A DNA stretch of 64,000 nt. It comes from an uncultured Clostridia bacterium (lineage in GTDB: Bacteria; Bacillota; Clostridia; TANB77; CAG-508). This document shows positions 1 to 64,000 of this stretch, in pieces. The stretch spans positions 35,871 to 99,870 of the forward strand of contig CALXKA010000001.1 in assembly GCA_944388765.1 (NCBI GenBank), in the 5' to 3' direction. The notes beneath the pieces were generated by a model. That model searched no databases. It was not told the origin of the DNA and saw nothing but the letters and a program-made list of their open reading frames with translations. Positions within the stretch are counted from its first letter, which is position 1. Each line of letters starts with the position of its first letter. The translations under genes and the position numbers were made by a program.

Positions 1-661
1 CATATATTCCTCCTGTTACCAAGTAATATGCATATCCAAGTATTATAGCTGAAATTAAAAATATTATAATTGATATAACAGGATTTTTTATTTTTACTTT
101 CTCGTTTTTCCTTACTGCTGTTAATAAATTTATTAATTTATATTTAGATATTGTTATTGTATTGAATATTATAACTGCTAAATACATTACTGCAAAATAT
201 ACACATGTTTTTATACATGCCCCTTTTGAAAATACAAATTTAAATTCACTCATATCTGCTTCAAAAAGTTTTGCAACTAGTATTGACATGAATTGTGATG
301 CAAATATACCTATTAAAATACCTACAATTAGAGAAATTATACCTATTAATATTGTTTCAATTAATATGATTTTTGATATTTGACTTCTTCCCATACCAAG
401 TGTCATGTATATACCAAATTCTCTTTTTCTTCTATTTATTAAGAAATTATTTGCATATACAATTAAGAATCCAAGTACTATTGCTATAAATATTGATACC
501 ATTCCAAGTAAGCTTATCATTAATTTTATTATATCTCTTGTTGATTGTGATACTTCAAGCATAGCTTGTTGACTATCTAGTGAATTGAACATATAAAATA
601 TTGCTACACCCAATACAAGTGTCAAAAAATATATTGTATAATCTTTAAAACTTTTTTTCAT
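1..661 (-). CDS. ABC transporter permease, FtsX/BceB-like, N-terminal part (gene continues beyond window start)
   Basis: Reverse-strand translation from ATG at 661..659 gives MKKSFKDYTIYFLTLVLGVAIFYMFNSL..., a typical BceB/MacB-type FtsX permease N-terminus. Lies directly downstream of the ATPase gene in the same operon. Confidence 0.75.
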   Translation of the reverse strand, partial: MKKSFKDYTIYFLTLVLGVAIFYMFNSLDSQQAMLEVSQSTRDIIKLMISLLGMVSIFIAIVLGFLIVYANNFLINRRKREFGIYMTLGMGRSQISKIILIETILIGIISLIVGILIGIFASQFMSILVAKLFEADMSEFKFVFSKGACIKTCVYFAVMYLAVIIFNTITISKYKLINLLTAVRKNEKVKIKNPVISIIIFLISAIILGYAYYLVTGGIY

Positions 662-677
662 ATTTTTTATTGATAAC

Positions 678-1445
678 TTAAATAACATCGTTCAAATCAC
701 CTCCAAGAAGTGTTTGTACCTCAATTATTTTTTCAAAAAATTGTTTTCTTGTATCTTCACCTTTTATGAGTTCATTAAATATCTTTCCATCTTTAATAAA
801 AATAATTCTATCTGCGTAGCTTGCTGTAAAGGCATCATGTGTAACCATTAAAATTGTTGCTCCTAAATTTTGATTTAGGCTTTCAAATGTTTCTAGTAAT
901 TGCCTTGCTGATTTTGAATCTAATGCCCCTGTTGGTTCATCTGCAAGTACCAATTTAGGGTTTGTTATTATCGCTCTTGCTGATGCAACTCTTTGTTTTT
1001 GTCCTCCTGATATCTGATATGGATATTTATTTAAAATGTCAGTTATATTAAGTTTTTTTGCTACTTCTTTTACCTTTTCATCTATTTGTCGAGGATTTAC
1101 TTTTTGTATTGTTAGGGCAATAGCTATGTTTTCATATGATGTTAATGTGTCTAATAGATTAAAATCTTGAAATATGAATCCTAGCTCTTCTCTTCTAAAT
1201 TTGTTTATATGGTTTCCTTTTAATTTTGTAATATCTTTTCCGTCAATTACTATCTTTCCTGCTGTTACTCTATCTATTGTTGATATACAATTTAGTAACG
1301 TGGTTTTTCCAGAACCAGATGCTCCCATTATCCCTACAAATTCTCCTTTTGTTACATTGAAACTTATATTATCTATTGCTTTTGTTAAATTAGCCTTATT
1401 TCCATAGTACTTTTCAATGTTTTTAACTTCTAATATATTACTCAT
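678..1445 (-). CDS. ABC transporter ATP-binding protein, BceA/MacB-type
   Basis: 255 aa. Walker A GASGSGKTT, signature SGGQKQR, Walker B LVLADEPT. Confidence 0.9.
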   Translation of the reverse strand: MSNILEVKNIEKYYGNKANLTKAIDNISFNVTKGEFVGIMGASGSGKTTLLNCISTIDRVTAGKIVIDGKDITKLKGNHINKFRREELGFIFQDFNLLDTLTSYENIAIALTIQKVNPRQIDEKVKEVAKKLNITDILNKYPYQISGGQKQRVASARAIITNPKLVLADEPTGALDSKSARQLLETFESLNQNLGATILMVTHDAFTASYADRIIFIKDGKIFNELIKGEDTRKQFFEKIIEVQTLLGGDLNDVI

Positions 1446-1547
1446 AAAAACAACTCCTTTTCGTATTTTAAGTTATTTTAATTATACGAAAAGAAGTTAT
1501 ATTACGCAATTGTTTTTTCTTACATTAATATTACATTTTTGTAAGAT

Positions 1548-2564
1548 TTATTTAATATCAATAAAACTGTTTCTAGGGAATATTATTCTGACCTCTGTTC
1601 CAATATTTTTTTCAGAATTTAATTCTAGACCTATTCCCAGTCTATTACAAAGTTTTTTACATAAATATAAACCTATTCCTGTTGATTTACGACCATTTAG
1701 TCTTCCATTTTCTCCTGTAAAGCCTTTTTCAAAAACTCTTGTTATTTCACCTTTTTTTATTCCTATTCCATTATCTTTTATATATAAAACTACTTTTTCT
1801 TTTTTCTCTATTGCATAAATTTCTATCTTTTTATTATCTTCTTTACTATATTTTATTGAATTTTGGATTATTTGATTTACGATAAATGTACACCATTTAC
1901 TATCTGTATACACTTTTGTTTCTATATCATGTAAATTTATATTTATTTTGTTTTGTAATAAACTATCTTTGTTTTTTAATATTGAATTATTTATAATTTC
2001 TTTTAGGTTTACTTTTTTTATATAATAATCTTTTTCGACTGTATTACTTCTAGCATAGAATAATGCTTGTTCTATATAGTTTTCTATTTTATTTATTTCC
2101 TCATTTATACTTTCTGTAACTTCTGTTTTATTATTCTCTATAATCATTTTGCTTGTTGCAATTGGTATTTTTATTTCATGTATCCAAAGTTCAATATATT
2201 CTTTATAATCTTCCTGAATGTATTTATATTTGTTCACATTTTCTAACATTGATTTTCCTGTATCTTCTACAATATTTTTTAATATTTTTCCCTCAATAAA
2301 ATCAGGAGTATTTATTAATTCAGTTATTAAATATTTTTGATCTAAATCATCTAATATATTTAGTAGATTATTGTAAAATGATTTTTTCTTATAATATATT
2401 ATATAAATTCCTATGAAATATATTAGTAATATTGATACCGGTATATATATTTTTATTAATATATTAAAAGAATATATCATTAAAAGTATTTCTATTGTAA
2501 TTAGTACAATTATTAATAATATTAATGTTATTAAATTTTCTTTCAAAAAATCTCTAAATCTCAT
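1548..2564 (-). CDS. Sensor histidine kinase, intramembrane-sensing BceS-like
   Basis: 338 aa. Two N-terminal TM helices with no extracellular domain. HATPase_c motifs (DNGIGI, GTGIGL). Confidence 0.8.
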   Translation of the reverse strand: MRFRDFLKENLITLILLIIVLITIEILLMIYSFNILIKIYIPVSILLIYFIGIYIIYYKKKSFYNNLLNILDDLDQKYLITELINTPDFIEGKILKNIVEDTGKSMLENVNKYKYIQEDYKEYIELWIHEIKIPIATSKMIIENNKTEVTESINEEINKIENYIEQALFYARSNTVEKDYYIKKVNLKEIINNSILKNKDSLLQNKININLHDIETKVYTDSKWCTFIVNQIIQNSIKYSKEDNKKIEIYAIEKKEKVVLYIKDNGIGIKKGEITRVFEKGFTGENGRLNGRKSTGIGLYLCKKLCNRLGIGLELNSEKNIGTEVRIIFPRNSFIDIK

Positions 2565-2573
2565 ATTTATCTC

Positions 2574-3245
2574 CTATTTTAATATATAACCTTGACCTCT
2601 TTTAGTCTCTATTATGTTTTTTAATCCTATTTCTTCTAATTTGTTTCTTAATCTTGTCATGTTTACTGTTAGTGTATTGTCGTCAATGAAACTTTCGCTG
2701 TCCCATAAATAATTTATTATTTCATCTCTTGATACTATTTGTCCTTTTTTTAATACTAAAAAATGTAATATCTTTAATTCGTTTTTTGTAAGTTCTATTT
2801 GCTTTTCTTCTTTTTCTATTATGCTTTTTGAAATATTTAGTATAAAGTCTTTACAGTTTATTTTGTTTTGGTTTGTAGCTGTGCTTTCACTTCTTTTAAG
2901 AAGTCCTGCTATTTTTGCAAGTAGTATTTGTATGTTATATGGTTTTGTTACATATTGATCAGCTCCGTTATTTAAACTTATAAGCTCGTCTAGTTCATTG
3001 TCCCTGCTTGTTACAATAATTATTGGAACATCTGATATTTTTCGTATTTCTTTACATATATATTCTCCATCTAAATATGGTAAATTTATATCTAATAATA
3101 TTAAATCTGCTTTTTTATCTAATATATCTTGTATTGAATTATCAAATTTTTCTATTGTCAATGCTTCATATCCATTTTTTTCTAAAAATATTTTTAACTC
3201 ATTTCTAAGCTTTTGATCATCTTCTACAATTAATATCTTTTTCAA
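2574..3245 (-). CDS. OmpR-family response regulator (BceR-like)
   Basis: 223 aa. Receiver domain (LILLDINLP...) plus winged-helix trans_reg_C (LTVNMTRLRNKL). Confidence 0.85.
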   Translation of the reverse strand: MKKILIVEDDQKLRNELKIFLEKNGYEALTIEKFDNSIQDILDKKADLILLDINLPYLDGEYICKEIRKISDVPIIIVTSRDNELDELISLNNGADQYVTKPYNIQILLAKIAGLLKRSESTATNQNKINCKDFILNISKSIIEKEEKQIELTKNELKILHFLVLKKGQIVSRDEIINYLWDSESFIDDNTLTVNMTRLRNKLEEIGLKNIIETKRGQGYILK

Positions 3246-3340
3246 AATATCACCCTCATTTTTATATTATTGTAAATAAGTATAACATACTTATTTAGAA
3301 AGACAACTATTTTAATTAAATTTTAACTTTTAATAATATA

Positions 3341-3368
3341 AAAAATAAGGATTTGTTATCAATCCCTA
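3341..3368 (-). terminator. Putative rho-independent terminator after the cad operon
   Basis: Minus-strand RNA forms stem AGGGAUU/AAUCCUU followed by a U-run. Overlaps the cadA stop codon. Confidence 0.4.
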
Positions 3369-5198
3369 TTTTAAAGCTCTTAGTGAATTTATTATTGCAA
3401 TTACTGATACTCCTACATCAGCAAATACTGCTTCCCACATCGTAGACAATCCAAATGCACTTAATATTAATACTAATATTTTTATTGTTATTGCAAATAT
3501 TATGTTTTGTTTTACTATTTTCATTGTTTTTTTAGATATTTTTATAGCATCATTTATTTTTGATGGTTCATCTGTCATTATTACTATATCTGCTGCTTCT
3601 ATTGCACTGTCTGCTCCTAGCCCTCCCATTGCAATTCCGATATCAGAAATTGCTAACACTGGTGCATCATTTATCCCGTCTCCAACAAATACTAGTTTAC
3701 CTTTTTTTGTTTTTGTTTTTATCAATTCTTCTATTTTCTCTACTTTTCCATCTGGTAATAACTCTGTGTATACTTCATCTAATTCTAGTTTTTTAGCAAC
3801 ATTTTCTCCTACATCTTTTCTGTCTCCTGTAAGCATAATTGTCTTTCTTATACCACTTTTCTTTAATTTAATTATTGCCTCTTTTGAGTCTTTTTTTATT
3901 TTGTCTGCTATTAATATATATCCTGTAAATTTGTTATCTATTGCTACATAGAGAATTGTACCAATCTCACTACATTTTTTGTATTCAATATTTTTTTCTT
4001 TCATTAATTTTTCATTTCCTATTATCACATCTTTGTCTTGTATTTTAGCTTTTATTCCTAGACCTGATAATTCTTCTATATTAGAAATTAGTTTTGTATC
4101 TATCTCTTTTCTATATGCTTTTTTTACTGATAATGCTATTGGATGGTTAGAATAATTTTCTGCATATGCTGCATATTTTAAAAGTTCTTCATTTGATATT
4201 CCTTCTGCTTCTATTTTTTGTACTTCAAATACGCCTTGTGTTAGAGTTCCTGTTTTATCAAATACTACTATTTCAGCATCCGATAATGCTTCTAGGTAAT
4301 TACTTCCTTTAACTAAGATACCTCTTTTTGATGCTCCACCTATTCCGCCAAAAAAACCTAATGGTATTGATATTACTAATGCACATGGACATGATACAAC
4401 TAAAAATGTTAATGCTCTATATATCCAATCTGTGAATTCGGCACCTTTTATTACTAGTGGTGGTATTGCTGCTAAAAATATAGCAATTATTACTACTGCT
4501 GGTGTGTAATATTTTGCAAATTTTGTTATAAAGTTTTCTGATTTTGATTTTTTGTTACTTGCATTTTCTACTAAATCTAATATTTTGCTAACTGTTGATT
4601 TTCCAAATTCTTTTGTAACTTTTATTTCTAGTAATCCATTTTGATTAATACATCCACTTAATATATCATCATTTTCTTTTACAGCTCTTGGTAGTGATTC
4701 TCCTGTTAGGCTAGATGTGTCTAACATAGATTTTCCTTTTATTATTGTTCCATCTAATGGTACCTTTTCTCCTGGTTTTACAATTATTGTTTCACCAATA
4801 TTTACATCTTCTGGATTAACTTTTAAAATTTCCTCATTTCGCTTTACATTTGCATAATCTGGCCTAATATTCATTAGACTTGCAATTGATTTTCTTGATT
4901 TATTAACTGCATAACTTTGAAACAATTCTCCTACTTGATAGAAAAGCATTACAGCTACTGCCTCTGGAAATTCACCTATTGCAAAAGCACCTATTGTTGC
5001 AATTGTCATAAGAAAATTTTCATCAAATACTTTTCCTCTAAAAATATTTCTTATTGCTTTTAATACAATATCTAATCCAACAATTAAATATAATAGTATG
5101 TATATGCCATTGTTTAACCATTCATTTGGAAATTTGATTACTAGTGATATAATAAATAAAACAAAGGCAACTATTATTTTTATTCCTCTTTTTTTCAT
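3366..5198 (-). CDS. cadA: Heavy-metal (Cd/Zn/Pb-type) P1B-type ATPase without N-terminal HMA domain
   Basis: 610 aa. CPC transmembrane metal motif (SCPCALV), DKTGTLT phosphorylation site, GDGINDAP hinge. Confidence 0.85.
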   Translation of the reverse strand: MKKRGIKIIVAFVLFIISLVIKFPNEWLNNGIYILLYLIVGLDIVLKAIRNIFRGKVFDENFLMTIATIGAFAIGEFPEAVAVMLFYQVGELFQSYAVNKSRKSIASLMNIRPDYANVKRNEEILKVNPEDVNIGETIIVKPGEKVPLDGTIIKGKSMLDTSSLTGESLPRAVKENDDILSGCINQNGLLEIKVTKEFGKSTVSKILDLVENASNKKSKSENFITKFAKYYTPAVVIIAIFLAAIPPLVIKGAEFTDWIYRALTFLVVSCPCALVISIPLGFFGGIGGASKRGILVKGSNYLEALSDAEIVVFDKTGTLTQGVFEVQKIEAEGISNEELLKYAAYAENYSNHPIALSVKKAYRKEIDTKLISNIEELSGLGIKAKIQDKDVIIGNEKLMKEKNIEYKKCSEIGTILYVAIDNKFTGYILIADKIKKDSKEAIIKLKKSGIRKTIMLTGDRKDVGENVAKKLELDEVYTELLPDGKVEKIEELIKTKTKKGKLVFVGDGINDAPVLAISDIGIAMGGLGADSAIEAADIVIMTDEPSKINDAIKISKKTMKIVKQNIIFAITIKILVLILSAFGLSTMWEAVFADVGVSVIAIINSLRALK

Positions 5199-5219
5199 AA
5201 AGCATCCTCTTTCTATATA

Positions 5220-5453
5220 TTAAATTCCTTCTACTTCTAAATCGGGTTCTTCTTTTCTAATGGTTTTTTTTACCTTTTTTATTATTTCTTTTTCTTCTTC
5301 TTCACTACATTCAAATATTAATTTTCCTGTCATGAAATTTACAGACACATTTTTAACTCCTTCTATTTTTTGAATTGCATTTTCTAATTGTGCTGCACAA
5401 TTTGCGCAATCTAAACCTTTTAAATTACATTTATAATTCTTCAATATGTTCAC
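5220..5453 (-). CDS. Heavy-metal-associated (HMA) domain metallochaperone
   Basis: 77 aa. GLDCANCA CxxC metal-binding motif. Overlaps the cadC stop by 23 nt. Confidence 0.75.
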   Translation of the reverse strand: MNILKNYKCNLKGLDCANCAAQLENAIQKIEGVKNVSVNFMTGKLIFECSEEEEKEIIKKVKKTIRKEEPDLEVEGI

Positions 5454-5784
5454 GACCTTTCCTTACAATTTGACTAATATGATCATCATCTAAACTATAA
5501 TATACTACTTTCCCTTCTTTTCTAAATTTAACTAATTTTGCTTGTTTTAACAATCTTAATTGGTGAGATATTGCTGATTGTGTAGTTTGGACAATATTTG
5601 CTATGTCACATACACATAGTTCATTTTCCATGAGTGCATATATTATCTTCATTCTTGTTGAATCTGCAAACACTTTAAAAAATTCTGCTAAATCATAAAT
5701 CATTTCATCTTGTGGTATTTTCTTTTTTACTTCATTTACCACGTCTTCATGAAGTACTGTACATTCGAATAATTCTTCTTCCAT
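5431..5784 (-). CDS. cadC: ArsR/SmtB-family metalloregulator, CadC-like
   Basis: 117 aa. ELCVCDI metal-sensing motif and HTH (SHQLRLLKQAKLV). Confidence 0.85.
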   Translation of the reverse strand: MEEELFECTVLHEDVVNEVKKKIPQDEMIYDLAEFFKVFADSTRMKIIYALMENELCVCDIANIVQTTQSAISHQLRLLKQAKLVKFRKEGKVVYYSLDDDHISQIVRKGREHIEEL

Positions 5785-5850
5785 ATTTTCCTCCTTTCTA
5801 AATTAGGTCTTTTCCTTTTGAATATATATCTGTTTGATTTGTATTTGTTT

Positions 5851-5908
5851 GAATATATGATTAATTGTTCATATATTCATGATATGATTTTATTTCTATT
5901 TTGTCAAT
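5851..5908 (-). promoter_or_regulatory. Putative cad promoter (-35 TTGACA, -10 TATCAT on minus strand) with perfect 10-bp inverted repeat operator
   Basis: Minus strand TTGACA (plus 5903..5908), 18-nt spacer, TATCAT (5879..5884). Inverted repeat GAATATATGA-n8-TCATATATTC at 5851..5878 covers the predicted transcription start, as expected for an ArsR-family operator. Confidence 0.5.
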
Positions 5909-5945
5909 AGTTTTTCAAAAAATTATTACAAATGTTTTTAAATAA

Positions 5946-5981
5946 TAAAAAAGGCCTGCTTTATTTAGCAAACCTTTTTTA
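5946..5981 (-). terminator. Rho-independent terminator downstream of the KAP NTPase gene
   Basis: Minus-strand RNA folds AAAAAAGGUUUGC/GCAGGCCUUUUUU using G-U wobble pairs, followed by UUUUUUAUU. The plus-strand version would contain C-A mismatches, so it is strand-specific. Confidence 0.5.
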
Positions 5982-6038
5982 TTATCCTTCTTCTTCTACT
6001 TCAAATTGTGTTGTGCATCTTTGAGGGAAGGAAATTTA

Positions 6039-7469
6039 TTATATAATATTATTTATTTCATTTATCATATTATATACTTTTTTGTCATTATATGTTCCAT
6101 TTTCAAAAAGTGTATCTAAAAAATTAGTATTACTCATAATAAATTCAATAAAATTCTTACAAATAGAATCATCAAATAATCCAAGCCAATTATAATATTC
6201 TATAAATGCTCCTCCTTCAAGGTATTTAGCTGCTTTTAACTCTTTTATTGTTAATTTATATGAAGAAAACCTTACTAATAATTTAAATACTTCATATTTT
6301 TTTCCATTATTATAATTTAAATTACACTCCTTTTTATTATATTGCTCAAATTGATTTTCTAGTTTTCTTCCTGTGTTTCTATCATAATTTATTAATAATA
6401 TTTTATTATAAATTTTTTCCTTATTTTCTAATAATAAGTATTTATATTCGTCATTATGAAAAATGTGTATAATTATAAAATACAATACTAAAATAATATT
6501 ATATATATTACATAAGTTAATATCTTTTCTTATTAAATATTCTTTTATTGAAATATATTTTCTTAGCACTTTCTTTATATGTCTAGAATTGCTAAAAGCA
6601 ATACTAGACAAAAAATCTACAATTTTTTTCGCATCCTCATGGCTAATTTTCATAATCTTAACAATGCTGTCTTCAAAATTTTCTACATTTATATTATTGC
6701 TTATAATAAAATTAATAGGAAATATTTTTTCTAAATATTCATCTGCTTTGTTAAAATCATTATTATATTTATTTTGCAATGCTAAAGTAACAGCTTTTTT
6801 ATCTATTCCAATTATAAATATAATATTTTTATTTACAGATAATAGTAATTTTATAGAAGATATTAAATTAATAATATTTTCTGATTCACATCTATCCAAA
6901 TCATCTAAAAATATAACTAATTTTTTGTTATTAAAAGTCATTTTACTATATTCTTCTTCGAATTCATTTATTTTTTCCCACAAGCATTTATTATCTTCTA
7001 TCTTTTTTACTCTTTCTTCATCTAATTTTTGCACCTCATCTATAGCCTCTCCTGGCTTTATATTTATTATTCCTAAATTAATGTCTATTCCTTTTGCCAT
7101 ACTTTTTAATATACTATATCCTGTTTCTAGTATATTTTTTCCATTTTCCTTAAGCCTATTAATTTTCTTATTTTTAGTCATGAATTTTAACAATGAATAT
7201 GGTAAATTATCATCTTTTTCATATTTCCAAGTATCAAACCATACTGTTTCAAATTCATTTTTAGGCAAGTTACTTTCTATTGTTTTCATTAAACAACTTT
7301 TACCACTTCCCCATACCCCATATATTGCAATTAAATTATTTTTTTCTAATAATTTTTTATTATTTTCTAATTGTAAAAAATTACAAATTGCCATAGCTTT
7401 ATCATAAGTTCCAAACATATCATTTTCCCTATTTAATACTTTTATTTCTTCAATTAAACTTTCCTCCAT
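6039..7469 (-). CDS. KAP-family P-loop NTPase
   Basis: 476 aa. Walker A GVWGSGKS, Walker B/KAP signature VIFLDDLDRC. One hydrophobic segment after the NTPase core. More AT-rich than its neighbours. Confidence 0.75.
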   Translation of the reverse strand: MEESLIEEIKVLNRENDMFGTYDKAMAICNFLQLENNKKLLEKNNLIAIYGVWGSGKSCLMKTIESNLPKNEFETVWFDTWKYEKDDNLPYSLLKFMTKNKKINRLKENGKNILETGYSILKSMAKGIDINLGIINIKPGEAIDEVQKLDEERVKKIEDNKCLWEKINEFEEEYSKMTFNNKKLVIFLDDLDRCESENIINLISSIKLLLSVNKNIIFIIGIDKKAVTLALQNKYNNDFNKADEYLEKIFPINFIISNNINVENFEDSIVKIMKISHEDAKKIVDFLSSIAFSNSRHIKKVLRKYISIKEYLIRKDINLCNIYNIILVLYFIIIHIFHNDEYKYLLLENKEKIYNKILLINYDRNTGRKLENQFEQYNKKECNLNYNNGKKYEVFKLLVRFSSYKLTIKELKAAKYLEGGAFIEYYNWLGLFDDSICKNFIEFIMSNTNFLDTLFENGTYNDKKVYNMINEINNII

Positions 7470-7489
7470 TTACTTTCTCCTTTTTCATT

Positions 7490-8290
7490 TTATTTTAATA
7501 ATTTTGTTTCACTATCCTTTGTTAATATTTTCATTTGTGATATTGCTATTTGATTTAATTTATATAATCTGTCAGATTGTTGCATTCCTTCATTTATAAA
7601 TATTGAATTTGTATTTTCTAAATTTGCTAAACATATTAATTCATTTATACTTGCATAATCTCTTATATTCCCTTTTTTATTTGGATTCTTTTCTCTCCAT
7701 TCTTTTGCTGTCATACCAAATAATGCCATATTTAATACGTCAGCTTCTTCTGCGTATACTAGATTTACTTGCTTGCTAGTTAATTCTTTAGGTATTAAAT
7801 TATTTTTTATTGCATCCGTGTGTATTCTATAGTTAACTTTTGCTAAATCTCTCTTTGCATTCCATCCTACTTCTTTTTGTTCTTCTTGTTTTAATCTTTC
7901 AAATTCTTTAATTAAATATATTTTGAATTTTGGGCTAATCCACATTCCAAACTCAAAGGCTATATCCTTATGTGCATAAGTTCCTCCATATCTTCCTGTT
8001 TTTGCCACTATTCCAATTGCATTTGTTTTATTTGACCACTCTTTAACACTTATTTTGTAACTATTTAAACCTGCTTGACTTTTAATTATGGCGAATTCGC
8101 CATAATTAAAATTAGGATTATGCAATTCTTCCCATATTCCTAAAAATTCAATTGTATTTCTATTTCTCAACCAATCCGAAATAAAGAATTCACCATCCTT
8201 TGATTTTAGCATATCTGTCAAAGATATGTAATCTTCATTACCTTCGTTATAATAGTTTATTCTTGTATCTAATACTTCGAAATTTTTCAT
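7490..8290 (-). CDS. KilA-N domain protein (phage antirepressor-like)
   Basis: 266 aa. The N-terminal region resembles KilA-N/Bro-N DNA-binding domains seen in prophage antirepressors. Has its own promoter containing a Cheo box. Confidence 0.55.
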   Translation of the reverse strand: MKNFEVLDTRINYYNEGNEDYISLTDMLKSKDGEFFISDWLRNRNTIEFLGIWEELHNPNFNYGEFAIIKSQAGLNSYKISVKEWSNKTNAIGIVAKTGRYGGTYAHKDIAFEFGMWISPKFKIYLIKEFERLKQEEQKEVGWNAKRDLAKVNYRIHTDAIKNNLIPKELTSKQVNLVYAEEADVLNMALFGMTAKEWREKNPNKKGNIRDYASINELICLANLENTNSIFINEGMQQSDRLYKLNQIAISQMKILTKDSETKLLK

Positions 8291-8310
8291 AATATCACAT
8301 CCTTTTGCTA

Positions 8311-8339
8311 ATTTTATCGAACATATGTTTTATTGTCAA
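8311..8339 (-). promoter_or_regulatory. Promoter of the KilA-N gene with embedded LexA (Cheo) box
   Basis: Minus strand -35 TTGACA (plus 8334..8339) and -10 TAAAAT (plus 8311..8316). The spacer holds CGAACATATGTTTT (8318..8331), matching 12 of 14 positions of the Gram-positive SOS box CGAACRNRYGTTCG. Confidence 0.5.
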
Positions 8340-8377
8340 TAGAATATTTTTCTTTTTTATAAAAATAAAGCATATGA

Positions 8378-8566
8378 TCATAAATCATCATATACTTTAT
8401 TTTCTTTCTTAACTTCTATTTCAAAATCTTTAAGTGGCAAAGCCCACTTAACATTAAATTTTCTACCATTTATAATATTTTTCATTTGGTCTTTGTGTTT
8501 CGTGGAGATATTCTCAAAATGCTCTTTCTCATATGCTACAAAATATTCTACTTTTTCATCCATCAA
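8378..8566 (-). CDS. Hypothetical small protein (62 aa)
   Basis: The ATG overlaps the stop of the upstream ABC gene (ATGA), suggesting translational coupling. No recognisable domain. Confidence 0.35.
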   Translation of the reverse strand: MMDEKVEYFVAYEKEHFENISTKHKDQMKNIINGRKFNVKWALPLKDFEIEVKKENKVYDDL

Positions 8567-10384
8567 AGCTCGTCGAATTGACTATTATATAAATCTGCAT
8601 AAAATCCATTCTTTTCAAGTAATTTTTCATGAGTACCTTGTTCAACAATATCTCCATGGTTCATGACCAATATTAAATCTGCATTTTTTATTGTTGATAA
8701 TCTATGTGCAATTATAAAACTAGTTCTTCCTTTCATTAAATTATCCATAGCTGATTGTATTTGTATTTCAGTTCTTGTATCTATTGAACTTGTTGCTTCA
8801 TCTAATATTAATATTTTTGGATCTGCCAAAATTACTCTTGCAATAGTTAATAACTGTTTTTGTCCAGCTGATATATTAGTTGATTCTTCATTTATCAGTG
8901 AATGGTATCCATTTGGAAGTGTTTTGATAAAATGGTGTACATGTGCTGCCTTTGCTGCTTCTACTACTTCTGTATCTGTTGCGTCTTCTTTGCTATATTT
9001 AATATTATCTTTTACTGTTCCTCCAAATAGCCATGTATCTTGTAAAACCATACCAAACATTTTACGAAGCTCACCTCTATCAAAATCTTTTACGTTGTGA
9101 CCATCAACATCGATTTCTCCATCGTTTACATCATAAAATCTCATTAACAGTTTTACCATTGTTGTTTTTCCTGCACCTGTTGGTCCTACTATTGCTATTT
9201 TTTGTCCTTCTTTTACATCTGCATTAAAATCATTAATTATCATCTTATTTTCATCATATCCAAATTTAACATGTTTGAATTCTACATTTCCCTCTAATTT
9301 TGATGTATCTATGTTTCCTTTTGCTGTAATTACTTCTTCTTTTTCTTCTAAGAATTCAAATATTCTTTCTGCTGCTGCAACCATTGATTGTAGCATACTT
9401 GATATTTGTGCAATTTGGTTTATTGGTTGTGTAAATTGTTTATTATATTGTATAAAACTTTGTATATTACCTACTGTAATCGTACCATTTATTGCTAAAT
9501 ATCCACCTGCAACGGCAACTCCTACATATCCAATATTTGATATAAAATTTACAACTGGATGCATTAGTCCTGATAAAAATTGTGATTTCCATGCAGATTT
9601 ATATAACTCATTATTTGCTTTTTCAAAATCTTTGGTTACTTTTTCTTCTGCATTAAATACTTTTACAATATTTAATCCTCCATAGATTTCTTCTACTTGA
9701 CCATTTACATGTCCTAAATAATCTTGTTGTTTTACGAAATATTTTTGTGATCTTCCTACAATCATTTTCACTAATATTCCTGCAATTGGTAATATGACTA
9801 ATGATATTAATGTCATTTGCCAACTTATTGATAACATCATTACTAAAATTCCAATAATTGTACAAATAGATGTTATTATTTGAGTAATACTTTGATTTAA
9901 GTTCATGCTCAATGTATCAATGTCATTTGTTATTACTGATAGAACTTCTCCATTAGTTTTTTTATCAAAGTACTTCATAGGAAGTTTATTTATTTTTATA
10001 GCTATGTCATTTCTTAACTTATATGTGATTTTTTGTGTTACAGTAGTCATTGTAAATCCTTGAACGAAGGAAAATAATGCACTAATTATATATAATACAA
10101 TTAGAGTTAATGCAATCCCGTCCGACTTTTCCAAAATCTATTCCTGAACCACCTGATAATTTACTCATTAGTCCGTTAAAAATTTCTGTTGTTGCGTTAC
10201 CTAAAATCTTTGGTCCAACAATTGTAAAAATTGTACTTCCTATTGCAAACAATATTACTATAATTATCGCTATTTTATATTTAGCTAAATATGACTTTAT
10301 TAACTTTTTAGTGGTTTTCTTAAAATCTTTTGGCTTTTCTGTTGTTTGACCTCTTCTCATAGGTCCTCCCATTGGTCCTGGCAT
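8563..10384 (-). pseudogene. ABC exporter (fused TMD-NBD, MsbA/LmrC-like), interrupted by a +1 frameshift near 10115-10125
   Basis: ORFs 10082..10384 (N-terminus ...GIDFGKVGR) and 8563..10134 (IALTLIVLY...TMD...NBD) form a single exporter if one G/C is removed from the minus-strand CGGACGGG run (plus ATCCCGTCCG). Confidence 0.8.
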
Positions 10385-12652
10385 TTATTTTCCTCCTTTC
10401 TCGCCTAATTCTTCTTCTGATAATTGTGATAAGGCTATTTGTCTATATGTTTCGTTATTTTTCATTAGTTCTTCGTGTGTACCCATTCCTACCATTTTAC
10501 CTTCTTCAAGAACTATTATTTTATCTGCATTTAGAATTGTACTTATTCTTTGTGCTACGATTATGACTGTTTTATTCTTTGTTCTTGTTGATAATGCTTC
10601 TCTTAATTTGCTATCTGTTTTAAAATCTAATGCAGAGAAGCTATCATCAAATACAAATATTTCTGGATCTTTTGCAATAGCTCTTGCGATTGATAAACGT
10701 TGTTTTTGCCCTCCTGATACATTTCCGCCACCTTGTGCAATTGGGTCTTGATATTTCTTTTCTTTACCTTCAATAAATTCTGTTGCTTGTGCAATTTCTG
10801 CTGCCATTATCATTTGATCGTCTGACATATTTTCATCAGAATATTTGATATTTGACTCTATTGTTCCTGAAAATAATATTCCCTTTTGTGGTACAAAACC
10901 TATAATATCTCTTAAATCTTTTTGAGATACATCTTTTACATTTACACCATCAATACATAATTCTCCACCTGTTACATCATAAAATCTTGGTATTAAATTT
11001 ACTACTGTTGATTTTCCACTTCCTGTACTACCAATAATTGCTGTTGTTTTTCCTGGTTCTGCTGTAAAGTTAATATCTTCTAATATTTCTGTGTCTGCAT
11101 CTGGATATCTAAATGATACATTTTTGAACTCAACTAATCCCTTCTTGTCTGGATCAAAATTCTTTGTTTCTTTTTTATCTTTAATACTTGGTTCTTTTTC
11201 TATAACTTCATTTATACGTCTTGCAGAAACTGCTGCTCTTGGAAGCATAATTGAAATCATTGATATCATTAAAAATGCCATTACAATTTGCATTGTATAT
11301 TGAATAAATGCCATCATATCTCCAACTTGCATTACACCTTGGTCAACATTATGACCTCCAACCCATACTATTAATACCATTATTGAATTCATGATGAACA
11401 TTAAAAGTGGCATCATCATTGACATTGCTCTATTTACAAATATGTTTGTTTTCATTAAATCTTTATTTGCATTATCAAATCTAGCTTCTTCTTTCTTTTC
11501 TTTATTGAATGCTCTAATTACAGGTATACCTGTTAGAATTTCTCTTGAAACTTCATTTAATTTATCTACTAAATCTTGTAATTTCCTAAACCTTGGCATT
11601 GCTACTGCAAATAATGTTCCTACAATAAATAATATCGCAAGTATCGCAATTCCTATAATCCAGGCCATTGAGTTATCTGTACCTGTAATGACTTTTACAA
11701 ATCCTCCTATACCAATAATTGGTGCATATACAACTACTCTAAATAGTATTGCGATTAATTGTTGAATTTGTTGAATATCATTAGTGCTACGAGTAATTAA
11801 TGATGCTGTTGAAAATTCATTTAATTCTGCATTTGAAAATTTAATAACTTTTTTGAACACTTTGTCTCTTAATGTTTTTCCTAGTTTAGCTGCTACTTTT
11901 GATGATAAGAACATTATTGAAACAGCTGAAATCATACTTATAAGTGCTACACCTAACATTTGTAATCCAGACATAAAGATATAATCATTTTGAATTTTAT
12001 CTGTATCTACTCCTAAATTTTTATAAACTTGTTTTACTGATCCAACAGCTGCTTGTTCTTTTATCGAATCACTCATACTTTCTATTTGTTTTGTAGCTTC
12101 ATTAAGTATTTGATTCATTTGTTCTTCTGGCATTTGTGAAATTATTTCTAAAAGTGACATATTTTCTAAATATGTTTTTTGTTGTTCTGGAACATTTAAT
12201 AATATTTGTTCTTTTAAACTATTTGCTGTCTCTTCGTTTGTTATTGTTGTCATCTCTATAATTGGACCAGCTATAAGTCCTTCTAGATTTGTTTTCTCCT
12301 CTTCTTCTAATTCATTCAAAACATAGATATTTTTGTTTTCTACATTATAATCTTTTCCTAAATATTTATTAATTACTTTTTCTTGATGTTTATCTGGTTT
12401 TGAACCTACTAATGTATAATTATTTAAAATTTCTTTATCTTGTTCTGTAAATAATAAAAGTGTATCCATATTATCTTTTGATATAATATCTGGTGCTGGG
12501 CTTTCTATACCTCCTGATTGTATACCTTCATTTACAATTTTAGATGTATAATCTGGTAATGCTAGGTCTGTTGCTGCTTGAATACAAAGTAATATTACAA
12601 TTGCTATTACAGAACCTAGTGATTTTTTTAGATTTTTTAATACTTTTAGCAT
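10385..12652 (-). CDS. ABC exporter (fused TMD-NBD) with a roughly 180-aa extracytoplasmic insertion between TM1 and TM2
   Basis: 755 aa. Walker A GSTGSGKST, signature SGGQKQR, Walker B FVFDDSFSALD. Long hydrophilic segment from about residue 30 to 215 after the first TM helix. Partner of the downstream exporter in a heterodimeric arrangement. Confidence 0.85.
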   Translation of the reverse strand: MLKVLKNLKKSLGSVIAIVILLCIQAATDLALPDYTSKIVNEGIQSGGIESPAPDIISKDNMDTLLLFTEQDKEILNNYTLVGSKPDKHQEKVINKYLGKDYNVENKNIYVLNELEEEEKTNLEGLIAGPIIEMTTITNEETANSLKEQILLNVPEQQKTYLENMSLLEIISQMPEEQMNQILNEATKQIESMSDSIKEQAAVGSVKQVYKNLGVDTDKIQNDYIFMSGLQMLGVALISMISAVSIMFLSSKVAAKLGKTLRDKVFKKVIKFSNAELNEFSTASLITRSTNDIQQIQQLIAILFRVVVYAPIIGIGGFVKVITGTDNSMAWIIGIAILAILFIVGTLFAVAMPRFRKLQDLVDKLNEVSREILTGIPVIRAFNKEKKEEARFDNANKDLMKTNIFVNRAMSMMMPLLMFIMNSIMVLIVWVGGHNVDQGVMQVGDMMAFIQYTMQIVMAFLMISMISIMLPRAAVSARRINEVIEKEPSIKDKKETKNFDPDKKGLVEFKNVSFRYPDADTEILEDINFTAEPGKTTAIIGSTGSGKSTVVNLIPRFYDVTGGELCIDGVNVKDVSQKDLRDIIGFVPQKGILFSGTIESNIKYSDENMSDDQMIMAAEIAQATEFIEGKEKKYQDPIAQGGGNVSGGQKQRLSIARAIAKDPEIFVFDDSFSALDFKTDSKLREALSTRTKNKTVIIVAQRISTILNADKIIVLEEGKMVGMGTHEELMKNNETYRQIALSQLSEEELGEKGGK

Positions 12653-12787
12653 CTTTTTCTCCTTTCATAATTGTTTTTGGTTTATGTAATAATATAAATT
12701 ATATGTTTTGTATGCATTATTATATTTTATATTTTTCTATATTATTTGTCAACAAATTAAATGTGAATTTTTTGTGTGCAAAAATAT

Positions 12788-12817
12788 AGAGTTTAGATTT
12801 TTGAAAATCTAAACTCT
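12788..12817 (-). terminator. Rho-independent terminator downstream of lexA
   Basis: Perfect inverted repeat AGAGTTTAGATTTT..AAAATCTAAACTCT flanked by T-runs on both strands. Confidence 0.6.
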
Positions 12818-12834
12818 TATATTTTGAATATAAA

Positions 12835-13488
12835 TTACATTTTTCTAAATACTCCTGCAACTTTTCCTAAGATGTCACATGTAGGTACTATAATAGGATT
12901 CATTGAAGAATTTTCTGGTTGTAGTCTAATATGGTCTTTTTCTTTATAAAATGTTTTTACAGTTGCTTCATCTCCGATTAGTGCAACTACAATTTCTCCA
13001 TTATTTGCGGTATTTTGTTTTTTTACAAGTATATAATCTCCATCAAGAATTCCTGCTTCTATCATACTTTCTCCTCTGACAGTCAGCATGAAGCTTTCTG
13101 AATTTCCAACAAAATCAATTGGAATTGGAAATGTATCTGTTACATTTTCTACTGCTAATATCGGTTCTCCTGCTGTTATTTTTCCTATAATTGGAACTTC
13201 TACTAATTCTTTTTGTGTATAAAAATCTTTGCTTGATGTTTTCTTTTCTTCTCCTGAACCACCTTTTAATAGCCTTAAAGTTCTTCCTTTTTTATCTTGT
13301 TTCTTTATATATCCCTTTTCTTCTAATTTAGATAAGTAATTATGTACTGTTGCCGTTGAACTTAAACCTACTGCTTTTCCTATTTCTCTTACTGATGGTG
13401 GATATCCTTGTGTCATTATTTGCTTCTCAATAAAATGTATTATAGCTTTTTCTCTTCTATTTAGCTCTGGTTTCTTTTTTCTAGGCAT
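12835..13488 (-). CDS. lexA: LexA repressor (S24 peptidase)
   Basis: N-terminal winged HTH ([19 protein letters not shown]), Ala-Gly cleavage site, Ser/Lys dyad (GESM...K). Start taken as [10 protein letters not shown]; the ORF track extends to 13548. A weak Cheo-like box CAAACATATTTTTG lies at 13546..13559. Confidence 0.85.
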
Positions 13489-13584
13489 ATAATTCACTCC
13501 CATTCCTTCATTTTTTGATATATTATCATACAAACAAAAAAATGTCAAACATATTTTTGATATTTTTAAAATTTATTAGTAATT

Positions 13585-14064
13585 TTAATTTATTTTGACA
13601 AAACTGTCTCCAATCTCATCTCTCCATTTTTCTAAACTATCTATTCTAACATTTTGAAAATTCATTCTTGCTTTTTGAGTTTCTATTTCTCTTTTCAATA
13701 GAATATATTCTTTATTACATTTTAATTGATTTTCTAATATTTTATCATATCCGCTATCTATGTATTTTTCCATGTAATCAAATTGTTTAGTGATACTTTT
13801 GTCTATTGTATTTAAAATTTCAAATAACTCTTTTCTATCCTTTTTTCTTTGATTATTACTTCGATTCCACTTTCTATCATTTTCTTTCCAACGTTTTTCA
13901 TTTTGTTCCCATCTTCTATCGTTTTCTTCCCAGCGTTTTTCGTTCTGCTCCCATCTTTTATTATTTTCTTCCCAACGTTTTTCGTTCTCTTCCCATTTTC
14001 TGCTATTTTCTTTTCTAAAATCTCTCAATTCTGTTAAAATCGTTTTTGCTAGTACATCTTCCAT
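13585..14064 (-). CDS. Hypothetical protein with seven tandem heptad repeats (K/N)RWE(E/Q)N(E/D)
   Basis: 159 aa. Residues about 20-70 read RWEENEKRWEENNKRWEQNEKRWEENDRRWEQNEKRWKENDRKW. The DNA carries matching 21-nt direct repeats. Confidence 0.6.
   Translation of the reverse strand: MEDVLAKTILTELRDFRKENSRKWEENEKRWEENNKRWEQNEKRWEENDRRWEQNEKRWKENDRKWNRSNNQRKKDRKELFEILNTIDKSITKQFDYMEKYIDSGYDKILENQLKCNKEYILLKREIETQKARMNFQNVRIDSLEKWRDEIGDSFVKIN
13857..14010. repeat. About seven tandem 21-nt repeats inside the RWEEN-repeat gene
   Basis: Repeated TTCCCA(A/G)CGTTTTTC(A/G)TTCT-like units visible on the plus strand. Confidence 0.6.
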
Positions 14065-14311
14065 AAATAAAACCTCCTTTATAAAATTTTAGAGCCATTA
14101 AAATTTATAACAGGGTTTATTTCTCTAATTCCTATTGTTTTTATACTATATTTTTTATTATCTTTATTATCTCTTTAATTACATAATTAAATTTTACTAA
14201 CTCTTTGTAGGAAATATTTAATCATAAATTTTAGTAAAAGTCAATAAAAACCAAAAATTTTTTACTTCTTGGTTTCTTATTTATTAATAATTCTTAATTT
14301 TTTATATAATA

Positions 14312-16075
14312 TTATACCTGTTGTACTCCTGTTAATTGTTCATAATATGCATTATATAATTTACTATAATATCCATCTTTATTTTGTAACAATTCATTAT
14401 GACTTCCTTGTTCTAATATTTCACCATTATTTAGAACAATAATTTTATCAACATCTATAATTGTAGATAATCTATGTGCAATAAATATAGATGTTTTTTC
14501 CTTTGAAATCTTGTCAACTGATTTTTGTATTAATTGCTCAGTTTTTGTGTCTATATTTGCCGTTGCTTCATCTAGTATAAATATAGCTGGATCATGTGCA
14601 AATATTCTGGCAAAAGCTAATAATTGTTTTTCTCCCGCTGAATATGAATTTCCTCTTTCACTAGCAATTTCATCCATTCCATGTGGTAATGAATTTATAA
14701 AATCCTCTGCTGATGATAGTCTTATAATGTCTTCAATATATTCATCTGATAAATTTTCGTCCAATCCGAATATTATCTTTTATACTTTTGGCAAATATAA
14801 ACGGATCTTGTAATACAATTCCTACTTTTTTCCTTAAATATCTTAAATTGATATCTTTAATATTTACTCCATCTAATAATATCTCTCCTTTTTGAATTTC
14901 ATAGAATCTATTAATTAAATTTATTATTGTTGTTTTGCCGTGATCCGAGTTTTCCCTACTAAGGCTATACTTTGCCCTGGTTCGATTGTAAAACTTACAT
15001 TTTTTAAAACCCAGTTTTCTTCCTTGTACGCAAACCATACGTTTTTAAATTCAATTTTTCCTTTGATGTTTTCTAACTTTTTACCTGATTCAAAATCTTC
15101 TAAATATTCTTTTTTATCTAATATATCATAAATTTTATTTATTGATACTACTGCTTCTTGTATAGTTTCAAAATTTTCTACTATACGGTTTATTGGCTCA
15201 AATATTTGTTTTAAATATGTAATAAATACATATATAACACCTACTTCAAGATTTATTCCCCAAAAATGATTAACACTTGCACAAACAATTATTGCTACCC
15301 CTATATTTTCAAATACAGTCATCATCCCAATTAAAAACCCTTCTGTAAATGCTGTTGGTATTCTTGATTTAAAAAATTCTTCTGATAACCCTGCACATTC
15401 TTTTTCTTTTTCATGTTGCCTATTAAATATTTTTATAATTTTAACCCCATATATTGATTCTGCTAAAAATACATTTAATTTCGTTTTTACATTTTTTGAA
15501 TATTCTCTTACTTTATTACTTATTCTTGTTATTATTACAGATGTTAATATAACGAAAGGAATTACTGCAAAACATAATAGTGCTAGTTCATAGCTTAAAG
15601 ATACCATTATTATAATTAAAGCTATAATCATAACTATATCTTTAACAAAAGTTGTTATTACTTCTTTAAAAAGTGTTGTGATATCTTCCACATCATTTGT
15701 TATTCTAACAAATAATGTGCCAGCTGGTGTTTTATCATGAAATGTTGTATTCGCATATTGTGCATATTTATATAACTTATTTCTAATAGAATATATTACG
15801 TTTTCTCCCATCATGCTTGTTGCTGTTGTTACAATAAAATCTAAGATATTTCCTATTAATACAATTGCTATATATATTGCTCCTATTGTTCCTATTGTCA
15901 TAATTCCCTTTTGCCATAGTCCTGCACTTAAATAGTCATCTATTACTATTTTTATTAAGTATGGTCTTATAACTTCGCATATGCTAATTATTATAGCTAA
16001 TATAGATATTATAATTATCGCTTTTTTCTGTGGCTTTAACATTTTTAATATTCTATGAATTGTCTGATTTTTCAT
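14312..16075 (-). pseudogene. ABC exporter (fused TMD-NBD) split into three ORFs by frameshifts at about 14938-14947 and 14765
   Basis: The TMD ORF 14924..16168 ends inside Walker A (LVGKT|RITAKQQ* where GSGKTT is expected). ORFs 14742..15038 and 14312..14764 carry the rest of the NBD (LSGGQ-like SAGEKQ, Walker B ILDEATANID, H-loop AHRLST). Two extra bases in the Walker A codons and one near NIG|LDENL break the frame. Confidence 0.8.
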
Positions 16076-16103
16076 ATTTTTTTCCTTTCTTTTGTTTATA
16101 TCT

Positions 16104-17849
16104 TTATTCCAATATGCTAGATTCTGTTTTTGTTGATTGTTGATCATAAAATTCTTTATATAAACCATTATTTTTTATTAGTTGTTCATGTTTTCCTTGC
16201 TCTATGATATTCCCGCCTTTTAATACTATTATTTCATCACTGTTTTTCACATCAGATACTTTGTTCGATATAATTATACATGTTTTTTTTCCTGAAAATT
16301 CTTTTATGTTGTCTAATAATGTCTGTGATGTTCTGTTATCTAATGCTGAAAAAGTGTCATCAAAAATTAAGATACTGCTATTTTTCAAAAAAGCTCTCGA
16401 AATTGCTACTCTTTGCTTTTGTCCTCCTGATAAATCTGTTCCTCTTTCTCCTATTTTAGTTTCAATTCCTTTTGGCATTTTAGCTATTTCATCATATATA
16501 ACTGCTTTTTTAGTACTATCCTTTATTTCATCAATTCTATACTCTTCTTTAAATAAACTTATATTGTCTTTTAAAGTCGATGAAAACAGAAAATTATCTT
16601 GTGTTATATAGCAAATGCTATCTCTTAAAATCTCTATTGGAATATCATTAATATCTTTTCCGTCTATTATAATTTTTCCTCTTGGGATACTATATAATCT
16701 TGTTAATAAATTCATTAGAGTTGTTTTTCCACTTCCAATCGTTCCTATAATTCCTAACGTTTCACCTTTTTTTATCTCTACATTTATATTTTCCAAGGCT
16801 TTATCTAATACTTCTGGATAATTAAAATTTAAATTCTTAATGCTAATGTCACCATTTAATGTATTCTCAAATTTCTTTTCTTTTGCATTTATTTTTTCTG
16901 TTTCTAATTCAAATACTTTATTTAATCTTTTATATGATATTTGTGCTCTTTTAAATCTTGCAATCAATGTTGGAAGCCAACTAACTGGTCCTACAAAAAG
17001 TCCTATATATCCATTAAAAGTAACTAATTCTCCTACTGTAATTTGTCCATCAACTACTAATTTTCCTCCAAATAATAATGCAATTGAATAGCAAAGTCCA
17101 AAACACAAATTAACAGTTGTCGTTAATAGATTAGAATATATATCTACTGTATTATCACTTTGTTTTACTTTACGGTTTTTTCGTATAAAGTCTTCCAATT
17201 GTGTTTTTTCACAAGCATATGCTTTTGTTGTTCTTATACTGTCTGTACTTTCTTGTATATATTCAGAAAGGGATGTAAACATATCTTGTGCTTTTGCAAA
17301 GCTTTTTTCTACTTGATTTTTTATCTTCACAATTAAATATGCTGCTATTAATATTGGAATCACTGTTACAATTGTTAAATATATATTTACACCATTTGCC
17401 ATTTGAAATATTGCGATAATAAATGTAAAAACAATTCTTGCTCCATGAGATATAATTCTGTATACCGCACTTCTTATTTCATTAGTATCCTTAACAAAAT
17501 AAGACATTATTTCTCCATTTTTAATGTTCTGAATTTCTTTAAATTTTAATTTTAAAAATCTTTCAAATAATTTTATTTTTATATCTCTTTCAAATCCTCT
17601 TGAAATTATTGTTTCTGTATATTTCCAAACCATTCTTACAATCAATAAAACAACACATATTCCTAAAAGGTAATATATGTTGTTTAATATATTTTGTTTG
17701 TTTGCTTCGATATTGTATAACATATCTACAATATCTCCTATTATTTTTGCAGGATATGTTAATAAATATATATTTAGTCCTATAAATATAAAATGTATTA
17801 ATGAAGTTAATTTATATTTTTTTAGTGAATCTATTATTACTTTTTTCAT
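16104..17849 (-). CDS. ABC exporter (fused TMD-NBD), intact partner of the interrupted downstream gene
   Basis: 581 aa. Walker A GTIGSGKTT, signature LSGGQKQR, Walker B LIFDDTFSALD. Confidence 0.85.
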   Translation of the reverse strand: MKKVIIDSLKKYKLTSLIHFIFIGLNIYLLTYPAKIIGDIVDMLYNIEANKQNILNNIYYLLGICVVLLIVRMVWKYTETIISRGFERDIKIKLFERFLKLKFKEIQNIKNGEIMSYFVKDTNEIRSAVYRIISHGARIVFTFIIAIFQMANGVNIYLTIVTVIPILIAAYLIVKIKNQVEKSFAKAQDMFTSLSEYIQESTDSIRTTKAYACEKTQLEDFIRKNRKVKQSDNTVDIYSNLLTTTVNLCFGLCYSIALLFGGKLVVDGQITVGELVTFNGYIGLFVGPVSWLPTLIARFKRAQISYKRLNKVFELETEKINAKEKKFENTLNGDISIKNLNFNYPEVLDKALENINVEIKKGETLGIIGTIGSGKTTLMNLLTRLYSIPRGKIIIDGKDINDIPIEILRDSICYITQDNFLFSSTLKDNISLFKEEYRIDEIKDSTKKAVIYDEIAKMPKGIETKIGERGTDLSGGQKQRVAISRAFLKNSSILIFDDTFSALDNRTSQTLLDNIKEFSGKKTCIIISNKVSDVKNSDEIIVLKGGNIIEQGKHEQLIKNNGLYKEFYDQQSTKTESSILE

Positions 17850-17890
17850 ATAAAAAAATCATCCTCTGTATATTTTCTAATTTTATTTTA

Positions 17891-18046
17891 CTAATTGTTT
17901 TTATCTTGTTCTATAAAATTATATAATATATCATTATTAAATCCCATGTTTTGGTTATTTTGTAATTGATTTTGTTTCATTTGGTTATTAATATTCATAA
18001 GCTCAATTTGATCTTTAAAACTATATTCATCAAAATCAAACTTCAT
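17891..18046 (-). CDS. Small ORF (51 aa) with strong RBS, immediately upstream of the ABC exporter pair
   Basis: Reverse strand AAAGGAGGAATATAT-ATG. Protein MKFDFDEYSFKDQIELMNINNQMKQNQLQNNQNMGFNNDILYNFIEQDKNN, rich in Asn/Gln. Below the length cut-off of the supplied ORF track. Confidence 0.4.
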   Translation of the reverse strand: MKFDFDEYSFKDQIELMNINNQMKQNQLQNNQNMGFNNDILYNFIEQDKNN

Positions 18047-18082
18047 ATATATTCCTCCTTTAAAACAACTTCAATATTTAGA

Positions 18083-19273
18083 TTACTTCACAAGTCTTTT
18101 AGTTTCTTTTGCTATCATTAATTCTTCGTTAGTAGGAATTACATAAACTTTTACTTTTGACATTTCCTTTGAAATTACTTTTTCTTCTCCTCTCATATTG
18201 TTTGCATCTTCATCAAGTTCAACTCCCATGAAAGTTAATTGTTCACAAATTCCTTTTCTTATATTAATTTGGTTTTCTCCAACTCCACCAGTAAATATAA
18301 TGTAGTCTATGCCATTCATTGCTACTGCATATTTAGCAATATAACTTGCTATTGCATATTTAAATGATTCCATAGCTATTTTAGCTGTTTCATTATCATT
18401 ATAACTTTCTGTTTCTATTACTCTAAAATCTGGTGCTAATCCAGATATTCCTGACACACCTGATTTTTTGTTTAAAATATTCTCCATTTGGTCTGGTGTT
18501 AATTTTTCCTTTTTCATTATGTATAATAATATTGATGGATCTAAATCTCCACTTCTTGTAACCATAGGAATTCCTCCAAGAGGTGTTAGTCCCATACTGG
18601 TGTCTACTGATTTTCCTCCTTGTATTGCACAAATACTTGATCCTTGTCCTAAATGGCAAGTTACAATTTTTAAATCTTCTATATTTTTATTTTCTATTTC
18701 TGCTAATCTTTGTGATACATACATGTGCGAAGTTCCATGGAATCCATATTTTCTTACTCCATATTTTTTGTAATATTCATATGGAATTGGATAAATATAT
18801 CTTTCTTTTGGAATTGATTGATGAAATGCTGTATCAAATACTCCTACCATTGGCTTTCCTGGCATTACATTTTTACAAGCTTCTATTCCTAGTATACATG
18901 CTGGATTATGTAATGGTGCTAAGTCTGAATATTCTTTTAATACTTCTTCTACTTTTTCATCAATTAATACGGATTCTGATATTTTTTCTCCACCATGCAC
19001 TAATCTGTGTCCAATAGCTTCTATTTCATCTAAGCTATCAATAACTTTATATTCTGGATTTGTTAATTGTTTTAATGTAAATTCTATTGCTTCTGTATGA
19101 TTATATGCTGGATTTTCTATTTGTATTTTTTGTCCATTTACTTTGTGTGTAATAAAAGCTTCTTTTTCTCCTATTCTTTCATATTTCCCTGATGCTAAAA
19201 CTTCTTCTGTTTCCATTTTTATTAATTGGTATTTTAATGATGAACTCCCACAGTTTAAAACTAAAATTTTCAT
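18083..19273 (-). CDS. ackA: Acetate kinase, copy 1
   Basis: 396 aa. Acetokinase family; N-terminus MKILVLNCGSSSLKYQLI. Confidence 0.9.
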   Translation of the reverse strand: MKILVLNCGSSSLKYQLIKMETEEVLASGKYERIGEKEAFITHKVNGQKIQIENPAYNHTEAIEFTLKQLTNPEYKVIDSLDEIEAIGHRLVHGGEKISESVLIDEKVEEVLKEYSDLAPLHNPACILGIEACKNVMPGKPMVGVFDTAFHQSIPKERYIYPIPYEYYKKYGVRKYGFHGTSHMYVSQRLAEIENKNIEDLKIVTCHLGQGSSICAIQGGKSVDTSMGLTPLGGIPMVTRSGDLDPSILLYIMKKEKLTPDQMENILNKKSGVSGISGLAPDFRVIETESYNDNETAKIAMESFKYAIASYIAKYAVAMNGIDYIIFTGGVGENQINIRKGICEQLTFMGVELDEDANNMRGEEKVISKEMSKVKVYVIPTNEELMIAKETKRLVK

Positions 19274-19300
19274 TTAATTTATTCCTCCCTTATTTTTCTT

Positions 19301-20491
19301 TTATTTAACTAATTTTAGTGTTTCTCTTGCAATCATTAATTCTTCATTTGTTGGAACAACATATACTTTAACTTTTGAATCTTTTGTAGAAACTTCTAAT
19401 TCTTCTCCTTTTACATCATTTACTTTTTTGTCTATTTCAACACCTAAGAATTTTAGTTGTTCACAAATTGCTTCTCTTGATATAGGTCCTTTTTCTCCTA
19501 TACCCGCTGTAAATGTTAATACATCTATTCCTCCCATTGCAACTGCACATCTTGCTATATAACAAGCTGTTAAATAATGAAAATTATCCATTGCTAGTTT
19601 TGCATGAGTTCCACCTGATAACATTTCGTTTTCTATATCACGCATATCTATTGATATTCCTGAAATTCCATATAATCCTGATTCTTTATTTAATATGTAG
19701 TTCATATCATCAATTGATAAGTTGCATTTTTGCATTAAAAATGTAACTATGGAAGGATCTAAATCTCCACTTCTACTTCCCATTGGAATTCCTCCAAGTG
19801 GTGTAAGCCCCATACTTGTTTCAACTGATTTTCCATTTTTTATTGCACATACGCTACAACCTTGCCCTAAATGACAATTTACAATTTTTAACTCTTTAAT
19901 ATCTTTATTTATCAAATTTGCAACTCTATTTGCTACATATTGGTGTGAAGTTCCATGGAATCCGTATTTTCTTATTCCATATTTTTTGTAATAATTATAT
20001 GGAATTGGGTATATATATTTTTCTTTTGATATAGTTTGATGAAATGCTGTATCAAATACTGCAACCATTTTCATATTTGGTACAATTTTTTTACAAGCCT
20101 CTATTCCTAATATTGCTGCTGGATTGTGCAATGGTGCCAAATCTACACATTTTCTAATTTCTTCAATAACTTCATCTGTAATAATTACAGAATTGCTAAA
20201 TTTTTCTCCTCCATGAACGACTCTATGCCCAATTCCTCCAAGCTCATCTAAATCTTTTATTACTCCGTAATGTTCATTAGTTAATCTTGATAACACAAAT
20301 TTTATTGCTTGTTCATGATTTTTAGCTATGTGTTCAAATTTGTGTTTTTCTCCATTTACCTTATGTGTTAGAAAAGAATTTGGTTGTCCTATTCTTTCAA
20401 AATATCCTTTTGCTAACATTTCTTCTGTTTCCATATCAATTACTTGATATTTTAATGATGAACTCCCTGAATTTAAAACTAATATTTTCAT
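19301..20491 (-). CDS. Acetate/propionate kinase paralogue, copy 2, in tandem with copy 1
   Basis: 396 aa. N-terminus MKILVLNSGSSSLKYQVI. Same family as the downstream ackA but clearly diverged. Confidence 0.85.
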   Translation of the reverse strand: MKILVLNSGSSSLKYQVIDMETEEMLAKGYFERIGQPNSFLTHKVNGEKHKFEHIAKNHEQAIKFVLSRLTNEHYGVIKDLDELGGIGHRVVHGGEKFSNSVIITDEVIEEIRKCVDLAPLHNPAAILGIEACKKIVPNMKMVAVFDTAFHQTISKEKYIYPIPYNYYKKYGIRKYGFHGTSHQYVANRVANLINKDIKELKIVNCHLGQGCSVCAIKNGKSVETSMGLTPLGGIPMGSRSGDLDPSIVTFLMQKCNLSIDDMNYILNKESGLYGISGISIDMRDIENEMLSGGTHAKLAMDNFHYLTACYIARCAVAMGGIDVLTFTAGIGEKGPISREAICEQLKFLGVEIDKKVNDVKGEELEVSTKDSKVKVYVVPTNEELMIARETLKLVK

Positions 20492-20520
20492 ATATTACCT
20501 CCTTATTATATACGAAATAT

Positions 20521-21528
20521 TTAATTAGAAATTTGTGCTTGTACTGCTGTGATTGCTATTACTCCTGCAACATCGTCACTGCTACATCCTCTTGATAAAT
20601 CATTTACTGGTTTTGCAATTCCTTGGCAAAGTGGTCCATATGCTTCTGCCTTTCCTAATCTTTGTACTAATTTATATCCTATATTTCCGGCATTTAAATC
20701 TGGAAATATTAATACATTTGCCTCTCCTTTTAAAGGGCTTGTTGGTGCTTTCATTTCTGCAATTTCTGGAATTATTGCTGCATCTAATTGTAACTCACCG
20801 TCAACTTTTAGATCTGGATGTTTCTTCTTAATTTTCTCTGTTGCCTTTATAACTTTCCTTGTTGAATCTGAATTAGCACTTCCATGTGTAGAATATGAAA
20901 GCATAGCCACTTTTGGTTCTTTTTGTACTAATTGTCTAAAACTTTTACTTGATGAAATTGCTATTTCTGTTAATGCTAGTTCACCAGGATTTTCATTTAA
21001 TCCACTATCTGCAAATATAAATGTACCATTTTCTCCATATTCGCAATTTGGCACCACCATAATAAAAAATGCTGAAACAAGCTTTGTGTCTGGTGCTGTT
21101 TTTAATATTTGCAATGCTGGTCTTAATGTGTCAGAAGTTGAATGTATAGCTCCTGATACTAATCCATCTGCATGACTTTCTTCATCTTTTAGCATTAGCA
21201 TTCCAAAATATACTGGATCTTTTACTAATTCTTTTGCTTCTTCTATTGTCATTCCCTTATTTTTTCTTAACTCATATAATAATTCAACATATTTTTTATA
21301 ATTTTCTGATCTTGTTGGTTCTATTATTTCAGCCCCTGCTATACTTATATTATTTTTATGTGCCTCTTCTTGAATCTTTGCTTCATTTCCTAATAAAATT
21401 ATATTTGCATATTGTTCTTTTAATACTTTTTCAGTTGCTTGCAATATACGAATATCTTCTGCCTCTGGAAGTATTATTGTTTTTATTTCATTTTTTGCTC
21501 TTTGTTTTATCTCTTCTATAAATGCCAT
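20521..21528 (-). CDS. pta: Phosphate acetyltransferase
   Basis: 335 aa. Short-form Pta (PTA_PTB fold), located upstream of the ack genes. Confidence 0.85.
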   Translation of the reverse strand: MAFIEEIKQRAKNEIKTIILPEAEDIRILQATEKVLKEQYANIILLGNEAKIQEEAHKNNISIAGAEIIEPTRSENYKKYVELLYELRKNKGMTIEEAKELVKDPVYFGMLMLKDEESHADGLVSGAIHSTSDTLRPALQILKTAPDTKLVSAFFIMVVPNCEYGENGTFIFADSGLNENPGELALTEIAISSSKSFRQLVQKEPKVAMLSYSTHGSANSDSTRKVIKATEKIKKKHPDLKVDGELQLDAAIIPEIAEMKAPTSPLKGEANVLIFPDLNAGNIGYKLVQRLGKAEAYGPLCQGIAKPVNDLSRGCSSDDVAGVIAITAVQAQISN

Positions 21529-21612
21529 TTTTTACTAACCTCCTTATTAATGATTATATTATATAAATATTTTTTTTATTTTACAAGTATTTATGATATA
21601 TTTATATATAAA

Positions 21613-21650
21613 AACTGGTAAGAATAGTATCTACTTTACTCTTACCAGTT
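21613..21650 (-). terminator. Bidirectional stem-loop terminator
   Basis: AACTGGTAAGA...TCTTACCAGTT, an 11-bp perfect stem with T-runs on both sides, directly after the stop of the zinc-ribbon gene. Confidence 0.6.
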
Positions 21651-21655
21651 TTCTT

Positions 21656-21931
21656 TTAAGCTTTTAACCACTGTGAATATGTGATTTTTCTCATTGTGTT
21701 TTTTTCTTTTATCATCACTGCTTTTACATTTGGTAAAGTTTCTTTTGTTTGAAATTCTTCTAATTCCAAAAAACCTTTTCCCTCACAATGGTTACATTCT
21801 TGCGCTACTCCTCTCACATTTGTCCGGTGTAGTCCTGTACCTTTGCAATTTTGACACTTAACCTTTATTTTTCTCATATTGCGTTCCTCCTTTTGCATTT
21901 TTAAGGTTTTTAATATCTTATATTTTAACAT
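21656..21931 (-). CDS. Small zinc-ribbon protein (two CxxCxGxG motifs)
   Basis: CQNCKGTG and CNHCEGKG motifs resembling a DnaJ Cys-rich repeat. The true start may be the internal MRKIKVKC. Confidence 0.5.
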   Translation of the reverse strand: MLKYKILKTLKMQKEERNMRKIKVKCQNCKGTGLHRTNVRGVAQECNHCEGKGFLELEEFQTKETLPNVKAVMIKEKNTMRKITYSQWLKA

Positions 21932-21952
21932 AAACTTTTTTTAATTTCAATT

Positions 21953-22471
21953 TTAAGATTTGTTAATAATTTCTTTTATTTGTTCATCTTGTTGCAGTTC
22001 TTTGGAAATAAAATGATATGCGTCTTTGTTTTGTTTTATAGCTATTATTGCTAGTTCTTTATCATTTCTTAATCTACTACTTGCATATTTTATAATTATT
22101 CCTTTATTAGAAACTGCTTCTTTTACAATATCTCTATCATCTCTTAGTTCTTCACTTGCAAAGTATAAAGCTTGACCGTAATTTTTGCATGCTTCTTCTA
22201 CTATATTTCTATTTGCTTTTAATTTTTCTGATGCGTAACATATAGTCCAAGGAGCTCCTTTTACTCCTTTTAGAATTACTTTTTTATCATTTTTTAGTTG
22301 TTTGCTTGCAAATTCTAAGCTTTCAGCATCTTGTTCTAATGCTTGCATTACGACTTCTTTATCATTTTGTAATTTTGGAGATGCTAATTCTAATAATTTT
22401 CCATTTCTAGATACTGCTTTTAACATAAATTCTTTGTTGTTGCTATTTTGAATTACTTCATCTGTTGTCAT
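21953..22471 (-). CDS. DUF4116 repeat protein
   Basis: 172 aa. Repeated LxNDKE(V/L)...A(L/V)...(F/Y)ASxxL(K/R)xD motif typical of DUF4116. Confidence 0.6.
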   Translation of the reverse strand: MTTDEVIQNSNNKEFMLKAVSRNGKLLELASPKLQNDKEVVMQALEQDAESLEFASKQLKNDKKVILKGVKGAPWTICYASEKLKANRNIVEEACKNYGQALYFASEELRDDRDIVKEAVSNKGIIIKYASSRLRNDKELAIIAIKQNKDAYHFISKELQQDEQIKEIINKS

Positions 22472-22482
22472 CTTATCACCCT

Positions 22483-23148
22483 TTATATTTTTCTTTTTGC
22501 AATTAATGCTTTTATTTTTATTCCTTGTTCTGAGAACATTATTTCATGTTCTGTTTGAACGTTTCTTTCAAATATTGGTTCTTTATATAAATCATATGTT
22601 CTTTTTAATATTTCAAACCCTGACTCTTCAAAATATAAAATACTTGATTCAAATAATTCATCATCATCAGTTTTAAAATATATTTCTCCATTTTCATTTA
22701 AAAATTCTTTATATTTTTCTAGCTGTCTTGTATGTGTTAGTCTTTTCTTTCTGTGTTTTCCCCTTGGCCACGGATTACAAAAATTTATGTATATTCTTTG
22801 TATATCATCTTTTTTATCTAAAATTAGGTTGATTCTCTCTATATCAAATCTTGTTAAAATTATATTTTTAGGTTCAATATTTGCTTCTTTATAACTTTGT
22901 TCAACATTTCTTTTTGCTAAGCCTAGCATTGCGTCTATTAAGTCAATTGCGATATAGTTTATATCTTGATTTTCTAATGCTAATTTTGATATAAATTGTC
23001 CTTTTCCACATCCTAACTCTAACATAAGTGGAAACTCCTTTTTTTCAAAATGTTCTTTCCATTTTCCTTTCCATTCTTCTGGATTATCTTCATAAAAAGA
23101 ACTTGCTTCTAATTCTGGTCTTGCCCACTTTTTATATCTAATTCTCAT
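22483..23148 (-). CDS. trmB: tRNA (guanine46-N7)-methyltransferase
   Basis: 221 aa. SAM-binding motif LELGCGKGQF; TrmB family. Confidence 0.85.
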   Translation of the reverse strand: MRIRYKKWARPELEASSFYEDNPEEWKGKWKEHFEKKEFPLMLELGCGKGQFISKLALENQDINYIAIDLIDAMLGLAKRNVEQSYKEANIEPKNIILTRFDIERINLILDKKDDIQRIYINFCNPWPRGKHRKKRLTHTRQLEKYKEFLNENGEIYFKTDDDELFESSILYFEESGFEILKRTYDLYKEPIFERNVQTEHEIMFSEQGIKIKALIAKRKI

Positions 23149-23292
23149 GTTATTTTTCCCCCATATGTGTTAATTAATTTAATATATTAATATTTTATCA
23201 GATTTGTTCATTTTCTTCAAGTTGAAGTATATTGAAAAATAATATATAATTGTATATATTATGTATTAATTATATTTATTATAGGAGTATAT

Positions 23293-24174
23293 ATGGAATT
23301 AAAATATATTATAAAGCAAGATGATAACTATATAAATGTAGATGAAATTCTAAGTTCTTATTTTAGTATTTCTGCAAGACTAAGATCTAAACTTATAAAA
23401 TTACAGAAAATAATGTTAAACGGTAATCCTGTTGATACTAGACAAAGTGTTAATCCTTTTGATATTATAACAGTTTGCTTAGATTATGATGAAGATAATT
23501 CTAATATAATTCCATTTAAAATGAAACTAGATATATTATATGAAGATGAATGGTTTTTAATAATAAATAAACCTGCTGGAATTGCGATTCATCCTTCTTT
23601 ACTTCATTATTCTAATTCATTATCGAATGGTATAAAATATTATTTTGATTCTATTAATTTAAAAAAGAAAATCAGACCTATAAATAGGTTAGATACCAAC
23701 ACTTCTGGTTTATGTGTTTTTGCTAAATGTGAATATATACAAGAATGTTTTATTAAACAAATGCTTAAAAAATCTTTTAAAAAAGAATATTTATGTTTTG
23801 TAGAAGGTATTTTGAATAAGAAATTTGGTACAATTAATTTACCTATTGCAAGAAAACCTGGAAGTATTATCGAAAGATGCGTTGATGAAAATGGTCAAAT
23901 GGCTATTACTAATTATAAAGTTATTGATGAATTTAAAGATTATAGTTTAGTTAAATGTTCATTAGAAACCGGTAAGACGCATCAAATCAGGGTACATATG
24001 AGCTATATTGGCCATCCTTTATTAGGAGATACTTTGTACGGTAATTCTTCTAGACTAATTAATAGACAAGCTTTGCATAGCTATATGATACAATTTATCC
24101 ATCCAGTAAGTAAAAAAATCATGAAATTCATATGTAAAATCCCAGAAGACATGAATATTTTAAGCCTTTTATAG
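23293..24174 (+). CDS. RluA-family pseudouridine synthase
   Basis: 293 aa. Catalytic motif HRLDTNTSG and HQIRVHM. Confidence 0.85.
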   Translation: MELKYIIKQDDNYINVDEILSSYFSISARLRSKLIKLQKIMLNGNPVDTRQSVNPFDIITVCLDYDEDNSNIIPFKMKLDILYEDEWFLIINKPAGIAIHPSLLHYSNSLSNGIKYYFDSINLKKKIRPINRLDTNTSGLCVFAKCEYIQECFIKQMLKKSFKKEYLCFVEGILNKKFGTINLPIARKPGSIIERCVDENGQMAITNYKVIDEFKDYSLVKCSLETGKTHQIRVHMSYIGHPLLGDTLYGNSSRLINRQALHSYMIQFIHPVSKKIMKFICKIPEDMNILSLL

Positions 24175-24196
24175 AAGGGATTTAGAATATTCTACT

Positions 24197-25058
24197 CTAA
24201 ATCCCTCTTTGTCTTTTTATTATTTCTAAACCTGCTTTTGCACCTTCATATACTGCTTTGGATACTTGAAGTAAACCTCCTGTGCAGTCTCCACATGCAT
24301 ATATTCCTTTTATATTTGTTTCCATATTTTCATTTACTACTATTTTATCTTTATTTGTTACTATTCCTAATTTTTTTGCAAATTCTGTACTTCCTGCTAC
24401 TCCTTGTGCTATAAATAATCCATCTGTTTTTATAGTAGATCCATCTTTGAATTTTATTTTTTCTACTTTACTTTCTCCATCTATTTCTTCTATTTCTTTT
24501 GTATCTATCTTCACATTATCTGCTCTAAACTCTGGTGCCTTTTCTCCATTTGTTAATATTGTTATGTTATCTGCAATATTTATTAGCTCGTTTGTTTCAG
24601 CTACTGCATAATTTCCACTTCCTAAAACTGATACACTTCTATTTCTGTAAAAAAAGCCATCACATATAGCACAATAACTAATACCTTTTCCTTCAAATTT
24701 TTCTATTCCCTTTATTTTAGGTTTGTTTTTTTTGTTTCCTGTCGCAAGTATCAAGTTTTTTGTTTCATATTTATTGTTAGTTGTTATTATATTAAAGTTT
24801 TCTATATTATTTTCTATTTTTATTACTTCTTCTTTTTTTACTTCTACACCAATATTTTTTGCTTGTTCAATTCCTATATTATATAACTCTTTTCCTGAAA
24901 TTCCATTTTTAAATCCATAGTAGTTTTCGATTAGGCTGGCTTTTTCTAATCCTGATTCCTCATTATATAATATTAAAGTTTTTAAATTAGCCCTTCCGTG
25001 TATATAAACTTGCAGATATTCCTGCTGGTCCTGCTCCTAATATTATTACATCGTACAT
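24197..25058 (-). pseudogene. trxB: Thioredoxin-disulfide reductase, interrupted by a +1 frameshift at 24995-24998
   Basis: N-terminus MYDVIILGAGPAGISASLYT runs into a stop. The downstream frame carries ANLKTL..., the redox site CAICDG and GDCTGG. Removing one G/C from the minus-strand AAGGGC (plus CCCTTCCG) gives a continuous YTRKANLKTL. Confidence 0.8.
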
Positions 25059-25059
25059 A

Positions 25060-25527
25060 TTAACTAAGTTCCTTTCTTTCTAAATTTAATAAATATTGTT
25101 TTATATCTAATCCTAATGCATATCCTACTAATTTATTATTACTACCAATTACTCTATGACATGGTATTATTATTGGAATTGGATTTTTGTGATTTGCCAT
25201 TCCTACTGCTCTTGAAGCTTTTTCATTTCCTATTTTTTTTGCTATTTCTTTATATGTTCTAACTTCTCCATAAGGTATATTTATTAACTCATTCCAAACT
25301 TTTTTCATAAAGTTCGTTCCTTTTGGATTTAGCGGAATTGTAAATTCAATTCTTTTTCCCTTAAAATATTCTTTTAATTGTTTTTCTGTTTTTGTTAATA
25401 ATTCTGTGTTTTCTTGTCTTATGCTATTTGTTTTTATATTTTTTAAAATGTTTATTTCTATTATTTTATCATTTTCTTCTATTAGTTCTATTTTTCCTAT
25501 TGGTGAATCTACAATTTTTCTATACAT
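25060..25527 (-). CDS. ogt: Methylated-DNA--protein-cysteine methyltransferase
   Basis: 155 aa. Active site IPCHRVIG. Confidence 0.85.
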   Translation of the reverse strand: MYRKIVDSPIGKIELIEENDKIIEINILKNIKTNSIRQENTELLTKTEKQLKEYFKGKRIEFTIPLNPKGTNFMKKVWNELINIPYGEVRTYKEIAKKIGNEKASRAVGMANHKNPIPIIIPCHRVIGSNNKLVGYALGLDIKQYLLNLERKELS

Positions 25528-25587
25528 ATTACCACTTCCAATTTTAAGTAATTATATCACTAGTTGTTTATGTGTGCAATATGTTTT

Positions 25588-26166
25588 CTATATTAATATT
25601 GGACTTATTTGCTCTCCTTCTAAGGCATATTCTAATGTTTTTATTATATATTCTGAATCAAATACTATTGATCTTGGTTTTGTTATTGGATTATCTTGTT
25701 TAAAAGGAACAAAATAGTAATTTTTCCTATTTAGCAGTTTACCTATGTTTTCTGCATTCCCACTTAAACCATTATTCGTAGATGCTGCAATTACTAATGG
25801 TCTATTATTTCTTAAATGTGATTTTGCTGCCATTGTTGCTGGCGTATCTATTATGTCGCATGCTAATTTTGCCATTGTATTTCCTGAACATGGTGCAATA
25901 ATCATTATATCTGTCATTTTTTTAGGCCCTATTGGTTCTGCATCTTGAATTGTATGAATTATCTTTTTTTCAGTTATCTCTTCTATTTCTTCTATAAAAT
26001 CTTTTGCTTTTCCAAATTTTGTATCTAAATTATAGCTATTAAAAGACATTATTGGTATTATTTTAGCTCCTAATTTTTTTATTTCTTTCATTTTAGGTAT
26101 TACTTTTTGAAATGTACAAAAAGATCCTGTTAATATGAATCCTATCTTTTTATCTTTTAAATCCAA
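25588..26166 (-). CDS. Flavoprotein of the dipicolinate synthase B-subunit (SpoVFB/DpaB) family
   Basis: 192 aa. Aligns along its length with the SpoVFB pattern (GSFCTF, IAPCSGNTMAKLA, RNNRPLV). No spoVFA is adjacent. Confidence 0.55.
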   Translation of the reverse strand: MDLKDKKIGFILTGSFCTFQKVIPKMKEIKKLGAKIIPIMSFNSYNLDTKFGKAKDFIEEIEEITEKKIIHTIQDAEPIGPKKMTDIMIIAPCSGNTMAKLACDIIDTPATMAAKSHLRNNRPLVIAASTNNGLSGNAENIGKLLNRKNYYFVPFKQDNPITKPRSIVFDSEYIIKTLEYALEGEQISPILI

Positions 26167-26241
26167 ATCTTATTTACCTCCTTTCATATTGCTTTATATA
26201 TAATATGAAATTATGTAAATAAAGTTTGTTTATATTTTAAT

Positions 26242-27507
26242 TTATATTATTAAAATTTGTCCTGGAAAGATTAAGTTTGGGTTTTGAATATTATTTGTAG
26301 TTACTAAATGATTTACTGTAACCCCAAATCTTTTCGCTATTTTGCTCAAATTATCTCCTCTTCGAACTGTATATGTAGAATAATAAGTATTTTGATTTAT
26401 TGGTCTTAAAGTTGTTACATCACTTTCAGTAATTCTAATTTTTTCTCCTGGATATATTAAATTAGGATTTGATATACCATTTAATTCTACAATATGAGAT
26501 ATGCTAACATTATATGCTCTTGCAATTTTAGATAAAGTATCTCCTCTTTGTATTGTATATATAATATCTCCTGTTCCTCTTGTTTCTTCTCCTTCTATGT
26601 TAGAATTTGTTGGTATCCTAAGTGTTTCCCCTGGATATATTAAATTAGGGTTTGCAATATTATTTATATTTACAATTTCATCTATTGTTGTTCCATATCT
26701 TCTTGCAATTGCCCATAGAGTATCTCCTCTTTGAACTGTATATGATATTGTTTGTGTATTAGTTATTTCTGTTGAATTTTCTATTTCTGGAACTTCTGTT
26801 GTCTCATTTAAAAATATCTCTTCTGTAAAACTGTCTCTATCTACTGCTCCATTAATTCCATTTACTCTCCCTCTATCTGTATATTGTAATCCTATATAGT
26901 TATCCCAATTTGTTGTAATTCCCTCTAATCTTTCTGTTTCACTATAATATGCAAGCCATAATTGATAATCTTTTGCTAATTCTCTACTAAATCTACTTTG
27001 TGCATTACTTAAATCACTATATATTATTACTTCTTTATTTGTTAAGTCTCTTGTTGTTTCTAAAAATGTTCTTGCTATTTCATTTGATTCTTCTATACTT
27101 ACTCCTCCAAACACTTCATAGTCCATTACCAATTTGCAATCTGGTGTTTTTCCAGATATTACTGATGCAAAAAATCTAGCTTCTTGTTTGGCTTCTTCTG
27201 TATTTGTTGCAGTTAAAAAATGATAAAATCCTACTTTTAATCCATTTGCCTTTGCATTCTCATAATTTATTTCAAAATATGCATCTTTTATATTAGATCC
27301 TTGACTTGACTTAATGTATACTACTTCTATTCCAGCTTCTCTTATTTGTCTATAATTTATGTACCCTTGCCAATTACTAACATCAATTCCTTGATAACTT
27401 AGGGTTGATATAGGACTTATAGCATAAGTAGATTTTACATTTATCCAAAAAATAAATGTAAATATTATACTAAAAATCAATATTATTTTTTTTATTTTTT
27501 TATTCAT
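26242..27507 (-). CDS. Secreted GH25 muramidase (lysozyme) with three C-terminal LysM domains
   Basis: 421 aa. Signal peptide. GH25 catalytic region (GIDVSNWQG...FYHF). Three repeats of (R/Q)GD(T/N)L(S/W)(K/A)IA...IYPG. Confidence 0.8.
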   Translation of the reverse strand: MNKKIKKIILIFSIIFTFIFWINVKSTYAISPISTLSYQGIDVSNWQGYINYRQIREAGIEVVYIKSSQGSNIKDAYFEINYENAKANGLKVGFYHFLTATNTEEAKQEARFFASVISGKTPDCKLVMDYEVFGGVSIEESNEIARTFLETTRDLTNKEVIIYSDLSNAQSRFSRELAKDYQLWLAYYSETERLEGITTNWDNYIGLQYTDRGRVNGINGAVDRDSFTEEIFLNETTEVPEIENSTEITNTQTISYTVQRGDTLWAIARRYGTTIDEIVNINNIANPNLIYPGETLRIPTNSNIEGEETRGTGDIIYTIQRGDTLSKIARAYNVSISHIVELNGISNPNLIYPGEKIRITESDVTTLRPINQNTYYSTYTVRRGDNLSKIAKRFGVTVNHLVTTNNIQNPNLIFPGQILII

Positions 27508-27564
27508 AAAAAACCTCCTTTACATATTTATTTTATTATATGTAAAAGGGGTTTTTTTGTTATT

Positions 27565-27894
27565 TTAGCATATTCTATCTCCATTTTTTACTTTTTCAGT
27601 TAATGTTAAAAGTACTATTCCTTGTTCTGAGCAGCTTCCAAGGACTAAAACTTCACTTTTAACATTTGCTACTTGTCTTGGCGGAAAATTTGTAACTGCT
27701 ATAATTTGTTTTCCTACTAGTTGGTCAGTTGAGTATAGTTTTGTAATTTGTGCAGATGAAGTTTTTACTCCTATTTCATCTCCAAAATCTATCTTTAATT
27801 TATATGCTGGCTTCTTTGCTTTTTTATTTATTGATGCTTCTAATATTGTTCCTACTCTCATATCTACTTTTAAAAAATCTTCTATATCAATCAT
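27565..27894 (-). CDS. csaA: tRNA-binding protein, CsaA/EMAP-domain
   Basis: 109 aa. Contains VDMRVGTILEA, consistent with CsaA/EMAP tRNA-binding domain proteins. Confidence 0.7.
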   Translation of the reverse strand: MIDIEDFLKVDMRVGTILEASINKKAKKPAYKLKIDFGDEIGVKTSSAQITKLYSTDQLVGKQIIAVTNFPPRQVANVKSEVLVLGSCSEQGIVLLTLTEKVKNGDRIC

Positions 27895-27906
27895 TTCATT
27901 TTCCTC

Positions 27907-28548
27907 TTATTTTATTAATATTTTTCCTTTTATTTCTTTATCTAATTTATTTATAAATATTTCTGCATCTTGTTTTGTTCCAACAATTTCTCCATAATGT
28001 ATAGGTATAGCTATTTTAGGTTTTATTCTATTTATTAATGTTGCCGCTTCTTCTGCTGTCATAGTATATGTTCCTCCAACTGGAACAAATGCTATATCAC
28101 ATTTCACATTTTGATTTTCTTCTGTTATATCTGTATCACCTGCAATATAGTAAATGATATCTTCTATTTTTAAAATATATCCCACCCAATTATTTTCTTC
28201 TGGATGGAAGTTTTTGTTTATATTGTATGCTCTTATTGTTCTTATTTCTATACTATCTTCATAATATTTTTCTTCTGGGTTCACAAGAATTATATTATTT
28301 TCTTTAAATCCAAGTTTTTTTGTTTTTTCAATTAAATCTCTTGTCACATATATTTTGGTGTTAGATTTTATTACTTTTTTTATATCCTCTTCTGAGAAAT
28401 GATCATAATGCGAATGTGTTATTAATATAATATCTGCATCATTATAATTTTGTTTTAGATGAAATGGATCTATGTATATTACTTTTTCTTTATCTATTCT
28501 AATCGAACTATGACATAAAGCTTCAATATTATCTAACATATTTGTCAA
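27907..28548 (-). CDS. MBL-fold metallo-hydrolase
   Basis: 213 aa. Contains ILITHSHYDHF, an HxHxDH metallo-beta-lactamase-fold motif. Confidence 0.75.
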   Translation of the reverse strand: MTNMLDNIEALCHSSIRIDKEKVIYIDPFHLKQNYNDADIILITHSHYDHFSEEDIKKVIKSNTKIYVTRDLIEKTKKLGFKENNIILVNPEEKYYEDSIEIRTIRAYNINKNFHPEENNWVGYILKIEDIIYYIAGDTDITEENQNVKCDIAFVPVGGTYTMTAEEAATLINRIKPKIAIPIHYGEIVGTKQDAEIFINKLDKEIKGKILIK

Positions 28549-28596
28549 CTCCTTTATATGTTAGATAATATCACATTTTCTTTTTAAAAATCAATA

Positions 28597-28929
28597 CTAA
28601 TAATAATGATATCTATTGTTCATTCCGTTATATCCCCATGTATTGTTTGATATTGTTACAAATTTTATTGAATATATATCGCAGTATACCAATGTATCGC
28701 TTTCTAAACTACGTAATAATATATAACTTGCTCCTACATCTTCTAATATTCCTATTCTATCTGTTAAGTTATTTGTTCCTATTAAAAATTCCACTCTAAT
28801 TAATTTTCCAATTTGTTCTCTTAAAAATGCTGGCGTATATATTGAATTTGTTAGAATCTCTGGTGAGTTTTGATTTATTTGTACATTTCTACTATTTTCC
28901 TTTGTATTTTGACTCTCTTGATTTGGCAT
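28597..28929 (-). CDS. gerQ: Spore coat protein GerQ (YwdL) family
   Basis: 110 aa. Conserved core FLREQIGKLIRVEFLIGTN...ILEDVGASYILL...CDIYSIKFVTI matches the GerQ family. Confidence 0.65.
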   Translation of the reverse strand: MPNQESQNTKENSRNVQINQNSPEILTNSIYTPAFLREQIGKLIRVEFLIGTNNLTDRIGILEDVGASYILLRSLESDTLVYCDIYSIKFVTISNNTWGYNGMNNRYHYY

Positions 28930-28995
28930 AATATCTCTCCTTTATATTTTATTTAGATTTTAGAAAGAAAACCTATAAACTCGTATAAATATACT

Positions 28996-29449
28996 TTAAG
29001 TTTGCCTGTATTTTTCAGTAGGTTTATAAAAGCAATGATTTTCTAATCTTGTGTGCAAAGTTCCTGAACCGTTGTATGGAAAAATTGAATCACAGCTAGG
29101 TTTAAATGGATTTAAGTACCACAAGCAATCTCCCATTTCATTTAATTTATTTCCTGATAAAGCCCAATCCGCAATATAATAGTGTACATCTGTTGGTGTC
29201 ATATTATATATGTTTTGAGGATTATATTGATTTCTTAGAGTTTCTGTTGCACAATCAAATTGTCCTTGTTGAAATATTATATTTCTTATATTTCCTCCTT
29301 GCGATATTCTTGCATATTCTCCCTCTGATACATTTACCCTATTCATTACAACTGTTGCAACAGCTCTCATTCCGATTATCTCCTTCGCCACCAGCCTCGC
29401 ATTGTACTATTCTTGCTAATAATTCTCTATCTGAATACGCCATAATATC
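28996..29449 (-). pseudogene. cwlJ: Spore cortex-lytic enzyme CwlJ/SleB-domain hydrolase, interrupted by a +1 frameshift at 29371-29374
   Basis: N-terminus MAYSDRELLARIVQCEAGGEGDN (good RBS AGGAGGA) runs into a stop. The downstream frame carries GMRAVATVVMNRV...HCFYKPT. Removing the C in the minus-strand AATCGGAATG restores CwlJ. Confidence 0.8.
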
Positions 29450-29498
29450 CTCCTTCATATTTTTATTATATGCTATTAATATTTGTCCATTTTACTAA

Positions 29499-29541
29499 AA
29501 AACTCTAACTAATTATATTAAATCAGTTAGAGTTAAGTTTT
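29499..29541 (-). terminator. Stem-loop terminator downstream of the Rpn-family gene
   Basis: Inverted repeat AACTCTAACT..AGTTAGAGTT, followed by a U-run on the minus-strand RNA. Confidence 0.5.
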
Positions 29542-29563
29542 TACTTTAATAAATTTTAATATT

Positions 29564-30667
29564 TTATTTCATAAATTGTTCTTTTTTTAATCCTGTTATT
29601 TTAGATATTAGTTCTATGTCAAAATTTTCTTTTAGCATATTTTTAGCTATTGTTACAGCTTTTTTCATGCTACCCTCTATTCTCCCCTCTATTCTCCCCT
29701 CTATTTTACCTTCCATTTTACCTTCCATTTTACCTTCCATTCTTCCTTCAATTCTTCCTTCTTTAATACCTTTCTTTCTACCTTCTTTTAGTCCTTCTTC
29801 AATTGCTTGTTTTTTTATTCTTTCTGCATCTCTCTTTAATACCATTTGTGCATGTAGCATTCCTTCATCACCTTCCTTTCCTATTAATATTTCTTTTATC
29901 TTTTCTGTTTCTTCGTTTGTTAACCTATTCCCTAATAGATACTTTACCTCATTTGCAAATTCTTTTCTTTCTTCCTTTTCTTTTATGTATTTTGACATTT
30001 TTTCTATCACCTTAATTATTTCTTCTGTATTTTGCTTTCTTTCTATTACTGACATTCTTGCTATTGCTGTCCCTTCTTTTATTGCTTCTTCTTCATTTCT
30101 TATATCTATTAAATTATATCCTGTTATTACATCTATTCCTTTTAAATGTTTGAATTTTACTTGTAGTTCTTCTATTGTTTTTTTGGCTGTCCATTTTTCT
30201 TGTCCTGTGTATATTACTATCGGTATTATTGTTGGTATACCTACTTTTTCTATTTTACCTATTATGTCTCTCATTCTTGTTCTTATTATTTCTAAACTGT
30301 AACTAAGTATTCTATATGCCATTGATTCATCTACTTTTGTTTGATGTTCTATCAAAAAATATATTTCTTTATTCTTTATTTTATATACTACATCTGCCTC
30401 TATTTCTTTATATTCTTTTGTTATATACTTAGTATCATATTTCTCTATTTTTTCTTCTCCTATTTTTTTCTCTGGCATAATATATTTATTTACCAGTTTT
30501 ACTATTTCTTTTTTGTTGTTTAATATATTTCTAAATAACTTGTCATGTTTGTGATGATTGTTTTTTGATTCAAATCTATATGCTTCTGTTTCTTCACTTA
30601 AATAGTAATTTTTTGGTCTTAAAATTTCTTTTAATCTAAAATAATCATAAATTGTGTATGCTATCAA
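29564..30667 (-). CDS. Rpn-family recombination-promoting nuclease/putative transposase (PD-(D/E)XK, YhgA-like) with C-terminal pentapeptide-repeat tail
   Basis: 367 aa. N-terminal HDKLFRNIL... core typical of Rpn/transposase_31. C-terminus EGRIEGRMEGKMEGKMEGKIEGRIEGRIEG, encoded by 15-nt tandem repeats. Confidence 0.7.
   Translation of the reverse strand: MIAYTIYDYFRLKEILRPKNYYLSEETEAYRFESKNNHHKHDKLFRNILNNKKEIVKLVNKYIMPEKKIGEEKIEKYDTKYITKEYKEIEADVVYKIKNKEIYFLIEHQTKVDESMAYRILSYSLEIIRTRMRDIIGKIEKVGIPTIIPIVIYTGQEKWTAKKTIEELQVKFKHLKGIDVITGYNLIDIRNEEEAIKEGTAIARMSVIERKQNTEEIIKVIEKMSKYIKEKEERKEFANEVKYLLGNRLTNEETEKIKEILIGKEGDEGMLHAQMVLKRDAERIKKQAIEEGLKEGRKKGIKEGRIEGRMEGKMEGKMEGKIEGRIEGRIEGSMKKAVTIAKNMLKENFDIELISKITGLKKEQFMK
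29673..29800. repeat. Tandem 15-nt repeats (about eight copies) encoding the (I/M)EG(R/K) repeats of the Rpn-like protein
   Basis: Plus strand CTATTCTCCCCT / CCATTTTACCTT / CAATTCTTCCTT units. Confidence 0.6.
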
Positions 30668-30923
30668 TATATCATCTACCTTTCTTATTTTATCTTAGCA
30701 TTACCTTAAAATCAAATTTTATTTTGAAGTAAATTTGATGTTTTTTATATTACCTTCTATTTTTTTCTTAAAATTTCTTTTCATTTCTAATTATTTCTTT
30801 TTTGGGAATTTTTTGATTAAAATTTTTGAAATAAATATATTGTACAATATGTTTTTATATATACCATATTTTTCCAGTCAAGTCAATATTTAAAATATTT
30901 TATTTTTATAAAATTGCTAATAA

Positions 30924-31469
30924 ATGTGCTTTTATGATATACTTTATTTGGTGATTATTTTGGAAGTTTTATATAAGAATAGAACCTCATATTCTAAGGA
31001 AGTTTATGATAAATTTTTAGAATTTCATAGAAACAAATATAGTTTTAGATATAAATTATATAATATTATAATTATTGCTATAATTTTAGCTTGCATTATT
31101 TATTTAGTTTCTTATAATCTTTTTTCTACTGCTATTATTTTTTGTATTATTTTTGTTGTTTTTATTTTTTGTAGGTTTTTAAAACCTGCCTCTGATGTTA
31201 ATAAAGAATATAATAGCGAAGAAATAAAGAATTCGACAACATATACTTTTACTTTTTATGATAAATATTTCACTATAAGCGATAATAAACTATATAATAA
31301 AGTTAAATATTATAAACTTCATAGGATTTTTTATACAGAAAAATATTATTATTTATATATTGATAAAACTCATGCTTTTTTAATTGATAAATCTAAATTT
31401 ATAAAAGGTGATTATAAAGATTTTTATAAATTTATTAAAACAAAAAATTTAAAACTTCTAATCTTTTAA
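30924..31469 (+). CDS. YcxB-like membrane protein
   Basis: 181 aa. Two TM helices followed by a YxFxF...YYYLYI..AF(L/I)I pattern typical of the YcxB-like family. Confidence 0.5.
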   Translation: MCFYDILYLVIILEVLYKNRTSYSKEVYDKFLEFHRNKYSFRYKLYNIIIIAIILACIIYLVSYNLFSTAIIFCIIFVVFIFCRFLKPASDVNKEYNSEEIKNSTTYTFTFYDKYFTISDNKLYNKVKYYKLHRIFYTEKYYYLYIDKTHAFLIDKSKFIKGDYKDFYKFIKTKNLKLLIF

Positions 31470-31470
31470 A

Positions 31471-31499
31471 ACAGCTTTTGAAATATCAAGAGCTGTTTT
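31471..31499 (+). terminator. Rho-independent terminator
   Basis: AACAGCTTTTG..AAGAGCTGTTTT hairpin immediately after the stop of the YcxB-like gene. Confidence 0.5.
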
Positions 31500-31693
31500 A
31501 ATTTCCTGTGCTTCTATATTTATTTAAGGCTATATTCCATAGTTTAATCGCTATTACTCATAAAACAATAGCAATTATTGATATAATTACAATTTCCATA
31601 ACTTACTCCTTATTATACAATAGTCTTTACTTTTTACTGATATATTTTACTATAATTATTACATTTTTTCAATGATATTTTACAAACAAATAT

Positions 31694-31721
31694 TTGACAT
31701 TTTATTTTTTTGTGATATAAT
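31694..31721 (+). promoter_or_regulatory. Sigma-A promoter with extended -10 upstream of the radical-SAM gene
   Basis: TTGACA (31694..31699), 16-nt spacer, TGaTATAAT (31713..31721). Directly downstream TGTACAAATGTTCG matches 11 of 14 positions of a Cheo box. Confidence 0.55.
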
Positions 31722-31754
31722 GTGTACAAATGTTCGCAATTAGGAGTGGCTGTT

Positions 31755-33113
31755 ATGGATATATATGATAAGTTGAAAATACTAGCAGATTCAGCTAAAT
31801 ATGATGCCTCTTGTAGTTCTAGTGGAAGTAATAGAAAAAATGTAAATAATGGTATTGGCAATGGTCATGTTTCTGGTATTTGTCATAGCTGGGGTGCAGA
31901 TGGTAGATGTATTTCTTTACTTAAAATTTTAATGACTAATTCATGTATGTATGATTGTAAATATTGTGTTAATCGTGCTACAAATTCCATTAGAAGAGCT
32001 ACATTCACTCCACAAGAAATTGCTGATTTAACGATTAATTTTTATAAAAGAAATTATATAGAAGGCTTATTTTTAAGTTCTGCTGTTATAAAGTCACCTG
32101 ACTATACTATGGAAATGTTAGTTAAAACTGTAACTATTTTAAGAAACGAATACAATTTTAATGGTTATATTCATTGCAAGACAATTCCTGGTTGTAGTCA
32201 AGAATTAATTGATAGTTTAGGTAGTTTAGTTGATAGAATGAGTATTAATATAGAGCTCCCTTCTAATGATAGTCTAAAATTACTTGCTCCTCAAAAAGAG
32301 AAAACAGGTATCTTAAAACCAATGAGTTATATTTCTAATAATATTGAGCAAAATAGATTAATTAAATCTAGATTTAAACCTAAATTTGTACCAGCTGGTC
32401 AGACTACTCAAATGATTATTGGTGCAACTCCTGAAAGTGATTTGAAGATTTTAAAACTTTCAGAAGGATTGTATCAAAAACTCAAATTAAAAAGAGTATA
32501 TTATTCTGCATATGTAAGTGTAAATAATGATAAGAATTTGCCTACACTAGAATCCCCTCCTTTGCTTCGTGAAAATAGGCTTTATCAAGCTGATTGGTTA
32601 TTACGTTTTTATGGTTTTAAAGCTGATGAACTTTTAAATAAAAGTCATCCAAATTTTAATCATATATTAGATCCTAAATGTGATTGGGCACTAAGAAATA
32701 TTGATAAATTTCCTATTGAAATAAATACTGCTAATTATTTTACTTTACTTAGAATCCCTGGTATAGGAATTATATCTGCAAAAAAAATTATTAAAGCAAG
32801 ATTGAACTTTTTATTAAATTTTGATGATCTGAAAAAATTAGGTGTTGTTTTGAAAAGAGCTAAATATTTTATAACATGTAAAGGAAAATATTTTGATAAA
32901 GTATATAAATTTAATCAAAATTTTATCGAAACAAATTTAATCTATCAAGAAAGAATTGACAGTAATAGAAAGATAAATTTTGAACAATTATCACTTTTTA
33001 GTAATAGTTATGATAATAATTATAGTTATTTAACAAAAGAAAAATCTTTATTATTTAAAAGATTACAACCTACAAAGGAGGATAAAATAAAATGTCTAAC
33101 TGGAAGCTTATAA
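31755..33113 (+). CDS. Putative DNA modification/repair radical-SAM protein (TIGR03916-like) with C-terminal helix-hairpin-helix
   Basis: CxxxCxxC cluster CMYDCKYC. HhH segment LLRIPGIGIISAKKIIKAR. Start chosen at MDIYDKL (RBS AGGAGTGG); the ORF track begins at 31722. Confidence 0.75.
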   Translation: MDIYDKLKILADSAKYDASCSSSGSNRKNVNNGIGNGHVSGICHSWGADGRCISLLKILMTNSCMYDCKYCVNRATNSIRRATFTPQEIADLTINFYKRNYIEGLFLSSAVIKSPDYTMEMLVKTVTILRNEYNFNGYIHCKTIPGCSQELIDSLGSLVDRMSINIELPSNDSLKLLAPQKEKTGILKPMSYISNNIEQNRLIKSRFKPKFVPAGQTTQMIIGATPESDLKILKLSEGLYQKLKLKRVYYSAYVSVNNDKNLPTLESPPLLRENRLYQADWLLRFYGFKADELLNKSHPNFNHILDPKCDWALRNIDKFPIEINTANYFTLLRIPGIGIISAKKIIKARLNFLLNFDDLKKLGVVLKRAKYFITCKGKYFDKVYKFNQNFIETNLIYQERIDSNRKINFEQLSLFSNSYDNNYSYLTKEKSLLFKRLQPTKEDKIKCLTGSL

Positions 33114-33853
33114 ATAAAACATATGTATATGATGGAAGTTTTGATGGTTTTTTAACTATTGTTTTTGATTCATATTCTAATAAGGTCTTACCTCAAAAGA
33201 TTTATAGTTACAAAGATTATGTAGAAAATTTTTTAGATAAGGTCTTGTATATAAAAACAGATTATGAAAAGTCAAAAAGAGTTTTTAATGGTATTGAAAA
33301 AAATATTTGTTATGAATCTTTATATAATAGCTACAATGCTTTTCTTTCAAATGAAAAAGATAAAGAAATACATATATTAAAATATTTGTGTAATGGATTT
33401 GATGTTGGTCCTAAGATAAATAATATGATTACTACTTCTTATGTTTTTAAAGTAATTAATATGAGAAGAAAGGCCTTAGCAGAATGTCATAAATTAAAAG
33501 GATTGTTACGTTTTCAAGAAATTGGCAATAATCTTTGTTATTCAAGTATTCATCCTGATAATAATATTCTTGAACCTTTGGGGCATCATTTTATTAATCG
33601 ATTGCCTTCTATGAATTTTATTATTCATGATAAAATTAGGGATCTTTGCTTTATATATAATTGTAAAGAATATAAAATTGTTGATAGTAAAAATTTGAAA
33701 ATATCAGAGATATCAGATGATGAAAAGATTTATCAAGATTTGTGGAAAATATTTTTTAAAACCATTGCTATTAAAGAAAGGAAAAATTCTAGATGTCAAA
33801 TGCAATATATGCCTAAGAAATATTGGAAAGATTTAATTGAAATGTCAAATTAG
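33092..33853 (+). CDS. DUF4130-domain protein (TIGR03915-like), usual partner of the DNA-repair radical-SAM protein
   Basis: 253 aa. Overlaps the upstream gene by 22 nt, indicating translational coupling. The partner identification rests on this pairing and on family resemblance. Confidence 0.6.
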   Translation: MSNWKLINKTYVYDGSFDGFLTIVFDSYSNKVLPQKIYSYKDYVENFLDKVLYIKTDYEKSKRVFNGIEKNICYESLYNSYNAFLSNEKDKEIHILKYLCNGFDVGPKINNMITTSYVFKVINMRRKALAECHKLKGLLRFQEIGNNLCYSSIHPDNNILEPLGHHFINRLPSMNFIIHDKIRDLCFIYNCKEYKIVDSKNLKISEISDDEKIYQDLWKIFFKTIAIKERKNSRCQMQYMPKKYWKDLIEMSN

Positions 33854-33886
33854 ATATATTTTCTTTTGGTTATTTTTATGTAAAAG

Positions 33887-33919
33887 AGACACATTTCAAA
33901 TTAAAATGTGTCTTTTTTT
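33887..33919. terminator. Bidirectional terminator between convergent genes
   Basis: AGACACAT..ATGTGTCT hairpin with T-runs on both strands. Confidence 0.5.
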
Positions 33920-34793
33920 ATAAAACCTGATTCTCCATAAAATTAACAACAACTTCACCTATTCCTGCATCTATTTTAACTTTTTGATTACCATTTCCAA
34001 TCATTTGCTCTTTTTCTACTCTTTGATTGTCTATTACTACTCTACCTATCCCAACTGATGGTCTAATCATGTAGTTTTCTTTACTTCCTAATAAGTTTAA
34101 TTCTAATCTTCCAACTCCTGAATTTATGTCTGCTGTATCTAATATTTCGGCTGTTATTATAGTACTACCAATACCTGCATCTAATTCCAATCTATTTGTT
34201 TTAGAATTTTCAACAATTGTTTCTCCTGCTCCTCCTTCAATATCTAACTGTTCTGTTATAATATTTTTTATTATGCATCTTCCTCCACCAGTTTCTATTT
34301 TGGCTTTCTTAGCATTTAATTTTTCAATATTTACATCATTTATACTTACATTTAAATTAACATTTTCAAATTCTTGATTTTGTGGAATATATATTGTAAT
34401 TTCTGGAACTATATTTCTGTTTTTTAAAAAATTTATACTAACATTTTTATCATCATCTATTTTTAATTCATTTCCAAGTTGTTTGCAATACATTTTATTA
34501 CTAGTATTTTTCATTTCTACTTTTATTTTATCTGTTAATGTTTCGTCATTTTGTATATTTAATTTACACATACCTAATTCAATGTTAAGTTTTTCTATTC
34601 CTGTATATTCATAATTTACACTTTCTATAACTGTTTGGTTATTATTATTAAAACTTTCTTCAATAGCATTCATACCAACAGTTATTCCAAATATTGTAGT
34701 TATTGCAAGGATTATGGCACTAATAATTATTACACATAAATATGCTCCAAATGCAATTGCTCCATATTTAATTATTTTCTGAAATGTTGTCAT
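33918..34793 (-). CDS. DUF4097 (LiaG-like putative adhesin beta-repeat) membrane-anchored protein
   Basis: 291 aa. N-terminal TM helix. Repeated D(A/I)G(I/V)G...(I/V) beta-strand motifs. Confidence 0.6.
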   Translation of the reverse strand: MTTFQKIIKYGAIAFGAYLCVIIISAIILAITTIFGITVGMNAIEESFNNNNQTVIESVNYEYTGIEKLNIELGMCKLNIQNDETLTDKIKVEMKNTSNKMYCKQLGNELKIDDDKNVSINFLKNRNIVPEITIYIPQNQEFENVNLNVSINDVNIEKLNAKKAKIETGGGRCIIKNIITEQLDIEGGAGETIVENSKTNRLELDAGIGSTIITAEILDTADINSGVGRLELNLLGSKENYMIRPSVGIGRVVIDNQRVEKEQMIGNGNQKVKIDAGIGEVVVNFMENQVL

Positions 34794-35473
34794 TTTATTT
34801 CAACACCTCCAAACATGCAAAAAGTATTGATATATATGGTTGGTAGGTTTTCATTATATTCTGCTTTTACCTTATTGCTTACTCCTCCAAATATTGGTGT
34901 TGATTTAACTTTTATATTAACTCCACTTGGAACTAAAATATCTATTCCTCCAAATACAGCTGTTGCATTTATTATTTGATCTTTTGTTATATTGGAATTG
35001 CTTAAATTTATATCTACACTTCCAAAAATAGCATCTATGTTTGCTCCTTTAAATTCTTGACCTGAAAAGTTAATATTTTGTGATCCAAATGTAGCACAAT
35101 ATTCCTCATTATTTTGATTTTCATTATTCATCTTTTTTACTTTTTCTTTTATTTTTTTTCCTGTCATATCCTTAAATATTAAGGATAATCCTATTACTAC
35201 TAATATAAATGGAAATATTAGCTTTACAATTAGAGAAAATGATAAAATATTTTGAGCACATAGTAATAGTATTATTCCTATTACTAACCATATGAAGCTC
35301 CATAATTTACTGTCATTTTTTATTAATCCTATTAAACTTGGTATTATAATTATTAATGTCCACCAACCTTTGAAGAATATATTTATATTAGTAATACCTA
35401 TTGCATTTAATCCTATTATTACTCCTAATACAATTAGTACTAATCCCCATAAAATATTTCCTAATTTTTTCAT
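34790..35473 (-). CDS. LiaF-like membrane protein (cell-wall-active antibiotic response, DUF2154 C-terminal domain)
   Basis: 227 aa. Four N-terminal TM helices. C-terminal FGS..INFS..AIFGSVDI..VFGGIDI repeat pattern. Confidence 0.55.
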   Translation of the reverse strand: MKKLGNILWGLVLIVLGVIIGLNAIGITNINIFFKGWWTLIIIIPSLIGLIKNDSKLWSFIWLVIGIILLLCAQNILSFSLIVKLIFPFILVVIGLSLIFKDMTGKKIKEKVKKMNNENQNNEEYCATFGSQNINFSGQEFKGANIDAIFGSVDINLSNSNITKDQIINATAVFGGIDILVPSGVNIKVKSTPIFGGVSNKVKAEYNENLPTIYINTFCMFGGVEIK

Positions 35474-35485
35474 AAATACTCTCCT

Positions 35486-36289
35486 TTATATTTCAATTAA
35501 TTCTCTTATAAATTCTCCTAAATTTTCTTCATCTTTTAATACTATATCAAATTTAGTATTATATAGTCTTAGATTTTCTTCGTTTTCCATCTCTTTTGTT
35601 AATATTCCTATTGTTAATGTCTTATTTAAATCATCCTTATCTACCATTTTTATATCTTCGATCAAATCGCCTACTAATATTTTATATTTTTTGTTTTCAA
35701 TTTTTTTCTTGGATTCATTTGGTAAGTGTCCATTAATAGTTTTGTTTAATGAATGTATTATTTTGGAATTGTCAAATTTCTTAACATTTCCTTTTTTATC
35801 AAATTCTATAAAATTACTTATTATATACATAGTATCATCAAAATAGCAATCATTATCTTTTAGAAACTGTTCAATTGTATTTCCTATTCCTGCTGATAAG
35901 ATTATAACTGGTACATTTTGTTTATGTAATGATATTAATAGCTCTTTAACACCTTTTCTAAATTTTATATTACTACTTTTTATAGATTCTTCTATTTTAT
36001 TTTTTGTTAGTTTGTAATTATAATACAAATTCATACATTCTGAATACCATATTTCCATTTGTTTTAATTTTTCCTGTTTACTTATATTATAATCCATTTC
36101 TATTGGTCTGTATTTTTCATATAACTTGTCTATATCATTTTTTATTTCTTTTCCAACTATCTTAGGATTTGCAACTGCTGCCCAAGAATCATCCCCTTCA
36201 CAACAAGTTATAGTTTTATCGAAGTCTATTAATAGATATGTGTTTTCTTTATTTATTTTAAATTCTTTGTCAGTATTTATATGTATCAT
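35486..36289 (-). CDS. HAD-superfamily hydrolase, eukaryotic-type pyrimidine 5'-nucleotidase (UMPH-1) family
   Basis: DFDKTIT motif I and SAGIGN motif. Start taken at MIHINTD; the ORF track starts 75 nt upstream. Confidence 0.55.
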   Translation of the reverse strand: MIHINTDKEFKINKENTYLLIDFDKTITCCEGDDSWAAVANPKIVGKEIKNDIDKLYEKYRPIEMDYNISKQEKLKQMEIWYSECMNLYYNYKLTKNKIEESIKSSNIKFRKGVKELLISLHKQNVPVIILSAGIGNTIEQFLKDNDCYFDDTMYIISNFIEFDKKGNVKKFDNSKIIHSLNKTINGHLPNESKKKIENKKYKILVGDLIEDIKMVDKDDLNKTLTIGILTKEMENEENLRLYNTKFDIVLKDEENLGEFIRELIEI

Positions 36290-36368
36290 ATGTCCTCCTA
36301 TAATTTTTTTAATTTTAACATATAGTACAAAAAAATAAAAGTGTTTTGTCACTTTTATTTTCATAATA

Positions 36369-37552
36369 TTATTTTAAAATTTCATTCATCACCTTTGCTA
36401 GATATTTCATACTAGTTAAACATTGTTCTAATGTATTTCCAGTAGCTCCTACTTCTATTATACTTGCATATTTTCCTGTGTGCTGATTATATCTTGACTC
36501 TGTTAACATTATTGGCTTAAATAGTCCGTGGATACATTTCTTCTGCTTTTTCTTGTATTTTTATTGCAAATTTTAGATTTTGGTTCCAGTTTGGATGCCA
36601 TAATCCTCCTGCATTTGTTCCTATTACAAACATGATTTGTGCAGCTATATCATTTTCTCCAATTTTTACAGTAGGTGCATAGTCACTTCTTGAACCTATT
36701 GCATCTCTATGTACATCTATAATTATATCAGAAGGTGTTGTTTGTAGAATGTTTTCTACTGTTTTTAGAGATCTTGTATATGATCCGTTATATGCTGGAT
36801 AATCATGATAATCTGTATTATGTATTACATTATAGTTATATTGTTTTAATTGATTTTCTAATTCGGTCCCAACTCTTGTTACTGTAAAATTCAAATCTGT
36901 TGTTCTATAATTTCCTGTTGCAGTATATGTATATGCATCACTTGATGTATAGCTCTCACAGCTATGTGTATGAAATAATACTATATTTTTGTTTTCTATT
37001 GTAATATCTGGTGTTAACATTTCTTGTGTTAACTGATAATTCGTTTCATTTTTTATTTTTACCTTTCCATATTCAGTATTATAAGTTTCTTTTATAGGAT
37101 TATTAGTTATTACTTCCGTTTTAACTCCTGCTTCTTCTATTCCGAATACTTCGATCTATTTCTTGTACATTAATACTTTCTTGTGTACTATTTACATTGT
37201 TTATATTTTCCGTTGTTTCTTGATTTTCATTGCTTTCCATCCCTTGTATAGAACTTATTTGTGTTTTTAATATTCCTTGTAACAAATCTTCTTTACTATG
37301 ATCATCTTCTTTTGCAATTTCACTATATTCTTTATTTATATTAGCCATTGTTGGTACTACTTGTTCAAAACAACTCAGTAAACTTTGTTCAGATATCATA
37401 CTGATACTATTTTCAACTTTGTTTACTATTTTTTCTTCATTTTTATTGTTTTGGAATTGCTTACTTACAAACACTATAATTAATATTGTTATTATTATAC
37501 CTATTATGTATTTTATAATATCTTTCATCTTTAATATAGTAACATTAAACAT
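36369..37552 (-). pseudogene. spoIIP: Stage II sporulation protein P, interrupted by two +1 frameshifts at 37141-37144 and 36525-36528
   Basis: Three fragments: N-terminal TM plus linker (37121..37552), catalytic core LFHTHSCESY...MYPRTI (36517..37020), and an unannotated C-terminus GLFKPIMLTESRYNQHTGKYASIIEVGATGNTLEQ (36369..36530). Removing one C from CGGA on the coding strand at each site restores a single reading frame. Confidence 0.75.
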
Positions 37553-37642
37553 ATTTTTCTCCTTGGCTTAACTCTACTATATTATATATATGCTTTTATT
37601 ACATTTTTATTCTTATTTAAATAAACATCTTTTAACTAAAAC

Positions 37643-37672
37643 AAAAAAATACCCTGAATATATTTTCAGGAT
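37643..37672 (-). terminator. Rho-independent terminator after the 112-aa membrane protein gene
   Basis: Minus-strand RNA CCCUGAAAAUAUAUUCAGGG followed by a U-run. Confidence 0.5.
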
Positions 37673-37674
37673 AT

Positions 37675-38013
37675 TTATACTTTTTTCCAAAACCAATCTA
37701 GACTATTATCGATACTTTTTTTACCGCTAGTTTTTGCTTCAATATCATCAACCCATAAATATGAGAAAAATGTTATTAGTATAAATACAAAATCAATTGC
37801 TATACATCTTGATAAAGTTGAAATCATATATCTAAATTCCTCTGATAATGTTGCAACTTGTGCTACATGCATAATTAATATTACTAAATATGCAAATAAC
37901 ATTATTGCTGCTACGTAACTTTTTTTAACTTCTTGTGCTAGAAATATTAATAGTACCGTTGCTGCTAACATTAATATTAGCGTTAATGGATTTGAAATAT
38001 CAAAAATAAACAT
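37675..38013 (-). CDS. Small membrane protein (three TM helices), hypothetical
   Basis: 112 aa, hydrophobic segments. No recognisable domain. Confidence 0.4.
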   Translation of the reverse strand: MFIFDISNPLTLILMLAATVLLIFLAQEVKKSYVAAIMLFAYLVILIMHVAQVATLSEEFRYMISTLSRCIAIDFVFILITFFSYLWVDDIEAKTSGKKSIDNSLDWFWKKV

Positions 38014-38131
38014 TTTAATTCCCCCATTTTTCTTCTGTTTGTTATGTTATAGTAATATTATCACTATTTTTGTTTTTTATCAATCTTTTTTATATTACTT
38101 TTTTGTTACAAAAGTATTACAATCTACTTTT

Positions 38132-39496
38132 TTATTTCAATCTTTCTTCAATTAAGCTTGCAATTTCTTCTGCCTTTTTCGTAATATATTTCTGGTCTTC
38201 TCCTTCTATCATAACTCTAACTAATGGTTCTGTGCCTGATGGTCTAATTAATACTCTTCCATTTCCAGCAAATTCCTTTTCTAACTTTTCAATTGCTTCT
38301 TTTATTAATTCATCTTTTTCATAATCATATTTTTTATTTGCATTTACTTTTGCATTAACAAGTATTTGAGGATATAGTTTAACCATATCTCCTAATTCAG
38401 AAGCTTTTTTATTTTCTTCTAATATTGTTTGTATTAACATTAAAGATGTTAGTATTCCATCACCTGTTGGATTATAGTCTAATAAAATAACATGGCCTGA
38501 TTGTTCTCCTCCTAAATTGAATCCATCTTTTAGCATTTCTTCTAAAACATATCTATCTCCAACTTTTGTTTGTAATAGTTCTAATCCATTATCTCTTGCA
38601 TATTTATTTAATCCTAAATTACTCATGACTGTTGCAACTATTGTATCTTTATTTAATTTTCCTTTTTTTCTTAAATTATTAGAAATAATAGCTAATAGTT
38701 TGTCTCCATCGATTTCATTTCCTTTTTCATCAATGGCTAAACAACGATCTCCATCTCCATCATATGCAATTCCTAGACTTAATTTATTTTCAAGTACAAA
38801 TTTCTTTAATCCTTCTAGATGTGTAGATCCACAATTTTCATTTATATTTATTCCATTTGGATGATTGTTTATAATTTTATATGGGATTCCTAATACTTTA
38901 AATACTTTTTCTGCAACAACTGATGTTGCTCCATTTGCTGTATCTATTCCTACTATAAAATCTTTTTTCATATTTTCTTGTATACTGTCATCAAATCTTT
39001 TTCTGAAAAAATATACATATTCATCCATTAATTCAAGGGCATATTCTGAAACTCCTATTTTATCATTAACCGCTGTTAATTTGTCTAATTTTCCAGATTC
39101 CATAACTTCTTCTATTTCTTCTTCTAATGTATCTGGAATTTTCATTCCTTTGTTACTAAAATATTTTATTCCGTTAAATTCATATGTATTATGTGATGCA
39201 GATATAACAACACTTGCATCAGCATTTAATTTTCTTGTCAAATATGCTACTGCTGGTGTTGGTATTACTCCTAGTAATTTTACATTTGCGCCATAGCTTA
39301 AAAAGCCTGCAACCATTGCACTTTCAATTAATGTACCAGAAATACGTGTATCTCTCCCAATTAATATTGTTGGTGTATGATCTGTATGCTTTGATAATAC
39401 ATATGCTCCTGCTTTTGCAACTTTATATACTAGTTCTGGTGATAGTTCGGTATTTGCAATTCTTCTTATTCCGTCAGTTCCAAAATATTTTCTCAT
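38132..39496 (-). CDS. glmM: Phosphoglucosamine mutase
   Basis: 454 aa. Active-site SASHNT; GlmM family. Confidence 0.9.
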   Translation of the reverse strand: MRKYFGTDGIRRIANTELSPELVYKVAKAGAYVLSKHTDHTPTILIGRDTRISGTLIESAMVAGFLSYGANVKLLGVIPTPAVAYLTRKLNADASVVISASHNTYEFNGIKYFSNKGMKIPDTLEEEIEEVMESGKLDKLTAVNDKIGVSEYALELMDEYVYFFRKRFDDSIQENMKKDFIVGIDTANGATSVVAEKVFKVLGIPYKIINNHPNGININENCGSTHLEGLKKFVLENKLSLGIAYDGDGDRCLAIDEKGNEIDGDKLLAIISNNLRKKGKLNKDTIVATVMSNLGLNKYARDNGLELLQTKVGDRYVLEEMLKDGFNLGGEQSGHVILLDYNPTGDGILTSLMLIQTILEENKKASELGDMVKLYPQILVNAKVNANKKYDYEKDELIKEAIEKLEKEFAGNGRVLIRPSGTEPLVRVMIEGEDQKYITKKAEEIASLIEERLK

Positions 39497-39539
39497 AGTT
39501 TTCTACTTCCTTTCATTTAATTCATATTAAAATATATGT

Positions 39540-40325
39540 TTAATTCTTTTTAAAATTCATAATTAACTTTTCTTTTAATGTTAATTCTACTGGTATTGGT
39601 TCAGTAATATCAATTTTTTTATTTCTTAAAGCTAATAGAGGATTTGTATTTGATAATTCTTCTAATTTTTCCTCTCCTATTAGTTCATTTATTTCTACTA
39701 ATATCTCTGGTATTCTAGGATAGATTGTGTTTTGCCTATGAACATCTGTACCTAGAAAATGTATCATGTTGTTTTTTAATAGTTTCTTTACTATTATTTT
39801 AGCTTTTTCTCCATATTGTCCAATAATACTACCATAATTTGCTTGCATTAGTGCTCCTTTTTGAATTAAATCATATATTAATTCTGGTTCTTTTTGTACA
39901 TATGAATATCTTTCTGGATGCGCTAATACTGGTACTAATTTATATTGCATCATTTCATAAATTGTATCATATAGATTTAATGGTTCAGCATTTAATGGCA
40001 TTTCAAAAAGTACATAACTAGTATCATTTATTGTAGATGCTTTTCTTTCTTCTAATAGTTTTATAATATTTTCTGATAAATATATTTCGTTCCCTAAATA
40101 TAATTTTAAATCTATATTTTTTGCCTGTAAGTTTTCATATATAGCATTTATCCATACTTCTCTTTCAGGTACATCTGTTTCGTAATAATTTTCCATATAA
40201 TGTGATGTTGAAACAATTGCATCAAATCCCACATTTTTTGCTTCTTTTATTAAATTAAAGGTTTCTTCTATACTTCTTGATCCATCATCTATATTTGGTA
40301 ATATGTGTGAATGAAAGTCTATCAT
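39540..40325 (-). CDS. cpsB: Capsular polysaccharide tyrosine-protein phosphatase (PHP family, CpsB/YwqE)
   Basis: 261 aa. N-terminus MIDFHSHILPNIDDG, a PHP metal-binding motif. Confidence 0.85.
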   Translation of the reverse strand: MIDFHSHILPNIDDGSRSIEETFNLIKEAKNVGFDAIVSTSHYMENYYETDVPEREVWINAIYENLQAKNIDLKLYLGNEIYLSENIIKLLEERKASTINDTSYVLFEMPLNAEPLNLYDTIYEMMQYKLVPVLAHPERYSYVQKEPELIYDLIQKGALMQANYGSIIGQYGEKAKIIVKKLLKNNMIHFLGTDVHRQNTIYPRIPEILVEINELIGEEKLEELSNTNPLLALRNKKIDITEPIPVELTLKEKLIMNFKKN

Positions 40326-40348
40326 TATGTTTTGCTCCTTTTAATGTT

Positions 40349-41305
40349 CTATTCTATATTTTTCTTTTCTTTATCTAAATATTCATTTATTTGTTTCAAT
40401 ATATCATTAGTCCTTTCTAATGTTGCCTCATTATTTTCCTTTTTTATTTTTATATTGTTTTCTAAATCAGGTCTATCTTTATTTTCTCTTGTTTCATTGT
40501 CTCTTTTTTCAATATTCTTTGTTCTATTTGTATTTCTGTTTTCAGTTGAAGTTAATCTTTGTTTATTGCTTTTTTTCATTGCATTTCTCATTTCATTTTT
40601 GGCTTTTTTCATTTCTGTTGAACCATAATAATATGATTGTTCATATTTTTTAGCAGCAATTGGAACTTTATTTACTACAACTCCTGCTATTTTTCCACCA
40701 ACATTTTGTATATTTGTAATTGCTCTTCTTAGATTTTCTTTTTTAGTTTCTTTACTTGCTGTTACAATAACAGTTGAATCTACTAATCTCGCTAAAATTA
40801 ATGAATCTGTTACTAATTCGTTTGGTGTTCCATCTAATATTACTATATCACATAATTCTTTTAATTGATCTAATAAATCTACCATTTGAGGAGATATTAA
40901 TAATTCAGATGGATTTGGAGGTATATTTCCAGCTGGTATAATAAATAGATTATCTACTTCTGTTTCCTGGACAAAATCTACTATATCTAACTCTTCATCT
41001 TCATCTATTCCTATTCCTGATAGATAATTTGAAAGCCCTGGTATTGGAGAAACACCAAATATGCTATATTGCCTACCTTTTCTCATATCAGCATCTATTA
41101 TTACTACTTTTTTTCCTGCTTGTGCAAATGTAACTGCTAAATTTGATGCGACCCAACTTTTTCCCTCTCCTGGGAATGTTGAAGTAACTAATATTGTTTT
41201 TAATTTTCCTTTTGTGTTCATGAATTGAATGTTTGTTCTTAGAGTTCTGAATACTTCTGAGATAGGAGATTTTGGATCTAGTTCTGCTATTAATTCCTTT
41301 TTCAT
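40349..41305 (-). CDS. cpsD: Tyrosine-protein kinase CpsD/YwqD (BY-kinase) with extended charged C-terminal tail
   Basis: 318 aa. Walker A GEGKSW, Walker A' (VVIIDADMRKG), Walker B VILDGTP. Tyrosine cluster YEQSYYYG is followed by about 90 further residues rich in K/E/N/R. Confidence 0.85.
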   Translation of the reverse strand: MKKELIAELDPKSPISEVFRTLRTNIQFMNTKGKLKTILVTSTFPGEGKSWVASNLAVTFAQAGKKVVIIDADMRKGRQYSIFGVSPIPGLSNYLSGIGIDEDEELDIVDFVQETEVDNLFIIPAGNIPPNPSELLISPQMVDLLDQLKELCDIVILDGTPNELVTDSLILARLVDSTVIVTASKETKKENLRRAITNIQNVGGKIAGVVVNKVPIAAKKYEQSYYYGSTEMKKAKNEMRNAMKKSNKQRLTSTENRNTNRTKNIEKRDNETRENKDRPDLENNIKIKKENNEATLERTNDILKQINEYLDKEKKNIE

Positions 41306-42030
41306 TATTTTTTACCTCCTCTTTTTTTCTTTTGCATTTCTGTACCATACATTGGTATAGATGCTAATACTGGTAATTTAAATTGTTTTTCTATATCATC
41401 TGCTGTTTTTATTGTTGTATCTAGCATATTAGCAATTAATACATACAGTACTGCTATTACAGCTCCAATAAAAGCAAAAATTACAACATCCTTACTGTGA
41501 TTTATATTAGATGGTACATTATCCACTTCTGCTTCATCAACAATATGTACATTGTTAATATTATATATTTCCGAAACTTTATCTGAAAACACCTTTGCTA
41601 TTTCATTTGCTATATCTGCTGCATATTCTGGATTCAAATTTGTTACTGATATTTCTAAAACTTCTGTATCTTCTACTGAACTTACAGTTACATTATTTCG
41701 TAACTCTTCCCATGAAATATCAATACCAAGATTTGAGATAACTTGTCCTAATACGTCTTTACTTCTAACTAATACGCTATATGTAGATACTAAATTTGAG
41801 TTTAAAGTAATATCTGATGTTGTTATTGAATTAGTAGTAGTGCTTGTTGCTGTTCCATCTTCATTATGTGATGATGCTAAAACTAGTGTTGTTGATGCAG
41901 TATACATTGGTGTAACCATTGTCATTGTATATATAAATCCTAATACTGCAAATATTAAAACTAATAAAATTATTGGTATTTTCTTACTCCAAAATATGTT
42001 AAATAGTTCTTTTAAATCTAATTCTTCCAT
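41305..42030 (-). CDS. cpsC: Polysaccharide chain-length determinant CpsC/YwqC (Wzz-like)
   Basis: 241 aa. Two TM helices flanking a periplasmic-type domain. Confidence 0.8.
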   Translation of the reverse strand: MEELDLKELFNIFWSKKIPIILLVLIFAVLGFIYTMTMVTPMYTASTTLVLASSHNEDGTATSTTTNSITTSDITLNSNLVSTYSVLVRSKDVLGQVISNLGIDISWEELRNNVTVSSVEDTEVLEISVTNLNPEYAADIANEIAKVFSDKVSEIYNINNVHIVDEAEVDNVPSNINHSKDVVIFAFIGAVIAVLYVLIANMLDTTIKTADDIEKQFKLPVLASIPMYGTEMQKKKRGGKK

Positions 42031-42107
42031 AATTCCTCCCTTTATTTTTCTTTTGATTTATACTTTAATAGTATACATTTAAATTTGAAATCTGACAAGT
42101 ATTTAAT

Positions 42108-43211
42108 TTAATTTTTAATATTTAAATTTTTTATCACTTTTTTTGATTTTTTTAGAACTTTTTGTCTAATAAATTCAATAATTATACATGTTATAAATAC
42201 TGCAATCACACTTCCTATCGCAATAAGTATTCCATATGGATTATGATAACAAATTTCTGTATGTAAAATTTTATTATATAATACTGTTCTTAATTGTGAT
42301 TGTTCATGTATAAGATAAACAGCAAGTGTAAGTGGTGCTATAAATTCTATTACTTTTATTAGCTTACTACTTTTTATATCTAATTGCTTGAAATACATAA
42401 ATAATGCTATTGATTCTATTAAAATAAATATATTATTATATGATATAAATTTATCTCTAAATGTTACTTTTCCTAAGTAGTTTCCTATTATATCTGATGC
42501 TAGCATTCCTATTGTTACAATTATACCAAAAATGAAATATATTAATAAAAAGTAAAAACTTTTATTTAATTTTAGTTTATTTGGAATATCATATACTCTA
42601 ATATACCCTGCAATTAAATATAAGCAAATAAACCAAATTATTCCATATCCATGACTTGAATCTAATGTATATGCATCTGGAAGTATACTTATAATACTAA
42701 AACATATAATGAGTATTATTAATAATTTTTGATATTCCTTTTTATTTATATTATTAATTAATTTATTTAAAAATGGACTTAAAATGTACATTACTAAATA
42801 AATGTTTATAAACCAATATTGTTTTGTGATTATTGGAAATAAACTTTTAACAATTCCTTTGATATCTAGTTCTTTTAATCCTAAAACAACAATAATAAAA
42901 TATATAGATATTGAGTAAAATAATGTTTCTAACCATAATTGTAATACTTTTTTCCATTTAAATTTGGATTTTATTAGAAAATATCCACTTATTAAAACAT
43001 AACAATTTACCGCTATTATACATAGCGCTTCTATGAAATAATAAATGATATGATATGTGTTGCTAGTGTTTTTAATATCTAATAATCCACCTTTACCCAA
43101 GTAATGTAAAAATACTATCATTATCATTGAAATAATTCTAAGACTGTCTAATCCTATATTTCTCTTTTTTGTTTCTTTTATTTCTCCTTTATTTTCTAAA
43201 ACATTTTCCAT
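42108..43211 (-). CDS. Acyltransferase family 3 (membrane O-acetyltransferase)
   Basis: 367 aa, polytopic. GLDSLRIISMIMIVFLH motif. Confidence 0.75.
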   Translation of the reverse strand: MENVLENKGEIKETKKRNIGLDSLRIISMIMIVFLHYLGKGGLLDIKNTSNTYHIIYYFIEALCIIAVNCYVLISGYFLIKSKFKWKKVLQLWLETLFYSISIYFIIVVLGLKELDIKGIVKSLFPIITKQYWFINIYLVMYILSPFLNKLINNINKKEYQKLLIILIICFSIISILPDAYTLDSSHGYGIIWFICLYLIAGYIRVYDIPNKLKLNKSFYFLLIYFIFGIIVTIGMLASDIIGNYLGKVTFRDKFISYNNIFILIESIALFMYFKQLDIKSSKLIKVIEFIAPLTLAVYLIHEQSQLRTVLYNKILHTEICYHNPYGILIAIGSVIAVFITCIIIEFIRQKVLKKSKKVIKNLNIKN

Positions 43212-43215
43212 ATTA

Positions 43216-44247
43216 TTAGTCCTTTTTTGTATTATTATATTGTTTTGATTTTAACTTTCTTGCTATTGCTTTTAACTTAAAGAATATTTTCAATAGATTT
43301 ATTTTGTTATATTTAACCAATAACAGCTGAAATCTTAAATGCTGTGGTAAAAACTTAAATTGAAAGTTTTTACTCATTTCTTTAAATTGGTTAGTGCTTG
43401 TTATTTCTTCTATATTTTTAAAAATTGCTTTATTATTGTTATTTATATAGCTTAAATAGGCATAATTAATTATATTATTTGCATATATAGTATCACTAAT
43501 TTTTCTTCTTTCTTCATATTTTTTATCATTTTTCTTTATAATATTTATAATTTTTTTATGTATATCTAAGATGTAATACATATTTTTTTCATAATTTTTC
43601 TTAGATTTTGTCATTCCGTTTGTATTAATAAAGTAATGATACAATTTTTCATTCATAAAATATATATCTTTACAACTGTAACAGATGTTTAATAAATATT
43701 CTATGTCTTCCATATATTTAGTTTCTTCATTATAATACCAATTATTTTTCTTTAATGTATCTAATTTTATATAAAGTAACCAAGAATAACTTGGTATTTT
43801 TCCAACTAATATATCTGGTATAACTTTTTCTTTTATTTGATTACTATTATACAATATATTTTTATAATTGTTTTCTTTTTTTTCATTGTTTATCATATAA
43901 TTTATTCTAATTATTTCATAATTCTTATCCATTTGTTCTTTTACTTTTTTAAATGTATCTTTTTCTATCCAATCATCTGAATCTATGAATGTCACATATT
44001 TACCTTTTGCATTCTTTATTCCTACATTTCTAGTTGCGCTTAATCCCTTATTTTTTTGTTTTATTACTATTATCCTCTTATCCTTTTTTTTATATTCTTG
44101 TAATATTTTTTCTGATTCGTCTGTTGAACCATCATTAATACAAATTACTTCAAATTCATTAAATGATTGATCTAAAATTGAATCTAAACATCTTTCTAAT
44201 GTATCCTTAGCATTATAGATTGGAACAATAACACTTAATTCTATCAT
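43216..44247 (-). CDS. Glycosyltransferase family 2
   Basis: LSVIVPIYNA...DGSTD...DSDD motifs. Confidence 0.8.
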   Translation of the reverse strand: MIELSVIVPIYNAKDTLERCLDSILDQSFNEFEVICINDGSTDESEKILQEYKKKDKRIIVIKQKNKGLSATRNVGIKNAKGKYVTFIDSDDWIEKDTFKKVKEQMDKNYEIIRINYMINNEKKENNYKNILYNSNQIKEKVIPDILVGKIPSYSWLLYIKLDTLKKNNWYYNEETKYMEDIEYLLNICYSCKDIYFMNEKLYHYFINTNGMTKSKKNYEKNMYYILDIHKKIINIIKKNDKKYEERRKISDTIYANNIINYAYLSYINNNNKAIFKNIEEITSTNQFKEMSKNFQFKFLPQHLRFQLLLVKYNKINLLKIFFKLKAIARKLKSKQYNNTKKD

Positions 44248-44248
44248 T

Positions 44249-45445
44249 TTATCCCCCTACAATCTTTGCAAAATTTGTCAAATATTTTTCTTTATCAAAC
44301 TCTTCTTTTTTTTCTACTTCTTTTTTTGCATTTATACCAAAATCTTTTCGAATATCTTTATTTAATGTCAGAAATTTTATAGCATTTGATAGATTATCTA
44401 CTATATCTTTATCTTTTTCTACAATTATTCCTGTTGTATTATTATTAATAATTTCTACCATTCCACCAGAATTAGTTGCAATAATGGCTTTTCCCATTAA
44501 GCTAGCTTCTAATGCTACCATTCCAAATGCTTCTTCACAAATTGTTGGAATTACTATAATATCTAACACTTTATATATTTGTGGCATATTTTTTTTACTT
44601 ACATTGCCTATAAAATATATATTGTTTTTTATATGTTTTATTTCTTCTAATATTTTATTATAATACTTATCTTTCTTTATCTTATCATACCATTGAGAGC
44701 CTATTACATATAAACTTACATTTGGTAATTCTATATTTCTAAACGCTTTTACCAATTCTAATAATCCCTTTTCTTTTGAAATTCTTCCTATGTACCCAAT
44801 TGATACATCATCTTTAATCTTATATTCTTTTATTTTCTTAGACTCAATACATTCGTTTATATTATCATTATTGTACAAGTCTTTATCAATACAGTTATAT
44901 AATACTTCTATTTTATCTGTTCTTTGTATGCTGTTTAATCTGTTTTTTATAAAATTGCTGATTACTATAATTTTTTCTGCCGTTTTTTCTATTAATTTAT
45001 AATTTTCCTCTGTTTTATCTATATTATTTATGTCGTTATGCATATGGTATATTAACTTTGCATTATTATATAATTTTTTTTCGTATATTTTCCTATATAA
45101 AAACATATTATTTTCTATTATAATTTTATCGTAGTTATGTTTTTTTATTTCGTTTTCCATCTTTATCCACGAAAAATTTACAACTTTATTAATTTTTAAT
45201 ATATTAAAAAATTTATTCATTACTTTTTGGAGTATTTTTTTAATATATGGTATCTTTTTCATCATTATTTTCGTATTTTCATATTTATATTCTTTTAACT
45301 TATCATCATATACTGTATATAAATCTATATCGTAATATTTATTTTTTTCATTTTCTTCTATTAGATATGTTATTAACATTTCCACTGCTCCACCTTTTAT
45401 ATCAGGTACAGGTAATAGCATTGGAGAAACAATAGCTATTTTCAT
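44249..45445 (-). CDS. Glycosyltransferase family 4 (GT-B)
   Basis: 398 aa. C-terminal EAFGMVALEA (E-x7-E) motif. Confidence 0.75.
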   Translation of the reverse strand: MKIAIVSPMLLPVPDIKGGAVEMLITYLIEENEKNKYYDIDLYTVYDDKLKEYKYENTKIMMKKIPYIKKILQKVMNKFFNILKINKVVNFSWIKMENEIKKHNYDKIIIENNMFLYRKIYEKKLYNNAKLIYHMHNDINNIDKTEENYKLIEKTAEKIIVISNFIKNRLNSIQRTDKIEVLYNCIDKDLYNNDNINECIESKKIKEYKIKDDVSIGYIGRISKEKGLLELVKAFRNIELPNVSLYVIGSQWYDKIKKDKYYNKILEEIKHIKNNIYFIGNVSKKNMPQIYKVLDIIVIPTICEEAFGMVALEASLMGKAIIATNSGGMVEIINNNTTGIIVEKDKDIVDNLSNAIKFLTLNKDIRKDFGINAKKEVEKKEEFDKEKYLTNFAKIVGG

Positions 45446-46989
45446 AAACTTTCCTTTCTTCTTAATATTTTATTTATAATCATTTCTTTGAAAAACTTAT
45501 ATTCATCTTTTTTTCTAAATAATATTATAATAATAATCGTAGGAATCATAATCGCTATTATAATACTTAATATCGTACTTATTATAAAATTATTAGCAGA
45601 TATACTATCTTTAATAAAATAACTTGCTAATATTATAATAATTGCTAAACATGTATAGCTAAAAAACATTTTTAAATATTCTTTATATCTTCTCTTTAAA
45701 ACTCCTTTATATACAAATTTAGGATAGCTATATAAATGTAATACCATTGAGCTCATTATAGTTCCCATGAATACACCTGCTAGTCCAAAAAATTTTAAAA
45801 ATATTATAGAAAATACTAAATTTACAAGTGATTCAATTAACGGTATAAATCTATCTTCATAGAATATTCCTGCTGCTTCTTTAAATTGTCCCATACATTG
45901 TCTTGTTATATTAAAATAAAAAGTAAATGCTAATGTAAATACTATGAACATTGATAAAATATATTGTTCTCCAAAACAAATTGTTATTATATTATTTATT
46001 ACTAAAACTATCCCTGTTGTCCCTATTACTCCTACAACAAAATTTATAAAATATATTTTTTTGAAAACTTCATATATTTTATCATTATTTTCCTTAACTA
46101 GTAAATTTCCTATACTTGCTGTTAATCCTGCAAAAATTTGACTAATTAGAATAGTAAGAGCATTAATAACCATAGAATAATTTGAATAATACCCAACTGT
46201 TGTTACTCCTAAAAAAGTAGATATAATTATATTATCTGTACCAGATACTAGGAAGCTAGATATTTTATGCACAAAAAGAGCCTTTACTTTTTTTATTATA
46301 TCGTCTAATACTTCTTTTGGCATTTTCTTATCTTCTTTTTCTTTTATAAACGGATATAATTTGTTTGCAAAATGTGAAATTATGATATTCTCTATAAATC
46401 TTGATATTACTTTTATTATTAAATATGCATAAAAGTTTTTCAAATAAATAGTAACAACTATCTGTATGATTGTAAAAAAGGTATAAGTTGCTGTATGAAT
46501 AATATTAATATAATAATTTCTTTGATTTGCAATTATTATTGTTCTCTTGTATGTAAAAAGATATGATAATATTGTATCTAATAAAAATAGTAAATAAATT
46601 ATTACTATACTTTCATCTATATTAACTTCACCAACTATTTTAGGTAAGAAAGGTATAATTATTATTCCTATAATAAATACAATTACTGCAATAACTCTAT
46701 AACAAATTTTATAAAATTTCATTAAAATTTTTATTTGTTGTCTATCATCTTCTGCTATTGGTTTATATAAATGAAAGGTTATGGCACTACCTATTCCTAG
46801 TTCTACTATTGCTAGCATCGATATTATATTAGAAAACAAACTGTTTAGTCCTGTATATTCGAGTCCAAGATAATTTAATAAAACTTTTTGTATTATGAAT
46901 CCAAACAGTATTACGCTTATCTGCATTATTACTGCCGTAATTGCGTTTTTTATTGAATTTTGAGTTCTCATTATTTTTTCTTCCTCCAA
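45442..46989 (-). CDS. wzx: Polysaccharide flippase Wzx (MOP/MATE-like, 12-14 TM)
   Basis: 515 aa polytopic membrane protein of polysaccharide_biosynth type. Confidence 0.75.
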   Translation of the reverse strand: MEEEKIMRTQNSIKNAITAVIMQISVILFGFIIQKVLLNYLGLEYTGLNSLFSNIISMLAIVELGIGSAITFHLYKPIAEDDRQQIKILMKFYKICYRVIAVIVFIIGIIIIPFLPKIVGEVNIDESIVIIYLLFLLDTILSYLFTYKRTIIIANQRNYYINIIHTATYTFFTIIQIVVTIYLKNFYAYLIIKVISRFIENIIISHFANKLYPFIKEKEDKKMPKEVLDDIIKKVKALFVHKISSFLVSGTDNIIISTFLGVTTVGYYSNYSMVINALTILISQIFAGLTASIGNLLVKENNDKIYEVFKKIYFINFVVGVIGTTGIVLVINNIITICFGEQYILSMFIVFTLAFTFYFNITRQCMGQFKEAAGIFYEDRFIPLIESLVNLVFSIIFLKFFGLAGVFMGTIMSSMVLHLYSYPKFVYKGVLKRRYKEYLKMFFSYTCLAIIIILASYFIKDSISANNFIISTILSIIIAIMIPTIIIIILFRKKDEYKFFKEMIINKILRRKESL

Positions 46990-47954
46990 TTATATATTTT
47001 TACGCTCAAAATATATAGAATGGGTACATTTTTAAGTAAAAAACATTCTATTTTTCTTTTTTTCCCTTTTAATATTTTATAATTAATATTACTTGCTTGA
47101 AATTCTTTTACTAGCTTTTTATACTCTTTTTTATTCTTTTTTATTTCGTTTTTCGTTATTGCCATCCTACATGCTGATAAAATTGTTAATTGAGAATCTA
47201 TTTTTGCACTTTCTTTTTGTTTTTGGTTTCCAAATTGTTCAATATCTTTTTCTATAATCTTACTTACTTTAATTATATCATTATAATCTGTAAAGTTAGC
47301 TGAATTAGAAATTGAATTTTTTCTTATGTAATAATTATATTTTGATATATTTTGTTGTACATATATTTTACATTTTTTAATTGCATAATAGCTAAATAAT
47401 TTATCTTCATTTATTTTTATTTTTTCATCAATGCTAATATTATCTATAATACTTTTTTTAAATATTTTGTCACACATTCCAATAGAAATATCTTTTTCAC
47501 TTCCTAGGAAATTTACTAATATTTCTTCTCCTTTATAGATAACTATATCATTATTCGTTACTTCTCCTCTTATTTCTCCATCTAATAATATATCTTTTCC
47601 TTTACATGCCGAAATGTCTGCATCATATTTTTCTAAATTATTTACTAAAATTTCAAACATATCTATATCTATGGTATCATCTGAATCCACAAATCCGATT
47701 AATTCTCCTGTCGATTTTTGTATACCTATACTTCTTGTCTTAGATGTTCCTAAATTTTTTTCATTACGATATATCTTTATTCTTTTATCTTTCCTTGCTA
47801 TCTGCTCACATACTTTCCAGCTATCATCACTTGACGCATCATCTATCAATATAATTTCTAATTTTTTGTAAGTTTGATTAATAATGGAATTAATACATCT
47901 TTCTAAATATTTTTCTACATTATAAACTGGAACTATAACACTTATTGTTTTCAT
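46971..47954 (-). CDS. Glycosyltransferase family 2
   Basis: ISVIVPVYNV...DDASSD...DSDD motifs. Confidence 0.8.
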   Translation of the reverse strand: MKTISVIVPVYNVEKYLERCINSIINQTYKKLEIILIDDASSDDSWKVCEQIARKDKRIKIYRNEKNLGTSKTRSIGIQKSTGELIGFVDSDDTIDIDMFEILVNNLEKYDADISACKGKDILLDGEIRGEVTNNDIVIYKGEEILVNFLGSEKDISIGMCDKIFKKSIIDNISIDEKIKINEDKLFSYYAIKKCKIYVQQNISKYNYYIRKNSISNSANFTDYNDIIKVSKIIEKDIEQFGNQKQKESAKIDSQLTILSACRMAITKNEIKKNKKEYKKLVKEFQASNINYKILKGKKRKIECFLLKNVPILYILSVKIYNWRKKK

Positions 47955-47972
47955 CTCTATCTCCTATCTATT

Positions 47973-49016
47973 TCATTGCCAGAAAAATTTATATGGCACA
48001 ATATTGAAAGCATCTCCGTTTAATAAATCTAAATATATTAATATTGCAATAGCAACTACTAAAAAATTAATCAGGTACTTATTTTTATCATTTTTCATTG
48101 TTTCCATTACTTCTGGAATAAGTAAAATCATAAACATTAAATAATAATTAGCTATTCTTAAAATATTATTTGCAATTGGAGCAAACAACATTAAAGAAGC
48201 ACCTATAATAACGTATATGTATAAACTTTTTGCGTTTTCATTCTTTCTTACTGTTGCATTATAAAAAAGTAGGCAAATTGCTACAATACTTAAACACATT
48301 AACATCCACGTATAAGAGTTCGTTTCTACAATTGTATAATTATCATAAATAAATAAGCTTATTATATTAAAAATCTGTTTTTTAAATATAAAAACTATCA
48401 CATCTATTAATGCAATTAAAAGAACTCTTTGTTTAGTTAAATTTATGTTTTTTAAGAAATAGGCTGGTAAAAATACTATTGCTGATGTATGAAAACTTAT
48501 TGCTAGTAACATGGTTATTATATATTTTAATAACTTCTTTTCTTGAATATATTTATAACTAAACATTACAACACCAAAAGCCATAGCTTGTCTTAGTCCA
48601 GAAAAATTAAAGTTATAAAAACCAAAACTCAAATATAATAATATTGTTAAGAATGGCATTTTAGAATATTTGTATGCAACAACTCCTATTGAAGTAGTTG
48701 CGATGCAAGATATTATAAACAAATAAATTTGTTTATTTAGCGTAACCATTGTTATTAGTTTTGTAAGAACTTTGTATCCTATTTCAAATCTACTAAAATC
48801 TAAATTTTGAAAGCTCACATATAATTGATCTTTAACATATTGCCAATAAAATCCCATATCAGATCCTATGTTTATGTCTTTTAATGCTTGTAACAATATT
48901 AATTGTAATATAGATACTGTTATAAATATCAATTTTATTTTGTTATCTTTTTTTCTAATATTATAAATTAGAGAATATATACCTATTAAAAAAATATTAA
49001 CTATATATATTGTCAT
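47973..49016 (-). CDS. EpsG-family polysaccharide polymerase (Wzy-like)
   Basis: 347 aa, about ten TM helices, EpsG-like pattern. Confidence 0.6.
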   Translation of the reverse strand: MTIYIVNIFLIGIYSLIYNIRKKDNKIKLIFITVSILQLILLQALKDINIGSDMGFYWQYVKDQLYVSFQNLDFSRFEIGYKVLTKLITMVTLNKQIYLFIISCIATTSIGVVAYKYSKMPFLTILLYLSFGFYNFNFSGLRQAMAFGVVMFSYKYIQEKKLLKYIITMLLAISFHTSAIVFLPAYFLKNINLTKQRVLLIALIDVIVFIFKKQIFNIISLFIYDNYTIVETNSYTWMLMCLSIVAICLLFYNATVRKNENAKSLYIYVIIGASLMLFAPIANNILRIANYYLMFMILLIPEVMETMKNDKNKYLINFLVVAIAILIYLDLLNGDAFNIVPYKFFWQ

Positions 49017-50131
49017 TTGTTTTCCTCTTTTTCTATTATACTATTTAATAATTTTGCATATTTTTCACTTTGAGTTTTTATGTCATATTTAGTATTTCTT
49101 AATTTTTCATTATATTTTTTTCTTGTATCTTCATTGAGTATTTTAGTTTTATAAATCTCTTCACCCCAAATTTTTGCTGATTCTATTGGAAGAAATTTTA
49201 CTAAATCTGTTAGTTTAACTTCATTGGATATATTGTTTGAACACAAAATATTCATTCCATTTGCTTGTGCTTCTACTATCGTTACTGGAAATCCCTCATT
49301 TTTTGATGGGAGTAAGAATATGTCTGATGCACTCATTATTTCATTGACATTATCACATGTATTAAAAAATAAAATGTTGTTTTCTAAATTATTTTCTTTT
49401 ACAATTTGCTGTATATCTTTTTTTCTATTTCCGTCACCTACTAATATTAATTGATATTGGTTTTTATGTGCTTTATCCATATATTCCATTATATTAACCA
49501 GAAATTCATGGTTCTTTTCAGATGAGAACCTACCTACATGTAGAATAATTATTTTTTCTTTATCTATCTGTTCAAATTTCTTTTTTACTTCTGCTTGATA
49601 TTTGAATTTTTTTATATCGATTGCATTTGGCATAATATAGAAATTCTTTTCTTTAAATATATTTTTTCCAAATAACCATTCTGCTGCTTTTTCTCCACAG
49701 GTAAAATAGTAGTTTGCAAATTTTTTATTTATAACCCTAAGTATTTTTTCTTCAAATTTGCCTATAACGTTTTTTGCTGGATTATATCCATGAGAATGAG
49801 CAATTCTTACTTTGATTTTATTTTTCTTTGCTATCAATAAAGCAATAAATGAAGAAAAGTTTTGATGGCAATGTACTATATCATAATTTCCTTGTTTTAT
49901 AATTTTATTTAGTTGTCGCATATTCTTTAACAAAGACTTTTTCTTTGGAGTAACATGATATATTTTATATCCTTTTTGCTTTAATTTTTTTTCTATTTCT
50001 CCTTCTTTTTCATTGTGTACTACAAATTCAAATTTAAAATTCTTGGAATCTATATTTGTAATATAATTATATAGTATTTTTTCTACTCCACCTCTATCTA
50101 ATGCTGGCACTATGTGTAATACTTTTATCAT
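49013..50131 (-). CDS. Glycosyltransferase family 4
   Basis: 372 aa. GT-B fold, EGFPVTIVEA motif. Confidence 0.75.
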   Translation of the reverse strand: MIKVLHIVPALDRGGVEKILYNYITNIDSKNFKFEFVVHNEKEGEIEKKLKQKGYKIYHVTPKKKSLLKNMRQLNKIIKQGNYDIVHCHQNFSSFIALLIAKKNKIKVRIAHSHGYNPAKNVIGKFEEKILRVINKKFANYYFTCGEKAAEWLFGKNIFKEKNFYIMPNAIDIKKFKYQAEVKKKFEQIDKEKIIILHVGRFSSEKNHEFLVNIMEYMDKAHKNQYQLILVGDGNRKKDIQQIVKENNLENNILFFNTCDNVNEIMSASDIFLLPSKNEGFPVTIVEAQANGMNILCSNNISNEVKLTDLVKFLPIESAKIWGEEIYKTKILNEDTRKKYNEKLRNTKYDIKTQSEKYAKLLNSIIEKEENK

Positions 50132-50146
50132 TGCTTATTTCTCCTT

Positions 50147-64000: not shown

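Follow-up and report, generated by a model that had tools for sequence, protein, structure and literature searches.

Two neighbouring defence-candidate genes, encoding a KilA-N protein and a KAP-family NTPase, in a variable cargo slot of an uncultured gut Clostridia bacterium

We analysed a 64,000-nucleotide stretch of DNA from an uncultured Clostridia bacterium (the window), in which two minus-strand open reading frames, at 7490-8290 (266 aa) and 6039-7469 (476 aa), encode a KilA-N domain protein and a KAP-family P-loop NTPase. On balance, we favour the view that they make up a small cassette, carried as cargo in a variable defence slot just 3' of a conserved ABC exporter operon, and that they are independent genes that have been made neighbours. 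We describe them as two independent defence candidates side by side in a cargo hotspot, and not as a demonstrated two-gene system.

Results

Borders and composition of the inserted block

The original prediction placed a KAP-family gene and a KilA-N gene between an ArsR/CadC-HMA-P-type ATPase (cad) operon and an ABC exporter operon, and both the position and the family assignments were confirmed (Pfam KAP_NTPase, E=6.4e-27; KilA-N, E=2.1e-24). Comparison with relatives placed the borders of the inserted block at ~5985 and ~8359, giving a cassette of ~2.4 kb that contains the KilA-N and KAP genes and nothing else; no lysis genes were found in it. On the left, homology with strains of the L205 type, which carry different cargo, stops at 8359. 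The ABC exporter/61-aa operon upstream ends in a hairpin at 8362..8403 (minus strand; I6, 20-nt arms, 90% complementary), which delimits the block on the left and belongs to the flank rather than to the cargo. On the right, homology with relatives having other downstream genes stops at 5982-5997. No credible att-type direct repeats flank the block, the direct repeats that were found being short chance pairs. A 25-nt inverted repeat found at both borders (I5, 72% complementary) was set aside as AT-rich terminator sequence, probably arising by chance.

The suggestion that the block is a prophage remnant found no backing, as it holds two genes only, with no integrase, phage structural genes or flanking direct repeats, and the KAP protein is absent from IMG/VR. 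Its description as an AT-rich islet was correct for the KAP gene, whose GC content of 20.3% lies in the lowest 2.4% of same-sized windows, but not for the KilA-N gene (26.7%, above the window mean of 25.2%); the whole block, at 22.9%, falls at the 15th percentile. In sister strains (L205-L213) the same slot is occupied by an Aga/nSTAND3-like NTPase, a 453-aa protein and a PDC-S02 nuclease, and in a relative carrying the pair (L224) the gene order is TetR, ABC, ABC, KilA-N, KAP, 150 aa, Zn-ribbon, nitroreductase.

Operon organisation

The KilA-N and KAP genes are predicted to form one bicistronic operon. A sigma-70-type promoter-like site (TTGACA-17-TAAAAT; 8311..8339, minus strand; 11/12 matches) lies upstream of KilA-N and is the only strong site of its kind on the minus strand within the islet; it is located inside the block and would serve both genes. 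Each gene had been credited with its own promoter and terminator, but what separates them is a 20-nt intercistronic spacer (7470..7489, minus strand) in which only the KAP ribosome-binding site, AAAGGAGAAAG, could be read from the sequence, and no terminator-like site was found between them. The single terminator-like hairpin with a T-run (5942..5985, minus strand; I7, 19-nt arms, 89% complementary) is placed after KAP, closing the operon, and coincides with the right-hand border of the block. The 20-nt spacing recurs in five relatives (L001, L005, L006, L224 and L228).

A divergent KAP NTPase with a private C-terminal domain

The KAP protein (476 aa; 6039..7469, minus strand) matched Pfam KAP_NTPase (PF07693) over aa 45-261 with 95 bits against a cut-off of 20. 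The predicted motifs were both recovered, Walker A (GVWGSGKS) at aa 51-58 (7296..7319, minus strand) and Walker B (FLDDLDRC) at aa 187-194 (6888..6911, minus strand), and they satisfy the family pattern of GxxGxGKS and hhhhDDLDR. Across 20 homologues, residues G51, W53, G54, G56, K57 and S58 of Walker A and the whole of Walker B were invariant. The PADLOC model PDC-S20, a profile without a curated cut-off, matched aa 41-404 on profile positions 37-401 of 464 (E=9.6e-29); since this match is only moderate, the protein is a divergent relative.

An AlphaFold2 model of the protein (pLDDT 82, pTM 0.76) contained a C-terminal alpha/beta domain (aa 340-476; 6042..6452, minus strand) modelled with pLDDT >90. 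This domain is restricted to the family and evolves faster than any other part of the protein, with 41% variable sites among close relatives versus 23% in aa 1-300, and variability peaks at aa 401-425. Residues 340-476 had no match in Pfam; a search of 1.84 billion representative proteins gave only 12 at E<=1e-3, the two that matched over the full length being KAP homologues and the others short and unclassified. No relative of the KAP protein was found in the 2.9 million viral contigs of IMG/VR, and a single weak match was seen in 50,697 phage genomes.

The founding description of the family by Aravind et al. in 2004 reportedly placed transmembrane helices within the NTPase domain. KAP NTPases had been called membrane-associated, a term that we do not retain for this protein, since its sequence and model show no hydrophobic window from Walker A to Walker B. 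The polar insert at aa 127-158 was modelled with low confidence, and the sole hydrophobic stretch (aa 319-337, Kyte-Doolittle 2.23) comes after the core, where the model has a helix with pLDDT >90.

Antiphage activity of single-gene KAP NTPases was demonstrated in 2025-26; such proteins protect E. faecalis, and three come from gut metagenomes (PLoS Biol 2026, PMC13552941). In the validated systems defence requires Walker B and the C-terminal region (PMC13552941). As matched by description, our protein resembles EF_KAP and the gut-metagenome KAPs in having a KAP core followed by a C-terminal region without a known domain. It is also like the EF_KAP group in that its Walker motifs are intact, its origin lies in gut Firmicutes and most of its relatives are single-gene. 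Unlike EF_KAP, which is modelled with two transmembrane helices, it has none between the Walker motifs, and unlike that group it shares a predicted operon with KilA-N.

The KAP NTPase core is also common to other known systems. PADLOC PifA, the T7 exclusion protein of plasmid F, matched with E=3e-17, but only aa 10-258 align to the 720-position profile, and membership was rejected. Membership of the Qat system (QatABCD) was likewise rejected; PADLOC QatA matched with E=5e-19, but NCBIfam QatA scored 70.7 bits against a cut-off of 600, and the neighbours of the KAP gene are KilA-N and an ArsR/CadC-type regulator, with no adjacent QatB, QatC or QatD. A PDB sequence search with the KAP protein gave no match. 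The best structural match to its model was RdrA, the ATPase that forms rings in the RADAR defence system (PDB 8hr8, 8fnt; Foldseek E=2e-5 to 1e-4, probability 1.0), at TM-scores of 0.33-0.43 and sequence identity of 10-14%. This match to the model suggests that KAP could form a ring-shaped oligomer. Unlike RdrA (~800-850 aa), the protein has 476 aa and is without an RdrB adenosine deaminase partner.

A KilA-N protein of a widespread family

The KilA-N protein (266 aa; 7490..8290, minus strand) carries, at aa 18-135, the domain to which P1 KilA gave its name (PF04383, 85.9 bits versus a cut-off of 23.8), followed by a helical and conserved C-terminal half. The match to PADLOC PDC-S22 was full-length (E=3e-129, aa 3-264 on profile positions 6-272 of 281), and PHROG 2657 was matched with E=4e-60. 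The label 'antirepressor-like' could not be kept; there was no Bro-N or ANT match, and PHROG 2657 and PHROG 129 are annotated as 'transcriptional regulator'. A PDB sequence search gave no match, and the structure predicted from a shallow alignment had a pLDDT of 44.

At E<=1e-5 we obtained at least 8000 candidate clusters, and identity was 80-99% among the matches listed (n=120). Full-length homologues with 48-54% identity occur in Staphylococcus phage EW (ORF014) and Streptococcus Javan satellites, each as a single accessory gene with the repressor on one side and the integrase on the other, and relatives are common in the lysogeny modules of prophages and satellites. Whereas these copies stand alone in a lysogeny module, the gene described here is chromosomal, lies outside any prophage and leads a KAP gene. 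Neighbours of the family include HsdM/HsdS/HsdR, ResIII, an Avs4-like NTPase, PDC-S02, PDC-S61, integrases and CI-type repressors. Within operons the gene may occupy any position, including between hsdM and hsdS or directly before an integrase, and no conserved flanks define a KilA-N cassette, homology among loci stopping at the ORF.

PDCs are a set of 145 candidates for which the criterion was 'guilt by embedding' (Payne et al., bioRxiv 10.1101/2024.01.29.577857). PDC-S20 (KAP) and PDC-S22 (KilA-N) are separate single-gene candidates in PADLOC, and their joining in one operon is absent from the catalogue. In line with the way PDCs are defined, our own, independent comparisons showed members of the KilA-N family lying within type I RM operons. 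The proposal of a candidate defence module was supported gene by gene, both proteins matching PADLOC phage-defence-candidate models and relatives of both lying among RM, AbiL, Avs-like, Cas9-like and other candidate defence genes.

Distribution of the pair

Co-occurrence of the KilA-N and KAP genes was limited to relatives with a KAP identity of at least 83%, and in all of these the pair came immediately behind the same ABC exporter genes. Conservation of the pair and of its site was a mixed outcome; the pair is kept within this group, L205-L213 carry other cargo in the slot, and in L227 KAP (66% identical) follows the ABC gene alone at the same site. None of the 16 more distant KAP loci (36-66% identity) had KilA-N nearby, the 15 besides L227 (36-62% identity) being without it within 10 kb. 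Where neighbours of distant KAP loci were examined, they included AbiLi/AbiLii, an NgoPII RM system, an SLFN-type helicase (PDC-S41) and PDC-S32, and at one locus a 1306-aa ORF with an N-terminus that is Cas9-like by eye. Conversely, KAP was found at 0/123 loci of KilA-N relatives. Outside one clade the two genes occur independently, which is the outcome named beforehand as refuting the pairing as a functional unit; co-occurrence was confined to one clade and one chromosomal site, and was not found in independent lineages. Since it is confined to one lineage, the pairing is fairly ordinary. A 97-aa convergent gene lies beside many KAP orthologues, in several copies at some loci; it was rejected as a KAP partner, being absent from the window and having no match in Pfam or PADLOC.

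Divergence of the two genes is discordant on sequence comparison. In L005 and L006 KilA-N is 100% identical while KAP is 87-90% identical, and in L009/L011 a swapped KilA-N 5' half lies beside a 91%-identical KAP.

An obligate two-gene defence system, in which KilA-N, binding phage or host DNA as a sensor or specificity subunit, would activate a KAP effector and neither would work alone, is in our estimation unlikely. The tight bicistronic layout in every relative with a KAP at least 83% identical agrees with it, as does the L009/L011 mosaic, which swaps the DNA-binding half of KilA-N only and so resembles a specificity swap. KilA-N relatives also often tightly precede NTPases or nucleases, as in L094, where the gap to an Avs4-like gene is 15 nt. 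However, KAP stands alone at the same site in L227 and in 15 other loci, none of the 123 KilA-N loci has a KAP gene, and in Staphylococcus phage EW and Streptococcus satellites KilA-N itself stands alone, flanked by repressor and integrase genes. PADLOC lists each as a single-gene candidate, and the validated KAP defences are single genes (PMC13552941).

A conserved palindrome inside the KilA-N gene

The presence of a perfect 32-bp palindrome in the KilA-N ORF was unexpected. It reads TTTTAATTATGGCGAATTCGCCATAATTAAAA (8080..8111) and spans codons 61-70 (FNYGEFAIIK). Its general form (~30 bp) is TTTAA, N6, CGAATTCG, N6', TTAAA, and natural variants of N6 exist, for example AAACCCGTCGAATTCGACGGGTTT. 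Among 100 shuffles, none gave a match. Synonymous sites in the palindrome are frozen, codon identity at an unchanged amino acid being 0.98 within it versus ~0.5 elsewhere in the gene. Across 92 homologues, 95.2% of cells were paired versus 87.1% when shuffled, both-side changes numbered 76 versus 13, and the compensatory changes that uphold the palindrome alter the encoded amino acids. Selection appears, from these alignments, to favour pairing over the encoded amino acids. The internal palindrome is also kept, via compensatory changes, in the homologues of Staphylococcus phage EW and the Streptococcus satellites, and stand-alone non-coding copies lie between genes in diverse phage and prophage contigs, sometimes as tandem doublets.

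A search of 5800-8600 against Rfam 15 (E<=1) gave no match at the palindrome and only a chance Thr_leader hit elsewhere, which ruled out a known RNA family. In a comparison of RNA hairpin with DNA palindrome, mismatches were G-U in 57 cases versus A-C in 38. BLAST of the 32-mer against phage and plasmid collections returned no match, possibly owing to low-complexity filtering, and our literature search found no paper with the sequence and none connecting KilA-N with such a palindrome. On sequence evidence, we take it to be a conserved nucleic-acid element within the KilA-N coding sequence.

KilA-N could be the transcriptional regulator of KAP within the cassette, possibly acting through the palindrome in its own gene. 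In pifC-pifA of plasmid F, a DNA-binding autoregulator precedes the KAP NTPase PifA. A similar arrangement would agree with the PHROG annotations, the promoter-proximal place of KilA-N, the unique and strongly conserved palindrome in its ORF and the NTPase core common to KAP and PifA, but we regard it as distinctly unlikely. The KilA-N family does not consistently lead a cargo gene, flanking DNA of its members is not conserved, and an extra site lies near the gene in only 3/123 loci. No further copy of the palindrome was found in the promoter or the rest of the window, and an operator repeated in the promoter was ruled out on this ground.

We also considered that the genes may serve no defence function and instead belong to mobile DNA, as selfish genes or for its maintenance, and persist because they are hard to lose; they might be what is left of a prophage or integrative element, or a module of the addiction type. 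This seems to us very unlikely. KilA-N relatives are indeed frequent in lysogeny modules, the extreme conservation of KilA-N among the matches listed is unusual for immune genes, and the palindrome, which also occurs in stand-alone copies in phage contigs, is reminiscent of a mobile site or of one used in replication or recombination. Against this, the block lacks a recombinase, end repeats and phage structural genes, KAP is nearly absent from the viral and phage collections, other defence candidates occupy the same slot in sister strains, and KAP-type proteins defend in experiments (PMC13552941).

A tentative proposal is that KilA-N proteins have the palindrome as their cognate site or hairpin; they would act on phages with matching sites and, in this lineage, may signal to KAP. 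If so, each gene would carry its own target. Self-carried targets have parallels in parS inside parB and in the lambda origin inside gene O.

Discussion

Our preferred reading is of two genes that move and occur separately elsewhere and that, in one Clostridia lineage, have become neighbours probably co-transcribed from one promoter. The analysis shows the gene structure, family assignments, block borders, lineage-restricted pairing, alternative cargo in the slot and conserved palindrome, and from there we infer anti-phage activity, co-transcription, oligomeric state and domain roles. KAP would be a soluble, probably ring-forming P-loop NTPase, whose fast-evolving private C-terminal domain may recognise or act on a phage component; NTP binding and hydrolysis (Walker A K57, Walker B D189/D190) would power a switch that blocks phage replication. 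This mechanism is proposed because of the analogy with validated single-gene KAP defence proteins. KilA-N would be a DNA-binding protein that acts on its own and belongs to the PDC-S22 family, whose members are inserted in type I RM operons, in defence islands and in the repressor-integrase modules of prophages and satellites.

Three observations count against this reading. The 20-nt spacing and co-orientation are kept across several species-level lineages with a KAP identity of 83-100%, which would fit a functional couple too; the recombination in L009/L011 left the 3' half of KilA-N joined to KAP; and the conservation of KilA-N (80% or more, among the matches listed) exceeds that of a typical arms-race defence protein. 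Because there is effectively one evolutionary juxtaposition, co-occurrence neither proves nor disproves coupling within the clade.

The gene pair alone matters little, as it adds a divergent KAP NTPase without transmembrane helices and a PDC-S22 gene to the lists of defence candidates. In uncultured gut Clostridia, the locus documents a clean hotspot for defence cargo that follows an ABC exporter, a possible natural allele series that comprises KAP alone, KilA-N with KAP, and nSTAND with PDC-S02 cargo. More useful as a lead is the palindrome. PDC-S22 is a very abundant and highly conserved candidate family, and a palindrome that covaries, keeps a fixed codon position and has non-coding copies in phages offers a handle on KilA-N binding or on mRNA or DNA processing.

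Organization and borders of the KilA-N and KAP gene pair

The window has a GC content of ~25%, and the public genomes closest to it are metagenome-assembled 'uncultured Clostridia bacterium' entries from gut samples of animals and humans. Both genes lie on the (-) strand, where the upstream gene (7490-8290) encodes a KilA-N protein of 266 aa, and the KAP gene (6039-7469; 476 aa) starts 20 nt after it. The first ORF matched Pfam KilA-N over aa 18-135 (85.9 bits, cut-off 23.8) and the second Pfam KAP_NTPase (95 bits, cut-off 20), while the Walker A (GVWGSGKS) and Walker B (FLDDLDRC) motifs of KAP were invariant across 20 homologues of 36-88% identity. The gene calls, motifs and domain assignments of the original prediction were therefore correct. 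Its description of the pair as an AT-rich islet holds for KAP, with 20.3% GC (lowest 2.4% of windows), but not for KilA-N, which at 26.7% is above the window mean.

Each gene had also been credited with its own promoter and terminator, and this was not borne out. The 20-nt gap contains a ribosome-binding site only, and neither a promoter-like nor a terminator-like site was found between KilA-N and KAP. KilA-N is preceded by the only strong promoter-like site that the islet has on this strand (TTGACA, 17 nt, TAAAAT; 8339..8311, -); the remaining promoter-like sites numbered 35, against 30.6 expected in shuffled sequence, and thus showed no excess. A single terminator-like hairpin with a T-run is present 3' of KAP (5942-5985). 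From this layout of gap, promoter and terminator we infer co-transcription of the two genes. Alignment with relatives placed the upstream border at 8359, where homology with strains carrying other cargo ends just past the hairpin that closes the ABC exporter/61-aa ORF operon, and the downstream border at 5982-5997, where homology with strains having other downstream genes ends. The block of ~2.4 kb therefore consists of the promoter, the two genes, the terminator and nothing else; no credible flanking direct repeats were seen at its borders.

Elsewhere in the window, a 159-aa ORF adjoining lexA (13585-14064, -) contains a run of W-E-(E/Q)-N-(E/D)-(K/R)-R-W repeats; no Pfam match is on record for it in the matching contig L001.

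Candidate defence families and the predicted structure of KAP

The suggestion of a defence role gained support from PADLOC-DB, where each protein matched its own candidate model: KilA-N matched PDC-S22 at full length (E=3e-129) and KAP matched PDC-S20 (E=9.6e-29), with weaker matches of KAP to QatA and PifA over the core only. The PDC series comprises 145 'phage defence candidates', all untested, that trace back to genes lying inside BREX, DISARM and type I RM loci (bioRxiv 10.1101/2024.01.29.577857), and we read the 'S' in PDC-S names as single-gene candidate. A KAP protein of E. faecalis and three from human gut metagenomes were each antiphage as a single gene in a 2025-26 study; both the Walker B motif and an uncharacterised C-terminal region were required, and protection was not abortive-infection-like (PMC13552941). 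KilA-N and KAP are each in catalogued candidate families, and the KAP class has recently been validated by experiment; the cassette therefore adds to a known kind, with a lineage-specific pairing.

The AlphaFold2 model of KAP was good (pLDDT 82, pTM 0.76) and predicted a P-loop core and a helical lid, accompanied by a compact alpha/beta C-terminal domain. Classical KAP proteins have transmembrane helices between the Walker motifs. The corresponding region of this KAP (aa 127-158) is polar and poorly ordered in the model, and the only hydrophobic stretch (aa 319-337) is predicted with pLDDT >90 to form a helix, on which basis the protein is regarded as probably soluble. The best matches among solved structures were heptameric RdrA rings (RADAR), followed by archaeal PF01637 ATPases, ORC/Cdc6 and BrxC, all at low TM-scores (0.3-0.43). 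These matches suggest that KAP is a ring-forming AAA+/STAND-like switch, without placing it in any of the systems matched.

The C-terminal domain of KAP was matched by 12 of 1.84 billion representatives at E<=1e-3, two being full-length KAP homologues and the rest short sequences, and it therefore appears essentially private to its own family. Among close relatives it is the most variable part of the protein (41% variable sites vs 23% elsewhere, with a peak at aa 401-425), as would be expected of a specificity or effector module.

Distribution of the two genes

KAP loci were sampled from a scan with one genome per species (73 loci) and from contigs found by exact-protein look-ups. Where KAP was at least 83% identical to that of the window, KilA-N lay directly upstream in every locus whose contig reaches upstream of KAP, and the ABC exporter genes were directly upstream wherever the contig extends far enough. 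The downstream flanks of these paired loci differ among themselves, with a cad-type operon in the window, cupin, methyltransferase and MerR genes in locus L005, a NUDIX gene in L228, and a Zn-ribbon protein and nitroreductase in L224.

No KilA-N gene was present within 10 kb of KAP in any of 16 more distant loci (36-66% identity; L013-L024, L027, L033, L227). The most telling of these is L227, where a 66% identical KAP follows the ABC exporter gene directly, after 58 nt, without KilA-N. The distant KAP genes examined are in typical defence islands, beside AbiLi/AbiLii, an NgoPII-type RM system, a SLFN-type helicase (PDC-S41/AbiO-like) and PDC-S32 (AbiJ-like), and the L023 locus holds a 1306-aa ORF whose N-terminus is Cas9-like by eye. 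Many distant KAP orthologues have a conserved convergent gene of ~97 aa close by on their downstream side (MNNLREVNDD..DKKH.IYFDEI..YYRNGF; L013 11567-11860; L015 13565-13855 and 18972-19256; L016 2681-2971; L020; L024 4283-4585 and 8677-8976; L027 3687-3980; L033 11413-11706), in two copies in some loci; it matched nothing in Pfam or PADLOC, and the window lacks it.

The KilA-N family is very large and strikingly conserved, with at least 8000 candidate clusters at E<=1e-5, the best 120 of which were 80-99% identical to the query. A KAP relative was found within 6 kb at none of 123 loci of KilA-N relatives (metagenomes and IMG/VR). Taken with the 16 distant KAP loci, it follows that the genes occur independently, without co-occurrence, everywhere but in one clade at one chromosomal site; the idea of a pair conserved as a unit did not hold outside that clade, and the pairing amounts to a single evolutionary juxtaposition. 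An obligate sensor-effector pair, which the constant adjacency among close relatives might suggest, is unlikely given this distribution.

In type I RM systems, relatives of KilA-N lie between hsdM and hsdS and ahead of hsdR. Others precede a type III Res helicase, an Avs4-like NACHT protein or PDC-S61, or follow DUF1016/PDC-S02 genes (13 loci), and in cultured phages and satellites they are placed between a CI-type repressor (with an ImmA-like protease) and the integrase. The phage and satellite copies, such as Staphylococcus phage EW ORF014 and those of Streptococcus Javan satellites, are on the lysogen-expressed strand. Given this variety of settings, the family accompanies defence loci and lysogeny modules as an accessory gene, in any operon position; no conserved DNA was found outside the KilA-N ORF among family loci. 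A reading of KilA-N and KAP as non-defence selfish or maintenance genes seems highly improbable.

A cargo slot after the ABC exporter operon

Loci L224 (KAP 83% identical) and L205-L213 have flanks in common: TetR, a 54-aa ORF and two ABC exporter genes on one side, and a 150-aa ORF, a Zn-ribbon protein, a nitroreductase and an acetyltransferase on the other. Between these, L224 carries KilA-N and KAP, and L205-L213 carry three different genes (locus coordinates 8372-12034), encoding an Aga_REase/SMEK_N-nSTAND3-like protein of 327 aa, possibly truncated, a 453-aa protein without family match, and a DUF1016/YhcG nuclease (PDC-S02, E=1e-119). Defence-type cargo is thus exchanged in the slot 3' of the ABC operon.

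Over the final 400 nt before the slot, the window and L205 become more alike in DNA, from ~0.77 to 0.91 identity. A 61-aa ORF (8378-8563, -) without family match is 100% identical in the window and L205-L213, though the adjoining ABC DNA is only ~77% identical; its overlap with the ABC gene stop codon (ATGA) suggests translational coupling. The rise in identity would fit a recombination tract, homologous recombination in this flank having exchanged the cargo. The two genes have not diverged in step: in L005 and L006, KilA-N is 100% identical and KAP 87-90%. In L009/L011, a mosaic KilA-N allele (locus coordinates 9170-9979) is only 52-77% identical in DNA over its 5' half (to ~7830 in the window), which encodes the KilA-N domain and contains a different near-palindrome; from ~7830 onward, KilA-N and KAP are 88-98% identical.

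The second ABC exporter gene of the window is split into ORFs at 10082-10384 and 8563-10134 by a 1-nt insertion (10082-10134), its intact counterpart being 605-607 aa in L009 and L006. Because the same split (100 aa + 495 aa) occurs in the independent assemblies L001, L214 and L219, a genuine frameshift is more likely than a sequencing error.

A palindrome within the KilA-N gene

Positions 8080-8111 of the window form a perfect 32-bp palindrome, TTTTAATTATGGCGAATTCGCCATAATTAAAA, which encodes KilA-N codons 61-70; the shuffled window gave no match to it even with 3 mismatches. Across 111 distinct homologous genes, codon identity given the same amino acid was 0.98 in the ten palindrome codons vs ~0.5 elsewhere in the gene, and amino-acid conservation at these codons was unexceptional. 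Phage EW and the Javan satellites retain the palindrome. Diverged homologues keep it with an invariant GAATTC centre and arms that are different yet mutually complementary (TTTTAAACCCGTCGAATTCGACGGGTTTAAAA, AAAGGTATCGAATTCGATACCTTT, AATTCCATCGAATTCGATGGAATT), the changes altering residues in pairs of reverse-complementary codons (N with I, K with F, P with G, V with D). Among 92 distinct sequences, 95.2% of cells were paired, compared to 87.1 +/- 0.4% when columns were shuffled and 35-51% with slid partners; both sides had changed in 76 cells, against 13 +/- 3 in shuffles (0/500 reached the observed value), and compensatory change was seen in 7 of 14 palindrome pairs. Since synonymous sites are frozen and compensatory arm changes alter residues, selection at the palindrome appears to act on the nucleic acid, not the protein.

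An exact 28-mer scan of IMG/VR returned 20 contigs with the palindrome, in five of which it lies in non-coding DNA adjoining terminator hairpins, without a KilA-N ORF. A degenerate pattern (TTTAA, N6, CGAATTCG, N6, TTAAA) gave at least 130 sites. Among the matches listed, half are in KilA-N family ORFs, read in a frame that fits the family protein, and half are outside any such ORF. In 51 of 64 stand-alone copies, 4-6 of the 6 positions of the N6 arms are complementary (random expectation 1.5). Stand-alone copies occur in diverse phage contigs, often beside terminator hairpins (L235, L237, L245, L248, L252 and ~60 further IMG/VR loci, L254-L361). Some come as tandem doublets whose GAATTC centres are 24 nt apart (L291, L298, L305, L345, L351), even in GC-rich contigs, and the site in L356 looks by eye as if it adjoins a tRNA-like 3' end. 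In L245, a 390-aa ORF (10775-11947), TnpB/IS605 OrfB-like by eye, lies ~2 kb from the stand-alone copy; this proximity, seen in a single contig, is probably coincidental.

Possible functions of the palindrome and the cassette

The palindrome could be a DNA site for a dimeric protein, with the KilA-N protein itself the most economical candidate, an RNA or single-stranded-DNA hairpin, or a recombination-type site. At 57 vs 38, wobble-type mismatches showed no clear strand bias, and no match was found in Rfam. KilA-N might regulate the cassette in the manner of pifC-pifA, possibly by way of the palindrome; no second copy of the palindrome was found near the promoter, and we consider this role quite unlikely. 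A literature search found no published description of the palindrome, and the element, undescribed as far as searched, is the part of the locus worth following up.

The best supported reading, to which we give slightly better than even chances, is that KilA-N and KAP are defence candidates that act and move independently of each other and that became co-transcribed neighbours in a cargo hotspot. Beyond the observed anatomy, distribution and covariation, we infer functional steps in which KAP would be an NTP-driven, probably oligomeric switch whose private C-terminal domain senses or attacks a phage component, and KilA-N would be a sequence-specific nucleic-acid-binding accessory protein. Should the palindrome prove to be the cognate target that accounts for PDC-S22 function, the locus would gain in interest.

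Follow-up and report, generated by a model that had tools for sequence, protein, structure and literature searches.

We examine a 64,000-nucleotide stretch of chromosomal DNA from an uncultured Clostridia bacterium (hereafter, the window; ~25% GC), in which a gene for a KilA-N domain protein is followed on the minus strand by a gene for a KAP-family P-loop NTPase. The KAP gene begins 20 nt past the KilA-N stop, has a ribosome-binding site of its own and is probably co-transcribed with the KilA-N gene. ABC-transporter genes flank the pair on one side and an arsR/cadA operon on the other. A lexA gene lies 4.5 kb upstream of the KilA-N promoter, and an operon at 31755-33853 contains a radical-SAM gene (TIGR03916) and a DUF4130 gene (TIGR03915) annotated as “putative DNA modification/repair.” The nearest relatives of the window are “Clostridium sp. 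CAG:273” and uncultured gut Clostridia MAGs. Coordinates are collected in Table 1, and loci gathered for comparison are referred to by L numbers.

Table 1. Window positions of the genes and of the promoter elements read or predicted around them (a dot marks the palindrome at the KilA-N promoter, listed without strand)
Feature	Position	Strand	Evidence or remark
KAP-family P-loop NTPase, 476 aa, PifA/QatA-like	6039..7469	-	Pfam PF07693, 6e-27
KilA-N domain protein, 266 aa, first operon gene	7490..8290	-	Pfam PF04383, 2e-24
Ribosome-binding site AAAGGA	8300..8305	-	9 nt ahead of the ATG at 8290
-10 hexamer TAAAAT	8311..8316	-	sequence and promoter scan; kept in orthologous promoters
LexA-type (Cheo) box, predicted	8318..8331	.	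CGAACATATGTTTT on the plus strand, AAAACATATGTTCG in gene orientation
-35 hexamer TTGACA, promoter of the KilA-N/KAP operon	8334..8339	-	11/12 promoter match; kept in 16 orthologous promoters
AT-rich hairpin and U-run, terminator of the preceding ABC-transporter operon	8361..8404	-	-20.9 kcal/mol, z = -6.6
lexA, 217 aa	12835..13488	-	TIGR00498, 1e-69; ORF bounds checked
Probable LexA box of the lexA promoter, CAAAAATATGTTTG	13546..13559	-	overlaps -35 TTGACA (13548-13543)
Box 1, radical-SAM/DUF4130 promoter, CAAACAAATATTTG	31683..31696	+	overlaps -35 (31694-31699)
Box 2, radical-SAM/DUF4130 promoter, TGTACAAATGTTCG	31723..31736	+	directly after -10 (31716-31721)

The KilA-N protein matches the PADLOC profile PDC-S22 over its full length (3e-129, residues 3-264 on positions 6-272 of 281); PDC-S22 is a candidate single-gene defense family, with candidate status only. 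The protein also matches PHROG 2657 (phrog_2657, “transcriptional regulator”) at 4e-60. More than 8000 protein clusters match it at E < 1e-10, the best 120 of them all at least 79% identical. Species-representative genomes contribute at least 591 matches, of which the best 80, at 66-98% identity, come from Firmicutes, Bacteroidota, Proteobacteria, Verrucomicrobiota and archaeal MAGs, the last including Altarchaeum and Woesearchaeota. Such a distribution suggests that a gene under strong constraint has been transferred rampantly in recent times. The KilA-N gene is among the most conserved horizontally spread genes found here, and it is classed solely as a defense candidate. At 75 loci, the neighbors of the homologues are diverse and rich in defense genes: parts of type I and type III restriction-modification systems, DUF1016/YhcG, PemK, BrxC/D-like ATPases, RhuM, TerB_N and Cas3 of type I-F. 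No common regulator gene was found adjoining the homologues in the neighborhoods examined. An AlphaFold2 model of the protein built from 38 close homologues reached a pLDDT of 40, and a profile search of PDB sequences aimed at the C-terminal domain gave no match. In the literature on PDC-S22, on KilA-N with LexA and on TIGR03916, we found no paper linking KilA-N/PDC-S22 to LexA.

The second protein matches several profiles of the KAP family (PADLOC PDC-S20, 1e-28; PifA, 3e-17; QatA, 5e-19; NCBIfam QatA, 1e-19). F-plasmid PifA is a KAP-family NTPase that excludes phage T7, and to our knowledge PifA is not under LexA control. The gene resembles both the PifA and the QatA families, yet it differs from QatA in falling far under the family cut-off, and a Qat system was rejected (70.7 bits against a cut-off of 600, with no QatBCD partners nearby). 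The original prediction had spoken of a KilA-N/KAP module. That description does not extend to the family, as the linkage of KAP to KilA-N is confined to the genus of the window and its close relatives, and in one of these (L005) the KAP gene is truncated.

Read from the sequence, the minus strand from 8339 to 8311 consists of TTGACA, a 17-nt spacer (ATAAAACATATGTTCGA) and TAAAAT (8311-8339 on the plus strand, ATTTTATCGAACATATGTTTTATTGTCAA), which a consensus scan ranks as the top promoter in 5700-8700, with an 11/12 match. The palindrome occupies the spacer, 2 nt past the -35 hexamer and 1 nt ahead of the -10 hexamer. The claim that a Cheo box with a 12/14 match sits between these two hexamers on the minus strand is thus confirmed in the sequence: CGAACATATGTTTT and CGAACRNRYGTTCG agree at 12 of 14 positions, although the consensus is that of B. 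subtilis and the clade's own boxes are AT-shifted. Within the box, GAACATATGTTT at 8319-8330 fits GAAC-N4-GTT[C/T] with an AT-rich center and is the sole exact match in the window. The ribosome-binding site is kept in L001-L007, L077 and L096, and the terminator hairpin in L001-L007. Since this hairpin lies just upstream, the KilA-N gene has its own, insulated promoter. Two further observations concern this interval. Immediately ahead of the terminator is a conserved ORF of 61-62 aa with no family match (8378-8566, minus strand), which has a 4-nt overlap with the ABC-transporter stop. In the strain variant L096, a GC-richer insertion of 104 nt (~5790-5895, corresponding to ~8350 of the window), conceivably a small RNA or a mobile element of small size, separates the upstream terminator from the KilA-N promoter.

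Taken alone, the match of the site at 8318-8331 is not significant. The window contains the pattern GAAC-N4-GTTY (GAACNNNNGTTY) once, where 1.53 occurrences are expected, and sites within two mismatches of CGAACNNNNGTTCG four times, where 1.49 are expected. With a weight matrix built solely from the lexA-promoter boxes of the clade, the site ranks fourth in the 64-kb window, but its score of 12.9 bits equals the mean best score of shuffled windows. It is the precise placement of the site within the promoter, together with its conservation in orthologous promoters, that goes beyond chance. For the longer pattern CRAAC-N4-GTTYG, the four best sites of the window, which is 86% coding, are in the intergenic promoters of the KilA-N gene, lexA and the radical-SAM operon, plus one coding site.

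To follow the site across the family, we compared 80 genomic KilA-N loci (the best 80 of at least 591 genome matches). A RAAC-N4-GTTY site is found in the promoters of many Clostridia copies among these loci. The layout of the window (-35, 2 nt, 14-nt box, 1 nt, -10) is identical in 16 distinct orthologous promoters aligned on the -35 hexamer, which form three sequence groups: promoters like that of the window (including L077), those of L010-L025, and that of Desulfitobacterium sp. L040. In these 16 promoters AAC and GTT are invariant and the central four nucleotides variable. Either A or G is found at position 2 and either T or C at position 13, and the flanks cannot be aligned. In L077, promoter, box and ribosome-binding site accompany the KilA-N gene in a different genomic context. 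Elsewhere the placement differs: the box is directly after the -10 hexamer in L008 and L009, CAAACATATGTTCT lies at about -85 in L041 (Lachnospiraceae), and a perfect AGAACGCTTGTTCT lies at about -154 in L051 (Aminipila). Strains with an identical KilA-N protein carry the box variants AGAACATATGTTTG, AAAACATATGTTTG, AAAACAAACGTTTG and GAAACATATGTTTG, and the outer bases of near-identical strains read GAAC..GTTT, AAAC..GTTC or AAAC..GTTT. As the outer G and C vary in this way, the binding strength is uncertain.

Of 43 low-GC loci, 12 have the AAC-N4-GTT core in the 65 nt ahead of the gene, against a background frequency of 0.03 per 120 nt across these loci. For RAAC-N4-GTTY, the binomial probability is ~1e-17 for 12/43 if each locus counts as an independent case; counted by lineage (5 of 25), it is 2e-7. 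The three groups of identical geometry may share one ancestral promoter, in which case there are fewer independent events than loci, and we therefore read the enrichment chiefly as a phylogenetic footprint rather than as a large number of independent gains. The distribution over hosts is uneven: the core is present in 12/14 low-GC loci titled Clostridia or Clostridium and in none of the 19 titled Bacilli, Tenericutes or Erysipelotrichaceae. Because the Clostridia- and Bacilli/Tenericutes-titled loci were compared at equal protein identity (77-82%), the absence of the core in the latter points to a host factor of Clostridia, not to a self-operator of KilA-N.

Other sites came to light at these loci. 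Three Bacilli-titled loci without the LexA-type box at the KilA-N gene (L026, L027 and L029) have another palindrome in common, TGATATTGGCAAACCAATATCA, which lies ~60-90 nt ahead of the KilA-N homologue and may be bound by a different host regulator as its operator. RAAC-N4-GTTY boxes at L015:5889, L009:6385, L010:1927, L026:5793 and L040:3641 precede MazF/PemK-like, YgjP-like and Bro-N genes adjoining KilA-N homologues; the Bro-N gene of L040, a pseudogene, has a promoter (AGAACGTACGTTTGATATAAT) that mirrors that of the KilA-N gene. SOS control may be common to several defense-island genes.

The LexA of the window is intact, with a winged-HTH domain, an Ala-Gly site and the Ser and Lys of an S24 protease; the AG, GESM and VKTF segments align to solved LexA structures. 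The original prediction had pointed to a lexA gene about 4.5 kb away. A genuine lexA is there, and in L008 one is found 2 kb from the KilA-N locus, but L005-L007 have no lexA within 7 kb, so the proximity is incidental and is not evidence of regulation. A clade set of 80 lexA loci (L100-L179; LexA identity 79-94%) yielded 52 distinct promoters, in which CAAAN-N4-GTTTG (GTTTGACA) overlaps the -35 hexamer amid diverged flanking sequence. These boxes are degenerate, with the left-half C in 14/52 and the classical GAAC in 0/52. The comparison indicates that an AT-shifted Cheo palindrome, CAAAC-N4-GTTTG, is the LexA motif in these 25% GC Clostridia, and regulon scans with the B. subtilis consensus would overlook such a motif in this low-GC clade. 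The KilA-N box of L012 is a 14-mer, AAAACTTTTGTTTG, that recurs as the lexA box of L113, L138-L142 and others. Only lexA and the radical-SAM operon, among the 12 TTGACA-type promoters of the window, have a box on the -35 hexamer, which is therefore no generic promoter feature. The one recA match among all loci collected is a Flavobacteriaceae recA. Just upstream of lexA (13585-14064, minus strand) lies a gene for a 159-aa protein with tryptophan-rich repeats (RWEENxKRWEQNEKRW) and no family match, which is missing in strain L099.

The radical-SAM/DUF4130 operon offers a second view of the motif in the same organism. DUF4130 and SplB-like radical-SAM genes have been placed in SOS gene neighborhoods (PMC3765255). 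Box 1 of this promoter scores 16.8 bits with the lexA-derived matrix, above the shuffled maximum. The promoter is identical between strains, so the informative comparison is with more distant relatives, and in six of these (L228-L237; 79-87% protein identity) both boxes are kept with variable centers, box 2 reading [GTAC/AAAC]-N4-GTT[C/T]G. The boxes at lexA (CAAAAATATGTTTG) and at this operon (CAAACAAATATTTG and TGTACAAATGTTCG) are thus AT-shifted and degenerate but kept in relatives, and with two conserved LexA-type boxes the operon is a probable member of the SOS regulon.

Validated operators from a related host provide the closest reference. In C. difficile, the lexA, recA and ruvC operators, validated by SPR, read GAAC-N4-GTTT and the uvrB operator GAAC-N4-GTTC (PMC4234289), and the most significant dyad in Firmicute lexA promoters is AAC-N4-GTT (PMC2248561). 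The box at the KilA-N promoter resembles the C. difficile operators in the form of its core (GAACATATGTTT) and in being a palindrome with a 4-nt AT-rich center that overlaps the promoter of the gene it would regulate, and the LexA proteins are homologous in winged-HTH domain and S24 protease. It differs from them in its target, an accessory KilA-N/KAP operon with no repair gene, and in belonging to a clade whose motif is AT-shifted, with the outer G and C dispensable or variable.

KilA-N homologues also occur in hosts with a different SOS motif. In a Cellvibrionales MAG (L039, ~6930-7810), a homologue lies between cas1 and the type I-F cas2-3, with TACTGTTTAAATGTACAGT, a CTGT-N8-ACAG box of the gammaproteobacterial (E. 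coli) type, ~60 nt upstream of its start. No SOS box was found upstream of four other gammaproteobacterial plasmid homologues and one E. coli homologue (the boxless hosts being Pasteurella, Aeromonas, Xenorhabdus, Photorhabdus and E. coli). Cross-phylum support thus comes down to a single case, and a general cross-phylum SOS switch for the KilA-N family is weakly supported. As a separate observation, E. coli 2022CK-00450 (L184 2689-4894) carries a 52%-identical homologue in an island directly beside dinD, with a half SOS box (CTGTAT) upstream. Kinship of the KilA-N protein to DinD was itself considered and rejected (E = 0.39).

Phage-borne copies are known from Staphylococcus phage EW and from Streptococcus satellites, where they lie in lysogeny modules and adjoin an integrase. 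Of 40 phage-borne homologues scanned, 38 have no box in the 200 nt upstream. The other two each have an upstream box, one inside the first 100 nt and one beyond that distance. In the flanks of the KilA-N/KAP locus itself, no phage genes, integrase or repressor were found, and the window as a whole contains no candidate for a cognate phage repressor.

These observations bear on an alternative raised by the original prediction, which likened the operon to the LexA-controlled antirepressors of temperate phages: the KilA-N protein might be such an antirepressor, in a phage or prophage remnant, that inactivates a phage repressor upon SOS induction. A LexA-type box in the promoter, the known occurrence of KilA-N domains in phage regulators and the homologues in the lysogeny modules of phage EW and the satellites are all in keeping with this. 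The flanks, however, are free of phage genes, integrase and repressor, the protein matches PDC-S22 over its full length, and the family stands alone in the chromosomes of many phyla, often within restriction-modification, BREX or CRISPR loci; moreover, phage-borne copies sit in operons with a repressor or integrase, and 38/40 are boxless in the 200 nt upstream. With no prophage present, we place the KilA-N operon outside the class of LexA-controlled phage antirepressors, and we regard the antirepressor explanation as most improbable. Nor do we give much credence to chance, by which AACATATGTT, an AT-rich palindrome that happens to occupy a promoter spacer where the genome is 25% GC, would resemble a Cheo box and bind nothing. 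About 1.5 such matches are indeed expected per 64 kb, the matrix score of the site equals the shuffled-window maximum, and its G and C positions drift between strains. Against this, AAC and GTT are invariant around a variable N4 over 16 promoters with diverged flanks, the enrichment upstream of orthologues is at least 10-fold, and L008, L009, L041 and L051 carry boxes in other places, which makes a coincidence very unlikely.

The palindrome could also serve another repressor, either KilA-N itself by autoregulation or another host regulator that recognizes AAC-N4-GTT, with DNA damage irrelevant. Pfam describes KilA-N as a DNA-binding domain, and the promoter, box and ribosome-binding site move with the gene into a different context in L077, as a self-operator should; yet a near-identical KilA-N domain is found without the box in all 19 Bacilli/Tenericutes-titled MAGs, where a self-operator should have traveled along. 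For a different host regulator, it can be said that box-like sites also lie ahead of the MazF-like, YgjP-like and Bro-N neighbors, which are not classical SOS genes. However, no common regulator gene adjoins KilA-N, the motif (once as the identical 14-mer) is present on lexA promoters and on the promoter of a DNA-repair operon, and the gammaproteobacterial copy has the LexA box of its own host instead. We consider control by another repressor unlikely. That the palindrome at 8318-8331 is a real operator for the host LexA is, in our judgment, the likely reading.

On that reading, the KilA-N and KAP genes are probably SOS-inducible. The proposal that LexA at this box makes both genes damage-inducible, as put forward in the original prediction, draws its strength from the comparative promoter evidence, whereas the box match by itself stays at the level of chance. 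In undamaged cells, a LexA dimer on the palindrome would occlude the -35 and -10 hexamers and exclude RNA polymerase. DNA damage would give rise to RecA filaments, at which LexA would cleave itself at its Ala-Gly bond; once LexA is cleaved, the near-consensus sigma-70-type promoter would fire and the KilA-N and KAP NTPase genes would be transcribed. The outcome we infer is not prophage antirepression but damage-triggered defense or abortive infection, in which a DNA-binding KilA-N protein would act with a PifA-like ATPase. As both products match candidate anti-phage genes (PDC-S22 for the one, PDC-S20 and PifA-like for the other), a role in defense or abortive infection is likely.

LexA-controlled antirepressors of temperate phages include Tum of coliphage 186, GfoA and GfhA of the Salmonella Gifsy prophages and AntC of N15. 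By analogy, the KilA-N operon would share with them the arrangement of an accessory gene on mobile DNA that is silenced by the host LexA and released by damage. It differs in having neither a prophage nor a cognate repressor, in a product that belongs to a standalone family found in defense islands, and in that no sequence relationship to these antirepressors is shown. LexA also regulates accessory and toxin genes such as E. coli dinD, tisB, symE, the colicins and the integron intI. These resemble the present case as non-repair genes under SOS control by a promoter box; they differ in motif class (CTGT-N8-ACAG), and DinD is unrelated in sequence.

Two other features of the window deserve mention. 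The ABC-transporter genes at 8563-12652 and 14312-16168 (L090-L097) are in fragments (755 + 100 + 495 aa and 414 + 98 + 150 aa). The same splits are seen in independent metagenome assemblies, and L002 and L005 have an intact 607-aa version; because the splits recur across independent assemblies, they are apparently real frameshifted pseudogenes of the lineage and not sequencing errors. At 18083-20491 (minus strand), acetate kinase is encoded twice, by tandem paralogues of 396 aa each that adjoin a phosphotransacetylase.

LexA boxes in promoters are textbook knowledge, and the proposed mechanism, shared with other Gram-positive SOS operators, is itself ordinary. What is unusual is the target gene, a very widely distributed KilA-N gene, and not the type of control. 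A broader proposal, that SOS control is a selected property of the KilA-N family PDC-S22 and that with KAP it forms a LexA-gated anti-phage or anti-prophage module, is possible but doubtful. If it is true, arming of the module would require cleavage of LexA upon DNA damage, phage replication or prophage induction, and LexA-gated defense would be a new regulatory class for defense genes. If LexA gates KilA-N, SOS signaling would be linked to defense-island genes in abundant uncultured gut Clostridia, and DNA damage would provide a handle on when a widespread gene acts.
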